From: Endomicrobiia bacterium
GTDB taxonomy: Bacteria; Elusimicrobiota; Endomicrobiia; DTEH01
Assembly (NCBI GenBank): GCA_039630545.1
Contig: JBCNUU010000004.1
Span: 1-64,000, forward strand
Direction of reading: 5' to 3'
DNA: 64,000 nt
Shown here: piece after piece, positions 1-64,000 of the stretch
How positions within the stretch are numbered: position 1 is the first letter of the stretch
Layout of the letters: every line of letters starts with the position of its first letter
The notes under the pieces: generated by a model
What the model was told of the DNA's origin: nothing
What the model saw: the letters and a program-made list of their open reading frames with translations, nothing else
Databases searched by the model: none
Translations under genes and position numbers: made by a program

Positions 1-1032
1 CTTTTCATCAAAATAATTTCCTTGAGGGTCCTGTTTTAATCTTTCAGTATAATGTCTTAACAACATATTATATAGAAACTGTAAGTTTAAAGGAACTGTA
101 TTAAAGTTAAAATTAAAGTGTGGGCAAACAGATATCTCGTTATAATCATAAAAGTTATTAATGAACTTTGTATGTTCCACATCGAAGTGATTCTGGTTTG
201 AGTTGTTGTTTGTAAATTTTATCTCCAATGAAGAAAAAATTGTTGTTTTACCTAATGGTTTGATAGGCACAAAAAAACTTGTAGAAACTGAATAAGAAAT
301 ATCTTTTCTTTTATCTAAAGAATACTCACCGGTTTCTTTTATTATATATTGATCTATAAAGTTTTTTTGTATACCATATAAGGAAATTTTCATATATTTG
401 TTTATTTTATAGTCAATGCTTAACTCAGAAGCTAAAAAATTTAATATATCTTTACCTACATAAGAGAGCTCCTGACCGTATTTTTCAGAAGCAAGGGTTT
501 TGTAATTATAAAAATTCACATTAAAAATAGACGGCACTACATTTAACTTTGAATTTTCATTAAAACTCAACTCAAAATCCAGACAAAAACTGGGTTTATA
601 GTAATCAAAAAGTCCCTTACCCCATTCTTCATCTTTTGTTTCTTTAAGTAACTGAGAAGTAAAACCTAATTTAGGTTTTATCTTTAAAAAAGAAAATAAC
701 TTAAACACAGGTTTTATGTATATCATGTTTGTCACATACTGCTGAAATAAAGTACCTCCTCCGACCAGTTCTTTTACATCTTTAATACCACTGTATTCAA
801 AAGAATAAACAGGAATTAAAAGATTTTCTTTCCATTTTAAAGCAGGTATTATATTAAAATTAACCCTTCCTCCAAAGGAGGTTCCCTCTTCATCAAAACT
901 ATATCCTCCACCCAAAAGACGAGAACTTAAAAGTAAAGTAACATGAGTTGAATATGAATTTTGAAATATAATGAAGAAAGAAATTATAAAAACGAAAATT
1001 TTGTAAAAAACTTTTAAAGAAGTACTCCGCAT
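1..1032 (-). CDS. Exported hypothetical protein, probable outer-membrane beta-barrel (3' end runs off window; absent from ORF track)
   Basis: Hand translation: ATG at 1032 with AGGAGG (1041-1046) 8 nt upstream, open to position 1. MRSTSLKVFYKIFVFIISFFIIFQNSYS signal-like N-terminus, then aromatic-rich alternating strands (GGGYSFDEEGTSFGGRVNFNIIPALKW...). Confidence 0.7.
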   Translation of the reverse strand, partial: MRSTSLKVFYKIFVFIISFFIIFQNSYSTHVTLLLSSRLLGGGYSFDEEGTSFGGRVNFNIIPALKWKENLLIPVYSFEYSGIKDVKELVGGGTLFQQYVTNMIYIKPVFKLFSFLKIKPKLGFTSQLLKETKDEEWGKGLFDYYKPSFCLDFELSFNENSKLNVVPSIFNVNFYNYKTLASEKYGQELSYVGKDILNFLASELSIDYKINKYMKISLYGIQKNFIDQYIIKETGEYSLDKRKDISYSVSTSFFVPIKPLGKTTIFSSLEIKFTNNNSNQNHFDVEHTKFINNFYDYNEISVCPHFNFNFNTVPLNLQFLYNMLLRHYTERLKQDPQGNYFDEK

Positions 1033-1055
1033 ATAATAGACCTCCTTTCAAAAAC

Positions 1056-2399
1056 TTACTTCTTAATCAAACCAGCATCTAAAAATATTTTAGGTTCAAC
1101 TACCAGATCTATCTTTTTATCCGGACCTTCAAATTCTGAGGCCTCAAAAACAATTTCCTGATTGTAGCTTAAAATTCCATTTGCAATATATTCTTTGTTA
1201 GAAGGAACTTTTCCGTCATCGGTTATCCAGTAATAACTTTCTTTTGCCCAACTACCATCTTTAAATTGAATTGCATATTGATATGCCGCAAAATTTTTAC
1301 CCAGCGGATAAAAAACATCCATCATCTCTGGTAAAAGATTTATTTTTTCTTTTCCATTTATTTTATAAGATATTAAATTTTGTTCATAATGATATAAGTT
1401 GTTTTTTAATACAACACTTCCTTGAGAAACCCACTCTATCTTATCTATAGTATTGCTTGCTCCACAGTAGCTTTCTTTAAGATAATAATCTGGCAAAGAA
1501 GAACCTGACTTCCAGCTTAACCATTTTGTAGCTAATCTCAAATCCGAAGGTAAGTCTTTATTAAATGTAGCAATCCAGGTAAAATAGTCAAATCTGTTTT
1601 GTCTTTCATTTAAAACAACCATTTTAAACTGATCTGATCGCATATTCTTGCGAACAATATATTCTTCTATTCTTACTCTGTTACCCCATACATCTATTAT
1701 GGACTTTCCTTGCTGATACTCAGCAATTTTCATCTCTTCAGCAGCTGCCTGTTGAACCTGTTCTTTGGTCATATCCATACGTACTTCAGAAAGTAATGCT
1801 TCTTTTGTTTCTTCTTTCAAGATATTTTTAGTCTCGTAATAGTCGTTTTTTTCAAATTTTTTAATCTCAGGTAAAGGTAAACCAGGAAGTATCTCAATTT
1901 TTTGTTGATCAGTAAGCTCTATCTCTTCACCCAACAAGGTTTTTACGCTCACAATGCCTTCAAAAACTTTTACTTCTGTTGAAAGATCTTCTTTTACTAA
2001 AACCGAAAACTCTGTACCCCGCACAGACATTACTGCAGTTGGAGAGATTGTTTCAAATTTAGCATCTTTTGGAAGTTTACTTATTTTAAATCTTACTTTA
2101 CCAGATTGCTGCTGTATAGTCTTTTTTGTATCTGAAAGTGTTGACAAACAAATCTCACTTTTTTCATACAAAATAATTTTAGTACCATCATATAACAAGA
2201 GCACTGCTTTTGATTTTTGTTCAGTTTTTATAACCCAGTTTTCATCCAATACCTGCCCTACATAACATTTTATCCAGCTATCTTGAGATTGTAATTTACT
2301 AAAAACTTTTCCTGTAAGTTCAACTATAACCGCTTTGGCACAAAAACTAAACGAAGTGATAAAAAAAGTTATAAGCAAACATGTTGTTATCTTTTTCAT
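1056..2399 (-). CDS. Secreted FecR-domain protein with uncharacterised C-terminal region
   Basis: Signal peptide; FecR-like motif GKVRFKISK...FETISPTAVMSVRGTEFSV...VKVFEGIVSV; RBS GGAGGTG upstream. Confidence 0.8.
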   Translation of the reverse strand: MKKITTCLLITFFITSFSFCAKAVIVELTGKVFSKLQSQDSWIKCYVGQVLDENWVIKTEQKSKAVLLLYDGTKIILYEKSEICLSTLSDTKKTIQQQSGKVRFKISKLPKDAKFETISPTAVMSVRGTEFSVLVKEDLSTEVKVFEGIVSVKTLLGEEIELTDQQKIEILPGLPLPEIKKFEKNDYYETKNILKEETKEALLSEVRMDMTKEQVQQAAAEEMKIAEYQQGKSIIDVWGNRVRIEEYIVRKNMRSDQFKMVVLNERQNRFDYFTWIATFNKDLPSDLRLATKWLSWKSGSSLPDYYLKESYCGASNTIDKIEWVSQGSVVLKNNLYHYEQNLISYKINGKEKINLLPEMMDVFYPLGKNFAAYQYAIQFKDGSWAKESYYWITDDGKVPSNKEYIANGILSYNQEIVFEASEFEGPDKKIDLVVEPKIFLDAGLIKK

Positions 2400-2438
2400 C
2401 TCTACGACACCTCCAAATTAACAAAAAATAAAAAATTG

Positions 2439-5400
2439 TTATTTTATTATTGCAAATTTATAAAGCTTTTTATAATCTCCAGCCTGGAGATAGTAAAAAT
2501 AAATCCCTGAAGCAAGTTTTTCACCCTTGTCATTTGTAAGTTCTATATCTTCCACATTGTAAATATAACCTGCATCTACTTCCTGCTCTGGAAGAGTTCT
2601 AACAAGTTCACCTGCTATATTATAAATTTTAATACTTACCTTTACTTTTCCTGTTCCGGGCAAACAGTATCTTATATTAAATCTGTCCACATTTTTAACA
2701 GGGTTAGGATACACATATGTTTTAAACTCACCACTATATGGTTGTCCAGTAGAAATTTTGACCTTAAATATTGCGAATTTTGAAAGGTGTGTAACTTCAG
2801 CAGAAACCATTTTGGTATCCCAGTCTATACTTAAAGGCACATTTTCTATTTCCCACTTATTAGTAGTTTCATTAAAATAGCACAGTTTCAATATGTCAGC
2901 ATCCTCTTGTGTTGTGGTATCATAAAGTTTTATATTAAGTTTTAGTTTATTGTTTTTTGCTAGCACTGCTAAGGGCCCGGAAATAAGTTGAACTTTCATA
3001 TCATAAATGGCACTTGCTAAATCTCCGGGATATGACAAAGCAGCTTTCGGAAGTTTACTTGAAAATAACCTTGGTGAAAGTTTCCCTAAAACACCAGCAA
3101 CCAATGTTTCTTCTTCAAGTTTTGTTATTACAATTTTAACTTCTGTAGACACATCAACACCTTCAAACTCTGTTCCAGGAATAACCTCAAGACCAGAACT
3201 GTCATTTTCACCTATAGTCGCATTTCCTCCTGTAAGTGGGACTATTATCTTCTCTACTCTTGCATCTTCTCCTAAATAGAATCTATAAAGTTCTTCACCT
3301 TTCTCACCATAATAGTTTACAGCAGAAAATTTAAATTCAAAGTATCCACGGCTAATATCTTCATCTTGTGGGATATATCCAACCACAAGTTGTTTTTTGG
3401 TATCTGATAAATAAAATGGAATTAAAGCACCACCGGCTTGAATTATACTTACAACATCTTCAACATTTTCCTCAATTATGGGTTCTGTAATGAATCCAAA
3501 GATAAGATAAAGATCGAATATATCATCAACAGATAAAGTGGGAATATCTATCTGTTTGTGCTGGAAAAGTTGTGCTATAAACAAATGAGTAGCCCAAGTT
3601 TCCTGTGGCATTGTCATGATTATATTAAGATCATTCAGTTCAAAAAATTGTATCCACTTTGATATGTATTCTTTACGAATATCCTTAAATTTATATGATT
3701 TAACTTCAAAATGAGGTTTTGGTTTTTGATATATCAAATCATAAGTTAAATCTGAACCACTAACATACAACGGCTCAGGATTAACAACAACATAGTTTGC
3801 ACCCTCTGGAACAATAGCCAGATAATATGTAACACCATTTTCTAAACCATTAATCTCATAACCTTCTACTTCTTTAGTTATAGGGTTAGAATGCACAAAA
3901 CCAAATACTATTTTTGAAAAGTTTCTGGTTGAAGCAACAACTGTTTTAACATCGCTTTTCTGGATTTTCTGACCTGTTTTTGTTCTTATAGTGCCGGAAA
4001 CCTTAATACCTTTTTCTAACTCTATAGTTCCAACATCATTCATTCCTTCCACTATATTAACATTTAATACTTTTGTTGTATATCCTCTTGCAAAAATCTT
4101 TAAAACATATTTACCTTTAGAGATTCCCTTAACTTCAAATGTTCCATCTGAATTTGTTAGAACTTTTATACCAGACATCGGATCACCACTTGTAATGTCC
4201 CTTTCACTTTGTACTAATACAACTGCTGCTGGATAATCTTTTATGTCAATTCCAGAAACTTCAAATGGTAAAAGTAACCTTCCAGCATCTTTTGTTGTTA
4301 CTGTTCCTTTTATTTCTGCATCTGCTAAAGCAAGTACTATTTTGAGATTTGTCCTGTATTCTTCTTTTGTAACATTTATAATTTTTATATACTCAGTATA
4401 TTTTGCAAGTTCTGGTTTTAGCTGTAATATATTTTGTTTTTCCTTCGGGTTAACTTTTATTTCCCATAATCTTATTCCTGGATTTATGCCTTTCACAGAG
4501 AAAAATCCATTTCTATCAGTTATACTCCAGCACTCCATCCCAGGACGAAGTTGCATATCCTGCGGATATACTAAAATTTCCACTCCAGAAAGAGGTGTCT
4601 TACCGTCAGAAGCATATACTTTACCTGTTATTTCTACAGCTGGTTTAAGTACTATTTCTCCTGCATCAACGTCCACAGAAGCATTCGGCACAATAATGCC
4701 AGTTTTAGTCGTATTAATGTAGTTAGTATTAAATCCTGATTTATTTGTTACTTTTAGAATATATGTGCCTTCTGGTAAATTGGACAGTTTAAACTCTCCG
4801 GCATTAATTAACTCTTTAGATATTCCACAACCAGGCATATCAGTATTTTTATAAGAACCTTCTGTAAATGGTATAGAGAAACACTCTACCAAAACACCGG
4901 AAGTAACAGGATTTCCAGATTGATCAACTAACCTACCTACTATATTAGCACCTTTATTTAACATAATAGGAGTAAGTGTTAAAGATTCTACATTTGAAGG
5001 TATGCTTAATATTTTTGAATATGATTTGTAGTTCGCAGAAAGAACAAGAAGAATATACTCGCCAGGTGGAACTTTTATAAACTTAAATTGACCTGTAAGT
5101 TGTGTTTTATTTGTTGAATCAAACACTACAGATGTTTCAAACAAAACTTTGCCTGAAAATCTGTCTCTTAAAGTTACACTTATCGTTTCTTCTGTGTTAA
5201 CTGCTAATGAAGGTCTTATAACACTTCCTATAATTTCAACTCCTTCTGAAGCATTAAATTCTACTATCTTTGTTTCACCGGGTTTTACTATAACTGCCTG
5301 TTCAACAGGAGAAACAGTAAATTCTTCTACTATGAATTTTTGAGGATCGCCTTCCTGGTCCGGGTGTCTGTATCTAATTAGAGGCAACTTTCCAACCATT

Positions 5401-8400
5401 ACATAAATATTATATGTGCCCTCTTCTGCACCATAAAAGGTATATTTTAGCGTTTCAGCATCTACAACTTGTATTGTATTATCTATACCTATAGAAATTT
5501 CTTTAATATTCCAAACTTCATCATCTTCTCCCCTTTTAACTCCTTCAGCATGCATAATTTCAGCAACTCTTTTTAACCAAATAGGTTGAACCCTTATTAA
5601 ACCATAAGGTCCTTCCGGTATAACTTGTCCTGCTTTTATCATCTCTAAATAAGTAGTTGTGCCGGAATAAATTTTTTCTAAAAGATACTGTGGACCTTTA
5701 ACTAATACTTCTATTTTCCCGGCAGGTTTTAAAGGAATTTCCCCAATATCTACAGTTGAACCATGAACTGAATAAACCTGCATTCCAAACATCCCGGCAT
5801 TTCCTGTTGGAATGCCAAAGAAATCACCAGGAGCATCTCCGGGTTTAACCGAATATTCTGAACCCCATATTAAACCTTCACCTGTTGGTATATTATTAAA
5901 TGTAAAATTAAAATTTTCATCAGGTTGTGTAAAATAAAAACCACCACCTTCAAATAAAACCAGCATTATTCTTATCCTGGACGGATCTAACTGCTTGCCT
6001 GTATTATTAACAAGCTTACCTTTAAGCACACCTGTGGGAACAAGTATTCTTATTGGTTGAGATAATTCAAGTGTTAGAGTTGATGTTGGTATTTCTATTA
6101 TAAAATCATCTTCAATTTGTAGTCCCTCGCTAAATTCTCCCTCAACAATTATTTTATATTTTTCTTTTTGTTGCAAACCAGGTAAACTGAATGCAACGAG
6201 TTCAGAATTAGCTATTTGTTTACTTGAAACAACTACTCCATACCATCTTCTCGAATAATCTTTTTGTGACTCTAACCCAATAGAAACCCAAACTCCAAGT
6301 ATTTCACCGGAAGGCATAGTTATAGTTTTCATTCTATGTTTTATTTTTTCATATACTCCTTGCCCGAACTGAATTGTTCCTGCTATTTTTGCACCTAAAG
6401 AAAGCACAATTGGCTGTTCAAGCTGCTTTTCAAAACCAGCAACATATACATCTTTTATTTGAACCCTTGCAATATATTGAGCATCTATACCTATAGTATA
6501 GGTAGTGTTTGGTGTTAATGTATCAATAACAAAGGTTTTTTTAGCTCCCGGTAAGATCTCTTCCCTGCTAAACCAAACAAAACTACCACCAGCAAACCTG
6601 TTATCTTTAGTATTTGCCCAGACATTCAACCCTACTCCATTAGTAACTATCGTAAGCAACTCACTAATGAATGTTTCGTCCTCAGGTATTTTTACTGTAC
6701 CCACAAGTTTAGCTGCTTTCGTAAGTTCTAAATTAATGTTTAGTTTTTGTGTGCCAACTTCAAATACGGTTTCTTTTGAAATATATCCCTGTGTCCTTGC
6801 TACTAATCTTATTTTTGAATTAGGATTAACATATAATGTATATGGTGCAGATGTTACTGAAACTTGAGTAGAAGGCAAACTAATATTTATATCCTTCCAT
6901 ACCCAATTTCCACCTGAAAGATTCTGAGCTTCTATACGAACCCATAAGTTATACAAAACATATCCTTTATGATCAACTAACTCTCCCATTTTAGGTGGTT
7001 TAGGCAAAATTATATAACCACTAATTTCTACACCTTTCTTTAATGTTATTTGAAGTCTATCAGCAGCTGTTGGATTTAATTTTGCAACTATACCATCTGC
7101 TGCAAAATTTACATAACCTTCTTTTTGAACCTCAATATGATATTGTTCATTTGCTTTTAAACCACTCACCTCAAAACTCCCATCATCTGCTGAAAAAGCA
7201 CTTCCCCAGGATGTGGGATTTCCACAGCTTATCTTAGCACCTCCCACTGGATTTCCTTGTTCATCTTTCACATAACCAATTATAGAAGGCGCTGCAATAC
7301 TCAGTGTGCTTGTGGTCTTAAATATTATATCTCCATAATAGTCCTCTGCTACTAAAAGATATTTGTATGTACCATTTTTGAGAACTTGATGAGCATTGTC
7401 TTTCCCATCCCATGTGAAAGACACTTCACGAAAACTTATGTTATTTTGATAATCTATAGTAAGTGAATATCCATCTATCCAGTAATCTATAAGTGTATCA
7501 TAAGAAGCTACTATCTTATCATATTCTTCTTGAGTAAGGGGACCTATCAGTTTAGAATAATCTAAAGGTTTAGAAAAGTCCACATAATAGTCAGGATCTT
7601 TTTTTATAAACACTCTGTTCTGATTATCCCATACAAACATATTCCAGTTAATAGGACTAAATTCGTTATCTTTATTTGTATCTATTACAAATTTAATCTT
7701 TGCAGCATTATCATAACTATGTTGAGTAGTATTAACTACATATTTAAGTGATATATTAAGATAATCATTTACATTATCATTATCAGGAGTTATTGTAGTA
7801 GGTCTTATAGATAAATTCTCTACACTGGCTTGTGGTTTTGTTTCCATATATAAATCATAATAGAGAACCATACTATTATGAAATGTATAAAAAGAAATTG
7901 ATAAATCACATTTTTTATATCCTGGTTTAGAAGCAACTAATTTGTAGGAATATAAATATTCATTACTTGAAGCTTTTACTGTAACAGCTGGCAATCTAAA
8001 GTTGTATTTCACGCCATCAAATGATTCTTGATAACTGCTAAAGGACTCAGTAGACAAAATTACCATATCATTTGTCGTATCACTGTCGCCTCTTGTATCT
8101 AATAAACTAACAGTAACTCCACCTATTGGTTGTTGATCTTTGCCATATACTTTCCCACTGATAATAACTGTAATACTACTTAGTTGAATCTCTCTTTGAA
8201 TTAATTCTATATTCTGGCTTATATTAACGCCACCTGTAAGCCGTATTGGACCTACATAAGCTGATGGCTCACCAGAGTCCATCATAGAGTTATTGTTAAG
8301 GTCAGCAAAAGCAGATATATAGTAGTTATCAGCATCGGGGAGGTTTTCAAATTTATAAAAGCCAGAACCGTATCTTTGATATTCCTGGATAATATTATAT

Positions 8401-9899
8401 ATTCCTGAATCTGTGCCATAACCTATCTTCATATGAACATATGCAATAGTTGTTAAAGAATATGTAACATTACCTGAAATAGAATTCCTTGTACTACCCG
8501 CTCCTCCTTGGGGATTAGATAATGTAAGTGTGATGCCTCCCAGATATCCTTGCAGAGATAATGTCGAAGAAATAAAAGATGGCTCTTGTTGTGATTGCCA
8601 TTTTTGGTCATTATTTGCATCAACAAAAGCTAAAATTTTATAGTTATTAGCATCTTGCAAACCATCAAATCTAAAGTATTGTGGATACAAAGGATTATAT
8701 ATAGTTTTACCTGCTACAGGAGGATTACCTTCCACCACCTCCCCCCTAAACAGCAAAAGCACAAGGGGTCCATTTATTATTGTTGGACCGGGATAATTAA
8801 CCACTCCTTCTATTATACTGCTGCCGCTACCACCACCAGAGAGTTGTAATGTCATATTTACACCTGTTGCCCACCGGTTATTATTTGAAGACACCTCTAC
8901 AGGTCCTGCAAGTGCAGAAGCAAGTAATGTTTCTTCGCCGTTTAATAACCTTACTAACCTAACTAAAACATAAAAATTGTTACCATCAGGGATATTATAT
9001 AGAGTATAGTAATATGGAAAACTAAAAGTAAATAACTGTTGACTACTTACAACATCCCAGTTTTGTTGCGGCTGTCCACGCCCCACCATTATCCTCAATT
9101 CATCACCTGGGAAAACATCTGGAAGCACACTTTCATCATAATAAATCGTTCCAGAAATTTTACCCACAGGAAATGTAAGATTTACTCTTGTCATACTACC
9201 CGTAGCAGAAGATACAACCACAGGTCCATATTTAATAAACGGGTCAGAAGTTAGAGAATTAAGGTCATCCAGGATCATAACTATATAATAATCTGTAGCA
9301 TCAGCTAAAAAATTAAATTCATATCTATAAGGAAAAGACGGATTAACTACTTCTTTATAATCCGCAGGACCACCAGGCCACTCACCTTCTCCCCTGCCCA
9401 CAGCCATCCTCAATACAGAAACAGACGAAACCAAACCTTCATAATATACATCGCCCCATATTCTTCCCTGTGGAGGATCTTTAATAGAAAAACTAATGTT
9501 TGAAAGATTTACACCTGTACTAAGATAAACACCTCCAGGAAATTCTCCAAAAGGATCCCCGTATATAGGATTTCCCTGTGTTTGTCCGGATAAGAAATCT
9601 TCTACAAATGGAGGATGCCAGTCTCTTATCGCGTAAACAAAAAGCTGTGCTGGCAGATATTGAGCTGGAATAATTAGAGTATAAGGAAAACTAACATTAT
9701 TACCCGTTATATTATAAGATGATAAAGCAACAGGATAAGAACCTTCTGTTTTCACAGGTAGGGTTGATGCCCACACCCAGAACTTTCCTGTAGATGTCAT
9801 ACCTAAATAAGAAATGGTTCCTGAAATAGTTTCAGCAAACAATTCATTTATTACTAAACTACATAAAAAAACTAAACCACATATTATTTTCTTACTCAT
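2439..9899 (-). CDS. Giant (~2,490 aa) exported multi-domain protein: tandem Ig/transthyretin-like (DUF2141/carboxypeptidase-regulatory-like) domains, internal FlgD-like domain, C-terminal T9SS type A-like sorting domain
   Basis: Start re-called at ATG 9899 (MSKKIICGLVFLCSL signal; AAGGAGGT RBS at about 9910-9917). Recurrent ISGxVxD..GxP..G motifs; C-terminus YVYPNP...IKIYNIAGELVRTL...LASGIYFY...KFAIIK. Confidence 0.75.
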   Translation of the reverse strand: MSKKIICGLVFLCSLVINELFAETISGTISYLGMTSTGKFWVWASTLPVKTEGSYPVALSSYNITGNNVSFPYTLIIPAQYLPAQLFVYAIRDWHPPFVEDFLSGQTQGNPIYGDPFGEFPGGVYLSTGVNLSNISFSIKDPPQGRIWGDVYYEGLVSSVSVLRMAVGRGEGEWPGGPADYKEVVNPSFPYRYEFNFLADATDYYIVMILDDLNSLTSDPFIKYGPVVVSSATGSMTRVNLTFPVGKISGTIYYDESVLPDVFPGDELRIMVGRGQPQQNWDVVSSQQLFTFSFPYYYTLYNIPDGNNFYVLVRLVRLLNGEETLLASALAGPVEVSSNNNRWATGVNMTLQLSGGGSGSSIIEGVVNYPGPTIINGPLVLLLFRGEVVEGNPPVAGKTIYNPLYPQYFRFDGLQDANNYKILAFVDANNDQKWQSQQEPSFISSTLSLQGYLGGITLTLSNPQGGAGSTRNSISGNVTYSLTTIAYVHMKIGYGTDSGIYNIIQEYQRYGSGFYKFENLPDADNYYISAFADLNNNSMMDSGEPSAYVGPIRLTGGVNISQNIELIQREIQLSSITVIISGKVYGKDQQPIGGVTVSLLDTRGDSDTTNDMVILSTESFSSYQESFDGVKYNFRLPAVTVKASSNEYLYSYKLVASKPGYKKCDLSISFYTFHNSMVLYYDLYMETKPQASVENLSIRPTTITPDNDNVNDYLNISLKYVVNTTQHSYDNAAKIKFVIDTNKDNEFSPINWNMFVWDNQNRVFIKKDPDYYVDFSKPLDYSKLIGPLTQEEYDKIVASYDTLIDYWIDGYSLTIDYQNNISFREVSFTWDGKDNAHQVLKNGTYKYLLVAEDYYGDIIFKTTSTLSIAAPSIIGYVKDEQGNPVGGAKISCGNPTSWGSAFSADDGSFEVSGLKANEQYHIEVQKEGYVNFAADGIVAKLNPTAADRLQITLKKGVEISGYIILPKPPKMGELVDHKGYVLYNLWVRIEAQNLSGGNWVWKDINISLPSTQVSVTSAPYTLYVNPNSKIRLVARTQGYISKETVFEVGTQKLNINLELTKAAKLVGTVKIPEDETFISELLTIVTNGVGLNVWANTKDNRFAGGSFVWFSREEILPGAKKTFVIDTLTPNTTYTIGIDAQYIARVQIKDVYVAGFEKQLEQPIVLSLGAKIAGTIQFGQGVYEKIKHRMKTITMPSGEILGVWVSIGLESQKDYSRRWYGVVVSSKQIANSELVAFSLPGLQQKEKYKIIVEGEFSEGLQIEDDFIIEIPTSTLTLELSQPIRILVPTGVLKGKLVNNTGKQLDPSRIRIMLVLFEGGGFYFTQPDENFNFTFNNIPTGEGLIWGSEYSVKPGDAPGDFFGIPTGNAGMFGMQVYSVHGSTVDIGEIPLKPAGKIEVLVKGPQYLLEKIYSGTTTYLEMIKAGQVIPEGPYGLIRVQPIWLKRVAEIMHAEGVKRGEDDEVWNIKEISIGIDNTIQVVDAETLKYTFYGAEEGTYNIYVMVGKLPLIRYRHPDQEGDPQKFIVEEFTVSPVEQAVIVKPGETKIVEFNASEGVEIIGSVIRPSLAVNTEETISVTLRDRFSGKVLFETSVVFDSTNKTQLTGQFKFIKVPPGEYILLVLSANYKSYSKILSIPSNVESLTLTPIMLNKGANIVGRLVDQSGNPVTSGVLVECFSIPFTEGSYKNTDMPGCGISKELINAGEFKLSNLPEGTYILKVTNKSGFNTNYINTTKTGIIVPNASVDVDAGEIVLKPAVEITGKVYASDGKTPLSGVEILVYPQDMQLRPGMECWSITDRNGFFSVKGINPGIRLWEIKVNPKEKQNILQLKPELAKYTEYIKIINVTKEEYRTNLKIVLALADAEIKGTVTTKDAGRLLLPFEVSGIDIKDYPAAVVLVQSERDITSGDPMSGIKVLTNSDGTFEVKGISKGKYVLKIFARGYTTKVLNVNIVEGMNDVGTIELEKGIKVSGTIRTKTGQKIQKSDVKTVVASTRNFSKIVFGFVHSNPITKEVEGYEINGLENGVTYYLAIVPEGANYVVVNPEPLYVSGSDLTYDLIYQKPKPHFEVKSYKFKDIRKEYISKWIQFFELNDLNIIMTMPQETWATHLFIAQLFQHKQIDIPTLSVDDIFDLYLIFGFITEPIIEENVEDVVSIIQAGGALIPFYLSDTKKQLVVGYIPQDEDISRGYFEFKFSAVNYYGEKGEELYRFYLGEDARVEKIIVPLTGGNATIGENDSSGLEVIPGTEFEGVDVSTEVKIVITKLEEETLVAGVLGKLSPRLFSSKLPKAALSYPGDLASAIYDMKVQLISGPLAVLAKNNKLKLNIKLYDTTTQEDADILKLCYFNETTNKWEIENVPLSIDWDTKMVSAEVTHLSKFAIFKVKISTGQPYSGEFKTYVYPNPVKNVDRFNIRYCLPGTGKVKVSIKIYNIAGELVRTLPEQEVDAGYIYNVEDIELTNDKGEKLASGIYFYYLQAGDYKKLYKFAIIK

Positions 9900-9933
9900 A
9901 TGATGATTTACCTCCTTTAAGTTAATTTTATTT

Positions 9934-10482
9934 CTAAACATAAATTATAGAATTTTTGTTTCCAAACTCATCCTCATAGATTTCTTTTTGAGGATCAAGA
10001 GAGGGTTTTCCATCAATTATATATATGTACTTATACTGTCCTCGTTTTAAATTAATTTTTATATGCCATATACCATTCTTTTTGCTTAAATTAACAGGTT
10101 CCCAGTTAGTGAAATCTCCTGCTATCTGAACAACTTTGGCATGTGGATTATAAATTAAAAAAGAAGTTTCTACATAGTAGTTTTGTGATGTAATGTTTTT
10201 TAGATATTTTACAGAAAACACCAATAAAACCACTCCTGTTAAAACAGGAAAAAAAATATATTTTGTAAGGTTACAAAAAAATTCCTTAGAAGGGTAGAAT
10301 AAATCGTGGTCAATTTCACTGTTAAAACTATTTTCTTTAAAAGAAGATAAGCTGTTTATTATACTCTGAATTTCTTCTTCTGTAAACATAGAGATGTAAT
10401 TTTTATTTTTTATATAATGTTGTAAGTTTTCCAAAAAAATTTCAACTTCTTTAATATTTAGTTTTTCAAACATCATTGCCAA
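9934..10482 (-). CDS. Single-pass membrane protein with C-terminal glycogen-binding (CBM48/AMPK-beta-like) domain; candidate anti-sigma factor
   Basis: N-terminal ~70-aa soluble part, TM helix (YIFFPVLTGVVLLVFSV), then AKVVQIAGDFTNW...GQYKYIYIIDG...DP...DEFGNKNS. Directly downstream of the ECF sigma. True start may be ATG 10476. Confidence 0.75.
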   Translation of the reverse strand: MAMMFEKLNIKEVEIFLENLQHYIKNKNYISMFTEEEIQSIINSLSSFKENSFNSEIDHDLFYPSKEFFCNLTKYIFFPVLTGVVLLVFSVKYLKNITSQNYYVETSFLIYNPHAKVVQIAGDFTNWEPVNLSKKNGIWHIKINLKRGQYKYIYIIDGKPSLDPQKEIYEDEFGNKNSIIYV

Positions 10483-10488
10483 AATAAA

Positions 10489-10516
10489 TTACGAAAAATA
10501 ACTATCAAAGGTTACA
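10489..10516 (-). promoter_or_regulatory. Candidate ECF-sigma promoter TGTAAC-N17-CGTAA
   Basis: Minus strand reads TGTAAC CTTTGATAGTTATTTTT CGTAA, with the AAC(-35) and CGT(-10) hallmarks of SigW/SigX-type promoters; overlaps the sigma stop codon. Confidence 0.55.
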
Positions 10517-11087
10517 AAAATTTCAAAGAATTTTTTATCATTTTAATCCCACGATGTAACCTTATTTTTACATTCTGGCAGCTTATTTTTAAAATTTCGG
10601 ATATTTCTTCTATAGTGAGTCCTTCCATGTATCTTAAAATTACTACTTCTTTATATTTAGGCTTCAGCTTATAATAGATTATTGATAAAATTTTTTGCAT
10701 CTTTTCTTTAAATTCTATATTTTTTCTGTCATCCTCTTCATAAAATAAATACTCTGATTGTGTTAAATCAAAACTATTGAAATTTTTTTCAAGATTTTTT
10801 CTAGAATTTCTCTTGCGTATAATATCTAAGGCATAGTTAAGTGTTATTTTATATATCCAGTTTTTGAAATCATATCTTATATTATATTTAGGAAGTGAAT
10901 AGTAAATTTTTATAAACACCTCCTGAAGGACATCTTTTGTGTCTTCTGTGTTTCCTAAAAGCCTATTGATAATTGAAAAAACATATCCTTGATATTTTTT
11001 AATTATCAAACCAAATTTTTCTTTGTCACCATTAAGAATATCATGAATCGTATCAAGGTCAGAAATTTCTAAATCATTATTTTTCAT
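10512..11087 (-). CDS. ECF (sigma-70 group 4) RNA polymerase sigma factor
   Basis: Region 2 DVLQEVFIKIY...FKNWIYKITLNYALD; region 4 EVVILRYMEGLTIEEISEIL...NVKIRLHRG. Confidence 0.93.
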   Translation of the reverse strand: MKNNDLEISDLDTIHDILNGDKEKFGLIIKKYQGYVFSIINRLLGNTEDTKDVLQEVFIKIYYSLPKYNIRYDFKNWIYKITLNYALDIIRKRNSRKNLEKNFNSFDLTQSEYLFYEEDDRKNIEFKEKMQKILSIIYYKLKPKYKEVVILRYMEGLTIEEISEILKISCQNVKIRLHRGIKMIKNSLKFL

Positions 11088-11098
11088 TTTTGATTTAT

Positions 11099-11863
11099 TT
11101 AATAAATTTTGTCTAACTGTACTTCCTGTTTTACTTCCTTCTTTACTTTTTCATCATAAAGTTGTCGAATTTTCTTTATAAGTTTATTGGTAGATAATGT
11201 TGAGTGTTTAAACAACAGTTCAAACAGTTCTTTGTTTTGTTTACTTATATAGAAGTATTTTAATATATGATTAACAATTAAACTCATTTCTTTTAGCGAG
11301 CGATTGGAGTATTTCAAAAACAATATCTCGGATGGATTTTTTATTTTTTTTCCTTCAAGTTCTATTTCTTCTAAAGGAAAGCACTTTTTAAACACGGAGT
11401 AGTAGTTTACCATATAAAGTGCATCTTCGAAAGTAAAGTTATCTGATAAAAGTATCATAAACTTTGTGTATTCTTCTTCGGTTACTTTAGAATCTAAAAT
11501 CTTGGAAGTCAAAATTATACTATACTCATATTCCTTTGGATAAAAGTTTTTGGTAGTAACTTTCTGGATGAGTTGTTTCGCTAATAGGGAGTTTAAAACA
11601 TCATTTTTAAATTTAGGAAAGAACTTTTCAAATGGAATTTTTTTAAGAAAAGCTTCGTTTATAGAATTTATGACTATCGAATAGGGTAAACTATTATTTT
11701 TTACACTCTCAACATATGTTAAAATCTGTTGGATTTGTTGGGAGGTGTAGTTTAACTTTTGAAGTTTTAATATTATTTCATTATAATTGTTATTAACATC
11801 TGAGGAATGAATATTTGTAACTAATAGATTTAAAACTAAAAAAATTTTTTTAAATTTTAACAT
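11099..11863 (-). CDS. Secreted alpha-helical hypothetical protein
   Basis: 254-aa ORF with signal-like N-terminus, ending 11 nt before the sigma gene start. Confidence 0.65.
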   Translation of the reverse strand: MLKFKKIFLVLNLLVTNIHSSDVNNNYNEIILKLQKLNYTSQQIQQILTYVESVKNNSLPYSIVINSINEAFLKKIPFEKFFPKFKNDVLNSLLAKQLIQKVTTKNFYPKEYEYSIILTSKILDSKVTEEEYTKFMILLSDNFTFEDALYMVNYYSVFKKCFPLEEIELEGKKIKNPSEILFLKYSNRSLKEMSLIVNHILKYFYISKQNKELFELLFKHSTLSTNKLIKKIRQLYDEKVKKEVKQEVQLDKIY

Positions 11864-11898
11864 TGAGATTTTATATCTACAAAAATTTTCGTTTGTTA

Positions 11899-11907
11899 AT
11901 TATAGCA
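11899..11907 (-). promoter_or_regulatory. Candidate extended -10 promoter (TGCTATAAT) for the ECF locus
   Basis: Exact TGnTATAAT 35 nt upstream of the 11863 start; no convincing -35, and the AT-rich background weakens it. Confidence 0.35.
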
Positions 11908-11942
11908 ACAAAAATTACAAACTAAATTTAAAGAAAAACAAC

Positions 11943-12014
11943 AGCGGGTGACGGGATTCGAACCCGCGACATTCAGCTTGGGAAGCTGACGTTCTACCTC
12001 TGAACTACACCCGC
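11943..12014 (-). tRNA. tRNA-Gly(CCC)
   Basis: GCGGGTGTAGTTCAGAGGTAGAACGTCAGCTTCCCAAGCTGAATGTCGCGGGTTCGAATCCCGTCACCCGCT: cloverleaf, anticodon CCC, CCA not encoded. Confidence 0.97.
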
Positions 12015-12027
12015 TTTCTATTTCCAA

Positions 12028-12681
12028 TTAACCCCTTACTGATTTTTTTAAACTTTCTGCAAGTTTCTTCCTCCACTCGCGCATCTCCTCTATATCCAAG
12101 CGTCTGACAATTAAGTCAACTCTTCTATTTTTTGCTTTGTTTTCAGGTGTATCATTTGGTGCTACGGGATGCCACTCACCAAATCCTGCTGCGGTAAGAC
12201 GTTTTGGATCAAATTTTAATTCTTCCAGTAAATACTTAAGAACATTTGTAGCTCTTTTAGTAGAAAGTTCCCAGTTGGAAGGAAATTCAGGAGTATTTAT
12301 AGGTGTGTTATCTGTGTGACCCTCTATGGAAATCCTGTTTGGCTCTTCTACTAAAAGAGAAGCTATGTTTTTTATTACTTCTTTTGCTTCGTCATAAATG
12401 TCAGCTTTACCTGAATCAAACATATATTTTTCTGAAAATGTTACTATCAAACCTTCCTTCTGAGTTATTTTTGTAGAAACAAATTTTTCAAGTTTGTTTT
12501 CCAATACATAATTATCAATCTTCTGTTTTATTTTTTTAAGCTGGTCTTCCGTTGCTGCTGCAGATAAAGCAAAAAGCATTATAAAAAATGTTAAAAGCTG
12601 AGTAACTAAATCTGAGTATGAAACCATCCAAGTTGGAGCAGGTCTACCTAATTCTCCTACTTCTGATTTTTTAATTGGCAT
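12028..12681 (-). CDS. motB: Stator protein MotB/PomB family with OmpA-like peptidoglycan-binding domain
   Basis: WMVSYSDLVTQLLTFFIMLFA TM with conserved Asp; IEGHTDN...SNWELSTKRA...NRRVD. Confidence 0.9.
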   Translation of the reverse strand: MPIKKSEVGELGRPAPTWMVSYSDLVTQLLTFFIMLFALSAAATEDQLKKIKQKIDNYVLENKLEKFVSTKITQKEGLIVTFSEKYMFDSGKADIYDEAKEVIKNIASLLVEEPNRISIEGHTDNTPINTPEFPSNWELSTKRATNVLKYLLEELKFDPKRLTAAGFGEWHPVAPNDTPENKAKNRRVDLIVRRLDIEEMREWRKKLAESLKKSVRG

Positions 12682-12690
12682 AATAAAACT

Positions 12691-13542
12691 TTATTTTTTA
12701 GCTTCGGATTCTTCCTGTTTTGCTTCCTTAACCATCTGTTCTCTTGCAGCTTTTTCTTTAGCTAAAGCAGCCTTTCTTAAAGCAGGTGATAAATAAGCCT
12801 GTAAATTAGCTTCCATAACAGAAGGTGCCACTCCTGACTGTAACAACAAAACTCCACGAATTATAACTTCTTTTATAAAAATTTCTTCTTCACTTCTTCT
12901 TTTAAGTTTACCTGAAATAGGTAAAAACAAAAGATAAGCCGCCATCGCACCATAAAATGTAGTAAGAAGAGCAACTGCCATACCCGAAGCTATCTGCGCT
13001 GTATCTTGCAAGTTCCTCAACATTAAAATTAAACCAATTATTGTTCCTATCAAGCCAAAAGCAGGTGAATAGGTCCCCAATGCAATAAATATCTCCTGTC
13101 CTATTTTATGACGCTCTTGAATAAAGGCAAGTTCTGTTTCCATAAGATTTCTTATAAAATCAGCGTCATGTCCATCAATTACCATCTGAAGTCCTCTTCT
13201 CATAAAATCATTTTCCATCTTTTTTATATCTTCTTCTAAAGCAAGTAGTCCTTCTTTTCTTGCTTTTTGACATAAAGCCACAAACTGCTCAATTATTCCA
13301 GCAGCAGATTCTCCAGGTTCTGTAAATACTTTTTTTACTACTTTTAATACACCTACTACTTGAGAAAGTGGATAATTTATTAAAGTTGCACAAATAGCAC
13401 CACCAAATGTAATAAGTATAGAAGGAAAATTATAAAAAGCTATAAACTGAGTAAAATCTATGCCTCCGGTCCCTCTTAACATTATACCAAACGCAATCAG
13501 TAAAAAACCCGCTATAGCTCCTATTAGTGTAGTTATATCCAT
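12691..13542 (-). CDS. motA: Stator protein MotA/PomA family
   Basis: ARKEGLLALE, PAFGLIGTIIGLILML, MAVALLTTFYG motifs. Confidence 0.9.
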   Translation of the reverse strand: MDITTLIGAIAGFLLIAFGIMLRGTGGIDFTQFIAFYNFPSILITFGGAICATLINYPLSQVVGVLKVVKKVFTEPGESAAGIIEQFVALCQKARKEGLLALEEDIKKMENDFMRRGLQMVIDGHDADFIRNLMETELAFIQERHKIGQEIFIALGTYSPAFGLIGTIIGLILMLRNLQDTAQIASGMAVALLTTFYGAMAAYLLFLPISGKLKRRSEEEIFIKEVIIRGVLLLQSGVAPSVMEANLQAYLSPALRKAALAKEKAAREQMVKEAKQEESEAKK

Positions 13543-13547
13543 ATATT

Positions 13548-15134
13548 TTAAATCCCTAAGTTTGCATGTTTAAGTAATTTATACTCAATAGCATCAAGCA
13601 AAGCCTCCCAGGAAGCTTCTATTATGTTTTCTGAAACACCTACTGTAGTCCAAGTATTTTTGCCATCCATAGACTCAACATTTACTCTTACTTTAGCTGC
13701 TGTGCCTGCTTGAGGATTGACAACTCTCACTTTAAAATCAACAAGCTTAACATCCTTAAGATGAGGATAATGTTTAATAAGAGCTTTTCTTAGCGCATTA
13801 TCTAATGCATTTACAGGTCCATCACCTTCTGCTACTACATGTTCTAATTGGTTGTTGACTTTAATTTTTAAAGTTGCTTCTGTTGTTAGTTCTTTTTTTT
13901 CTGGATTATATTGAATTATTACTCTAAATCCGTGTATTTGAAAAAAAGGTTTATATTTGTTTGCTGTCTTTAAGGCTAAAATAACAAATGAACCCTCTGC
14001 ATTTTCATAAAAATAACCCTGATGCTCTTTATGTTTAAGTGTTTTTATTATTTTAGTTAGATGCTTTTCATTTAAATCCACATCTAAGCCATGACGAGCA
14101 AACAGAAGATTCGATCTACCTGCTAATTCAGAGATCAATATCTTTCTTTCATTGCCTACTAATTTTGGATCTATGTGTTCATATGATCTTTTATCTTTTA
14201 AAACTGCTGAAGCATGAACACCACCTTTGTGAGCAAAAGCTAAACTACCTACATAGGGTTGTCTATCATTTGGCACAAAGTTTGATATTTCATAAACTTC
14301 CATAGAAATATCTGTAAGCATTTTAAGTTTTTCTTTAGGAACAACTTCATAACCTAATTTAAACACTAAAGCAGGTATTACAGAACACAAATTAGCATTT
14401 CCACATCTTTCACCTAAACCATTGATAGTGCCATGCACATGACAACATCCATTTTCTACAGCCACAATTGTATTGGCTACAGCACAATCTGAATCATTAT
14501 GAGCATGAATACCTAATTTCACATTTATTTTTTCACTTTTAAGATATTCATATACTTCTTTAACAATTTCTGCAATATCTGAAGGAATACATCCTCCATT
14601 TGTGTCTGCTAATACTAAACAGTCAGCTCCTGCAAGGTAAGCAGTTTTTAAACACTCAAGAGCATATTTTTTATCTTCCTTATATCCATCAAAAAAATGT
14701 TCAGCATCATATATTACCTCTAACCCCCTTTGTTTAAGAAACCTTATAGAATCATAAATCATACTGAGATTTTCTTCTAATGTAGTTTGAAGAGCTTTAA
14801 AAACATGAAGTGTCCAAGTTTTCCCAAACAAACACGCAACATCTACTTTACTTTCTATAATAGCTTTTAAGTTTTTGTCTTGGTATGGTTTTATATTTTT
14901 TTTCCGGGTAGAACCAAAGGCTACTATTTTAGAATTTGTAAGTTTTAACTTTCTTACTTCTTTAAAAAAATCCGTGTCCTTGGGATTGCTACCTGGCCAT
15001 CCACATTCTATATAATCTATTCCAAAATCATCTAAAATTTTAACTATTTTTAACTTGTCAGATAAAGAAAAACTTATCCCGGGTGTTTGTGCGCCATCTC
15101 TTAAAGTAGTATCAAGAATTTCTATCTTTTTCAT
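13548..15134 (-). CDS. cimA: Citramalate synthase (LeuA/CimA family)
   Basis: DTTLRDGAQ, GWPGSNPKD, YDAEHFFDGY, HAHND and C-terminal regulatory domain. Confidence 0.88.
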   Translation of the reverse strand: MKKIEILDTTLRDGAQTPGISFSLSDKLKIVKILDDFGIDYIECGWPGSNPKDTDFFKEVRKLKLTNSKIVAFGSTRKKNIKPYQDKNLKAIIESKVDVACLFGKTWTLHVFKALQTTLEENLSMIYDSIRFLKQRGLEVIYDAEHFFDGYKEDKKYALECLKTAYLAGADCLVLADTNGGCIPSDIAEIVKEVYEYLKSEKINVKLGIHAHNDSDCAVANTIVAVENGCCHVHGTINGLGERCGNANLCSVIPALVFKLGYEVVPKEKLKMLTDISMEVYEISNFVPNDRQPYVGSLAFAHKGGVHASAVLKDKRSYEHIDPKLVGNERKILISELAGRSNLLFARHGLDVDLNEKHLTKIIKTLKHKEHQGYFYENAEGSFVILALKTANKYKPFFQIHGFRVIIQYNPEKKELTTEATLKIKVNNQLEHVVAEGDGPVNALDNALRKALIKHYPHLKDVKLVDFKVRVVNPQAGTAAKVRVNVESMDGKNTWTTVGVSENIIEASWEALLDAIEYKLLKHANLGI

Positions 15135-15188
15135 ACTAAATTTTAATTACTAAACTTGTTTTTTTATTTCAACCAACTCAACAAATTT

Positions 15189-15782
15189 TTATAAACTTCC
15201 TTTTGTAGAGGGCGTTTTTCTTTTGGATTTATCTTCAATTTCAGTAGCTTCTTTTAATACTCTTGCTAAACTTTTAAAAATGGATTCTGAGATATGATGA
15301 TTGTTTTCTCCGTTTAAAATTTTTATATGTAATGTAATTTTAGCTTCGTTTACAAAAGCTTTAAGAAATTCTTTTATTAAGGAGTAGTCAAAATCTGATT
15401 TTTTATATTGAGGCAAAAACTTAACTTCATAGCATAGATTGGGTCTGCCTGAAATATCTACAGCTACATAAGACAAAGACTCATCCATTGGTGTGATAAC
15501 TTCTGCATATCTTTTTATACCTTTTTTATTACCCAAAGCTTTAAGAAATGCCTCCCCCAGGGTCAAACCTATGTCTTCTACTAAATGGTGTTCATCTATA
15601 AATATGTCTCCTTTGGCTTTTATGAATAAATCAAAATTGCTATGAAAAGAAAATATTTCTAACATATGATCAAGAAAAGGAATCGATGTATAAATTTTAT
15701 ATTTCCCTTTTCCATCTAAGTTTATTTTTACTTCAACGGATGTTTCTTTTGTAATTCTTTTTACATTTGATTTTCTTTGCAT
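15189..15782 (-). CDS. hisB: Imidazoleglycerol-phosphate dehydratase
   Basis: FLDHML, DEHHLVED, NNHHISE, PSTKGSL. Confidence 0.96.
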   Translation of the reverse strand: MQRKSNVKRITKETSVEVKINLDGKGKYKIYTSIPFLDHMLEIFSFHSNFDLFIKAKGDIFIDEHHLVEDIGLTLGEAFLKALGNKKGIKRYAEVITPMDESLSYVAVDISGRPNLCYEVKFLPQYKKSDFDYSLIKEFLKAFVNEAKITLHIKILNGENNHHISESIFKSLARVLKEATEIEDKSKRKTPSTKGSL

Positions 15783-15801
15783 CCTATAAGACTCCTGTAG
15801 T

Positions 15802-16998
15802 CTAGAAAGTTTTATAAATATCTACCCTATTTTTATGCCAGACCATTCCTTCTTTTTCTGCTAAGATAGATGTTGCAGCAACTAAGTTTTTTGCACCTTT
15901 TTTTGAAATTTCTACTATACTTATTTTTTTAAAAAAACTCCCCACACATAATCCAGAAGAAAATTTAGCTGTAGAATTTGTTGGTAACACATGAGATGGC
16001 CCTGCAACATAATCTCCAAACACTGCTGATGGGCAACTGCCTGAAAAAATAGCTCCAGCGTTTTTTACTTTTGCTAAAATCTTTTTTTGATATTTTGTAA
16101 GCAAAGTTAAATGTTCAGGTGCGATTTCATCTATGATTTTACAAATATTCTGAAGGTTTTTTTCATAAATAATTTTTATTCGATTTAAAAATTCTTTTGC
16201 ATTTTTTATTAGATACTTCTTAACTTCTTTTATAACATTTTTGTCATAACTTATAAAATAACTTTTAGCATCCTTATCATGCTCAGCTTGAGCAAGAAGT
16301 TCATAAATTATTTCTTTTAAACTAAAACTTCCATCTCCTACCACAACAACTTCAGAGGGACCTGCTATCATATCTATACCAACTTTACCTATAAGCTGCC
16401 TTTTTGCTTCAGTTACCCAAATATTTCCAGGACCTACTATCATGTCAACTTTAGGCACTGTTTTTGTTCCAAAAGCTAATGCTGCAACAGCCTGTGCGCC
16501 TCCTATTTGATATATTTCTTTAATCCCAAGTATATACGCAGTATATAAGAAATAATTTGTTACATTTTTAGGTGGAGTAACTAATACAATTTTTCTCACA
16601 CCAGCCACCTGTGCTGGAATCACCGTCATAAGTAAAGTTGAAATATAATTAAAGCCATACTTACCTCCAGGAATATATATACCAACTGAATCCACTGGCA
16701 AAAATTTCTGTCCTGTTTTAATACCATTGTTAGATACAGACCAGTTTCTTTTGAGATTTTTTAATTCTTCCATGTGAAACTTTCTTATATTTTTAATTGC
16801 TAAGTTTATACTTTTAATAAAATTTTTATCTTCAAGTTTAGGTAATTTTTCAATTTTTACTTTTAAATCTTTAGAGGAAAAATTTTTTATTTGATCAAAC
16901 TTAATAGTATATCTTAATAGCGCTTTATCTCCATATCTTTTAACATTTTTTATCACTTTTTCCACTATCTTAGAAACACTTAAAGCTTTCATAATCAT
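15802..16998 (-). CDS. hisD: Histidinol dehydrogenase
   Basis: GIYIPGG, GPGNIWV, IDMIAGPSE, LAQAEHD, GPSHVLPT. Confidence 0.95.
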   Translation of the reverse strand: MIMKALSVSKIVEKVIKNVKRYGDKALLRYTIKFDQIKNFSSKDLKVKIEKLPKLEDKNFIKSINLAIKNIRKFHMEELKNLKRNWSVSNNGIKTGQKFLPVDSVGIYIPGGKYGFNYISTLLMTVIPAQVAGVRKIVLVTPPKNVTNYFLYTAYILGIKEIYQIGGAQAVAALAFGTKTVPKVDMIVGPGNIWVTEAKRQLIGKVGIDMIAGPSEVVVVGDGSFSLKEIIYELLAQAEHDKDAKSYFISYDKNVIKEVKKYLIKNAKEFLNRIKIIYEKNLQNICKIIDEIAPEHLTLLTKYQKKILAKVKNAGAIFSGSCPSAVFGDYVAGPSHVLPTNSTAKFSSGLCVGSFFKKISIVEISKKGAKNLVAATSILAEKEGMVWHKNRVDIYKTF

Positions 16999-18284
16999 TC
17001 ATCAACTCTTTTTATCTTTGCTCCCAAATAAGAAAGTTTTTTTTCTAAATTTTCATAACCCCTGTCCAAATGATAAATATGCGAAACCTTAGTAATACCT
17101 TCTGCTGCAAGCCCAGCTAAAACCAAAGCAGCGCCTGCCCTTAAGTCTGAAACCATAACCTCTGCTCCTTTTAGTTTTGAAACTCCATTTACTATTGCTT
17201 TTTTTCCATCCACAGTAATATTTGCGCCCATTCTATTAAGTTCAGCAACATGTAGAAATCTATTTTCAAATACAGTTTCTTTTATTATGCTTACCCCTTC
17301 AGCTAAACACATCAACGCCATAAACTGTGCTTGAAGATCGGTAGGGAAGTAAGGATAAGGACGAGTAACAATGTTTTGAGGTTTAATTTTTCCTTTGAGT
17401 AGCACTTCTATTGTTTTTTTTTCTTTATCTACTTCTATTTCTAAATTTGTTTTTTTTAATTTTTTTATAACATATTCTAAATGCGCGGGTTCCACACATT
17501 CCAGCTTTATTTCTCCCTTTGTTATACCAGCAGCTATCATATATGTAGCAGCTTCAATTCTATCAGGTATAATAGTATGCATCACTATTTCTTTTTTATT
17601 AAACAAATCTTTAAAACCTTTAATTTTTATGATTCTCGTACCCGCACCTTCTATACTTACTCCAAGCTTTTTTAAAAATTCTGCCAGATCGCATATTTCA
17701 GGTTCTTTTGCAGCATTCATTATTACAGTTTCTTGAGGAATAGCAGAAGCTAACATCAACACATTTTCAGTAGCACCTACAGAAGGATATCTAAATTTTA
17801 TAACAGCGGGATTCAAATGCTTTCTTGTAAAAACTTCATAACCACCTTCAATATAATTTTTTACTCCGAGTTTCTCAAAAGCTTTTATATGAATATCAAC
17901 TGGTCTTACACCAATAGCGCATCCTCCAGGAAGGGCTACTTTTACTTTTCTATATCTTGCTAGCAAAGCACCTGATACTAAAAAACTTGCTCTCATTTTT
18001 TTTATTAGGTCATAGGGTGCTACTATAAAATCACCTTCCTTATAGGGTTCTTTGTAGGATTTAATTATTAAAGAAGAATCATCTTTCCAAAAAACTTTTT
18101 TTCCTAAAAATTCTATTATTGAAATTGTAGTTTCAATATCTTTTAAATGAGGAACATTATTTAATATAACATCATTGTCTGTAAGTAATGAAGCTATTAT
18201 AATAGGTAAAGCAGCGTTTTTAGAACCTGAGATTCTTATACTTCCTCTAAGAGGTGTCCCGCCTTCTATTATTAGTTTTTCCAT
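16995..18284 (-). CDS. murA: UDP-N-acetylglucosamine 1-carboxyvinyltransferase
   Basis: GSKNAALP, LPGGCAIGVRPVDIH, DLRAGAAL. Confidence 0.97.
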   Translation of the reverse strand: MEKLIIEGGTPLRGSIRISGSKNAALPIIIASLLTDNDVILNNVPHLKDIETTISIIEFLGKKVFWKDDSSLIIKSYKEPYKEGDFIVAPYDLIKKMRASFLVSGALLARYRKVKVALPGGCAIGVRPVDIHIKAFEKLGVKNYIEGGYEVFTRKHLNPAVIKFRYPSVGATENVLMLASAIPQETVIMNAAKEPEICDLAEFLKKLGVSIEGAGTRIIKIKGFKDLFNKKEIVMHTIIPDRIEAATYMIAAGITKGEIKLECVEPAHLEYVIKKLKKTNLEIEVDKEKKTIEVLLKGKIKPQNIVTRPYPYFPTDLQAQFMALMCLAEGVSIIKETVFENRFLHVAELNRMGANITVDGKKAIVNGVSKLKGAEVMVSDLRAGAALVLAGLAAEGITKVSHIYHLDRGYENLEKKLSYLGAKIKRVDE

Positions 18285-18316
18285 ATTTGTTTAGATATAA
18301 TTTTAAAACTCAATTA

Positions 18317-19195
18317 TCAACATGACTCATTCTTTAAGACTTTAACCATTAAACATCTTGGTAATTTTTGATAATCAAGGATTATTTTTTCTATTTTATA
18401 GAAATCGTTATTGAACGCTTTAGAGATTTCAGAACATAACGCTGGATTGATTTCTAAAAGCAAATATCCACCTTTCTTTACTATTTTTTTCGCCTGATTG
18501 CTGAAATATTCATAAAATTCCATACCCCTTTCTACAACTAAAGCATGTTTAGGTTCATAGTAAATTTCCGGTTGAAGTTTTGTGTATTCTTTATAGGTAA
18601 CATAAGGAGGGTTACATGTTATTAAATCTAATTTTATTTTGTTTTTTAAAAAATATTCTAGTTTATCTGTCAGAATAAATTTTATTTTACCTTTCAGATT
18701 ATAAACCTCAGAATTCTTTATAGCTACATCTAAAGCACTTTTGTAGAAATCAGTTGCATATACATTTTCAACTTTTGATAAATCTACGTTTTTAAGAATA
18801 CTTATCACTATATTTCCACTTCCAGTACACACATCAGCAAATGTTTTAATATTTTTAGTTTTTATTAAAGAAATAGCCTCTTCCACAAGAAATTCTGTTT
18901 CTGGACGAGGAATTAATACCCTACTATCCACATAAAACTTTAATCCAAAAAATTCTTTTTCTTTAAATATATATTCTGCTGGGACATAATTAATACGGAG
19001 AGCAAAATTTCTAAATATTTTTTTTATTAAATCTGCTGAAAGTTTTTTTTCAGGAAAACAGTAGATAAAAGATCTGTCAATTTTTAAGGTTTTTGAAATG
19101 ATAACTTCTGTTTCTATCCCTGGAGAAGAGAATTTTTTTTTTGAAAACTGTTGAAAGAGAAAGTTATATAATTCTTTTAAAGAATACTCTTTCAC
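18317..19195 (-). CDS. prmC: Release factor glutamine methyltransferase
   Basis: VLIPRPETE, DVCTGSG, NPPY; follows prfA. Confidence 0.95.
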   Translation of the reverse strand: MKEYSLKELYNFLFQQFSKKKFSSPGIETEVIISKTLKIDRSFIYCFPEKKLSADLIKKIFRNFALRINYVPAEYIFKEKEFFGLKFYVDSRVLIPRPETEFLVEEAISLIKTKNIKTFADVCTGSGNIVISILKNVDLSKVENVYATDFYKSALDVAIKNSEVYNLKGKIKFILTDKLEYFLKNKIKLDLITCNPPYVTYKEYTKLQPEIYYEPKHALVVERGMEFYEYFSNQAKKIVKKGGYLLLEINPALCSEISKAFNNDFYKIEKIILDYQKLPRCLMVKVLKNESC

Positions 19196-20286
19196 TTAAG
19201 AATATTATCAATTTGCTCAATTTTTTCGTTTAAATCTGCCTGTATCAGTGCATTTATAATTTCATCAAGTTCTCCATCCAATACTTCTTGCAGATTATAA
19301 ACTGTTAAATTTATTCTATGATCTGTAACGCGATTTTGAGGAAAATTATAAGTCCTTATCTTTTCAGACCTATCTCCACTTTTAACTTGTGATTTTCTTA
19401 AAGATGCAAGCTGTTGCTGCTGTTGTTGAATTTTCATCTCATACAGTTTAGCTCTAAGAATCTTCATAGCACGCTCACGATTTCTTATCTGAGAACGCTC
19501 ATCCTGGCATTGCACAACCAATCCTGTAGGTTTGTGTTTTATTCTTACAGCGGAATCTGTTTTCTGCAGATGTTGTCCTCCGTGACCGGACGCTCTAAAA
19601 GTTTCAACTTCTATATCTTCTGGTTTTATTTCAACATCCACCTCTTCTGCCTCAGGTAAAACAGCCACAGTAGCAGCTGAAGTGTGGATCCTACCAGAAG
19701 CTTCTGTTATAGGTACTCTTTGAACTCTATGAACACCACTTTCATATTGAAGATATTTGTATACATCTTTCCCTGAAACATAACATATAACTTCCTTTAT
19801 TCCTTTAAGTCCTGTTTGATTTATGTCTAATATTTCCAGCTTCCAATTTTTTTTGACACAATATCGCGAGTACATCCTGAATAAATCAAAGGCAAATAAA
19901 GCTGCTTCTTCGCCTCCAGTCCCTGCTCTAATTTCTAAAATTACATTTTTTTTAATCTCAGGCGTAGAAGGAATAAAAAATTCTATTAATTTATTTTCCA
20001 GATCTTTTATTGTTTTGTTTATTTTATCTATTTCTTCTTTTATTAAGCTTCTGTATTCCGAATCCTGTGTAGAAACCATTTCTTTTTCCAAATTTTCAAT
20101 TTCTAAATAATTTTTTTTTAGTGAATAATAGATTTTCACGATCTCATTTACTCTATCATATTCTAATATTGTTTCCTTATAGAGTTGAGGATTGTTTATA
20201 ATACTACTATCTGAAAGCTTTTCTTCCAGTAACCGTTTCTGACTTATAAGTTTCTCACAATTTCTAATTATGCTTTCTTTAAGCAT
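19192..20286 (-). CDS. prfA: Peptide chain release factor 1
   Basis: EIRAGTGGEEAALF, PxT motif (RVPITE), GGQ, RTYNFPQNRVTDHR. Confidence 0.97.
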   Translation of the reverse strand: MLKESIIRNCEKLISQKRLLEEKLSDSSIINNPQLYKETILEYDRVNEIVKIYYSLKKNYLEIENLEKEMVSTQDSEYRSLIKEEIDKINKTIKDLENKLIEFFIPSTPEIKKNVILEIRAGTGGEEAALFAFDLFRMYSRYCVKKNWKLEILDINQTGLKGIKEVICYVSGKDVYKYLQYESGVHRVQRVPITEASGRIHTSAATVAVLPEAEEVDVEIKPEDIEVETFRASGHGGQHLQKTDSAVRIKHKPTGLVVQCQDERSQIRNRERAMKILRAKLYEMKIQQQQQQLASLRKSQVKSGDRSEKIRTYNFPQNRVTDHRINLTVYNLQEVLDGELDEIINALIQADLNEKIEQIDNILK

Positions 20287-20293
20287 ACAATTA

Positions 20294-20599
20294 TTATTTT
20301 TTCTTTTTAGCTGCTAATTTTGTAGAAAGCTTCTTTTCTTTTATAACTTTTTCGGATTTTATTTTCTCCTTTACTTTTTTAGTTCTTTTGGTTGGTGTAA
20401 ACTTTTCACCATATTTTTTCACAAATTTATCAACTCTTCCTGCTGTATCTACAAATTTTTGTTTTCCACTAAAAAATGGATGACAATTACCACAAACCTC
20501 AAGTTTTATTTCTGGTTTTGTAGAACGTGTTTTAAAAGTATATCCACAGGCACAGCTAACAATACACTCTACATATTTTGGATGAATTCCTTCTTTCAT
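20294..20599 (-). CDS. rpmE: 50S ribosomal protein L31 (zinc-binding type, Lys-rich C-terminal extension)
   Basis: [13 protein letters not shown]...[14 protein letters not shown]. Confidence 0.96.
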
Positions 20600-20709
20600 A
20601 CATTATTTTCTCCTGTTTTAATTAGATTTTAAAAATTGAAGTTTTATATATAAAAATAAAATTCATTTTGCAAGTAAATTTAATGGATTTATTTATGCGT
20701 TAGTGGTTT

Positions 20710-21597
20710 CTAGAATAAAACTTTTTTAGGATTAATAGGTATTCCATTTTTTCTGATCTCAAAGTGCAAGTGGGGACCCGTTGTCCAACCGGTATCGCCA
20801 ACATTGCCTATTATTTGCCCTTTATAAACCCAGCTTCCAACTTTTACTTTTATTTTGGAGAGATGTCCATAGTAAGTAGTATAACCTTTATGATGTTTCA
20901 AAATAACTAACTTACCATATCCCTCAGCCCAACCAGCAAATATTACTTTTCCATCACAAGCAGCCCTTACAGGTGCACCGTATTTTTGTTTTAAATCTAT
21001 ACCTTCATGATATTTTAACACCCCGAATATTGGATGTGTTCTTAGGCCAAATCCTGAGGTAACTTTTGTGTTAAACATAGGAAGCATAAAATCTTTAAAT
21101 TTTATGTATTTATTTGGTAAAAAAATCCATTCATTTTTATTTAACTGCGAAAATGGTGTTAAATTATTTGCTAAACATAGTTCCTCTACTGATTTGTTAA
21201 ATTTTTTAGATAATTGAAATATGGTAACTTTTTCTTTTGTTTTATAAAGCATTCCTTTTTTGTTATGGATCACTAGAATTTTTCCAGGATACAAAAGTCC
21301 TAAAGCTTCAATATAATTGGTACTTCTAATAGAAGCAACATCTGTGCCAAAATTCTGCGCCAAACTATAAAGAGTATCATTGGTTGAATATTTTACTGTT
21401 GTAATCACTAATGGTTTTATATTCTTTATAATTTGATATCTTATTTTGTCTATATATGGCTCTGTGACAGGATTATTAAAGTTAAATAAATATAAGTTCA
21501 AATCATACATAATGTTTAAGGTAGGTTTAGAACTATAATTTTTTTTACAACTTAAAATAAATATAAAAATTAAAAAAATAATTAGAAACTTACTCAT
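20710..21597 (-). CDS. LysM/M23 family peptidoglycan metallopeptidase, probable lipoprotein
   Basis: Lipobox-like ILSC, LysM-like repeats, HEGID and GPHLHFE zinc motifs. Confidence 0.88.
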   Translation of the reverse strand: MSKFLIIFLIFIFILSCKKNYSSKPTLNIMYDLNLYLFNFNNPVTEPYIDKIRYQIIKNIKPLVITTVKYSTNDTLYSLAQNFGTDVASIRSTNYIEALGLLYPGKILVIHNKKGMLYKTKEKVTIFQLSKKFNKSVEELCLANNLTPFSQLNKNEWIFLPNKYIKFKDFMLPMFNTKVTSGFGLRTHPIFGVLKYHEGIDLKQKYGAPVRAACDGKVIFAGWAEGYGKLVILKHHKGYTTYYGHLSKIKVKVGSWVYKGQIIGNVGDTGWTTGPHLHFEIRKNGIPINPKKVLF

Positions 21598-22453
21598 TTG
21601 TTTTTATATAATCAATTATTTTTTTAACTAACCACATAGGAGTTGAAGAACCTGAAACAACTCCTATTTTATGGTATAAAGAGAAATCTATTTTCGACAA
21701 ATCATCTATAACATCTATTAAGAAGGTATTTTTGTTATATGTTTCTGCAACTTCTTTTAATTTTTTTGTATTAGCAGAACTTTTGCTTCCAATTACTAGT
21801 ACCAAATCCGCTTTCTTGGCAATTTCTTCTGTATCTTTTTCTCTTAAAATTGTTTCTTTACAAATGGTATCTAAAATTTTAATTTTTTTATATTTTCTTT
21901 TTAGTATCTCTGCAATTTTTTTAAAATTTTTTTGCTGTTTTGTGGTCTGTGACATTAACACAAAGTTATTACCATTATTAAAACTAATTTTTTCAATCTC
22001 CTCTTCAGAATCTATTACTTTATAATTAGTTTTACTGTTAATATAAGAAACCAGTGCTTTTATCTCAGGATGAGTAATAGTTCCATAAATTATCAAATTA
22101 AAACCTCTGTTAGAAAAATCTTCTGCTATTGTCAGGTTTCTCTTAACTATAGGACATGTACCATCAATAAGAGTTATTTTTTTTTCTTTTTTTAATTCAT
22201 CATAAAAATGTTTTTCTATGCCATGTGTTCTTATTATCAAAGTTATATCTTCGGTCAAATCTTTTAGCTGATTGATATCAGAAATTACATTCAATCCCAT
22301 AATTTTTAATCTTTCCATTTCCTGGAAATTATGTAAAAGCTCACCAAATGCATAAACTCTTTTTTTTGCATTTAGTTCTTTTTCTACTAATAAAATACAT
22401 CTTTTTATCCCACTACAAAATCCACAATATTTCGAAATCATAATTTCTTTCAT
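21590..22453 (-). CDS. ispH: 4-hydroxy-3-methylbut-2-enyl diphosphate reductase
   Basis: GFCSG, RTHG, DGTCP, SQTT, DTIC, SANT, GSSTP. Confidence 0.95.
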   Translation of the reverse strand: MKEIMISKYCGFCSGIKRCILLVEKELNAKKRVYAFGELLHNFQEMERLKIMGLNVISDINQLKDLTEDITLIIRTHGIEKHFYDELKKEKKITLIDGTCPIVKRNLTIAEDFSNRGFNLIIYGTITHPEIKALVSYINSKTNYKVIDSEEEIEKISFNNGNNFVLMSQTTKQQKNFKKIAEILKRKYKKIKILDTICKETILREKDTEEIAKKADLVLVIGSKSSANTKKLKEVAETYNKNTFLIDVIDDLSKIDFSLYHKIGVVSGSSTPMWLVKKIIDYIKTNE

Positions 22454-22455
22454 TT

Positions 22456-23766
22456 TTATAAACTGTTATAAAGTTGCCAAAAGTTAGGAAAAGAAATATC
22501 TACACAGTCTGCATCCTCTATGATAACTTCTGCATCACATAAACAACCAGCAACCGCCAGGCTCATAGCAATTCTGTGGTCTTTATAGGAATTCAAAGTT
22601 ATTTGAGAATTATCAACCATAAATTTTGTATTACCCATTATTATCATACCATCTTCTTGTTCAATAATCTTTGCACCTAATTTTTGAAGTTCAGTAGTGA
22701 TAGTTCTTATTCTGTCTGACTCTTTAACTCTAAGTTCATGGGCACCTCTTATTTCTGTTACACCATCACATTGAGTAGCAACAACTGCCAAAAGAGGAAT
22801 CTCATCAATCATAGATGGTATGTCTTCCGAAGAAATTTTTATACTTTTTAATCTGCTTGTTTCTACTATTATGTCTGCAACTGGCTCATTGTATAATAGT
22901 TTTGTATTAACAAAATTTATTTTTGCACCCATTTTTATTAATGTATTTATAAACCCTATCCTTGTAGGGTTAACACAAACATTTTTCAATACTAGTTTTG
23001 AATTTGGTAATAAAATGCCCATAGCTATAAAATAACTTGAAGATGAAGGATCATTTGGAATTGTAATTTCAAACGGATCTATTTTTTTTATTCTTCCTTT
23101 TATAGAAACTATATTTTCTTTTTTAACAATCGGAATTTTAAGATATTCCAGCATATTTTCTGTATGATTGCGTGATAAAAATGGCTCTTTATAAATTGTC
23201 TCACCATTAGCGTACATCCCTGCAAATAATACACATGATTTTACCTGAGCAGATGGTATTTTGCTTTCCCAGACTATAGGTTTTAATTTACTGTTACCAT
23301 AAATAGTTAAAGGTAAAAAATTATCTTCTTTAGCTTTTATTTTAGCCCCCATTAAAGTTAAAGGTTCAATTATTCTTTTCATAGGACGTCTTGATAAACT
23401 TTCATCACCTATAATTTCTACTTTTATATCATTACCAGCAACTATTCCCGACAGCAACCTTACAGTTGTCCCAGAATTCCCGGCATCTATAATGTTGTCT
23501 GGCTGTTTTAAACCCTCAATTCCTACACCTTCTATTATTAAGGAATTTCCCATTTCAAAAATTTTTACTCCTAATTCTTTAAAAGCATTTATTGTAGAAA
23601 AGCAATCTTTACTTTTTAAATAATTATTAATTTTAGACCGACCCGATGAAATAGAAGCTAACATTATTGCTCTATGAGTAATTGACTTATCCGGGGCTGT
23701 TTCTATTTCAGCATTTATATGATCTTTTTTGTAAATTTTAATATTAGTCATAGCAGTAAGAATCAC
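22456..23766 (-). CDS. aroA: 3-phosphoshikimate 1-carboxyvinyltransferase (EPSP synthase)
   Basis: DKSITHR, GNSGTT, SAQVKS, KESDR, DHRIAM; start may be ATG 23751. Confidence 0.96.
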   Translation of the reverse strand: MILTAMTNIKIYKKDHINAEIETAPDKSITHRAIMLASISSGRSKINNYLKSKDCFSTINAFKELGVKIFEMGNSLIIEGVGIEGLKQPDNIIDAGNSGTTVRLLSGIVAGNDIKVEIIGDESLSRRPMKRIIEPLTLMGAKIKAKEDNFLPLTIYGNSKLKPIVWESKIPSAQVKSCVLFAGMYANGETIYKEPFLSRNHTENMLEYLKIPIVKKENIVSIKGRIKKIDPFEITIPNDPSSSSYFIAMGILLPNSKLVLKNVCVNPTRIGFINTLIKMGAKINFVNTKLLYNEPVADIIVETSRLKSIKISSEDIPSMIDEIPLLAVVATQCDGVTEIRGAHELRVKESDRIRTITTELQKLGAKIIEQEDGMIIMGNTKFMVDNSQITLNSYKDHRIAMSLAVAGCLCDAEVIIEDADCVDISFPNFWQLYNSL

Positions 23767-24635
23767 TTTTTAGTTTTTACTTTATAAGCCTTCAGAAAAA
23801 TATGATAAAGTTTTTGTTCATCATTGATTGAGTTTTTTACATCATTTAACATTTTAACAAAATTATTTATATCTTTTACTAAAAATCTTCTATTCATGAA
23901 ACAAATCTGTGACCACAAATCAGGACTTGAAGCTGCTATTCTTGTCATGTCTCTGTAGGCTCCAGCTGTAAAGTTTAGATAATCTTTATGTTTAGAGATG
24001 TGATTTACAAGCAAATACGAAACGATATGTAGAAAATGACTTGTGGAAGAAAGTATTTTGTCGTGTTGAAGAGGATCTAGTTTTACTGTTTTTGCTCCTA
24101 ATAATTTCCAGAATGTTTTTATTTTTTTATATGCATCAAAAGATGATAAATTTTTAGAATAACAAATCACGCAAACAGAATTTTTAAATAGATCTTTGTT
24201 AGAAAACTCAAAACCTGTTTTTTCTGAACCTGCTATAGGATGACAACCTACAAAATTAATGTTTTTTTCTTCTCTATATTTTTTAAAAACTTCTGAAACT
24301 TTTTTTATTATTTCATATTTTACCGAACCAACATCAATCACTTTAGCTCCATTTTTCAGATAAGGTAGTATCTTTGCTACGAAACTTGCTATTAATTCTA
24401 CAGGAGTGGAAATTATAACAAGATCTGAGTTTTCTACTGCTTTTTTTAAATCTAAAGTATAACTGTCTATACAACCTTTTTCTTTAGCAAGTTTTAGTCT
24501 TTTTAAGTTTCTTCCAAAACCTGTTATTTTAACATCAAAAAATTTATCCTTCAAAGCTAAACCAATTGAACCTCCTATCAAACCAACCCCTATAATAGTT
24601 ATCTGCTTAATTTCTTTAAGAAGCTCTTTGATCAT
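23763..24635 (-). CDS. tyrA: Prephenate/arogenate dehydrogenase
   Basis: GVGLIGGS, DVGSVK, HPIAGSE, RDMTRIA. Confidence 0.93.
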   Translation of the reverse strand: MIKELLKEIKQITIIGVGLIGGSIGLALKDKFFDVKITGFGRNLKRLKLAKEKGCIDSYTLDLKKAVENSDLVIISTPVELIASFVAKILPYLKNGAKVIDVGSVKYEIIKKVSEVFKKYREEKNINFVGCHPIAGSEKTGFEFSNKDLFKNSVCVICYSKNLSSFDAYKKIKTFWKLLGAKTVKLDPLQHDKILSSTSHFLHIVSYLLVNHISKHKDYLNFTAGAYRDMTRIAASSPDLWSQICFMNRRFLVKDINNFVKMLNDVKNSINDEQKLYHIFLKAYKVKTKK

Positions 24636-24649
24636 GACTTTTCAATTGA

Positions 24650-25666
24650 TTAAATTTCTCTTCCTATCACTGAAGTTATTATTTTTAGTTCTTCCATAAG
24701 AAGTTTAAATTGCGACGGATATATACTTTGAGGGCCATCAGACATGGCTTCTTCTGGTTTGTGGTGAACTTCAATCATCAAACCATCAGCTCCTGCAACA
24801 ACTGCGGCTTTAGCCATTATAGGAACAAAATTTCTTATTCCTATTCCATGGCTCGGATCAACTATTATAGGTAAATGAGATAAACTTTTTACAACTGGTA
24901 TAGCATTTAAATCTAAGGTAAATCTTGTAGAATCTTCAAATGTCCTTATGCCTCTTTCACAAAGTATAACATTATAGTTTCCTTGTGACATTATATATTC
25001 GGCAGACATAAGCCATTCTTTTATAGTGGTAGCCATTCCTCTTTTTAGAACAACAGGTTTTGATATTTTACCTACTTCTTTTAACAAATCAAAATTTTGA
25101 ACATTCCTTGCTCCTATTTGTAAAACATCTACATATTCTGCAACCATTTCTACCTGTTGAACATTCATAACTTCTGAAACAACACCAATATTTAATGATT
25201 TTCTAACTTCTTTTAGATATTCTAAAGCTTCTTTACCTAAACCTTGAAAACTATAAGGAGAAGTTCTTGGTTTAAAAGCACCTCCTCTTAAAAGATCTGC
25301 ACCAGAATTTTTTACTATCTCTGCTATCTTAAAAATTTGCTCTCTCGACTCTACTGCACATGGCCCAGCAATTACTACTATCTTTTTATCGCCTATTTTT
25401 ACTTTTTCGTTTACTTTTACAACAGTATTTTCTTCTTTAAACTCCCTACTTGCTAATTTAAAGGGTTTTTCTATTTCAGACACATGTTCCACACCTTCCA
25501 TAGATTCAAAGATTTCTTTGTATTTCTCCGCCTGTTCTCCTATAAGTCCTATGATTGTTTTTTTAACTCCTTTTGAGATATGAGGCATAAAACCTAATTC
25601 TTTTATTTTATCAATTATATGATTAAATTGTTCTTGAGTTATATCATTTTTTATCACTAAAATCAT
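24650..25666 (-). CDS. aroF: DAHP synthase (type I-beta)
   Basis: IAGPCAVE, GGAFKPRTSPYSFQG, CERGIRTF, DPSH. Confidence 0.95.
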   Translation of the reverse strand: MILVIKNDITQEQFNHIIDKIKELGFMPHISKGVKKTIIGLIGEQAEKYKEIFESMEGVEHVSEIEKPFKLASREFKEENTVVKVNEKVKIGDKKIVVIAGPCAVESREQIFKIAEIVKNSGADLLRGGAFKPRTSPYSFQGLGKEALEYLKEVRKSLNIGVVSEVMNVQQVEMVAEYVDVLQIGARNVQNFDLLKEVGKISKPVVLKRGMATTIKEWLMSAEYIMSQGNYNVILCERGIRTFEDSTRFTLDLNAIPVVKSLSHLPIIVDPSHGIGIRNFVPIMAKAAVVAGADGLMIEVHHKPEEAMSDGPQSIYPSQFKLLMEELKIITSVIGREI

Positions 25667-26793
25667 AACTTTTTCCTTTCTTTCATAATTTTTTCAAGCG
25701 TTCTTATAAAATATACATTTTCTTTATGTGTACCAATAGTAACTCTTATGCAATCAGGAAACCCATATTCATCCATTGCTCTAACTATTATTCCATATTC
25801 TAAAAGCCTTTGAAATACTTGATTTCCTGAATATGGAGAAACATTTATTAAGATAAAGTTAGTAGCTGACGGGATATATTTTAAATTTATTTCTTTTAGT
25901 TTCTCATATAAAAAATTCTTTTCTTTTATCACTAAATTTAAAGAGGACTTTAAGTGCTGTTTATCTTCTAATGCTTTGCATGCAACATACTGAGAAACAA
26001 CAGAAACATTAAAAGGAGGTCTTACTCTATCAAGTTCATAAATTATCTCTTTTCTTGAAATACCAAAACCAACTCTTAATCCTGCAAGGCCGTATATTTT
26101 AGAAAATGTTCGCAAAATCAAAAGGTTAGGATATAACTTTCTTAATTTTAAACTATCAGGATAATCAGGATTTATTTTTGCATATTCATAATAGGCTTCA
26201 TCTACTACTACTATTGGGTAAAGTTTTTTGGTGTTTAAATAATTAAGAAAACTTAACATTTCATGCACAGTATTATAAGTACCCGTCGGATTGTTTGGAT
26301 TTGCTATGAATACTACTTTTGTACTTTTGTTGACTTGTTTTGCCATCGTTTTTAAATCATGAGTATAGTTTTTCATAGGAACACTAATAATTTTACAACC
26401 CATCAGTTCACCAGCCATTTTATAGCGTATAAAAGCATGTTCAGATACTACAATATTGTCTTGTTTAGAAATGTAAGTTTTTGCTACAAGTTCTATAAGT
26501 TCATCAGTCCCTGCTCCTATTATAACTTCTTTTTCAGAAATTTGGAACTCTTTTGCTATTTTTTTCCTCAGAACTAAACTGGAACCTTCTGGATATCTAT
26601 GAAACAGTTTAAATAGATTTTTTAAAACAGGTTTTATTTTTTTTGAACATCCTAAAGGATTTTCATTAGAAGCTAATTTGAAAACATTTTTCAGATTAAA
26701 TTTATTTTTAACTTCCTCTATCGGTCTTCCCGGAATATATGGCTGAAAATTCTTAATTTCTAACCTCGGTTTGGGAATAGTATTATCTTTCAT
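25663..26793 (-). CDS. hisC: Histidinol-phosphate aminotransferase
   Basis: KLASNENP, NPNNPTG, DEAYYE, RTFSKIYGLAGLRVG. Confidence 0.94.
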   Translation of the reverse strand: MKDNTIPKPRLEIKNFQPYIPGRPIEEVKNKFNLKNVFKLASNENPLGCSKKIKPVLKNLFKLFHRYPEGSSLVLRKKIAKEFQISEKEVIIGAGTDELIELVAKTYISKQDNIVVSEHAFIRYKMAGELMGCKIISVPMKNYTHDLKTMAKQVNKSTKVVFIANPNNPTGTYNTVHEMLSFLNYLNTKKLYPIVVVDEAYYEYAKINPDYPDSLKLRKLYPNLLILRTFSKIYGLAGLRVGFGISRKEIIYELDRVRPPFNVSVVSQYVACKALEDKQHLKSSLNLVIKEKNFLYEKLKEINLKYIPSATNFILINVSPYSGNQVFQRLLEYGIIVRAMDEYGFPDCIRVTIGTHKENVYFIRTLEKIMKERKKL

Positions 26794-26801
26794 ATCAATT
26801 T

Positions 26802-27875
26802 TTAATCAGCTTTAGGATAAGAACCTAAAAACTTATAATACATACATAACTTCTCAAGTTCATCTATTGCTTTTTTTACATTTTTATCTTCTATATGTCC
26901 TACAAAATCAACAAAAAATACATACTCCCATGGACGCTGTCTGGAAGGTCTTGATTCAATTTTTGTAAGATTGATTCCATATTTTTTAAATGGTGCCAAT
27001 GCATCATGCAAAATTCCAACTCTATCTTTTAATGAAAACATTATAGATGTTTTATCTTTTCCAGAGTTAGGAATTTTATGTTTACCTATTATAATAAACC
27101 TGGTGTAGTTGTCTTCTAAATCCTGAATGTTTCTTGCTAAAATTTTTAATCCATAAATCTTTGCAGAAATTTCAGAAGCAATTGCTGCAGAATTTTTTTT
27201 ATGAGATATTATCCTTGCTGCTTCTGCTGTTGAACTAACTTCATATATTTTGACATTATGCAGTTTTGTGTTTATAAAACTTTTACATTGTGCAATAGCC
27301 TGTGGATGTGAATAAAGATGTTTTATCTTTTCTATAGAAAACTCCTTAGATATCAAACAATGTGAAATTTTCATGTTTATTTCACCACATATATAAAGAT
27401 CACACTCAAGAAACATATCCAATGTATGTGTTACTATTCCTTCAGTTGTATTTTCTACAGGAACAACTCCAAACTCTGCTTCATCTTTTTCTACACTGTA
27501 AAATACATCATTTATTGTTTCTTTTGAAATATAATAATTTTTATTCCCAAAAATTTTAATTGCAGCAAGATGTGTAAATGTTCCTTCAGGTCCTAAGTAT
27601 GAAATGTAAAATTTTTTTTGTTGATCTCTACATACCTGAATAATTAAAGAAAATATGTCTTTTATATCCGTTTCATCCAGAGGTCCTTGATTTAGTTGTA
27701 TAAGTCTTTTTAATATCTTTTTTTCTCTATCTGGAGAGTAGATACTGTATCCTTTAGTTATTTTTATCAATCCAATTTCTCTTGCAATTTTTGCACGTTG
27801 ATTTAGTAGTTTTAGCAACTTATAATCAATGTTATTAATTTTTTTTCTTAATTTTTCTATCATTTTTTCCTTCAT
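26802..27875 (-). CDS. pheA: Chorismate mutase/prephenate dehydratase
   Basis: N-terminal chorismate mutase domain, LGPEGTFT, NYTRF, ACT domain with IESRP. Confidence 0.95.
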   Translation of the reverse strand: MKEKMIEKLRKKINNIDYKLLKLLNQRAKIAREIGLIKITKGYSIYSPDREKKILKRLIQLNQGPLDETDIKDIFSLIIQVCRDQQKKFYISYLGPEGTFTHLAAIKIFGNKNYYISKETINDVFYSVEKDEAEFGVVPVENTTEGIVTHTLDMFLECDLYICGEINMKISHCLISKEFSIEKIKHLYSHPQAIAQCKSFINTKLHNVKIYEVSSTAEAARIISHKKNSAAIASEISAKIYGLKILARNIQDLEDNYTRFIIIGKHKIPNSGKDKTSIMFSLKDRVGILHDALAPFKKYGINLTKIESRPSRQRPWEYVFFVDFVGHIEDKNVKKAIDELEKLCMYYKFLGSYPKAD

Positions 27876-27907
27876 GAACTTTAAATTTTACAAAAATTAT
27901 ATAAATT

Positions 27908-29027
27908 TTACAATATTTGTTTCTTTTTTATATGTTCAAGATAAGCCTCAATAAAAACATCTATATCACCATCCATCACTGCCTCCACATTTGTAACTTC
28001 TACACCTGTGATATGATCCTTTACAAGTTGATATGGCATAAAAATATAAGATCTTGTCTGTCTTCCCCAGCCTATTTCTCCTTTCTGCATTCTTTCTTTT
28101 TTTCTTTCTAAGTCTTGTTGGTGTTGCCTGAGTTTATATAGCCTTGCTTTTAATATCTTTAAAGCTGTAATTTTATTTTTAAGTTGAGATCTTTCTGTTT
28201 GACATTGAACTGTAATACCTGTTGGAATATGTGTGATTCTAACTGCAGATTCTGTTTTTTGCAAATGTTGACCACCGTGACCGGAAGCACGAAAAGTTTC
28301 TATTTTTAGATCTTTTTCTTCAATCTCTATTTCTTTTTCTTCAACTTCAGCAGCAACATCACAACTTGCAAATGAAGTATGTCTTCTTTTGTTAGCATCA
28401 AAAGGTGAAATACGAACCAACCTATGTACACCCTCTTCTCCTTTAAGTAAACCATAAGCATATTTCCCTTTTACTATAAAGGTAACACTTCTTATACCAG
28501 CCTCTTCTCCTTTGGAAAGATCTACTATTTCAACTTCAAAACCTTTACTATTTGCCCATCTAGTGTACATCCTCAACAACATCTCCACCCAATCACAAGC
28601 CTCCGTGCCACCTGCACCTGCATGAAGTGTAACAATAGCATTACAAACATCGTGAGGTTGATTAAGAAATAGACCAAGCTTTGTTTCTTTTAGTATTTTT
28701 TCAAGTTCATTAATTCTTAAAAAAAACTCAGAATTAAGATAAGGATCTTCAGAATATGAGGAGAGCTCTACAATTGTATCTATTTCAGAAATTAGTAAAT
28801 TTATTTTTTTAAATGTGTCAATATCATTTTTTATCTGTTGAATAGTTTTTACTATTTCTATTCTTTTGTTTTGTAACTCAGGTTTGTTCCATAAGTTAAC
28901 ATCTGAAACTTCGTTTTCTAATTCTTTTAGTTTTTGCTGTTTGTTATGTATGTCAAAGAAATTCTCCTATTTTTTCAGCATCTTCTTTGAATTTTTTGTA
29001 TTTTTCTAATAGATCTAAACTCAACAT
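27908..29027 (-). CDS. prfB: Peptide chain release factor 2, via +1 programmed frameshift (24 codons + 348 codons)
   Basis: ATG 29027 MLSLDLLEKYKKFKEDAEKIGEFL, then CTT TGA C at 28958-28952. The +1 frame continues DIHNKQQKLKELE...HAGAGGTEACDW...SPF...GGQ to the stop at 27908. Confidence 0.95.
28952..28968 (-). promoter_or_regulatory. prfB autoregulatory frameshift site (internal SD + CTT TGA C)
   Basis: Minus strand AGGAGAATTTCTTTGAC. Confidence 0.92.
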
Positions 29028-29039
29028 AAAACCTAAAAA

Positions 29040-29122
29040 TGCCCAGGGCGGGATTTGAACCCGCACGCCTCTACGGCATACGCCCCTCAAACGTACGTGT
29101 CTGCCAATTCCACCACCTGGGC
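29040..29122 (-). tRNA. tRNA-Leu(GAG)
   Basis: GCCCAGGTGGTGGAATTGGCAGACACGTACGTTTGAGGGGCGTATGCCGTAGAGGCGTGCGGGTTCAAATCCCGCCCTGGGCA: long variable arm, anticodon GAG, directly after secG; CCA not encoded. Confidence 0.96.
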
Positions 29123-29131
29123 GAAAATAAA

Positions 29132-29383
29132 CTATCTTATTATTGACTGTAAACCACTACGAGATGATATAATAGTTAACGCTATTGTGGTGCACACAAA
29201 AATTATGGCAAGAACTACAGTTACTTTTTTTAAAAACATTGAACCAACAGAAGAAGAAAAAATCTGATCAACTCCTCCTCCAAATATTCCTCCTAAACCA
29301 CCTGTATGTCCAAGTTGAAGTAATATTGTAATTACAAGGAGTATACATACTATTATATGTAGAATATAAAAAATAGTATACAT
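29132..29383 (-). CDS. secG: Preprotein translocase subunit SecG
   Basis: Two TM helices around ILLQ...GGLGGIFGGG; conserved secG-tRNA-Leu context. Confidence 0.92.
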   Translation of the reverse strand: MYTIFYILHIIVCILLVITILLQLGHTGGLGGIFGGGVDQIFSSSVGSMFLKKVTVVLAIIFVCTTIALTIISSRSGLQSIIR

Positions 29384-29401
29384 ACAATTAAACCCTCTTT
29401 T

Positions 29402-30604
29402 TTATTTACTTAATAAAACTTCAATACCAGGCAAAATTTTTCCTTCTAGAAGTTCTAAAGAAGCACCTCCACCTGTAGAGATATGTGAAAATTTACCTTC
29501 TAGATTAAATTTTTTAACAGCAGCTACTGAATCTCCACCACCCACAACGCTAATACATCCTTTAGATGTGGCATCTGCTATAAGCTGTGCAACTTTCTGA
29601 GTACCTCTAGAAAATTTTTCAATTTCAAAAACACCCATTGGACCATTCCAAACAACAGTTTTAGCATTTGATATTATCCCGGAAATTCTAGAAATAGTGT
29701 TTTCACCAATATCTACACCAATATATCCTTCGGGAATATCAACACTGGATATATATTTTGCCTCTGCTGTTTCTTCTATCTTATCAGTAACAACATGATC
29801 AATAGGTAAAAGAATATTAACATTTTTCTTTTCAGCTTTTTTAAGAAGATCTTTTGCTAAATCTAACTTATCTTTTTCCACTAAAGAATTACCAATAGAT
29901 ATTCCTCTTGAAAGCAAAAATGTATAAGCCATCGCTCCTCCTATTATGATGGCGTCAACTTTTTCCAGCAAATTCTCAATTACGCCGATTTTATCTGAAA
30001 CTTTAGCTCCTCCGAGAACAGCCACAAATGGTTTTTCTGGATTGTACAGTATTTTGTTAAAATAATTTATTTCTTTCTCCAGCAAAAACCCACATACCGC
30101 TGGCAAAAATTCTGCTATAGCATGGGTTGAAGTATGTGCTCTATGAACAGAACCAAAAGCATCCTGGACAAAAACTCCATCTTCACCCACCAGAGAAGCT
30201 AGTTCTTTTGCAAATGTTTTATCATCTTGTTCTTCTCTGGGATCAAATCTCACATTTTCTAACAACATAACTTCTCCGTTTTTTAAATTCTTAGCTATTT
30301 GTTTTGTTTTTTCGTCCACCAGACCGTCTGCCATTATTATCGGACGATTTAGTAACTCTTGAAGTCTCTTAGCAACTGGTTTTAACGAATATTTAGGTTC
30401 TGGTTTTCCTTTAGGTCTTCCTAAATGGCTCATAATTATAACAGCGCAATTTTGTTGCAAAAGGTAATTTAAAGTTGGCAAAGATTCTTTTATTCTTGTA
30501 TCGTCTGAGACTTCGCCTTTTTCATTAATAGGAACATTGTAGTCCACTCTTACTAATACTTTTTTATTTTTAATATCAATATCCCTTATTGACTTTTTAT
30601 TCAT
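29402..30604 (-). CDS. pgk: Phosphoglycerate kinase
   Basis: [36 protein letters not shown]; start re-called to ATG 30604. Confidence 0.97.
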
Positions 30605-30637
30605 GGCCAACAGATACCTCCTGATAATTAACTTTCT

Positions 30638-31702
<1,065 letters not shown>

Positions 31703-31780
31703 TTAAGTAAATTTATTTTAAAATTTTAAAAATAAAAATATAAAATTCTAAAAACAAAATCAATCTCACATAAAAAATTT

Positions 31781-32761
31781 TTATAACCAGCCGTTTTGCT
31801 TATACCATAAATAAGTTTCAAAAGCTCCTTTTTGGAATTCAGTATATTTAAAACTTATATATTTTAAAATGTCACCACTAAAACACCTCCAGCAGCTATA
31901 AGAAAGTTCTCTTAATTTATCGGTATTAAAAACAGCCGCTTTTTTAAACAAAACAGATGAAAGTTTTTCATTTAATAATGCATATAAATACGCTATAAAA
32001 TATGGAATCCTAACTAAAAGTATTTTTTTACCTATAATTTTAGAAAGGATATCTCTTAATTCAAAAATACTATAGCATTTTTCTTCAGCAACAAAAAATA
32101 CTTCTGATTTAAATTTATTAAAGTTTTCAAGTATTTTTTTTATAACCTTTATCAGATCTTTAATGTAAGTAAACTGAATGCTAAAATTTTTACTAAAGTA
32201 AGGCAAAATCCCACTTTTTGCCAACTTAAAGTATAAAAACATGTCCTTATCATACGGTCCGTATACCGCTGAAGGTCTAAGTATTATAGTAGTTATTTTA
32301 TCTTTACATCTTAAGACTTCTTTTTCTGCTAATAATTTACTTTTTCCATAAAAAGAAACTGGATTCTCTTCTGATGTTTTGACTGAGGTATAAATTGTTG
32401 ATGGCCCAAATGCCGCTAGAGATGAAATGTAAATTATACCTTTAATATTTTTTCCGTGTTGTAAAATAACATCTACCAGATTTTTTGTACCAACATGATT
32501 TACTTCAAAGTAGGTAGTATTTTTTATACATCTTAACACTGCTGCTGTATGAATAACGATATCAGAATCTTTAATAGGTTCTACTAAGGTTTCTTTAAAT
32601 CTAATATCACCATAATAAACTTTTGTTTTATTTATAACATTACTTATTTTTTCAACATTACTTGTTTTTCTTATCAGTATATTTATTTTATAATCTTCTG
32701 TTAAATATTTTACTAAACTGCTTCCTATAAATCCATTTGCTCCTGTGATTAGAATTTTCAT
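31781..32761 (-). CDS. NAD-dependent epimerase/dehydratase (extended SDR)
   Basis: TGANGFIG, YGKSK, RPSAVYGP. Confidence 0.88.
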   Translation of the reverse strand: MKILITGANGFIGSSLVKYLTEDYKINILIRKTSNVEKISNVINKTKVYYGDIRFKETLVEPIKDSDIVIHTAAVLRCIKNTTYFEVNHVGTKNLVDVILQHGKNIKGIIYISSLAAFGPSTIYTSVKTSEENPVSFYGKSKLLAEKEVLRCKDKITTIILRPSAVYGPYDKDMFLYFKLAKSGILPYFSKNFSIQFTYIKDLIKVIKKILENFNKFKSEVFFVAEEKCYSIFELRDILSKIIGKKILLVRIPYFIAYLYALLNEKLSSVLFKKAAVFNTDKLRELSYSCWRCFSGDILKYISFKYTEFQKGAFETYLWYKQNGWL

Positions 32762-33213
32762 GTTTGATTCTTGATATTAGATATTATTATCTCTATATCA
32801 GACAAATCAAATCCTCGATTTAAAAGAAATCTAATTACTTTCTGCTGATCAAAATTTTTAAATTTATTCTTTACAAATTTTTTAAGAAATTCCATCTGAA
32901 GTTTTTTATAAAAAGAAACATCTATTTCAGAAAGATATTCTTTTTTAATTTCAAATATCTCCTTTAATTCGTAGATAATTAAATCTATACTTTTAGGCTT
33001 ATAAAGATTTTTTTCTATATAATTGACTGCAAATCTTTTATCATCAAGATATAGATTTTTTTTTAATTTTTCTATGACCTGTAAAACTATATTTTCTTTA
33101 AATCCTTTGTCCAAAAGTTTCTTAGTTACTTCATTTTCCGATCTGTCACGTATTTTTAATAATCTACAGCTATACTCATAAGCTTTTTGAAAATCATCTT
33201 CTTTAGTCATCAT
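32758..33213 (-). CDS. recX: Regulatory protein RecX
   Basis: RDRSENEV..KL, YLDDKRFA, FLLNRGF. Confidence 0.82.
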   Translation of the reverse strand: MMTKEDDFQKAYEYSCRLLKIRDRSENEVTKKLLDKGFKENIVLQVIEKLKKNLYLDDKRFAVNYIEKNLYKPKSIDLIIYELKEIFEIKKEYLSEIDVSFYKKLQMEFLKKFVKNKFKNFDQQKVIRFLLNRGFDLSDIEIIISNIKNQT

Positions 33214-34406
33214 GTCTTATACATAGAGTTAATTTCTACATATTTTTTTGAAAGATCTGTTGTATAAAAAGTATAGGCATTATTTTGATTTTTTGTTTTT
33301 TTAAAATCAATAATTATACTGTAGAACTTTTTTTGCATTTCTTTTCTTATATATTTATCAGGTATATGATTTGAGTTCCCATTTTTTACAACTTGATATT
33401 TTCCTATCCATATACTAATTTTGTTTATGTCAAAATCAACACCACTTCTGCCACACACAGACAAAATTCTTCCCCAGTTTGGATCTGCTCCATGAATTGC
33501 TGTTTTAACTAACAGGGAGCTTGAAATTGAATTAAATACAGTAAGTGATTCTTTCAAAGAAAGATTTTTTATAATAAGTTTTATAACTTTTGTAACTCCT
33601 TCTCCATCAAATAATAGTTTTAAAATAATTTTTTCACAGATTTCTTTTATATTTCTTATAAAAGTTTTTATGTTTGCGTATGTTAGATTTATATCTATAA
33701 AACCATTTGACAAAAAAAATATTGTGTCATTAGGAGAAGTATCACCATCTATAGAAAAAGAGTTAAAATCAGGAATTATTATCTTCTTCATAATTTTGGA
33801 CATCAAAGAATACGGAAGTTTAAGATCCGTCAACAAGAAAACTAACATAGTAGCATGCTTGTTGAATTCTAACTTTGGCGCAATCATTCCAGCACCTTTA
33901 GCAAAACATAAAATATTTATTTTTTTACCATCCAAAACAAAAGTTTTATGTATAAATTTGGGTTTGGTGTCTGTAGTCATAATGGATCTTGAAAAACTTA
34001 AGATTGAGTTTTTGTCGTTAGACATGGAATTGATAAGAGTATCTAAATTAAAAATTATTTTATCTGTGGGTAATGGTTCTCCAATTACACCTGTAGATGC
34101 AATCAAGATTTCTTCTTTTTTGAAGTTTAATTTTTTTGCTAAGATACTACAAATTTCTTCAGTATTTTTAATGCCATTTATACCACAAGCAGTATTCGCA
34201 CATCCAGAATTAACTATTATACCTCTTATATGATTTGTTTTTTTTAAGTGATTCTTTGAAACTATAATAGAATTTGATTTAAGTAAATTTTTAGTAAAAG
34301 CAGCAACACATAATGCTGGCTTTTCAGAATAAATAAAACCTAAATCAAAACCATCTTTCTTGATACCTGCTTTTATTCCGCTAAATTTATAACCATTTAT
34401 ATTCAT
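33210..34406 (-). CDS. argJ: Ornithine acetyltransferase/N-acetylglutamate synthase
   Basis: VNSGCAN, STGVIG, IMTTDT, KGAGMI, ATML, DGEG, DPNWGR. Confidence 0.95.
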   Translation of the reverse strand: MNINGYKFSGIKAGIKKDGFDLGFIYSEKPALCVAAFTKNLLKSNSIIVSKNHLKKTNHIRGIIVNSGCANTACGINGIKNTEEICSILAKKLNFKKEEILIASTGVIGEPLPTDKIIFNLDTLINSMSNDKNSILSFSRSIMTTDTKPKFIHKTFVLDGKKINILCFAKGAGMIAPKLEFNKHATMLVFLLTDLKLPYSLMSKIMKKIIIPDFNSFSIDGDTSPNDTIFFLSNGFIDINLTYANIKTFIRNIKEICEKIILKLLFDGEGVTKVIKLIIKNLSLKESLTVFNSISSSLLVKTAIHGADPNWGRILSVCGRSGVDFDINKISIWIGKYQVVKNGNSNHIPDKYIRKEMQKKFYSIIIDFKKTKNQNNAYTFYTTDLSKKYVEINSMYKT

Positions 34407-35461
34407 ATGTTGATTAATCCTTCTGTTTCATCAAAACCAAACATTAAATTCATATTCTGAACAGCTTGACCAACAGCTCCTTTTATTAAGTTATCGATTG
34501 CTACAAAAATTTTAATCCAATCCGAATTATCCTCCTTAGCAAAAGATATTTCACAAAAATTTGTTTTTATCACATTTTTTGTTTGAGGAAGCTTTCCCAA
34601 AGGAAGTATTTTTATAAACGGAGAACTATTATAGTAACTCCTGTACATCTCCTCTAAAGTTTCTAAATCTAAACTTTCAGCAGCTTTTATGTAAATAGTG
34701 GTAAGCATTCCTTGATATTGAGGAACTACATATGGAGTAAATAAAAAATTGATTTCTTTTTTAGAAATCTCTAAAAGTTGTTCTTTAATCTCTGGAATAT
34801 GTCTATGTTTTCCATATACATTATAAGGATAAGTATTATTCCCACCATATCCCTCATACTCTTCTACCAGTTTTTTACCTCCTCCAGAATAACCACTTTT
34901 TGCATCTATTATTATTTCCTTAATATCATAGTTTGAAACGATTGGAGATAATCCTAAAATTGCAGTAGTAGGATAACATCCAGGATTAGCAATAAACTTT
35001 GAAGAAATAATTTTTTGTTTTCTTGCAGGTTCTGCTTCAGGAAGTCCATATACAAATTTTTCAAGCAACTCAGACAATATATGTTTGCATCCATAAAATT
35101 CTTCGTACAACTTTATATTTTTAATCCTGAAATCAGCACTTAAATCAATTATCCCTGGAAGTTTTTCTTCTCCATATAGGTCTAAAAAAACTTTAAGAAA
35201 CTCCATTGAAATTTTATGAGGAAGACATAAAAAAAGTAAATCCACATCGTTATTTGTTATTTCTTTATAAAAATTATTATCTGAGGTAGATAAGAATTTA
35301 GCTTTTTTTAACCCGTAGGCATTTTTAAAATGTTCAAATTCTTGAAAAGAAGCAGAAGAGCTCAACAAATATTCTACTTCTACTTTTGAGTGAAAAGATA
35401 AAATTTTTATAAGTTCTACAGATGTAACCCCAGAAATCCCTACTATTCCTATTTTTTTCAT
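34403..35461 (-). CDS. argC: N-acetyl-gamma-glutamyl-phosphate reductase
   Basis: IDLSADFR, ANPGCYPT, SGYSGGG, HRHIPEI, DNLIKGA. Confidence 0.95.
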   Translation of the reverse strand: MKKIGIVGISGVTSVELIKILSFHSKVEVEYLLSSSASFQEFEHFKNAYGLKKAKFLSTSDNNFYKEITNNDVDLLFLCLPHKISMEFLKVFLDLYGEEKLPGIIDLSADFRIKNIKLYEEFYGCKHILSELLEKFVYGLPEAEPARKQKIISSKFIANPGCYPTTAILGLSPIVSNYDIKEIIIDAKSGYSGGGKKLVEEYEGYGGNNTYPYNVYGKHRHIPEIKEQLLEISKKEINFLFTPYVVPQYQGMLTTIYIKAAESLDLETLEEMYRSYYNSSPFIKILPLGKLPQTKNVIKTNFCEISFAKEDNSDWIKIFVAIDNLIKGAVGQAVQNMNLMFGFDETEGLINI

Positions 35462-35468
35462 TTGAACT

Positions 35469-36155
35469 TCACTCTATATAAAAACTTCCTACTACTTCTC
35501 CTTTAAGTTGAATTTCGTTTAATTTCATATAAAGCTCTTTGAGTTCTCCACGAATGAATTCTTCGAAAATTTTTGTTATTTCTCTACCAATCACACATTT
35601 AGTAGACGAAGGAAAAATTTCAATTAGAATTTCTAATGTTTTTTTAATTCTTTTAGGCGATTCATAAAATACCACTGTAATATCTTTTAAACTTTTTATT
35701 TCATTAAAAATTTTTTTTATTTTCCCGGCTTTTTTAGGAATAAATCCTATGAATAAAACTTTATCCATAGGTAGACCAGAAGCAACCAGCATCGCAACAA
35801 AAGCTGTTGGACCAGGTACAGGTATGACTTTAATATTTTCGTTGATACATTCTTTTATGATAAGAAATCCCGGATCTGAAATTCCAGGCGTACCACTATC
35901 TGAAACTAACGCTACATTGTGAGATTGTTTTATATAGGGAATTATTTCTTTTATTCTTTTTTTTTCTATGTAACTATAATAACTTTTAAGTGGCTTATTT
36001 ATATTATAGTAATCACACAAAATCTTAGTTCTTCTTGTATCTTCACACAATATCAAATCAACAGAATTTAAAACTTTAACAGCTCGATATGTTATATCTT
36101 CCAAATTTCCTATCGGAGTAGAAACTACATATAATGCACCATATTGTTCTTTCAT
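35469..36155 (-). CDS. rsmI: 16S rRNA (cytidine1402-2'-O)-methyltransferase
   Basis: TPIGNLEDIT, CEDTR, SDSGTPGISDPG, YESPKR, REITKIFEE; start re-called to ATG 36155. Confidence 0.94.
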   Translation of the reverse strand: MKEQYGALYVVSTPIGNLEDITYRAVKVLNSVDLILCEDTRRTKILCDYYNINKPLKSYYSYIEKKRIKEIIPYIKQSHNVALVSDSGTPGISDPGFLIIKECINENIKVIPVPGPTAFVAMLVASGLPMDKVLFIGFIPKKAGKIKKIFNEIKSLKDITVVFYESPKRIKKTLEILIEIFPSSTKCVIGREITKIFEEFIRGELKELYMKLNEIQLKGEVVGSFYIE

Positions 36156-36159
36156 TAAT

Positions 36160-37023
36160 CTATTCAATAATTTCTAAAGTGAAATCTATATCCTTGGCAG
36201 AATGAGTTATACTACCTATAGAAACAAAATCTATATCTAAAGAAAGCAATTTTTTTATTTTATCTTCAGTGATTTTACCTGAAACTTCTATTTTAGTATT
36301 TGGAAGTTTTTGTCTTATTATTTTTATTGCTTTTTTGAGTTGTTCGTATTTCATATTATCTAACATGATTATATCTGGTTTTATCTTCAAAGCAAGTTTC
36401 AACTCTTTAAAATTACAACATTCAATCTCAACATCAGTAGTATAATCCAACCTTTGTCTTACACGATAAAGAATCTCCTCTATTGGAAGTTTTTTTAACT
36501 CACACAATCTAATATGATTATCCTTTACAAGAACCATATCGTCAAGACGAAATCTATGATTTTTACCTTTACCACAAACCACAGCATATTTTTCAAGATA
36601 TCTTAACCCTGGATGAGTTTTTCTTGTATCATATATATCAAATTTGCCTTTGGAAAGTTTAACAAATCTATAAGTTAAGGTTGCTATTCCACTTAAATGT
36701 TGTAAAAAATTTAAAGCTACTCTTTCACCGGTAAGAATTGCTCTTGCAGAACCTTTTATCCGTGCTACTTCTTTGTTAGGTTTTACAAAATCACCATCAG
36801 AAACACTTGCACGCCAGTTACATTTTCTATCTAACATTTTAAAAACTTCTTTTACTATTTGAAGACCACAAACTACGCATTTTTCCTTAGCTATAATTTT
36901 TGCTGTAGCTTTTAGTGTAGGAGGAATTATATTTTCTGTAGTAATATCGCCTCTACCTATGTCTTCTTCTAATGCAAGTTTTATAATTGGCAAAAAGTTT
37001 TTTCTGTCAAGTTTTATTTTCAT
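36160..37023 (-). CDS. nadC: Nicotinate-nucleotide pyrophosphorylase (carboxylating)
   Basis: EDIGRGDITT, ERVALN, DTRKT.PG, KDNH, IMLDNM. Confidence 0.95.
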   Translation of the reverse strand: MKIKLDRKNFLPIIKLALEEDIGRGDITTENIIPPTLKATAKIIAKEKCVVCGLQIVKEVFKMLDRKCNWRASVSDGDFVKPNKEVARIKGSARAILTGERVALNFLQHLSGIATLTYRFVKLSKGKFDIYDTRKTHPGLRYLEKYAVVCGKGKNHRFRLDDMVLVKDNHIRLCELKKLPIEEILYRVRQRLDYTTDVEIECCNFKELKLALKIKPDIIMLDNMKYEQLKKAIKIIRQKLPNTKIEVSGKITEDKIKKLLSLDIDFVSIGSITHSAKDIDFTLEIIE

Positions 37024-39010
37024 TCACCAACTTTATTTTCATATCCTTTATCTGTTTTATTCTTTCTCTATACATAATTGCAGTTTCGAAATCAAGGAGT
37101 TCAGCAGATTTTTTCATCTCTTCTTCAAGCATCTTTATTACTTTGTCTATATTCTCTTTTGTAATATATTGAACATCTACATCTTTTATCTCTGGAATAT
37201 GCTTGCTTCTTGCAATATGTTGAAATTCTTCTAATTCTCTTACTGCTTTTACTATACTTTTGGGTGTTATTTTATGTTTCTTGTTATATTCAAGCTGTTT
37301 TTTTCTTCTTCTTTCCATTTCTTTAATAGCTGATTTGATAGAATTTGTAATTTTATCCGCATAAAGTATTATTCTACCATTGATATTCCTTGCTGCTCTT
37401 CCAGCAAGTTGAATCAAGGTTGTCTCATTTCTTAAGAATCCTTCCTTATCGGCATCAAAAATCGCAACTAGAGAAACCTCTGGAAGATCAAGTCCTTCTC
37501 TTAATAAATTTACCCCTACTAATACATCAAATTCTCCTTTTCTTAAGTCTTTTATTATATTTATTCTTGTCAATGCATCTATGTCTGAATGAATATACTT
37601 TACTTTATATTTTTGAGAAATTAAGTACTCTGTTAAATCTTCGGCAGTGCGTTTTGTTAATGTATTCACTAAAACACGCTCTTTGTTTTTAATTACCATA
37701 TTTATTTCTTTTTTAACATCTTCTACTTGCTTTTTAGCAGGACGGACAAAAACTGGAGGATCTACAAGACCTGTGGGCCTTACTATTTGTTCGACTATTC
37801 TATTTTTAGAAATTTGTATTTCCCATTTACCTGGAGTAGCTGAAGAATAAATCACATAGTTTAGCAGTCCTAAAAATTCATCAAACTTTAAAGGTCTGTT
37901 ATCTAAAGCAGATGGTAGTCTAAATCCATAGTCTACCAAGGTTTGTTTTCTTGATCTATCACCTTCATACATACCATAGAGTTGAGGAATACTAACATGC
38001 GATTCATCTATTATGCATAAAAAGTCTTTCGGGAAATAATCAATTAAACATCCTGGACGTTCACCAGGTTTTCTACCAGAAAGATGTCTTGAATAATTCT
38101 CAATACCATGACAAAATCCAGTTGTCTGTAAAAGCTCTAAATCGTTCATCGTGCGTCTATATATCCTTTCTGCTTCAAGTAATTTCCCTTGTGATTTGAA
38201 ATACTCTACTCTTTCTTTAAGTTCTTCTTTAATGTTTTTGAGTGCTTCTTCAAACTTGGGAGGTGTAGTAACAAAATGACTTGCAGGATATATGTAGAAT
38301 TTCTCATGTTCATGTATAACTTCGTTTGTTAAAGGTTTTATTTCCTTTATATACACTACCTCATCGTCTTCAATTTTTATCCTAATAAAATTTTCTAGAT
38401 AAGATGGCCATACATCAATAATGTTACCTTGATATCTGAATTTATTACGAGTAAAATCAATATTATTTCTTTCATACCTAATTTTCACAAGTTCTGAGGT
38501 AAGAAACTCGATTGAAACTCTTTTTCCTACTTCAAGATATACACATAAATTTTTAAAATCTTCTGGAGATCCGATATTATATATACAAGAAACAGAAGCT
38601 ACAACAATCACATCCTCTCTTGAAATTAAACTTGTAGTGGCTTTTAGTCTAAGTCTGTCAATCTGTTCATTAATTGAAGCATCTTTGTCTATATAGGTAT
38701 CTGTCTCTGGAATATAAGCTTCTGGTTGATAATAATCATAATAAGATATAAAATACTCCACAGCATTATGAGGAAAAAATTCTTTAAACTCAGAATAAAG
38801 TTGTGCTGCTAAGGTTTTGTTGTGAGAAATAATTAAAGTTGGTTTGTTAATTTTTGCGATTACATTTGCCAAAGTAAATGTCTTACCAGAACCTGTTACA
38901 CCTAACAATACCTGATGCTTATAACCTTTTTTTATACCTTCTACAAGTTTAGCTATAGCTTTTGGCTGATCTCCAGCAGGTTTAAATTTTGAGAAGAGTC
39001 GAAATTTCAT
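37007..39010 (-). CDS. uvrB: Excinuclease ABC subunit B
   Basis: GVTGSGKT, YYDYYQPEAY, DESH, NLLREGLD, C-terminal UVR domain. Confidence 0.98.
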   Translation of the reverse strand: MKFRLFSKFKPAGDQPKAIAKLVEGIKKGYKHQVLLGVTGSGKTFTLANVIAKINKPTLIISHNKTLAAQLYSEFKEFFPHNAVEYFISYYDYYQPEAYIPETDTYIDKDASINEQIDRLRLKATTSLISREDVIVVASVSCIYNIGSPEDFKNLCVYLEVGKRVSIEFLTSELVKIRYERNNIDFTRNKFRYQGNIIDVWPSYLENFIRIKIEDDEVVYIKEIKPLTNEVIHEHEKFYIYPASHFVTTPPKFEEALKNIKEELKERVEYFKSQGKLLEAERIYRRTMNDLELLQTTGFCHGIENYSRHLSGRKPGERPGCLIDYFPKDFLCIIDESHVSIPQLYGMYEGDRSRKQTLVDYGFRLPSALDNRPLKFDEFLGLLNYVIYSSATPGKWEIQISKNRIVEQIVRPTGLVDPPVFVRPAKKQVEDVKKEINMVIKNKERVLVNTLTKRTAEDLTEYLISQKYKVKYIHSDIDALTRINIIKDLRKGEFDVLVGVNLLREGLDLPEVSLVAIFDADKEGFLRNETTLIQLAGRAARNINGRIILYADKITNSIKSAIKEMERRRKKQLEYNKKHKITPKSIVKAVRELEEFQHIARSKHIPEIKDVDVQYITKENIDKVIKMLEEEMKKSAELLDFETAIMYRERIKQIKDMKIKLVNENKT

Positions 39011-39783
39011 TTTTTAATTTTGAAATTCTTAAAAAATTCTTTTAATGTTTCAAGTTGATTATAATCAGTTATATCAAATGTTAAGGGAGTAATTGAAATA
39101 TAACCATTTTCAACAGAAGAAATATCAGATGAAAAACTTCTTTGAGGTAGGTTTTTAATTAATTTACTTTTTAGCCAATAATAAGGTATTCCAATTGGAT
39201 CTTTTTTTTTGAAAACTATATCTTCGTATTTTCTCTCCCCTAAAGAAGTTATTCTCACATCTTTTGGTATATTTTTGGGGAAGTTTATATTAAGAAAAAA
39301 ATTTTTTTCTTTTGTTTTATATCTAAGAATGTGCTCTACTATCTGTCTAGTAAATTTTGCAACTGAAGAATAATTGCTACCTAAAGTAGAAACAGCTATT
39401 CCAGAAGTATTTAGGAATATCGCCTCTCTTGCAGCAGCAACAGTTCCTGAGTAATTCACATCCTGACCTAAATTTGGACCTTGATTTATACCAGAAACAA
39501 CTATATCTGTCTTAAATTTCTGTAATTCTATAATTCCTAATCTTACACAATCAGCAGGAGTTCCTGTTACTAATTTTATCTTTTGACCATTTATTTTTAC
39601 TTCTTTTATCCTTACGGGACTACACAAAGTAAGAGAGTGACTTACAGCAGACATTTCTTTCTCAGGCACAATGGCACACACATCAGCAATTTTCTTCATT
39701 TCTTTTATTAATGGAAACAATCCATCACTGAATAATCCGTCATCATTAGTAATAAGAATTTTATATTTTTTTTTATTTAGCAT
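39007..39783 (-). CDS. surE: 5'/3'-nucleotidase SurE
   Basis: [29 protein letters not shown]. Confidence 0.95.
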
Positions 39784-41323
39784 AATCCTCCACTCTTACT
39801 TCCCGTATAACCACTATCTTTATCTGCCCGGGATAATCCACTTCGTCTTCTATTTTTTTCGCAATATCCCTTGCTAAAATACTAACTTGTGAATCATTAA
39901 CTTTGTCCGATTCCACCAGTACTCTGAGTTCTCTTCCAGCGTAAATTGCATATGCATTTTCTACTCCTCTAAACGATTTAGCTATTTGTTCTATCTTTTC
40001 TACCCTCTTTATGTAATGTTCTACAGTATCTTGTCTTGCACCCGGTCTTGAAGCCGAAATAGCATCTGCTACTGATAAAATAAATGCTTCTAAACTTTGT
40101 GGTTCTGTAATCCCTTCATGATGTGATAAAATTGCATTTATCATTTTCTCTGATTCTCCATATTTTTTTGCTATATCAGCAGAAATTTGATGATGTGAAC
40201 CCTCAACTTCATGACTTACTGCTTTTCCTATATCATGTAACAATCCTGCTCTTTTACAAAAATTAACATCAGCTCCTAACTCACCAGCAATAGCTCCTGC
40301 AATTATAGCCACCTCTTTTGTATGCTGAAGCTGATTTTGCCCATAAGAAGTTCTAAATTTTAATTTTCCCAAAAGTTTAAGAATTTCGGGATCTAACCCA
40401 AAAATCCCTAACTCTATCGCCACATCTTCTCCTATTTTTTTAACATATTCTTCAAATTCTAACTTTGTTTTATTAACAATATCTTCAATTCTGGCTGGGT
40501 GAATTCTGCTGTCTTGTATAAGCTTTTCCATAGCAATCTTTGCTATTTCACGTCTTACAGGATCAAAAGAAGAAATTACCAACGTTTCCGGTGTATCATC
40601 TACTATTACATCTACACCTGTAAGTTGCTCAAAAACTCTGATATTTCTTCCTTCCCTTCCTATAATTCTCCCTTTCAACTCATCAGGTACAGAAATTATA
40701 GTAGTAGTATTATCAACAGCCACTTCAGAAGCTACTCTTTGCATAGCAGTAACTAATATTTCTTTGGCTTTCTTTTCTGCATTCTCTTTAAATTCATCTT
40801 CATATTTTTTAAGTTTTAAAGCAAATTCATTTTTAACATCTTCTTCTAAACTTTGAAGCAAAATTTTTTTTGCTTCCTCTTGAGTCAAACCAGAAATTTT
40901 TTCAAGGATTTGTCTTTGTTTTTCTTGTTGTTGTAAAAGATGCTTTTTTTCTTCTTCTAATTTCATATATTCCTGTCTTATTTTATTTTCTTTTTCGTAT
41001 AATTCTTTTGTCCTTTTATCTATAATTTCATATTTTCTATCTATAGTTTCTTCTTTACTTCTTAATTTTCTTTCCCATGCAAGAAGTTCCTGTCTGTGTT
41101 CTCTATTGATGCGCTCTAATTCATTTTTTTCTTTTTCTATAATGTATTTTGCTTCTTGCTTTGCTTTCCTTATTTCTTCATCATAAAACTTTTTTGCTTC
41201 TTCTATTATTTTTTTTGCTTGCATCTCTAAAGAATTAAGATTTTTTTTAGCATAAAGGTATCTTAATAAATAACCTAAAACAACTCCTGAAACTAAAAAT
41301 ATAATTACCATTAGCCAGTTCAT
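39773..41323 (-). CDS. rny: Ribonuclease Y
   Basis: N-terminal TM, coiled coil, KH domain ([13 protein letters not shown]), HD domain (LLHDIGK). Confidence 0.97.
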
Positions 41324-41351
41324 TTTAACAAATCTCCTTTCTTAATAAACT

Positions 41352-41924
41352 CTAAACTTTAATAAAATATGTTTCAGAAATTACATAATCAACATAAGTG
41401 TCAAACTTAGATACTGGCAAACAATCCAATATTTGAAAATCGTAACCAACACCACAACTTAAAGTCTTTGTTTTTTTTAATAGCTTATCATAATAACCTC
41501 CTCCGTACCCCAATCTATATCCTTTTTTATCAAAAGCTATACCTGGAACTAATATAAAATCAATGATTTCAAAAATATTTGGAATCTCACTATGTTGAGT
41601 TTCTTTTGGTTCATAGATACCAAATTTATTTTTAACAAATTCTCCATTATATTTTCTTATCAAAAGTTCCTTTTTTTCAAAATCTACTACAGGAAAAAAG
41701 AAATTTTTGCTTCTGTCATCCATCAATTTTAAGATGTTCACTTCTTTTTTAAAAGGGTAATAAATTAAAACATTTTTTGCTAATTTAAATCTCTCTAATT
41801 TAGCAATATTTTCAATAATTATTTGACTTTTTTTTTCTACTTCTTTCTCAGACAAACTTTCTCTTATTTCTAAAATTTTCTTTCTTAAAATTCGTTTTTT
41901 TTCTGTGATTTCATCTGTCGCCAT
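41352..41924 (-). CDS. 5-formyltetrahydrofolate cyclo-ligase (YgfA/Fau family)
   Basis: FGIYEP, VPGIAFD..GYRLGYGGGYYD. Confidence 0.94.
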   Translation of the reverse strand: MATDEITEKKRILRKKILEIRESLSEKEVEKKSQIIIENIAKLERFKLAKNVLIYYPFKKEVNILKLMDDRSKNFFFPVVDFEKKELLIRKYNGEFVKNKFGIYEPKETQHSEIPNIFEIIDFILVPGIAFDKKGYRLGYGGGYYDKLLKKTKTLSCGVGYDFQILDCLPVSKFDTYVDYVISETYFIKV

Positions 41925-43186
41925 TTCTCTAACCTTTGTTTTATTTCTTTTTCTTTACCTATATCTTTAGGAAAATAAAACCATTTGTCTATATTTATAT
42001 ATTTTTGTACAACAAAACCTTCTTTATAATCATGAGGATAAAGATAACCTTGACCATGTCCTAAAGATTTTTCATCTCTATGACCATCTTTAAGATGGTC
42101 AGGTACCTCTTCAATTACACCTTTATTTATTTCTTCTTTTACTTTATTTAAAGCCTCATAACTTGCATTTGACTTTTCAGCACAAGCTAAATAACACACA
42201 ACCTGCGCAAGAATTATCTCCATCTCAGGCATTCCTACAAATTCAGCAGCCTGCAAAGCCGATGTGCTTAAAACTAAAGCATACGGATCAGCGTTTCCTA
42301 TATCTTCCGAAGCTAAAATTACAAGTCTTCTTATTATATAGCGAGGATCTTCTCCTGACAACAGCATTTTTTCCATCCAGTAAAGTGCAGCATCTGGATC
42401 TGAACCACGAATAGATTTAATTAAAGCTGAAATATGGTCGTAGTGATAATCCGAGTTTTTATCATATCTAAATGACACAGAAGGAATACATTGTTTTATT
42501 ATATCTAAAGTTATTTTATTTTTATCTAAACCTATTAAATAAGAAGAAACTATATCTATAACATTTAGTGCCTTCCTTGCATCACCATCTGCATACTTTA
42601 TAATGTATTCTATAGCATCTGGTTCTATCATAAATTGATATTTACCCAACCCCTGCTCTTTATCAGAAAGAGCCTTATTTATAATAGTTTTTATATTTTC
42701 AGCAGAAAGTTTTTTAAACTCAGCAACAAATGATCTGGAAATCAAAGCCTGATTAACATAGTAATACGGGTTTTCTGTCGTTAAACCTATAAGTATAATG
42801 TTCCCATGCTCAATTTCTGGTAATAATATATCTTGCTGATATCTATTAAAATGATGGATTTCATCTAAAATTACAACTAATCTTTCATTATATGACTTAT
42901 ATCTATTTATCATTTCTTTCAATTCAGAAATACCTACTAAAGTAGCATTTGTTTCTAACACCTCTGCTTTTGTTTTTTTAGCAATAAGTTTTGCCAATGC
43001 TGTTTTGCCTGTCCCAGATGGTCCAAATAAAATTAAAGAGAAAAGTTTATCTTGTTCTATTAAATTTCTCAAAACGGAATTTTTACTTAAAAGATGCTCT
43101 TGACCTACAAATTCTTCAAAATCTTTGGGTAGAAGTTTGCTAGCTAAAGGTATATTTTTTTGTTTTTCAACATTAAATAGATTCAT
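41885..43186 (-). CDS. rarA: Replication-associated recombination protein A (MgsA/RarA AAA+ ATPase)
   Basis: GPSGTGKT, DEIH, TTENP, KSIRGSDPDAA, SEDIGNADP, YLYPHDY; start re-called to ATG 43186. Confidence 0.95.
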   Translation of the reverse strand: MNLFNVEKQKNIPLASKLLPKDFEEFVGQEHLLSKNSVLRNLIEQDKLFSLILFGPSGTGKTALAKLIAKKTKAEVLETNATLVGISELKEMINRYKSYNERLVVILDEIHHFNRYQQDILLPEIEHGNIILIGLTTENPYYYVNQALISRSFVAEFKKLSAENIKTIINKALSDKEQGLGKYQFMIEPDAIEYIIKYADGDARKALNVIDIVSSYLIGLDKNKITLDIIKQCIPSVSFRYDKNSDYHYDHISALIKSIRGSDPDAALYWMEKMLLSGEDPRYIIRRLVILASEDIGNADPYALVLSTSALQAAEFVGMPEMEIILAQVVCYLACAEKSNASYEALNKVKEEINKGVIEEVPDHLKDGHRDEKSLGHGQGYLYPHDYKEGFVVQKYINIDKWFYFPKDIGKEKEIKQRLEKWRQMKSQKKNEF

Positions 43187-43224
43187 AAAAATAAAAAACA
43201 TAAATTAAATTACAGTTTTTTTAG

Positions 43225-43263
43225 AATATATATAAAGGAGTGAAATTAGGAAAGTTTTATGGT
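43225..43263 (+). repeat. Inverted repeat arm downstream of zapA (partner 43577-43613)
   Basis: AATATATATAAAGGAGTgAAATTAGGAAAgTTTTATGGT equals the reverse complement of 43577-43613 except for two single-base insertions. Confidence 0.92.
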
Positions 43264-43269
43264 TAGAGC

Positions 43270-43581
43270 TTAATTAGTATTTTCTTTTAAATATTTATCT
43301 ATCTCTTCTATAAGAGAATTTATTTTAAGTTCTAAATTTATTAATTTCTCTTCAGCTTTTTTTTCTAAACTGAATTTTTCTTTTGCTATTTCTAAAGAAG
43401 TATATGCGTAACTTCTCATCGTATCAATTTGATGTTGTTTTACTTCATTTAACTTTTTGTTAACCTGATCTGCTACAAGTTCAAAAAACATTTTTTCTAC
43501 AGGAGATTTAATGTCTAAAAAAATTTCCTGTGTGCCTATTTTTACTGAAAATTTCTCAATAATTTCTTGTTTATTTACCAT
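43270..43581 (-). CDS. zapA: Cell division protein ZapA-like
   Basis: 103 aa, beta-beta-alpha then coiled coil (FSVKIGTQEI...VADQVNKKL...); context of ZapB-like gene upstream and cyclo-ligase/rny downstream. Confidence 0.7.
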   Translation of the reverse strand: MVNKQEIIEKFSVKIGTQEIFLDIKSPVEKMFFELVADQVNKKLNEVKQHQIDTMRSYAYTSLEIAKEKFSLEKKAEEKLINLELKINSLIEEIDKYLKENTN

Positions 43582-43613
43582 AAAATTTCCTAATTTACTC
43601 CTTTATATATATT
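43577..43613 (-). repeat. Inverted repeat arm covering the zapA 5' UTR, RBS and start codon
   Basis: Minus strand AATATATATAAAGGAGTAAATTAGGAAATTTTATGGT; contains AAGGAG and the ATG. Confidence 0.92.
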
Positions 43614-43619
43614 TTTTAA

Positions 43620-43648
43620 AATATATATTATTAAAACCCTAAAGTCAA
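43620..43648 (-). promoter_or_regulatory. Sigma70-type promoter for zapA (TTGACT-N17-TATATT)
   Basis: -35 at 43648-43643, -10 at 43625-43620, 17-nt spacer. Confidence 0.6.
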
Positions 43649-43665
43649 TATTTATAAAAACATTA

Positions 43666-43935
43666 CTATATTTCAGAAATTTTTTCTATCAATTTTTTAA
43701 TCTTCTGTTTAACAACACCTGTCTTTGACTGAAGATGCAAGTACTCTTTATAGAAACTTTGCAGCTTTTTATTTTCTTCTTTGAGAAGATTTATATCTTG
43801 ATTAAGACGTGTATTTTCTGCTTTAAGAAGTTCAATCTGCTTTACAAATTCTTTTATCTTCTTTTCTAACAATGAAATCTGACTTTCTAAATTTTCTAAT
43901 TTGTTTAACAGACTGCTATGATTTAACTGCTCCAT
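43666..43935 (-). CDS. Coiled-coil protein, ZapB-like
   Basis: 89 aa of continuous heptads (LENLESQISLLEKKI...LKAENTRL), directly upstream of zapA. Confidence 0.6.
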   Translation of the reverse strand: MEQLNHSSLLNKLENLESQISLLEKKIKEFVKQIELLKAENTRLNQDINLLKEENKKLQSFYKEYLHLQSKTGVVKQKIKKLIEKISEI

Positions 43936-44573
43936 TATTTATTTAAATTATATCCATATTCATCAAATAACAGTGACCTTCTTCTACATTTTGGGCATAA
44001 AATTTCATAAAGATTTTCTCTTTGAGCAAACTGGACAAACTTTTTAGGACTCACATATGAACCCATTTCTTCATTTATAATCTGTATTAAATTTATATTT
44101 CCAAATGCTTTATGACCAAGTTTTTTAACAATGTATAATAGATGCGATTTCGTAGAAATTATACTATTACAAAAAGAACATACTACTAACTGATGTTTTA
44201 TTTCTTGAGATTTAAGAGTTGCTCTATCTGTGGTAGCTAAATCAAACTCTTTTGACATTACAACACCGGGTATCTTTTCATTTCTTGTTGTGCAAATCCT
44301 CGCACATTGTCCACAAAAAACACACTCATCATAATACCAGATCAAAGTTCTTTGAGCAGTTAAAGCTTCTATTTCATCTTTAAGTTTAATTGCACCAGCA
44401 GGGCATACTTCAGCACAAGCACCACAACCAATACATCCATCCTGCGAAGGTTGGGGTTTCCCACGAAAACTTTCAGGAGGAGTATGAGGTTCAAAAGGAT
44501 ATTTTGTAGTAAAAGGTCCCTTTATTAACGCTTTTATTGCTTCTTTTAATTCTCTTAATTTTGGATATTTCAT
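43935..44573 (-). CDS. Hydrogenase 2x[4Fe-4S] subunit (NuoI/MbhN/HycF-like) with extra C-terminal Cys pairs
   Basis: T.KYPF...FRGKP, CIGCGACAEVCP, CVFCGQCARIC, CSFC...CPKC. Confidence 0.88.
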   Translation of the reverse strand: MKYPKLRELKEAIKALIKGPFTTKYPFEPHTPPESFRGKPQPSQDGCIGCGACAEVCPAGAIKLKDEIEALTAQRTLIWYYDECVFCGQCARICTTRNEKIPGVVMSKEFDLATTDRATLKSQEIKHQLVVCSFCNSIISTKSHLLYIVKKLGHKAFGNINLIQIINEEMGSYVSPKKFVQFAQRENLYEILCPKCRRRSLLFDEYGYNLNK

Positions 44574-44588
44574 TGGATTAAGTATATC

Positions 44589-44918
44589 CTAATTTTTATT
44601 TTTATATTCATCACATACTGAACTACTACACATCTTTACACCAGATTTATAAGCAGCTTTAGCTAATGCATGTGATGATACTGGAGAAGTCAAAAATACA
44701 AAAAACATTACCAACAAAGCTTTTAAAGCTAAATTTGTGAAAAACCCAGAGTAAACAAATATACCAAAAAATATACCACAAGTCCCCAAAGTTACACATT
44801 TAGTAGAAGCTTGTAATCTAGTATATACATCAGGAAATCTTACTAAACCTATACATCCAATGACGTCGGCTGTTATACCTATAGAGATTATTAAAAATCC
44901 TATTATTTCATTCATCAA
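44589..44918 (-). CDS. Mrp/Mbh subunit G (MnhG/MbhC)
   Basis: GLVRFPDVYTRLQASTK, TSPVSSHALAKAA. Confidence 0.9.
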   Translation of the reverse strand: MMNEIIGFLIISIGITADVIGCIGLVRFPDVYTRLQASTKCVTLGTCGIFFGIFVYSGFFTNLALKALLVMFFVFLTSPVSSHALAKAAYKSGVKMCSSSVCDEYKNKN

Positions 44919-45243
44919 ATCTTTTACCCTCCAAATATTTTGCTAACGCTAAATTTCCAATAAAAGATTGAAGCGCCCAGGCAATTGCTATGTCTATAAA
45001 AAATGAAGCTTTTGTAAAAATAGAAAGAATACCACAGATTCCAACTATAATAAGACCCAATATGTCCGTAGCAACAGCTCTATCTGCAGGAGTTGGACCT
45101 AAAAAGATTCTGTAAAGACACAAAATTAAACTCAAAATCATAGGAGATATAAATTTAAAAACTAAATCCATTTTAATCAATGCATTGATCACAATAAATC
45201 CAATTATGAGTAGTAATCCTAATATATATCTTGTTGTCCTCAT
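44908..45243 (-). CDS. Mrp/Mbh subunit F (MnhF/MbhB)
   Basis: YRIFLGPTPADRAVATD, FIGNLALAKYL. Confidence 0.9.
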   Translation of the reverse strand: MRTTRYILGLLLIIGFIVINALIKMDLVFKFISPMILSLILCLYRIFLGPTPADRAVATDILGLIIVGICGILSIFTKASFFIDIAIAWALQSFIGNLALAKYLEGKRFDE

Positions 45244-45249
45244 ATATAT

Positions 45250-45750
45250 TTAAGAAAAAATCTTTTCTAAAATATTCTCAAACTTTTTTACTATCCTTTT
45301 AGTCGCTTCTTCTGAATCCAAACTTCTTACATAAATCCAATGCACATATATATATCCATTTTCTCTATCCACATCAACACTTAAAGTTCCAGGCGTCAAA
45401 GTTATAGAGTTAGCAAGCATTGTCAATCCAGCATCTGATTTAAGCTTTGTTTTAACCTTTACAATACCTGGTTTTATTGGCATATCAGGTAGTATAATTC
45501 TATATGCTACATCGATATTTGCCTTTATTACTTCATATAAAAAAATTATAAAATAATAAATAAACCAAAGATATCTAACCGGTTTTTTGAAACTCCATTC
45601 ATTTTGAAGATTGATATCTCCAAATAATAAAACTATCAAAAAACTACATAGTATACCTACTAATATACTATATATATCAAAACCAGACAAAATAGACCAA
45701 ATTAAGAAAATAAACAAGAATAAAAAAACTCTATTATAGAGGTATTTCAT
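45250..45750 (-). CDS. Mrp/Mbh subunit E (MnhE/MbhA)
   Basis: KANIDVA, IKPGIV, LANSITLTPGT, YVHW. Confidence 0.92.
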   Translation of the reverse strand: MKYLYNRVFLFLFIFLIWSILSGFDIYSILVGILCSFLIVLLFGDINLQNEWSFKKPVRYLWFIYYFIIFLYEVIKANIDVAYRIILPDMPIKPGIVKVKTKLKSDAGLTMLANSITLTPGTLSVDVDRENGYIYVHWIYVRSLDSEEATKRIVKKFENILEKIFS

Positions 45751-47237
45751 TTTAGAATTGTCTTATAATAAAGCGAACCTTCATATATTGTACTTTTAAT
45801 TTTAGAAAGTAACAAATCATTTATGTTTGGATATAGCAATATACCTAAAATAATACATAAAATAGCAAGTGACAACATAGAAAATTGCATAGGAAAAGGA
45901 ACCTCTTTTTTATTTTCACTGAATTTAGTATTATCCTCAATACTATAAAATCCATATTTCAATACTTTCAGAAAACTTGCTAAAGTTAAAACACTTACCG
46001 CAACCGCAACTATAGCAGCTAAAATATTTTTTGTTTCTATACAAGCAACAATAATTAGCAACTTAGACCAAAAACCATTAAAAGGAGGAACTCCTGCTAT
46101 TGATAAACTCCCAACTACTGCTGAAAATGTAGTATTTGGCATTATTTTATTTACACAACAATATTTTTTAAGGTCCCGTGTATAAAAATTGTATTCTAAA
46201 GCTCCACTAGTTAAAAAAAGTAAAGACTTAAAAATAGAATGATTCAACATATGAAACATTCCTCCTACTATTCCTGTTGGAGATCCTAATCCGATCCCGA
46301 GCAACATATATCCCACCTGACTTATTGAATGATAAGCAAGCAATCTTTTGTAATCCCATTGATATAGGGCTAGAATTACTCCAATTATCATTGACAAAAT
46401 CCCAAGATAAAAAATTATATTCAATATCTCCTGATTTTTAGGAAATACGTTAAAAATGAACCTTACTATTAGATATATACCAAGTGTTTTTATAAGAACT
46501 CCTGACAACATTGCAGAAATTGGAGCAGGAGCAGAAGGATGTGCATCTGGTAACCACCAGTGAAAAGGTACTACTGCAGCTTTTACACTAAAACCTATAA
46601 TGAATAAAAAAAGAATAATTTTGAGTATAAAACTTCTATCAAACTCTATTGTTTTAGCTATATCTGCTAAGTTAAGAGTAGATGTATAACTGTAAGTCAA
46701 AACTATTCCCAGCAAAATCAATCCTGTAGAGATAGAACCTAAAATTATATATTTAAAAGATGCCTCTAATTCGTCTTTACCTATACCATAAGCAACCAAA
46801 GCATAAGAAGAAATTGAAGCTATTTCTAAAAACACAAATATATTGAATAAATCACCACTTATTATTACTCCATTCATACCTGCAATCATAAGCTCAAACA
46901 AAGAATAAAATCCCCAACTTTCAGTATAACTTTTCATATAAGAGATCGAATATATTCCTACAAAAAATCCTACAACATTTACTAACAAAAGCATAAATAC
47001 AGTCAATGAGTCCATTACAAGAGTTATTCCATATGGTATAACCCATCCCCCAACTTGGTACACCAAAGTTATATTTTCTGATGTGTTGATATAAAATAAA
47101 CTTACAAAACTCAAAACAACAAGTAAAAAATTAACTATATTGATAAAGATCTCAGAAAAATTTTTAACAAATCTCCCTAATAGTGAGTTAATAAAAACAC
47201 CTAATAATGGCAAAATTACAAAAAATGTTATTATCAT
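45747..47237 (-). CDS. Antiporter-like subunit (MnhD/MbhH)
   Basis: GDLFNIFVFLEI, EASFKY, PFHWWLPDAHPSAPAPISAMLSG, KRLLAYHSISQ, GVPPFNGFWSK. Confidence 0.92.
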   Translation of the reverse strand: MIITFFVILPLLGVFINSLLGRFVKNFSEIFINIVNFLLVVLSFVSLFYINTSENITLVYQVGGWVIPYGITLVMDSLTVFMLLLVNVVGFFVGIYSISYMKSYTESWGFYSLFELMIAGMNGVIISGDLFNIFVFLEIASISSYALVAYGIGKDELEASFKYIILGSISTGLILLGIVLTYSYTSTLNLADIAKTIEFDRSFILKIILFLFIIGFSVKAAVVPFHWWLPDAHPSAPAPISAMLSGVLIKTLGIYLIVRFIFNVFPKNQEILNIIFYLGILSMIIGVILALYQWDYKRLLAYHSISQVGYMLLGIGLGSPTGIVGGMFHMLNHSIFKSLLFLTSGALEYNFYTRDLKKYCCVNKIMPNTTFSAVVGSLSIAGVPPFNGFWSKLLIIVACIETKNILAAIVAVAVSVLTLASFLKVLKYGFYSIEDNTKFSENKKEVPFPMQFSMLSLAILCIILGILLYPNINDLLLSKIKSTIYEGSLYYKTILK

Positions 47238-47244
47238 AGAAAAT

Positions 47245-47586
47245 TTAACCTTTTAAATTTTTAATTTCTGTAATATCAAATGTCTTATGTTTTTCATAAA
47301 TACGTAAAGCAATAGCAACCATTAAAATAGTTACAGAGAGTCCTATTACTATAGAGGTTAAAACTAATGCCTGCGGAACAGGATCTACCATTGGTTGCGT
47401 AGTTGAGTGAGTTTTTAAAAATATTGGGAAAATACCATCTTTTCTATATCCTACTACTATAAAGAACAAGTTAAGGGAGTTGTCCATTATAATAAAAGAA
47501 ATTATTATTTTTAACAAATTTTTTTTAGTTATTAAACCATATAGTCCAACAAAAAACATTGTTAAACACAAAACATATACTAACAT
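47245..47586 (-). CDS. Mrp/Mbh subunit C (MnhC/MbhG)
   Basis: KKNLLKII, VDPVPQALVLTSIVIG. Confidence 0.92.
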   Translation of the reverse strand: MLVYVLCLTMFFVGLYGLITKKNLLKIIISFIIMDNSLNLFFIVVGYRKDGIFPIFLKTHSTTQPMVDPVPQALVLTSIVIGLSVTILMVAIALRIYEKHKTFDITEIKNLKG

Positions 47587-47588
47587 AT

Positions 47589-48041
47589 TTACTCTCCCTT
47601 ATGTAAAGAAAAAAGAATAAGACACAAAAATGCACTAAGCATACCAAAACCAACCTTAAGCATAATAGCAACATTAGCAGGCAAAATAATTCCACCAGAA
47701 AACAAACTAAAAATTTTACCCTGCCCTAAAAAGTCTTTAAAAAAAATACCAGTAGCAAATCCTAAAATCGCTATAGATAAAAACATCAAACCCCCTGTTG
47801 TTTCTAAAATGGAAGCTAAATACTCATTAATCCTTCTTACTACAAAATCTTTACCATAAGCAAGAATAATATGGATAAAAGACAAAACAACAATCACACC
47901 ACCCGCAAAACCACCACCTGGACCAAGATGCCCAAAAAATGTTATATATAAACCATATAAAATAATCAATAAAATTGTCCATCTTGTAACAGTTTTTACT
48001 ATTAAAGACATTCCTGAATTATTTTTACTATTCTTTTTCAT
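47589..48041 (-). CDS. Mrp/Mbh subunit B (MnhB/MbhF)
   Basis: GHLGPGGGFAGG; start re-called to ATG 48041. Confidence 0.9.
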   Translation of the reverse strand: MKKNSKNNSGMSLIVKTVTRWTILLIILYGLYITFFGHLGPGGGFAGGVIVVLSFIHIILAYGKDFVVRRINEYLASILETTGGLMFLSIAILGFATGIFFKDFLGQGKIFSLFSGGIILPANVAIMLKVGFGMLSAFLCLILFSLHKGE

Positions 48042-48555
48042 TAGATTTACCAATTTTTCTTAGAATTAATACAGCACCTAAAATTGCTGTAAATAAAACT
48101 ACAACTTCCCCTAATGTATCATAAGCTCTATAATTTAAAATTATCGCCGAAACTACATCCACAGCACCAGTATCTTTTATAGTATTATTAACATAATATT
48201 CAGCCAATTTATATTTAGGCTTTCCAAAAGAAGGAAGATCCTTAAATGAGAACCCTACAATAGTTAAAAATACAAAAACAAAAAATATTATAGGTAGTCT
48301 TAAGAAAAAACTCTTTTTATTATAAATCGTTTCATCTCTTACAACAGTCGCTCTTATTAATATTACTAAAGACAAAATTTCAACTACAAATTGAACTATA
48401 GCAACATCAGGTGCTTGAAGTAATAAAAACAAAAGCGTTAAAATCAATCCTACTGCTCCTAAGCTTACAACTGAAGAAAGTAAATCTTTTATCTCTAAAG
48501 ATATTATAGCAGCAATTATCATTAAAAATATAAGAAGTGTAATAATGCCTTCCAT
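48028..48555 (-). CDS. MbhD-MbhE-like fusion (DUF4040 + MrpA C-terminal-like segment)
   Basis: LQAPDVAIVQFVVE and VVSAIILNYRAYDTLGEVVVL. Confidence 0.85.
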   Translation of the reverse strand: MEGIITLLIFLMIIAAIISLEIKDLLSSVVSLGAVGLILTLLFLLLQAPDVAIVQFVVEILSLVILIRATVVRDETIYNKKSFFLRLPIIFFVFVFLTIVGFSFKDLPSFGKPKYKLAEYYVNNTIKDTGAVDVVSAIILNYRAYDTLGEVVVLFTAILGAVLILRKIGKSNEKE

Positions 48556-48562
48556 AAATTAA

Positions 48563-50437
48563 TTAAAATATAAACAATATAATTAAAATTAAAATTCCTA
48601 AAAAAACCCAAGAAATATACGAATGCAAGTTCCCATTATGTAATTTTGACAAAAAATCACCAGTTTTAAAAATAAGTTTTTTCCCAAGCAGATATACATC
48701 TAAAAATTCTAATTGAATTACTGTTTTCACTAACGAAGCTAATAAAGATAAAATACCGTAGAACCAATTATAAAAATCTAATAATCTTTGTTGTGCAAAG
48801 TTATATAAAATATAAAAAGGATATGTTTCAACAATTGTAAGATAAAAATCTGTTGCAGGTATGGTGGTGTTATTTAATTTATTCTCTTCGCCTAACATAT
48901 ATACTTTTACTTTTCGTGGTTTATCTACAAATAGCATATAGATTAAACTGCCAATAATAAGACCTGTTATTAAAAGATAAAAAGCTACTTTTGCATTCCA
49001 TTCACCTGACAATTTAAAACTATAAATATTAACCATTTTACTAACTAAACTTATAGGAACTTCATAAGCAAAAACTCCAAATATTACACATAATATAGAT
49101 AACATTCCCATAGATAAAATACAGTTAAATTTTTCTATTTTTCTAGGTGAAATTTCATTTTTTTGTGTTCCAGAAAGAAATAATGAATGGAGCACTTTTA
49201 CAAAAGATGCTAAAGTCAAAGCACTTCCGAATATTGCACTTATTAATACAAACATGACAACAACTGATTTCGTAGAACCAATACTTAAAATAAGAGATTG
49301 GTATATCATCCATTTAGATACAAAACCATTAAAAGGTGGTATTCCTGCAATAGATACCGCAGCTATTAAAGTAAACAAAAAAGTGTACGGTAAAACTTTA
49401 GATAAGTTTTTAGGTTTAGAAAGTTCTACATCTTCAGCATTTTTTTCTACCATATCCGCAGATAGAAAAAGTAATGTTTTATATATTATATTATTTATCA
49501 TGTGAAAAACTCCAGCAATCATACCTATAGTAGTGCCAGTAGAAATACCTACTATCATATATCCAACTTGAGATATCGCATGATAGGACAAAAGCTTTTT
49601 CAAATTGTGTTGGTGTAAAGCCATAAAAACAGCAATTAGTATAGTTAACGCCCCTAAAAACATTAAAAATAAATGAGTTTTTAATACAAATATATCTTTT
49701 GTTACTCTTACAAACCAATAAATACCTATTATTTTATCTATAGCACCAACAACATAAGCTGAAACATTTGCAGGTAAGCTGCAGGAAGCTTCTGGTATCC
49801 AGTTGTGAAAAGGAACACTTCCTAATTTGCCTAAAGCCGCTATTATTAATAGAGTAAAAATAAGAGAATTATTTGTTACATCTAAGTTAAAACTTTCTGT
49901 TAATATATATCTTCCTGTTTTAACAATTAACAAAATAATACCTACAAAAAGACAAAAATCAGTTATAGCAATTGTTACTAGTGACTTTGTAGCTACCTTA
50001 TAGTTATCTTCTTGTGTAACGAATCTTATCATTAAATAAATTATTAATCCTAAAATTTCCCATGATATCAAAATTATTAGTAGATTTTTCGAAAAAATAA
50101 GTAGATTAGAAAAAGAAAGTATAAGGAATATAAAAGAAAAGTATGTGTTTTCTTTTCCATATGAAACTAATTCTTTAGAAAAAATAACAATAATAAATGT
50201 AAAGAAACAACATAAGATCACATTTATTGTAGAAGTAAGATCATTCGATAAAGCAATATCAAATTGTTTAACCCAAGGTAAAACAATTTCGTATTTTGAA
50301 AATAATAAATAAAAAGCACTCACCAAGCATAAAAATGAACCAACAACACTTATCCAGTAATTTTTTGTTTTTTTAAAAAACAAATTAAGTACACCTAAAG
50401 TCAAGGGTAACAAAATTGTCAATAATAAGTAGTTCAT
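48563..50437 (-). CDS. Antiporter-like subunit (NuoL/HyfB-like, long C-terminal arm)
   Basis: WEILG, PFHNWIPEA, LKKLLSYHAISQVGY, GIPPFNGFVSKW; C-terminal SKLHNGNLHSY plus TM. Confidence 0.88.
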   Translation of the reverse strand: MNYLLLTILLPLTLGVLNLFFKKTKNYWISVVGSFLCLVSAFYLLFSKYEIVLPWVKQFDIALSNDLTSTINVILCCFFTFIIVIFSKELVSYGKENTYFSFIFLILSFSNLLIFSKNLLIILISWEILGLIIYLMIRFVTQEDNYKVATKSLVTIAITDFCLFVGIILLIVKTGRYILTESFNLDVTNNSLIFTLLIIAALGKLGSVPFHNWIPEASCSLPANVSAYVVGAIDKIIGIYWFVRVTKDIFVLKTHLFLMFLGALTILIAVFMALHQHNLKKLLSYHAISQVGYMIVGISTGTTIGMIAGVFHMINNIIYKTLLFLSADMVEKNAEDVELSKPKNLSKVLPYTFLFTLIAAVSIAGIPPFNGFVSKWMIYQSLILSIGSTKSVVVMFVLISAIFGSALTLASFVKVLHSLFLSGTQKNEISPRKIEKFNCILSMGMLSILCVIFGVFAYEVPISLVSKMVNIYSFKLSGEWNAKVAFYLLITGLIIGSLIYMLFVDKPRKVKVYMLGEENKLNNTTIPATDFYLTIVETYPFYILYNFAQQRLLDFYNWFYGILSLLASLVKTVIQLEFLDVYLLGKKLIFKTGDFLSKLHNGNLHSYISWVFLGILILIILFIF

Positions 50438-50441
50438 ACTA

Positions 50442-51839
50442 TTAAATTTTAATTAACTTTAAAATCATTTCTGGAAATAATCCAACCACTACAGAAAAAA
50501 GTGTAAGCAAGACAATCACCAAAACCATAGATAATGTTTTTTCTTTAATCTCAAATTTTTTCTTACCCAAGAATACAGAGTTGTACAATCTCATCAAATA
50601 TAGCAGAGTTAAAATTGAACCTGCAACAGCTACAAAAGCTACAAAAATTCTCTGTGTCTCTAAAGCACCTTTTAATATAAAAAATTTACCCCAGAATCCA
50701 CTGAAAATAGGAAAACCTATTATTGAAAAACTACATATTAAAAAACAAATAGAAGTTACAGGCATTGTTTGGATTAATCCACCTAATTTACTAATATCTC
50801 TTTCATTTACATTATGTTCTACTATACCCGCTGATAAAAATAGTCCTGCTTTAGATAAAGCATGACTTAAAATATAAAATATAGCTCCTTTAATACTATC
50901 TGTTATATTTATTACAAAACCTAAAAATACATAACTCAACTGAGATATAGTAGAATACGCTAAAATTCTTTTAATATCTGTCTCAATCAAAGCCATAAAA
51001 CCTGCTATTAATATTGTTGACAAAAATATAACAAGTGTAAATTCCTGAAATCTCTGTGAAATTTCAAAAGTAAAGTTAAAGATTCTACCAAAACTATATA
51101 TTCCAATTTTAACTAAAACAGCTGCATGTAATAATGCCGTTACAGGTGTAGGAGCAACTCCTGCTTCAGGTAGCCACACATGAAAAGGAAACTGTGCAGA
51201 TTTAGCTATCATTCCTGATAGCAAAAATAAAGCTGTTGTATCAGAAATTTGTTTATTTTTTAGTTCATAAATATTTGCACTACCATATTCTACATAAAGT
51301 ATACAAATTCCAACTAACATCAAAGCTGAACCCAAAAGGGTCATAAGAAAAGATTTATTTGCTTTAGATAAATGTACATTTCCTCTATAAAAACCTATCA
51401 GCTGCCATGAACAAATAGATGTCAGTTCCCAACAAATATACATAATTATAAGGTTTCCACTAAAAGTTAAACCTAACATTGAAGTTACAAATAATGTAAC
51501 ATAAAAATAGTATATGCTTTGATTTTCATAATGTGACATATAATCAAATGAATAAATAACTATTAATGTGGCTATTATAATTGAAGTTAATGCCATTATT
51601 AAAGCATAACTATCTAATATAAATATATCCCAATTTTTAAATTTTAACATTAAAAAATCACTTTCTATATTGGAAAAATATCTAAACGACAAACTGATTA
51701 TTCCAAATAGTCCCAAAACCAAAGCTATCAAAGAGGAAATTCTTGAGATTTTTTCATAAGTTGAAATTCTGGCTAAAAAAGTTCCAACTAATAAAACACT
51801 AAAAGAAAATAAAATTATAAAACTATTTGTAATAATCAT
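50442..51839 (-). CDS. Antiporter-like subunit (NuoL/MrpA core, no C-terminal arm)
   Basis: WELTSICSWQLIGF, AKSAQFPFHVWLPEA..APTPVTALLHAA, DIKRILAYSTISQ. Confidence 0.9.
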   Translation of the reverse strand: MIITNSFIILFSFSVLLVGTFLARISTYEKISRISSLIALVLGLFGIISLSFRYFSNIESDFLMLKFKNWDIFILDSYALIMALTSIIIATLIVIYSFDYMSHYENQSIYYFYVTLFVTSMLGLTFSGNLIIMYICWELTSICSWQLIGFYRGNVHLSKANKSFLMTLLGSALMLVGICILYVEYGSANIYELKNKQISDTTALFLLSGMIAKSAQFPFHVWLPEAGVAPTPVTALLHAAVLVKIGIYSFGRIFNFTFEISQRFQEFTLVIFLSTILIAGFMALIETDIKRILAYSTISQLSYVFLGFVINITDSIKGAIFYILSHALSKAGLFLSAGIVEHNVNERDISKLGGLIQTMPVTSICFLICSFSIIGFPIFSGFWGKFFILKGALETQRIFVAFVAVAGSILTLLYLMRLYNSVFLGKKKFEIKEKTLSMVLVIVLLTLFSVVVGLFPEMILKLIKI

Positions 51840-53020
51840 ATATGTTTTTTAATCCACTCCGTTTTTTGTTGAGATAACTTAATTAAATCATTCCATGTTA
51901 AAATTTCTTTTTTAGTATTTACATCTATAGCAACGGTTCTTTCTGTACAACAATAACACGGATCTACAGAAGCTAAGGTAATGGCAGCATCAGAGATTGT
52001 TTGTCCTACAGCTGCAACTTTATTTGAAGCTATATTTACATAAGACGGAGCACGAATTTTATGTCTTACGGGTCTATTGGAACCATCTGACCTTATATAG
52101 TGGAAAACTTCTCCACGCGGAGCTTCGTGTCTGCCTATCCCTTCACCTGGTGGTATAAAGTCAACCTTAACTTCAATATTACCTTCTGGTTCTTTTTTTA
52201 ATTTATCTAAACATTGTTTTATTATTCTAATAGATTCATACATTTCAAGAATTCTAATTACTGCCTTGTCAAAAACATCTCCATTATACAACACAGGCAC
52301 ATTAAATTGAACCTCTCCATATGCTGCATAAGGATCGTCTCGCCTTACATCTATATCTATACCACTTGCACGGGCAGTTGGGCCTACAACACAGTATTTA
52401 ATAGCATCCTCTTTGGTAAGTACTCCAACACCCTTAAGGCGCGCATGAATTACAGGGTCATCCATTACAGCACCTTTAAACATATCAACTACAGGAACTA
52501 AATCATCACACATTTTCTCTATTTGTGGTATTATCTCTTTCGGTATATCTTTTCTTACACCTCCAACTTTAAACATAGAATAGTGTTGCCGATTACCAGA
52601 AATAACTTCTAATATATCACAAACATTCTCCCTATATTTCCACGACCACATCCAGATGGTGTTGTAACCAATAAAATGTCCTGCTAAACCAAGCCATAAT
52701 AAGTGTGAATGTAATCTTTCAAGTTCTCCTATTGTACTTCTTATATATTTTGCTCTGGTTGGAATATCAATACCAAGTAAATCCTCCACAGCATTAACAT
52801 ATGCAAAAGGATGACTTGTAGAACATATACCACAAATACGTTCAACTAAAAATGTAACTTGGTCATAATGTTTTGTAGTAGAAAGCTGTTCAACACCACG
52901 ATGGTTATAACCAATCTCAATTTCAATATCTACAACTTTTTCACCGTCAACATATAACTTGAAAAATTCAGGTTCTTCCTGTAGTGGATGGTAAGGACCT
53001 ATCGGTATTATTTTTTTCAT
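51836..53020 (-). CDS. Group 4 [NiFe]-hydrogenase large subunit (MbhL/EchE/HycE-like)
   Basis: IGPYHP, GYNHRGVE, L1 ERICGIC, EAPRGE, L2 DPCYCCTER followed by a 33-aa extension. Confidence 0.92.
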   Translation of the reverse strand: MKKIIPIGPYHPLQEEPEFFKLYVDGEKVVDIEIEIGYNHRGVEQLSTTKHYDQVTFLVERICGICSTSHPFAYVNAVEDLLGIDIPTRAKYIRSTIGELERLHSHLLWLGLAGHFIGYNTIWMWSWKYRENVCDILEVISGNRQHYSMFKVGGVRKDIPKEIIPQIEKMCDDLVPVVDMFKGAVMDDPVIHARLKGVGVLTKEDAIKYCVVGPTARASGIDIDVRRDDPYAAYGEVQFNVPVLYNGDVFDKAVIRILEMYESIRIIKQCLDKLKKEPEGNIEVKVDFIPPGEGIGRHEAPRGEVFHYIRSDGSNRPVRHKIRAPSYVNIASNKVAAVGQTISDAAITLASVDPCYCCTERTVAIDVNTKKEILTWNDLIKLSQQKTEWIKKHI

Positions 53021-53460
53021 ATAACATCCTCTCTTAGAGGATATTTACCCTCTGGCCAATCTTCAGGTAATAATAGATGCTTAAGATTAGGATGACCTAT
53101 GAAGTTTACTCCTACCATCTCCCATATTTCTCTTTCTATCCACTCAGCAGCAGAAAAAACTTTTGTTAAACTTTCTATTTCAGGTTGATTTTTATCAAGC
53201 TTTACTTTTAAAGACACTATCTCTCCTGTTTTGTCATAACTAAAGTGATAAAGTATTTCTATATTATTTTCACAATCTATCCCTGTTGCCGTAGAAAATC
53301 TAAAACCAAAGTCTTCAAATAAAACTTTAACACATTCTATAATATTCTGTTTATTGATTTCTATATAATACCTTTTGTCATTTTTCCTAAAAAAATCCAC
53401 AATTTTATCTTTAAGTTTATTTTTTACTTCATCAATTATTTTTTCTTTCATATTCATCAA
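53017..53460 (-). CDS. Hydrogenase subunit NuoC/MbhK-like
   Basis: ILYHFS, AEWIEREIWEMVGVNFIGHP, PEDWPEGKYPLR. Confidence 0.9.
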   Translation of the reverse strand: MMNMKEKIIDEVKNKLKDKIVDFFRKNDKRYYIEINKQNIIECVKVLFEDFGFRFSTATGIDCENNIEILYHFSYDKTGEIVSLKVKLDKNQPEIESLTKVFSAAEWIEREIWEMVGVNFIGHPNLKHLLLPEDWPEGKYPLREDVI

Positions 53461-53894
53461 AGATAAGTTGTTATTTTTTTTCTTAATGTATCAATTAACT
53501 TTACAATACCACCAATTATAGCTTCTGGTTTTGGTGGACATCCAGGAATATATGCTGAAACAGGGACAATCTCATCAACATTACATGGAGTATTAAAAGA
53601 ATCTTTAAAAACACCTCTACCGCACGCACAAGTTCCAACTGCTACCACAAAACAAGGTTTGGGTGTTTGTTCATATAAGTACTTTAATTTTTGCCAGTTT
53701 TTATAATTAGGCACGCCTGTAACCAGTAGTATATCGGCATGTCTAATAGAACCAACTAACTGAATACCAAATCTTTCTAAATCGTATCTGGGCGTTAATG
53801 TATCTAATATTTCTATATCACAATTGTTACATGGAGATAAAGGTAAATGAAAAACCCACAATGATTTTAAAAGAGACTTTTTAATCAAACCCAT
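53457..53894 (-). CDS. Group 4 hydrogenase small subunit (NuoB/MbhJ-like)
   Basis: CNNCDIE, RHADILLVTG, GTCA, PGCPPKPE; start re-called to ATG 53894. Confidence 0.92.
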   Translation of the reverse strand: MGLIKKSLLKSLWVFHLPLSPCNNCDIEILDTLTPRYDLERFGIQLVGSIRHADILLVTGVPNYKNWQKLKYLYEQTPKPCFVVAVGTCACGRGVFKDSFNTPCNVDEIVPVSAYIPGCPPKPEAIIGGIVKLIDTLRKKITTYL

Positions 53895-53912
53895 CTTTTT
53901 ATTCCACAAGTT

Positions 53913-54824
53913 TTATTTAAAACTTATTTTAAAAATTAAAGAAAGAATTGAATTCAACAAACTAATAGGAAAAATCCAGAACCAGAAAAACTTTAAAACT
54001 TGATCAATTTTTAACCTGGGATTTGTATTTTTGATCATTATGATTATTATCAAAACTAATAAATATTCAATAAAAAACAATATTAAGTTTCTACCACCAT
54101 TAAAGTATAACAACACTAAAAACGCAGGCACAATTGATAACAAAATTTGTTTTGTTAACTTTATCAATCCTAATAACAAACCAGAATATTCTATTAAAAT
54201 ACCTCCTGCTAACTCAGTCTCTGCCTCTTGAGCATCAAATGGAACAAAATTTAACTTAGCATGTAATATAATTAATGTAATAAGAAACGATATAAAACTA
54301 AATACGGTTAGATAATTATTTTGCATTATATCTAACAATTTTATACTCTTAGATTGAATAATCGGCACTAACAAAGATGTAATAAATGGCAACTCATAAG
54401 ATAAAAGCATTTTCATTTCTCTTGCAACACCTACAGAAGCTATAGCATTACCAGAAGAAGAAGCTCCTAGTATTAACATTAAAGATGGTATAGTCATAAT
54501 ATATATCAAAACAATGATATCACCCACAAAACTTTTTTTAAAGAATATAACCAACCATAAAATTGTAGCAGATAATATTATACAAGCAAAGCTTATAAAT
54601 GGTGCTATCAAAAACATAAAATTTGCATTTTCAGGAATAGTAACTTCTTTTAATAAGAGTTTAAAAAAGTCATATAAATTCTGCATAATAGAAGGTCCTT
54701 TTCTATATTGCAGTCTCGCTGTAAGTTTTCTATCTATATATCCCACAAATATTGACAAAACAAAAGAAAAAAGAAATCCCGGAAAAACAATATAAAAAAA
54801 TAATGAATTTATTATTTCAGTCAT
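53913..54824 (-). CDS. Membrane anchor subunit NuoH/MbhM/HyfC-like
   Basis: DRKLTARLQYRKGP, DFFKLLLKE, PFDAQEAETELAGG..EYSG, NPRLKIDQ. Confidence 0.92.
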   Translation of the reverse strand: MTEIINSLFFYIVFPGFLFSFVLSIFVGYIDRKLTARLQYRKGPSIMQNLYDFFKLLLKEVTIPENANFMFLIAPFISFACIILSATILWLVIFFKKSFVGDIIVLIYIMTIPSLMLILGASSSGNAIASVGVAREMKMLLSYELPFITSLLVPIIQSKSIKLLDIMQNNYLTVFSFISFLITLIILHAKLNFVPFDAQEAETELAGGILIEYSGLLLGLIKLTKQILLSIVPAFLVLLYFNGGRNLILFFIEYLLVLIIIIMIKNTNPRLKIDQVLKFFWFWIFPISLLNSILSLIFKISFK

Positions 54825-54827
54825 GGG

Positions 54828-55343
54828 TTATTCATTAACTATCCATTTAATAACTTTAACAACAAGATTCTGGTTTATTTCATAGATATTTTCTTTTTCG
54901 TTTGGCAATATTTCTGTATATTTTATAGCCCCTTCAGGACAGGTAACACTGCACACTGGTGGATTTTCCTCAGAAGCTCTACTGAGACAGAAATCACATT
55001 GAGAACTCTTATATTCTAATACATCTTTATAAATTGTACCAAATGGACAAGCTACTAAACAACTTTTACACGATGTACATTTAAATAAACTTCTGTGTAA
55101 AATTCCATCTTTATCTTTAAACAAAGCTTCATTAGGACAACTGTTTATACAAAAAGCATCTTCACATTTTCTACAGATAAAATATTGCAAAATTTTTGAA
55201 AAAAATTTTTCAAATCCTCTATTTAACGATTTCTCTTTAGGAAGATCTCTATAAAAATGAGAATGTTTATAAAAATATGAACATTCAGCTTTACATTCTT
55301 TGCAACTATAACACTTTTCTATATCTACAAAAATTCTTTTCAT
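54828..55343 (-). CDS. Multi-[4Fe-4S] electron-transfer protein (HycB/HydN/CooF-like)
   Basis: CYSCKEC, CRKCEDAFCINSCP, CTSCKSCLVACP, CDFC...CSVTCP. Confidence 0.88.
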   Translation of the reverse strand: MKRIFVDIEKCYSCKECKAECSYFYKHSHFYRDLPKEKSLNRGFEKFFSKILQYFICRKCEDAFCINSCPNEALFKDKDGILHRSLFKCTSCKSCLVACPFGTIYKDVLEYKSSQCDFCLSRASEENPPVCSVTCPEGAIKYTEILPNEKENIYEINQNLVVKVIKWIVNE

Positions 55344-55348
55344 TTTTA

Positions 55349-56170
55349 TTATTCAAATGGTTCAGGTATATCCTTAATTTGTTCCCAACTAAAAACAGGA
55401 CCATCTTTGCAAATAAAATAACTTCCAATCTGACAATGTCCACATTTTCCTAACCCGCAACTCATATTTCTTTCCATTGAGAGATATATTTGGTGAGGTT
55501 TAAATTTCATATCTATAAGTTTAAGAGTCGTAAATTTCATCATTACAGGAGGACCACATACTACAGCCACTGAGTTTCCAACATCTACTTTCACCTTATC
55601 TAAAAGACAGGTAACCACACCTACCGTCTCATTCCATTCACCAGGTTGACACTTATCCACTGAACGAAGAATCTCCAATCTTTCAATTTTGGACCATTCA
55701 GGAAAAAGATATTTATAAACAATATCTTGTGGAGTTCTTGCTCCATAACATAGTATTATTTTTTTAAATTCATTTATTCTTTCAAACAAAGTAAACAACA
55801 GAGATCTCAAAGGAGCAAGTCCAACACCACCACCTATTATCAATACTTCTTTACCTTTAAAACTATCCACAGGATATCCCTTCCCATAAGGACCTCTTAT
55901 TCCTACAATCTCACCTTCTTTCATAGAATGTAAAACTTCTGTCATTCTTCCAACACGCATAATTGTAACATCTATTGTCTCAGTTTTATAAGGAGAAGAA
56001 GAAGGAGTAAATGGCGCTTCTCCAACTCCATACACTGTAAGTTCTATAAATTGTCCTGTCTCAAATGAAAATTTATCACCATTTAATGGTTTAAGCGTAA
56101 AAGTTTTTATATTTGAAGTTTCCTGGATGATTTTAATAATTTTAAAATTTTTGGGTCGATATATATTCAT
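55349..56170 (-). CDS. FAD/NAD(P)-binding [2Fe-2S] oxidoreductase (AsrB/HydG/PyrK-like)
   Basis: GQF...GEAPF, RGPYG, GGGVGLAP, CGPPVMM, ERNMSCGLGKCGHC...CKDGPVF. Confidence 0.92.
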   Translation of the reverse strand: MNIYRPKNFKIIKIIQETSNIKTFTLKPLNGDKFSFETGQFIELTVYGVGEAPFTPSSSPYKTETIDVTIMRVGRMTEVLHSMKEGEIVGIRGPYGKGYPVDSFKGKEVLIIGGGVGLAPLRSLLFTLFERINEFKKIILCYGARTPQDIVYKYLFPEWSKIERLEILRSVDKCQPGEWNETVGVVTCLLDKVKVDVGNSVAVVCGPPVMMKFTTLKLIDMKFKPHQIYLSMERNMSCGLGKCGHCQIGSYFICKDGPVFSWEQIKDIPEPFE

Positions 56171-57216
56171 TGTTCAAACTTTAGAACTTTCTCACCTTTT
56201 GCTAAAACCAGATTTCTTATTACTTTTCTTATGTCAATTTTAGCAGGACACACTTCAATGCATCTGCCACATCCACTACATGCATACATTTTAAAGTTTT
56301 CATATCTATATACAAATTTGCACTGATATCTATTTCTAAACCTCTGGTATTTATATTTTCTAGGATTAGCCCCACCAGCTACACGAGCATAACCTGTAAA
56401 GTGACACACATCCCAGACTTTATCTCTATACTGGTTTACAACTGAAACAGATGCTTCTCTTATCAAAAAACAATAACAACTTGGACAGATAAAGTTGCAA
56501 CCTCCACACTGAACACATTTTTCTGATTCTTTTTTCCATGTATCTTTTATATCGTAGGTATTTTTAAGCGCAAGATAATATTTGGTTTTATTTTTTTCTT
56601 CTTTAATAAATTCTTTATTAAATTCTATTATTTTTCTTTCAGCTACTTTTCTTACACTGTCTCTTTTTAAAATTTCACTCTCAGTAGGTGGCTCAAATTC
56701 ACTAAAATTTTCTTTTAAAAATTTTTCTCCTTTTAGAGAAAATGCTTCTAATATTAAGTTATTTTCATCTACAAAAGAAATATTTATGTCACTACCATCT
56801 TCTTTTTCTACATATGGTTTTCCTCCGACTATGCTACAAAAACAACTCTCTTTAGGACTTACACAATCAGAACTAATGATGAATGTATTATCTTTGTAAG
56901 TTTTATACTGTTCGTCTATATAATCTTTTAAAAACATATTATCTAAAATCTTTAATGCTTTTAAATCACAAAATTTTACATCTATCAGTAATACATTTTC
57001 TACCTCAAAAGAAATATCTGATATGGGATCTTTTGGTTTAAAAAAGAAAATTTTAGGTGGTGTTAATGTTCTAATATTTAACAACGCTAAATTTTTTATC
57101 TCATCAGTATTTACTATCTTTTTATAAGTTTGATCAAAACAATGCTGAATTATCTTAAAATTAGATAATTTTGCAACAACTGATAAAAGGTCAGAATAAT
57201 TGACGCTTTTTTTCAT
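56167..57216 (-). CDS. [4Fe-4S] protein, AsrA/sulfhydrogenase beta (HydB)-like
   Basis: CDLKA, SCFC, CVQCGGCNFICPSCYCF, WDVC, RFRNR, CSGCGRCIEVCP. Confidence 0.9.
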   Translation of the reverse strand: MKKSVNYSDLLSVVAKLSNFKIIQHCFDQTYKKIVNTDEIKNLALLNIRTLTPPKIFFFKPKDPISDISFEVENVLLIDVKFCDLKALKILDNMFLKDYIDEQYKTYKDNTFIISSDCVSPKESCFCSIVGGKPYVEKEDGSDINISFVDENNLILEAFSLKGEKFLKENFSEFEPPTESEILKRDSVRKVAERKIIEFNKEFIKEEKNKTKYYLALKNTYDIKDTWKKESEKCVQCGGCNFICPSCYCFLIREASVSVVNQYRDKVWDVCHFTGYARVAGGANPRKYKYQRFRNRYQCKFVYRYENFKMYACSGCGRCIEVCPAKIDIRKVIRNLVLAKGEKVLKFEQ

Positions 57217-57226
57217 AATTTTTATT

Positions 57227-57244
57227 TAGTGAAATTTTTCACAA
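57227..57244. promoter_or_regulatory. Rex-like operator TAGTGAA-ATTT-TTCACAA
   Basis: One mismatch to the Rex consensus TTGTGAA-N4-TTCACAA; lies 10 nt upstream of the first operon start codon. Confidence 0.7.
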
Positions 57245-57260
57245 TTTATTTTTTAAAAAT

Positions 57261-57288
57261 AATATAAAATAAAAAATAATTTTTTCAA
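57261..57288 (-). promoter_or_regulatory. Candidate sigma70 promoter of the hydrogenase operon (TTGAAA-N16-TATATT)
   Basis: -35 at 57288-57283, -10 at 57266-57261; AT-rich background lowers certainty. Confidence 0.45.
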
Positions 57289-57320
57289 GAATTTGATATA
57301 ATTATTATTCAATATTCAAT

Positions 57321-57746
57321 TTAAGACATCTCATTTATTTTCTGACATTTTATACAAAGATCTGTCCAGGGTAAAGCGTTTAATCTTTTTTTAGGAATTT
57401 TTTTTCCGCATTTGCTACAAAAACCATATTCGCCTTTTTCTATTTTTTCTAAAGCAATATTTATTAAATTTAAAAGATTTATCTGAGTGTCAGAAAGTTC
57501 TCTACGAACTTCTTTCCCTAAGTTATGCTCCGCAATATCTATTTCATCACCTATTTCTAATGGAAGTTCTATATTATTGTTTTTTTGTAATTTTAAAATT
57601 TCATTATATTTTTCCAAAAGTTTCTTTTTATAAAAATCTAAATCTTTTTTTGAAATTTTTAATTTTCTAGAAGAGGTTTCCTTAACTTCTTTTTTTCTTA
57701 ATTTTCTGAATTTATCTATTTTTTTTACAGTTTTTTTCTTTTTCAT
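57321..57746 (-). CDS. DksA/TraR family C4 zinc-finger protein
   Basis: DEIDIA (DxxDxA), GEYGFCSKCG..IP..RL.ALPW..LCIKC. Confidence 0.9.
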   Translation of the reverse strand: MKKKKTVKKIDKFRKLRKKEVKETSSRKLKISKKDLDFYKKKLLEKYNEILKLQKNNNIELPLEIGDEIDIAEHNLGKEVRRELSDTQINLLNLINIALEKIEKGEYGFCSKCGKKIPKKRLNALPWTDLCIKCQKINEMS

Positions 57747-57755
57747 AATATTAAA

Positions 57756-59210
57756 CTACCTTATCACCTTAATAGTTTTTAAATTTTCACTTTCCTGACC
57801 GCTAATTCTAACTGTATATGAAGATAACTCTTGAAGATATTCTACAGTATCTTTAGTTATTCTTTCTCCTGGAGTTAAGATAGGTAATCCTGGCGGATAC
57901 GGAGTCAAAGTTTGTGCTGAAATATAACCCACTGCTTTTTTTAAAGGAACTCTTTTCGTATTGGTGGAAAAGAATGCATCTCTAGGCAACATTACTACTT
58001 CTGTAGATAAAGGGGGAATCTGAAGCTTATGCATCTCAGCTTCTCCAGAATATTTTTTAGAAATATCCACAACTGCTTCTACTAATCTATCCATGTCTTC
58101 CTTAGAAGTTCCATATCCAGTAATAGCTACTAAATTAAACATATCAGCACAATCTACCTGTATTTTATATTCCTTAGCAAGAATTTCTTCTATTTTGTAT
58201 CCAGTAAGACCTGTCTTTGTTACATTTATTGTTAATTTTGTTAAATCTAAATCATAAAACTCTGATTTTATTTCTTTTCTCGTCAATGCAAATATATTAG
58301 GCAACTTATTAATTTCATCTCTTACTTTTTCGCAATATGAAATAATTTTACTAAAAACTTTATTCCCATTTTTAACAACCTGCATTCTTGCAGCATCTAT
58401 TGAAGCTAAAATAAAATAATTAGGACTTGTAGTCTGTAACATAGAGACCACCCTTTTTACTCTACTTATATCAATTTTAGAAGAATTAAAGTGTAAAACA
58501 GAAGCTTGACTTAAAGCTGAAAGTACTTTATGGATTGAGTGGACACACATATCCGCACCTACTTCTACAGCAGAAACAGGTAAATCCGGATGAAATTTCA
58601 AATGCGGACCATGTGCTTCATCAACTAATAAAATTTTGTTGTATTTTTTGCATACTTCTTGAATTTTTATTAGATTCGGACATATACCATTGTAATTCGG
58701 AGAAGTAACAAACACAGCTTTAGCTTCCGGGTAGTTGTTTATATATTCCTCTATCTCTCGGGAAGATACTTCATATATAATATCTCTCTGTTGGTCGACT
58801 ACAGGTTTTGCCCATATGGGCCAAACTCCAGCAAGAATTATTCCAGCTAAAACAGATTTATGACAGGTTCTTGATAGTATTACGGAATCACCAGGATCAC
58901 AAGCAGCTAATAACATCGCAATATTTCCTACTGTTGATCCATTTACTAAGAAAAAAGAACTTTTAACATTATATGCTTTAGCTGTAAGATCCTGTGCTAA
59001 CTTTATACAACTAACTGGATCATGTAAAGAATCAACTTCTGGAAATACTGTAACATCTAAATAATAAACATTCCGTTTTGTAAATTCTTTAAGTTTGGGT
59101 AGAATCCCAGCACCATTTTTGTGACCAGGCGTATGAAAAGATGTTATTTTATTTTTAGCATGATTAAGTAAAACATCTAAAAGAGGTGTTGAATTTTGTG
59201 TTATTTTCAT
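57756..59210 (-). CDS. Orn/Lys/Arg decarboxylase (fold type I, Bacillus SpeA-like; probable arginine decarboxylase)
   Basis: SFHTPGHK, VNGST, DEAHG, HSIHK (PLP Lys), TTSPNY, PYPPGLP. Start re-called to ATG 59210 because the track's TTG at 59249 coincides with the -35 box. Confidence 0.85.
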   Translation of the reverse strand: MKITQNSTPLLDVLLNHAKNKITSFHTPGHKNGAGILPKLKEFTKRNVYYLDVTVFPEVDSLHDPVSCIKLAQDLTAKAYNVKSSFFLVNGSTVGNIAMLLAACDPGDSVILSRTCHKSVLAGIILAGVWPIWAKPVVDQQRDIIYEVSSREIEEYINNYPEAKAVFVTSPNYNGICPNLIKIQEVCKKYNKILLVDEAHGPHLKFHPDLPVSAVEVGADMCVHSIHKVLSALSQASVLHFNSSKIDISRVKRVVSMLQTTSPNYFILASIDAARMQVVKNGNKVFSKIISYCEKVRDEINKLPNIFALTRKEIKSEFYDLDLTKLTINVTKTGLTGYKIEEILAKEYKIQVDCADMFNLVAITGYGTSKEDMDRLVEAVVDISKKYSGEAEMHKLQIPPLSTEVVMLPRDAFFSTNTKRVPLKKAVGYISAQTLTPYPPGLPILTPGERITKDTVEYLQELSSYTVRISGQESENLKTIKVIR

Positions 59211-59220
59211 TTTTTGTTTA

Positions 59221-59249
59221 AGTTTATATTTTTTTCTTTTTTTTGTCAA
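59221..59249 (-). promoter_or_regulatory. Sigma70 promoter TTGACA-N17-TAAACT for the decarboxylase
   Basis: Perfect -35 at 59249-59244, -10 at 59226-59221. Confidence 0.7.
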
Positions 59250-59314
59250 TATTTATAAATAAAAATTTTATGATGTTGATTTTTTTTTTATTATTTTATA
59301 ATGATAAAACCATT

Positions 59315-60424
59315 ATGAATATAAAAATAGAAACTCCATATTATTTTATTGACGAAAAAAAAATAGTTAGAAATCTAAAAAAATTATTTTGGCTTAAAGA
59401 AAAAACCGGTATTAAAATTGTCCTTGCTTTAAAGTGTTTCTCAACATGGAGTGTATTTGGACTGATGCGTGAATATTTAGATGGGACCACAAGTAGTTCT
59501 TTATATGAAACAAGATTAGGATATGAAAAGTTTGGAAAAGAAACTCATGCATATTGTGTTGGTTACACTTTAGAAGAAATAAAAGAAGTAAAAAAATATT
59601 CAAATATAATTATTTTTAATTCTATAAGTCAACTTAAAAGATTTTATAAAGAAGTAAAAGAGCTAAGTATTGGTATAAGAATAAATCCAAAAGTAAGTTA
59701 TTCACAATATGACTTAGCAGATCCTGCAAGAAAGTTTTCAAGATTAGGGGTGATAGATAAAAATGAAGTAAAAAAAGTTCTTAATTTAATTGATGGTGTT
59801 ATGTTCCATTTCAACTGTGAAAATGATAACTTTGAAAATTTTTCACAAAATCTAGATTATATCTCTGAAACATATAAAGAGATCTTGCCTAAACTCAAAT
59901 GGGTCAGTCTAGGAGGTGGAATTTATTTAACAAAAAAAGGTTATCCTCTTAATAAATTTGCTAAAAAAATAAAATCATTTAGTAAAAGATTTAAACTCCA
60001 AATCTACTTAGAACCAGGTGAGGCAGTAATTACTGAAACCGCAGAGTTAATTACAAAAGTAGTAGATATTGTACATAACGAAATTGATATAGCAATAGTA
60101 GACGCCTCTACCGAAGCTCATATGTTAGATTTACTTATTTACAGGACACCTGCAAAAATCAAATCATACCCTGAAGGAAAATATAAATACATGATTGCAG
60201 GAAGATCATGCTTGGCGGGAGATATTTTTGGAATATATAATTTTAGAAAAAGATTAAAAGTTGGAGACATTATACGAATTCAAGATGCTGCTGGATATAC
60301 AATGGTTAAAAAAAATTGGTTTAACGGTTTGCAAATGCCTTCTATTGTAGTAAAAAGATTAAATGGAAACATAGAAATAGTAAGAAAATTTACATACGAA
60401 GATTATTTGTATAGCTTATCTTAG
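59315..60424 (+). CDS. nspC: Carboxy(nor)spermidine decarboxylase
   Basis: ETPYYFIDE, LALKCFS, SSLYE, RINP...DPARKFSRLG, EPGEA, SCLAGD, YTMVKKNWFNG; start re-called to ATG 59315. Confidence 0.9.
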   Translation: MNIKIETPYYFIDEKKIVRNLKKLFWLKEKTGIKIVLALKCFSTWSVFGLMREYLDGTTSSSLYETRLGYEKFGKETHAYCVGYTLEEIKEVKKYSNIIIFNSISQLKRFYKEVKELSIGIRINPKVSYSQYDLADPARKFSRLGVIDKNEVKKVLNLIDGVMFHFNCENDNFENFSQNLDYISETYKEILPKLKWVSLGGGIYLTKKGYPLNKFAKKIKSFSKRFKLQIYLEPGEAVITETAELITKVVDIVHNEIDIAIVDASTEAHMLDLLIYRTPAKIKSYPEGKYKYMIAGRSCLAGDIFGIYNFRKRLKVGDIIRIQDAAGYTMVKKNWFNGLQMPSIVVKRLNGNIEIVRKFTYEDYLYSLS

Positions 60425-60463
60425 AGATTCTTTAACTTTTTAAGAAAGGAGGTGAAAGATAAC

Positions 60464-61705
60464 ATGACAAGAAAAAATGTCTTGTTAATAGGTGCAGGAG
60501 GGGTAGCACATGTAGCTGCACATAAAATTGCCATGAATAATGACATTTTAGGAGATTTATGTATAGCTTCTAGGACACAAAGTAAATGTGATAAAATAAT
60601 TGAAAGTATAAAAAGAAAAGGCAATATAAAAGATTCTTCAAAGAAAATCTACTCTAGACAAATAGATGCTTTAAATGTAAAAGCTTTAATTGAATTAATA
60701 AAAGAAACCAATTCTGAGTTAGTGATTAACTTGGGACAGTCTTATGTAAATATGTCTGTTCTTGAAGCCTGTATAGAAACAGGGGCAGCTTATTTTGATA
60801 CAGCCATTCATGAAGAACCAGATAAAGTCTGTGAAGATCCACCATGGTATGCTAACTATGAGTGGAAAAGAAAAGACCGTTGTGCGCAAAAAGGAATAAC
60901 AGCTATTCTTTCTGTGGGTGCTGATCCTGGAATTGTAAATGCTTATACAGCATATGCCCAAAAACACTATTTTGACGAAATCACAACAGTTGACATCGTC
61001 GATGTAAATGCTGGCAATCACGGTAAATTTTTCGCAACAAATTTTGATCCAGAAATTAACTTTAGAGAATTTGTAAAAGCATGGGTATGGATAGATAAAA
61101 AATGGGTTGCAGAACCCGTCCATACAATTAAAAGAGAATTCGATTTACCAGGTCTTGGAAGGTACACTGTATATCTAAATGGTCATGATGAAATTCATTC
61201 TCTTTCTCAAAATATGGACATAAATACTATAAGGTTCTGGATGTATTTTTCAGATCATTATTTGAACGTATTTAATGTATTAAAAAATATAGGTTTAACA
61301 TCCCATCTTCCAGTAAAAACTCATGATGGAAGAGAAGTAATACCTCTAAGACTTCTCAAAGCTCTTTTCCCAGATCCCGCATCTTTAGCTGGGCCTAACT
61401 ATACAGGTGTGGAATGGATAGGAAATTTTATAATTGGCAAAAAAAACGGAAAAGACAGAGAAATGGTAATTTATTTAATATGTGACCACCAGGAAGTCTG
61501 GAAGGAAGTAGAATCACATGCTATATGTTACACCGCTGGAGTTCCACCTGTAGTAGCTGCAATTTTAGTAGCAAAAGGTATCTGGGATGTCAAAAAGATG
61601 GTAAATGTTGAAGAATTAGATCCTGATCCATTTTTAGAATTACTTTCAAAAAACGGACTAAAAACCCATATAGAAGTAAAAGAATACGAAAGGAAAACAA
61701 TTTAA
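60464..61705 (+). CDS. Carboxy(nor)spermidine dehydrogenase/synthase (saccharopine dehydrogenase family)
   Basis: IGAGGVA, GADPG, FATNFDPEINFRE, YTAGVP, NVEELDPDPF; AAGGAGGTG RBS before ATG 60464; adjacent to nspC. Confidence 0.88.
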   Translation: MTRKNVLLIGAGGVAHVAAHKIAMNNDILGDLCIASRTQSKCDKIIESIKRKGNIKDSSKKIYSRQIDALNVKALIELIKETNSELVINLGQSYVNMSVLEACIETGAAYFDTAIHEEPDKVCEDPPWYANYEWKRKDRCAQKGITAILSVGADPGIVNAYTAYAQKHYFDEITTVDIVDVNAGNHGKFFATNFDPEINFREFVKAWVWIDKKWVAEPVHTIKREFDLPGLGRYTVYLNGHDEIHSLSQNMDINTIRFWMYFSDHYLNVFNVLKNIGLTSHLPVKTHDGREVIPLRLLKALFPDPASLAGPNYTGVEWIGNFIIGKKNGKDREMVIYLICDHQEVWKEVESHAICYTAGVPPVVAAILVAKGIWDVKKMVNVEELDPDPFLELLSKNGLKTHIEVKEYERKTI

Positions 61706-61709
61706 AAAA

Positions 61710-62234
61710 CTAATTAAGTGTTCTTATGTAATTTCTAAGTTTTAGCCTTGCGATTGCTAATTTTATTTTTTGTGATTTATCCTTTAACTTTTTTTTAAGA
61801 ATTGATACTTTTTGACGAAGTAAAGGATGAATTAAATTTTTAGAAATTTCAACTAAAGGGTATAATACAAACTTTCTGTATTGAATTTTTGGATGAGGTA
61901 TAGACAAATTTTTCTTACTAATAATTTTTTTTCCATAAAATAAAATATCAATGTCTATTACTCTTGGTTGATATCTTTTATTATTTGATTTTCTTCCCAT
62001 TCTTTTTTCAATTTCTTTCAATTTTTTTAATAATCCAGTAGGTAATAGATCTGTATTTACTTTTACCACACAGTTATAAAATTCAGGTTGATTAGAATTT
62101 TCTAAAGGAGAAGTAAGATATATAGAAGAAGAATCAATAATTTTACAAAATTTTGACAAATAAAATAAAGCTTTTTTTATATTATTATATTTGTTACCTA
62201 AATTTGTACCAATGGAAAGATAAACTACTACCAT
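61710..62234 (-). CDS. folK: 2-amino-4-hydroxy-6-hydroxymethyldihydropteridine diphosphokinase
   Basis: YLSIGTNLG, IEKRMGR, PRVIDIDIL, IPHP; start re-called to ATG 62234 (TAATG coupling). Confidence 0.94.
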   Translation of the reverse strand: MVVVYLSIGTNLGNKYNNIKKALFYLSKFCKIIDSSSIYLTSPLENSNQPEFYNCVVKVNTDLLPTGLLKKLKEIEKRMGRKSNNKRYQPRVIDIDILFYGKKIISKKNLSIPHPKIQYRKFVLYPLVEISKNLIHPLLRQKVSILKKKLKDKSQKIKLAIARLKLRNYIRTLN

Positions 62235-63418
62235 TAAAGACAATCGCAAGCTTTTTTTATTCTTTCTATAGCTTCTTGAATCCTCTCTTTTGAAACGGTT
62301 AATGCAAATCTAACGTACCCTTCACCACTTTGACCCATACCTATACCTGGAGTAGATACCACACCAACATTTAGAAGTTTGTCAGCAAAAGACATAGAAG
62401 TTTCTCCTTCAGGAACTTTGCACCATATATAAAAAGTAGCTTTGGGCAATTCAACCTCTAAACCAATTTTTCTTAATCCTCCATAAAGCAGATCTCTTCT
62501 TTCTTTGTATATTCTTCTTATATTCTCCACACAATCTTGAGATCCCTCTAATGCAACAACAGCAGCATGTTGTATCGCGTTAAATACTCCAGAATCATAA
62601 TTATCTTTTACTTTTGCTAAACCTGCAATAATATCTTTGTTGCCCACAGCAAAACCCACTCTCCATCCAGTCATATTATAAGTTTTAGAAAGCGAATGAA
62701 ATTCAATTCCTATATCTTTAGCACCTTTCACTGAAAGAAAGCTAATAGGAGGAATTTCGTCAGTTCCCTTATCATCAAAATATATCTCAGAATAGGCACA
62801 GTCATGTGCTACTATAATATTATTCTCTTTTGCAAATTCAACCACTTTTTCAAAAAATTTTTTAGTAGCAACTTGTGTTGTAGGATTATTTGGATAATTA
62901 ATAAACATCAACTTTGTTTTTTTAAGAATTTCCTTTGGTATATCTTCTAAAACAGGCAAAAAACTATTTTCTTTTTTTAAAGACATGTAATAAATCTTAC
63001 CACCAGCTAAAATTACAGATGATTGATAAACCGGATATCCTGGTTCCGGTACTAATACATAGTCATCTTTATCTATAAAAGCCAAAGGAAGATGTGCTAT
63101 ACCTTCCTTTGATCCAATTAAAGAATGAATTTCTGTCTCGTAATCCAATTCAACATCAAACCTTTTTTTGTACCAATTAGCAACTGCTTTACGAAATTTT
63201 TCTAATCCTCTTCCAAAAGGATACTGATGATTTTTAGGATCTTCTACTGCTTTTTTCATTGCTTCAACAATATGATTAGGTGTAGGTATATCTGGATCTC
63301 CCACTCCTAAAGAAATTATATCTACACCTTTTTGTTGTAATTCTTTTTTCTTTCTATCAAGTTCAATAAATAAGTATGGTGGTAGTTTCATTAATTTTTC
63401 ACTATATTTTATTTCCAT
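62234..63418 (-). CDS. dapL: LL-diaminopimelate aminotransferase (class I aminotransferase)
   Basis: LPPYLF, LGVGDPD.PTP, LIGSKEG, NYPNNPT, EFHSLSKTYNMTGWRVG. Confidence 0.8.
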   Translation of the reverse strand: MEIKYSEKLMKLPPYLFIELDRKKKELQQKGVDIISLGVGDPDIPTPNHIVEAMKKAVEDPKNHQYPFGRGLEKFRKAVANWYKKRFDVELDYETEIHSLIGSKEGIAHLPLAFIDKDDYVLVPEPGYPVYQSSVILAGGKIYYMSLKKENSFLPVLEDIPKEILKKTKLMFINYPNNPTTQVATKKFFEKVVEFAKENNIIVAHDCAYSEIYFDDKGTDEIPPISFLSVKGAKDIGIEFHSLSKTYNMTGWRVGFAVGNKDIIAGLAKVKDNYDSGVFNAIQHAAVVALEGSQDCVENIRRIYKERRDLLYGGLRKIGLEVELPKATFYIWCKVPEGETSMSFADKLLNVGVVSTPGIGMGQSGEGYVRFALTVSKERIQEAIERIKKACDCL

Positions 63419-63429
63419 AGTTTACCCCT

Positions 63430-63897
63430 TCATTTTTTAAAGTTTTTAACCATAATCAGAGCATCTTCTTTATCTGGATAAAAACTTTTTTTTATTTTAA
63501 ACTCATTAAACCCAAACTTTCTATAAAAAGAAACAGCTCTAATATTACTTAATCTAACTTCTAAAATTACTGTCTCTATCCCACTTAAAATTAAATCATC
63601 AAGTAAATATTTTAAAAGTTTACTTCCTACTCCTTTGTTTTGATATTCTTTTTTGACTGAAATATTATAAATATGAGCAAGTCTATCTGACAATCCGCAC
63701 ACTACATAACCTATTACAATATCTTCAAGTCTAGCTACATAAAATCTTCTTATGTTTTTTGAAAGCTGAAAATTAAAATAGATAAAATTTTTATCCCATG
63801 GAAATTTAAAATTTTCTTTTTCTATCAAATAAATCTGATGTAGATCTTTAAGTGTAGCTTCTTCAATAATTAAATTATCTAAAACCAAATCTGTCAT
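63430..63897 (-). CDS. rimI: Ribosomal-protein-alanine N-acetyltransferase (GNAT)
   Basis: IEKENFKFPW, HIYNISV...YQNKGVG, LEVRLSN..A..FY.KFGF, EDALIM. Confidence 0.85.
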   Translation of the reverse strand: MTDLVLDNLIIEEATLKDLHQIYLIEKENFKFPWDKNFIYFNFQLSKNIRRFYVARLEDIVIGYVVCGLSDRLAHIYNISVKKEYQNKGVGSKLLKYLLDDLILSGIETVILEVRLSNIRAVSFYRKFGFNEFKIKKSFYPDKEDALIMVKNFKK

Positions 63898-64000
63898 TTT
63901 TAATAAACTCTATAAGCTTCTTTAAAGATAAAACAGAACCAGATACATCAACTTTTTCTTTTAATGCTATATCAGACGCCGGGCCATGTCCAGGGGATAC
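63875..64000 (-). CDS. 3' end of a PdxA-family dehydrogenase (partial; absent from ORF track)
   Basis: Hand translation VSPGHGPASDIALKEKVDVSGSVLSLKKLIEFIKNDRFGFR* resembles the PdxA C-terminal SPDHGTAFDIAGK motif. Confidence 0.6.
   Translation of the reverse strand, partial: VSPGHGPASDIALKEKVDVSGSVLSLKKLIEFIKNDRFGFR

Follow-up and report, generated by a model that had tools for sequence, protein, structure and literature searches.

The zapA-like gene of an Endomicrobiia bacterium is enclosed by a long inverted repeat, one arm of which covers the translation initiation region of the gene and the other of which starts a few nucleotides past its stop codon. Comparison of related loci indicates that the complementarity of the two arms is under selection, and the helix is restricted to one order of the Endomicrobiia. 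We propose that the arms pair in cis within the zapA mRNA, shutting the initiation region in a helix and so controlling translation and/or RNase III processing, a reading that we consider probable. The stretch of DNA that was analysed as a whole, here called the window, comprises 64 kb (positions 1-64,000 of contig JBCNUU010000004.1, assembly GCA_039630545.1), and the feature lies on its minus strand (Table 1).

Table 1. Features of the zapA locus in the 64-kb window, in the direction of transcription
Feature	Positions	Strand	Remarks
zapB-like coiled-coil ORF, 89 aa, upstream of zapA	43935-43666	minus	Pfam ZapB 32.9 bits, cut-off 31.5
Predicted sigma-70-type promoter TTGACT-N17-TATATT	43648-43620	minus	10/12 consensus matches; prediction only; predicted +1 at ~43613
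5' arm of closing helix	43613-43577	minus	37 nt; purine-rich; contains AAGGAG, AGGAAA (likely SD) and ATG
zapA-like ORF, 103 aa	43581-43270	minus	Loop of the helix
3' arm of closing helix	43263-43225	minus	39 nt; pyrimidine-rich, anti-SD-like
zapA-rarA spacer	43269-43202	minus	Only the 3' arm and short flanks
rarA/mgsA, gene downstream of zapA	43201-41885	minus	

Re-read on the minus strand, the arms are exact reverse complements over 37 positions, all of them Watson-Crick pairs, and the only extra bases are two single C's in the 3' arm (43254 and 43242), which divide the pairing into 9, 11 and 17 bp from the ORF side outward. These coordinates agree with a preliminary description of the locus, which had reported a reverse complement of this length with two single-base insertions and had correctly placed AAGGAG and the ATG (43581-43579) in the 5' arm. 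The 5' arm starts at the seventh base past the predicted promoter. The stop codon TAA is found at 43272-43270 and the 3' arm starts 6 nt beyond it, again as first described. The ungapped pieces of the arms were recovered as inverted repeats by a repeat search of the window. An RNA fold had been suggested as a check, and in the minimum-energy fold of 43625-43215 (minus strand) the arms indeed form the closing helix. This fold has an energy of -88 kcal/mol (z = -8.46), which was reached by none of 100 shuffled sequences. The duplex between the arms alone has a predicted energy of -43.6 kcal/mol, compared with -11.5 ± 2.6 kcal/mol in 200 shuffles of the 3' flank (z = -12.4).

The repeat is neither a product of chance or of assembly nor a multicopy element. 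Spaced inverted repeats were collected across the whole genome (1,604,573 bases with 29.4% G+C) from a 12-mer seed at a spacing of 100-3000 nt. Among the 2264 clusters obtained, the zapA repeat took rank 2 and was the first of those outside CRISPR arrays; ranks 1, 3, 4 and 7 among the top seven clusters lie inside such arrays. The zapA locus is carried by hot-spring metagenomes, with no RNA run among the matching runs for 42900-44000, and it is collinear in three contigs (two samples of one study, one of them possibly the source assembly), with no joints and with one SNP outside the feature. The possibility raised at the outset, that the repeat is an assembly artefact, is thereby dismissed. 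When the whole genome was searched with the region, only three short and weak matches were found besides the arms (81-91% identity, about 30-60 nt, E = 1.5e-5 to 6.3e-4). A MITE or another transposon would be expected in further copies; no second copy of the unit was found, and a mobile element was rejected because the repeat is single-copy.

All genes around the helix point in the same direction, in the minus-strand order fer4, zapB, zapA, rarA, 5-formyl-THF cyclo-ligase and rny. With 23.7 bits against a cut-off of 23.8, the 103-aa ORF is a borderline match to Pfam ZapA. We nevertheless take it as ZapA-like because all six aligned orthologues match ZapA at E ≤ 0.01 and because the gene order, with its conserved zapB-zapA-rarA synteny, fits. 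A search of solved structures with the ZapA alignment as profile returned no ZapA chain and one weak, unrelated match (E = 0.026). No terminator-like site was found in 43000-44000, neither between the arms nor ahead of rarA, and rarA has no recognisable SD. RNase Y is encoded by rny, three genes downstream of zapA, and the genome also carries an RNase III gene (PF14622, 127.9 bits).

The host's order is represented in the genome collection by 10 genomes from one family and three genera, all of which have a zapA orthologue. A metagenome scan added 10 loci. After removal of exact duplicates over flanks and coding sequence (L027 = L026, L030 = L029, L033 = L009, L034 = L032 and L035 = L014; L020-L025 repeat genome loci), 15 distinct loci were left, namely those of the 10 genomes and of 5 metagenome contigs. 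When the region from -45 to +15 of the zapA start was paired with the 60 nt past the stop codon by RNAduplex, a duplex was predicted in 15 of 15 loci, with energies of -24.5 to -43.6 kcal/mol and z-values of -3.7 to -12.4 (200 shuffles each). In every locus the 5' arm overlaps the initiation window (-20 to +12), with spans ranging from -44..-8 to -8..+12; the distance from the stop codon to the start of the 3' arm is -3 to +12 nt in 14 loci and 33 nt in the remaining one, L015. The length of the helix varies from about 18 to 45 bp, and L009 and L015 have only 18 contiguous base pairs.

The sequence of the arms differs between lineages. A core motif, ATTAGG(G)AA, is common within the genus of the window. 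L015 and L016, which represent the two other genera, lack this motif and pair through arms of unrelated sequence, which take in the start codon and the initial codons of the ORF; the ZapA proteins of the three genera are only 42-50% identical. Over the 15 loci, cognate arms reach a mean duplex energy of -31.9 kcal/mol against -18.3 kcal/mol (sd 5.7) for non-cognate combinations, and the cognate combination is the strongest one in 13 of 15 rows (5' arms) and in 11 of 15 columns. Matching changes are also seen at short distance. Compared with its nearest relative (ZapA 87% identical), the window genome has an extra A in the 5' arm and a corresponding extra T in the 3' arm, and opposite one of its bulged C's in the comparison the relative has a C that is paired. 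Lineage-specific extensions of the helix reach into the stop codon in L014 and L028/29. Thus, covariation of the arms, which the preliminary description had named as a check, is borne out in that complementarity is retained in all 15 distinct loci as the sequence changes. The regular bulged C's, which had been read there as a sign of an RNA helix, are confined to the window genome and not conserved.

For the 13 loci of the window's genus, RNAalifold was applied to a MAFFT alignment based on sequence only (L015 and L016 were left out as unalignable); it recovered the long-range helix between columns 38-49 and 400-411 with changes on both sides at 6 of 11 pairs. Formal counts were made for this 11-bp core in the same 13 loci, where matched indels shift the register and lower the figures. 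Of 143 cells, 91.6% are paired (82.8% in shuffles), double-change cells number 19 (8.7 in shuffles) and the covariation score is 0.431 (0.269 in shuffles), values that were each reached by 0 of 500 shuffles; since the sequences are related, these statistics are inflated and overstate independence. Sliding the partner columns by 1-3 positions reduced pairing to 37-71% (maximum 70.6%). Two further measures were not significant, namely the number of double-change pairs (6 vs 4.4; reached by 68 of 500 shuffles) and of further pair types (12 vs 11.9; 341 of 500). Upstream of the arm, a promoter with a -35 element TTGAC(A/T) or TTGATT and a -10 element TAnnnT is predicted in aligned position in 13 of 13 genus loci. 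The earlier proposal that the arm begins at the predicted +1 therefore stands for the window's genus and fails for the two other genera, in which zapA follows zapB by about 21-27 nt and has no promoter of its own, with the pairing still present.

Sister families of the same class retain the order zapB-zapA-rarA, and the same duplex test showed that the arm pairing is absent from all 20 of their zapA-like ORFs (z = -1.4 to +1.2, mean 0.02). Their zapA-rarA gap measures 133-269 nt and is filled by a 6S RNA gene of about 160 nt, compared with a gap of only about 60-100 nt (an estimate) in the host's order. The Rfam model RF00013 matches L017-L019 and 19 of 31 genomes outside the order, and in 15 of these 19 the match lies directly upstream of rarA. 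From the 19 sequences we built a class-specific 6S model, R1, which contains only 14 base pairs because the consensus fold retained the closing stem alone. R1 finds a 6S RNA between zapA and rarA in 19 of 20 sister loci, four of them weakly (20-44 bits), and misses L074. Within the host's order RF00013 matched none of the 10 genomes, and an Rfam scan of 41000-46000 gave nothing at E ≤ 10. R1 found no 6S RNA at the 10 zapA loci of the order, the best score with filters off being 13 bits, which is not proof of absence; a whole-genome search with R1 gave nothing convincing (best hit E = 0.012, 23.8 bits, 89 nt).

An array zapB-zapA-ssrS is known from beta- and gamma-proteobacteria, as reported in the consulted part of a published study (PMC7641849). 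The gene order is the same there, with the difference that in the host's order the slot holds the 3' arm only. From the occurrence of the array in these proteobacteria we conclude that the 3' arm occupies the ancestral ssrS slot. That this arm sits where relatives have a 6S RNA gene had been missed in the preliminary description. Presence of the helix and absence of the 6S gene from the zapA-rarA gap coincide in one clade; this coincidence amounts to a single evolutionary event, and we therefore make no causal claim. The helix itself was also considered as a 6S RNA and rejected, as it matches neither model, has no large central bubble and contains bulges of only 1 nt.

In the mechanism that we favour, the zapA initiation region would supply the 5' half of the helix through its purine-rich leader and SD-like motifs, joined in most lineages by the start codon, and the 3' half would be a pyrimidine-rich, anti-SD-like segment a few nucleotides past the stop codon. 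Once the 3' arm is transcribed and no ribosome is on the initiation region, the stem would close with the whole ORF as its loop and hide the RBS. The closed duplex of about 18-45 bp would be a potential substrate of RNase III, with both ends protected, and cleavage by this enzyme is plausible. ZapA synthesis would then be low and tightly limited, proceeding only from mRNAs that are still being transcribed or are occupied by ribosomes. Where zapA closely follows zapB, as it does in two genera, the helix could be opened by ribosomes that complete zapB, as in classical translational coupling. As a predicted promoter lies just upstream of the arm in 13/13 genus loci, the helix would begin at the 5' end of the transcript and would shield that end. 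We infer RNA pairing, translational repression, involvement of RNase III and the transcript boundaries; what is observed is the complementarity of the arms, with its conservation and covariation, its place at the start and stop codons and its confinement to one order.

The predicted unpaired probability of the region -15 to +5 is 0.46 at 37 °C and 0.76 at 70 °C without the 3' flank, and 0.22 and 0.38, respectively, once this flank is added. Even at 70 °C duplex formation is predicted to be favourable (mean -12.9 kcal/mol), so that the length of the helix would not be excessive in a hot-spring organism. Five loci (L009, L014, L026, L028 and L029) have the conserved purine motif 12-17 nt away from the start codon, beyond the canonical SD distance, and a helix that ends at -5 to -10. 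Occlusion would be partial in these loci, whose predicted unpaired probability is 0.17-0.40 at 37 °C.

A more speculative extension starts from the inner end of the helix, where the start codon would be brought together with the nucleotides that follow the stop codon. Each terminating ribosome would therefore melt the pairs that hide the start site, and would do so while held beside that start. A translated message would stay open and might reload its own ribosomes, and an idle message would shut and be silenced or cut. Such a bacterial closed-loop mRNA, with an on/off memory residing in the single molecule, is in our opinion a doubtful proposition; if true, it would provide a dose-sensitive division protein with a memory at the mRNA level. 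We rate lower still a bolder version, in which the closed RNA, along with the slot of the 6S gene, also inherited some function of 6S RNA.

Several other explanations were weighed against translational control by the helix. The strongest competitor keeps the RNA helix but assigns it to processing and end protection in place of repression: RNase III would cut the helix within a zapB-zapA-rarA transcript and separate zapA from rarA, leaving base-paired, stable ends and replacing the job done in sister families by excision of the 6S RNA. The long co-directional gene string without a terminator-like site, the presence of the helix in the two genera whose zapA has no own promoter, a duplex that in most loci is long enough for RNase III, the RNase III gene of the genome and the occurrence of the helix exactly in the order that lacks the 6S gene in the zapA-rarA gap would all suit such a role. 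However, the SD or the start codon consistently lies in the helix, so that a cut would damage the message and not mature it, and in L009 and L015 only 18 contiguous base pairs would be available. On balance we regard this explanation as unlikely, albeit worth keeping in mind. A role of the 3' arm in the expression of the next gene is a much weaker candidate. The arm lies about 25-60 nt upstream of rarA, which has no recognisable SD, and as a part of the rarA leader it might, by pairing in cis or between molecules, tie rarA expression to the translation of zapA, possibly because the helix promotes termination or decay ahead of rarA when zapA is untranslated. Against this stand the lack of a consistent U-tract past the helix and of a terminator-like site, and by eye the 3' arm shows no complementarity to the start region of rarA; such a control of rarA appears very improbable to us. 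The same lack of a consistent U-tract led us to reject a long-range intrinsic terminator.

It is difficult to tell from the pairs themselves whether the complementarity acts in RNA or in DNA. Over the 15 loci, the 429 predicted pairs comprise 424 of Watson-Crick type and 5 G.U pairs, sense and antisense duplexes hardly differ in stability, and in a looser arm-to-arm alignment the A.C mismatches of the sense strand (13) outnumber G.U pairs (5). Pairing that is almost purely Watson-Crick, with more A.C than G.U, therefore carries no mark of sense RNA over antisense RNA or DNA. Such pairing is what a function in DNA would leave, be it as an invertible segment, as inverted protein-binding sites or as an inverted duplication kept by gene conversion from arm to arm. 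Gene conversion would likewise produce the same insertion in both arms, as seen in comparison with the nearest relative, and the core motif shared within the genus could also be a DNA signal. Yet the orientation of zapB-zapA-rarA is constant, with no inversion in 15 loci, and the inverted joint was found in none of three contigs, which may hide rare forms. None of the 30 products of neighbouring ORFs (30.6-56.2 kb) belongs to a recombinase family. The two other genera pair with unrelated sequence in which the core motif is missing, bulges and internal loops that conversion would erase persist between close relatives (L012 and L013), and RecA would make poor use of arms that are 18-40 bp long and carry indels. 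We therefore judge a DNA-level role improbable, in line with the preliminary description, in which an invertible segment had already been the less favoured alternative. The positions of the arms, the pairing without a shared motif, the lack of an intervening terminator and the persisting internal loops together favour a role at the RNA level. Least probable of all seems a neutral relic, i.e. an inverted copy of the zapA leader that was left without present function by the rearrangement that removed the 6S gene. The coincidence of the helix with the absence of the 6S gene at the locus in one clade would fit, but a relic would decay, and the pairing has survived in three genera whose ZapA proteins have diverged widely and whose arm sequences are entirely different.

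Three further identities were considered for the unit and rejected. A type I toxin fold-back unit does not agree with a ZapA-like ORF, and no plus-strand promoter was called beside the 3' arm. An archaeal-type bulge-helix-bulge or circularisation motif would not fit the bulges, which are non-conserved single nucleotides confined to one strand. On the plus strand, the mirrored RBS and ATG would open a mini-ORF of 4 codons, which is not conserved in the nearest relative and for which no promoter was called.

Long-range pairing of transcript flanks has precedents. In type I toxin mRNAs such as hok and aapA, the two ends of the full-length transcript pair in a closing helix that keeps it untranslatable outside special windows. 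The zapA locus differs from these: it encodes neither a toxin nor an antisense RNA, and nothing points to an activating trimming of the 3' end. In the RNase III stalks of 16S and 23S rRNA, a functional unit is bracketed by flanks that pair across hundreds to thousands of nucleotides; the zapA stalk, in contrast, encloses a protein-coding ORF including its initiation region. Also related are long-range pairing of the RBS with anti-SD-like sequences and ORF-centred mRNA structure. The likeness to hok and aapA had been pointed out in the preliminary description and is upheld, with the correction that analogues other than toxins, icaR and hbs, are in print.

The icaR mRNA of Staphylococcus aureus is described, in the part of the source consulted, as carrying a UCCCCUG motif in its pyrimidine-rich 3'-UTR that pairs with its own SD region, hinders initiation and forms a double-stranded stretch that serves RNase III as a substrate (PMC3868564). 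It shares with zapA a 3' segment complementary to the SD or initiation region of the same gene, which in zapA is found in 15/15 loci. As far as this source goes, the icaR motif is short and lies in a long 3'-UTR, whereas the zapA helix of 18-45 bp starts about 12 nt or less past the stop codon and encloses the whole ORF; moreover, the predicted zapA helix is conserved across an order with the backing of covariation and concerns a cell-division gene. In the hbs mRNA of Bacillus subtilis, a long-range pairing of 14 bp between the 5'- and 3'-UTR is reported to modulate the access of ribonuclease (PMC5737220). The two cases share a short mRNA and long-range pairing between its ends. However, according to the same partial account, what the hbs pairing covers is a leader site for RNase Y and not the RBS, and its effect is protection, not silencing; the zapA helix is 2-3 times longer. 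A recent preprint (Gill et al. 2025, PMC12697547) states, in its consulted sections, that pyrimidine-rich, anti-SD-like sequences located hundreds of nucleotides away bind the RBS in vivo, favouring decay and preventing initiation, and that long-range sequences of this kind are depleted from natural genes. At zapA, in contrast to that depletion, such a sequence is positively maintained.

The literature searched yielded only few natural bacterial mRNAs that control themselves by pairing of their 5' and 3' ends, namely icaR, hbs and the type I toxins, and the abstracts on these pairings do not report phylogenetic covariation. No paper was found that links zapA to a long-range stem at the RBS, and among papers on zapA with 6S RNA or ssrS none deals with a closing helix of zapA. 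Judged by the sources as far as consulted, the zapA helix differs from known end pairings in its length, in the clasp that it forms at start and stop codons, in its order-wide covariation and in its location in a former 6S slot.

In conclusion, the zapA repeat is genuine, conserved and under selection. It is most likely a new form of mRNA self-control by pairing of the 5' and 3' ends, and we regard it as a candidate for a new cis-regulatory RNA family. The locus combines a long helix enclosing an ORF and co-varying arms in an uncultured order of Elusimicrobiota with a clean negative control in the sister families. With about 390 nt including the promoter, it offers a compact system for testing the interplay of long-range RBS occlusion, ribosome traffic and RNase III. 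The position of the helix in the 6S slot raises the question of what became of 6S RNA in this order, and whether the linkage of zapA with ssrS imposed a need that the helix now fills.

In the window's genus alone, zapB and zapA are separated by 85-160 nt that include a conserved promoter; in the order's two remaining genera (L015, L016) and in the sister families (L017-L019), zapA lies 9-27 nt after zapB. On the other side of zapA, the zapA-rarA gap corresponds in position to the slot that holds a 6S RNA gene in the sister families (L017-L019, L073-L092). There a class-specific model, built from 6S RNA sequences of genomes outside the order, detected this gene between zapA and rarA at 19 of 20 loci. 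All 10 genomes of the window's order were negative for 6S RNA with both RF00013, the Rfam 6S RNA model, and the class-specific model. Immediately upstream of fer4-zapB and co-directional with the zapA string lies a complete hydrogenase-like gene cluster of the membrane-bound Mrp/Mbh type, which includes antiporter subunits, a NiFe hydrogenase domain and complex I-like 49-kDa, 30-kDa and 20-kDa subunits.

On small contigs of the organism's own genome (G000) that consist of CRISPR arrays, single arrays contain pairs of mutually reverse-complementary spacers, as if one target had been acquired in both orientations. After the zapA repeat, the next-strongest spaced inverted repeats of G000 outside CRISPR arrays are heavily interrupted and reach about -41 kcal/mol.

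Two ATG codons are candidate starts of rarA, which is not preceded by a recognisable Shine-Dalgarno sequence, a lack that is common to the relatives as well. Just 3' of the 3' arm, the downstream half of the long-range helix enclosing zapA, lies the 20-nt string AAAAAACTGTAATTTAATTT, of which the own genome contains exactly one further occurrence. This second copy sits immediately 3' of a 110-aa ORF's stop codon and, as judged by eye, adjoins the end of a putative tRNA gene. The string may serve as a promoter or 3'-end element.

Coordinates of the features around zapA (window) and elsewhere in G000
Feature	Location	Strand
zapB-zapA spacer	window 43582-43665	
zapA-rarA gap	window 43202-43269	
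AAAAAACTGTAATTTAATTT	window 43202-43221	minus
AAAAAACTGTAATTTAATTT, second copy	L004 ~1503-1522 (G000 C12, ~121.8 kb)	
Region without a recognisable Shine-Dalgarno sequence	window 43186-43224	
Candidate rarA ATG starts	window 43201, 43186	
Mrp/Mbh-type cluster	window 44589-56170	minus
CRISPR-array stretches with reverse-complementary spacers (outside window)	G000 C18 (542-1897), C10 (1624-2356), C29 (220-439), C21 (1293-1513), C19 (275-1836)	
Non-CRISPR spaced inverted repeats (outside window)	G000 C34:123088-123741, C77:5513-6225
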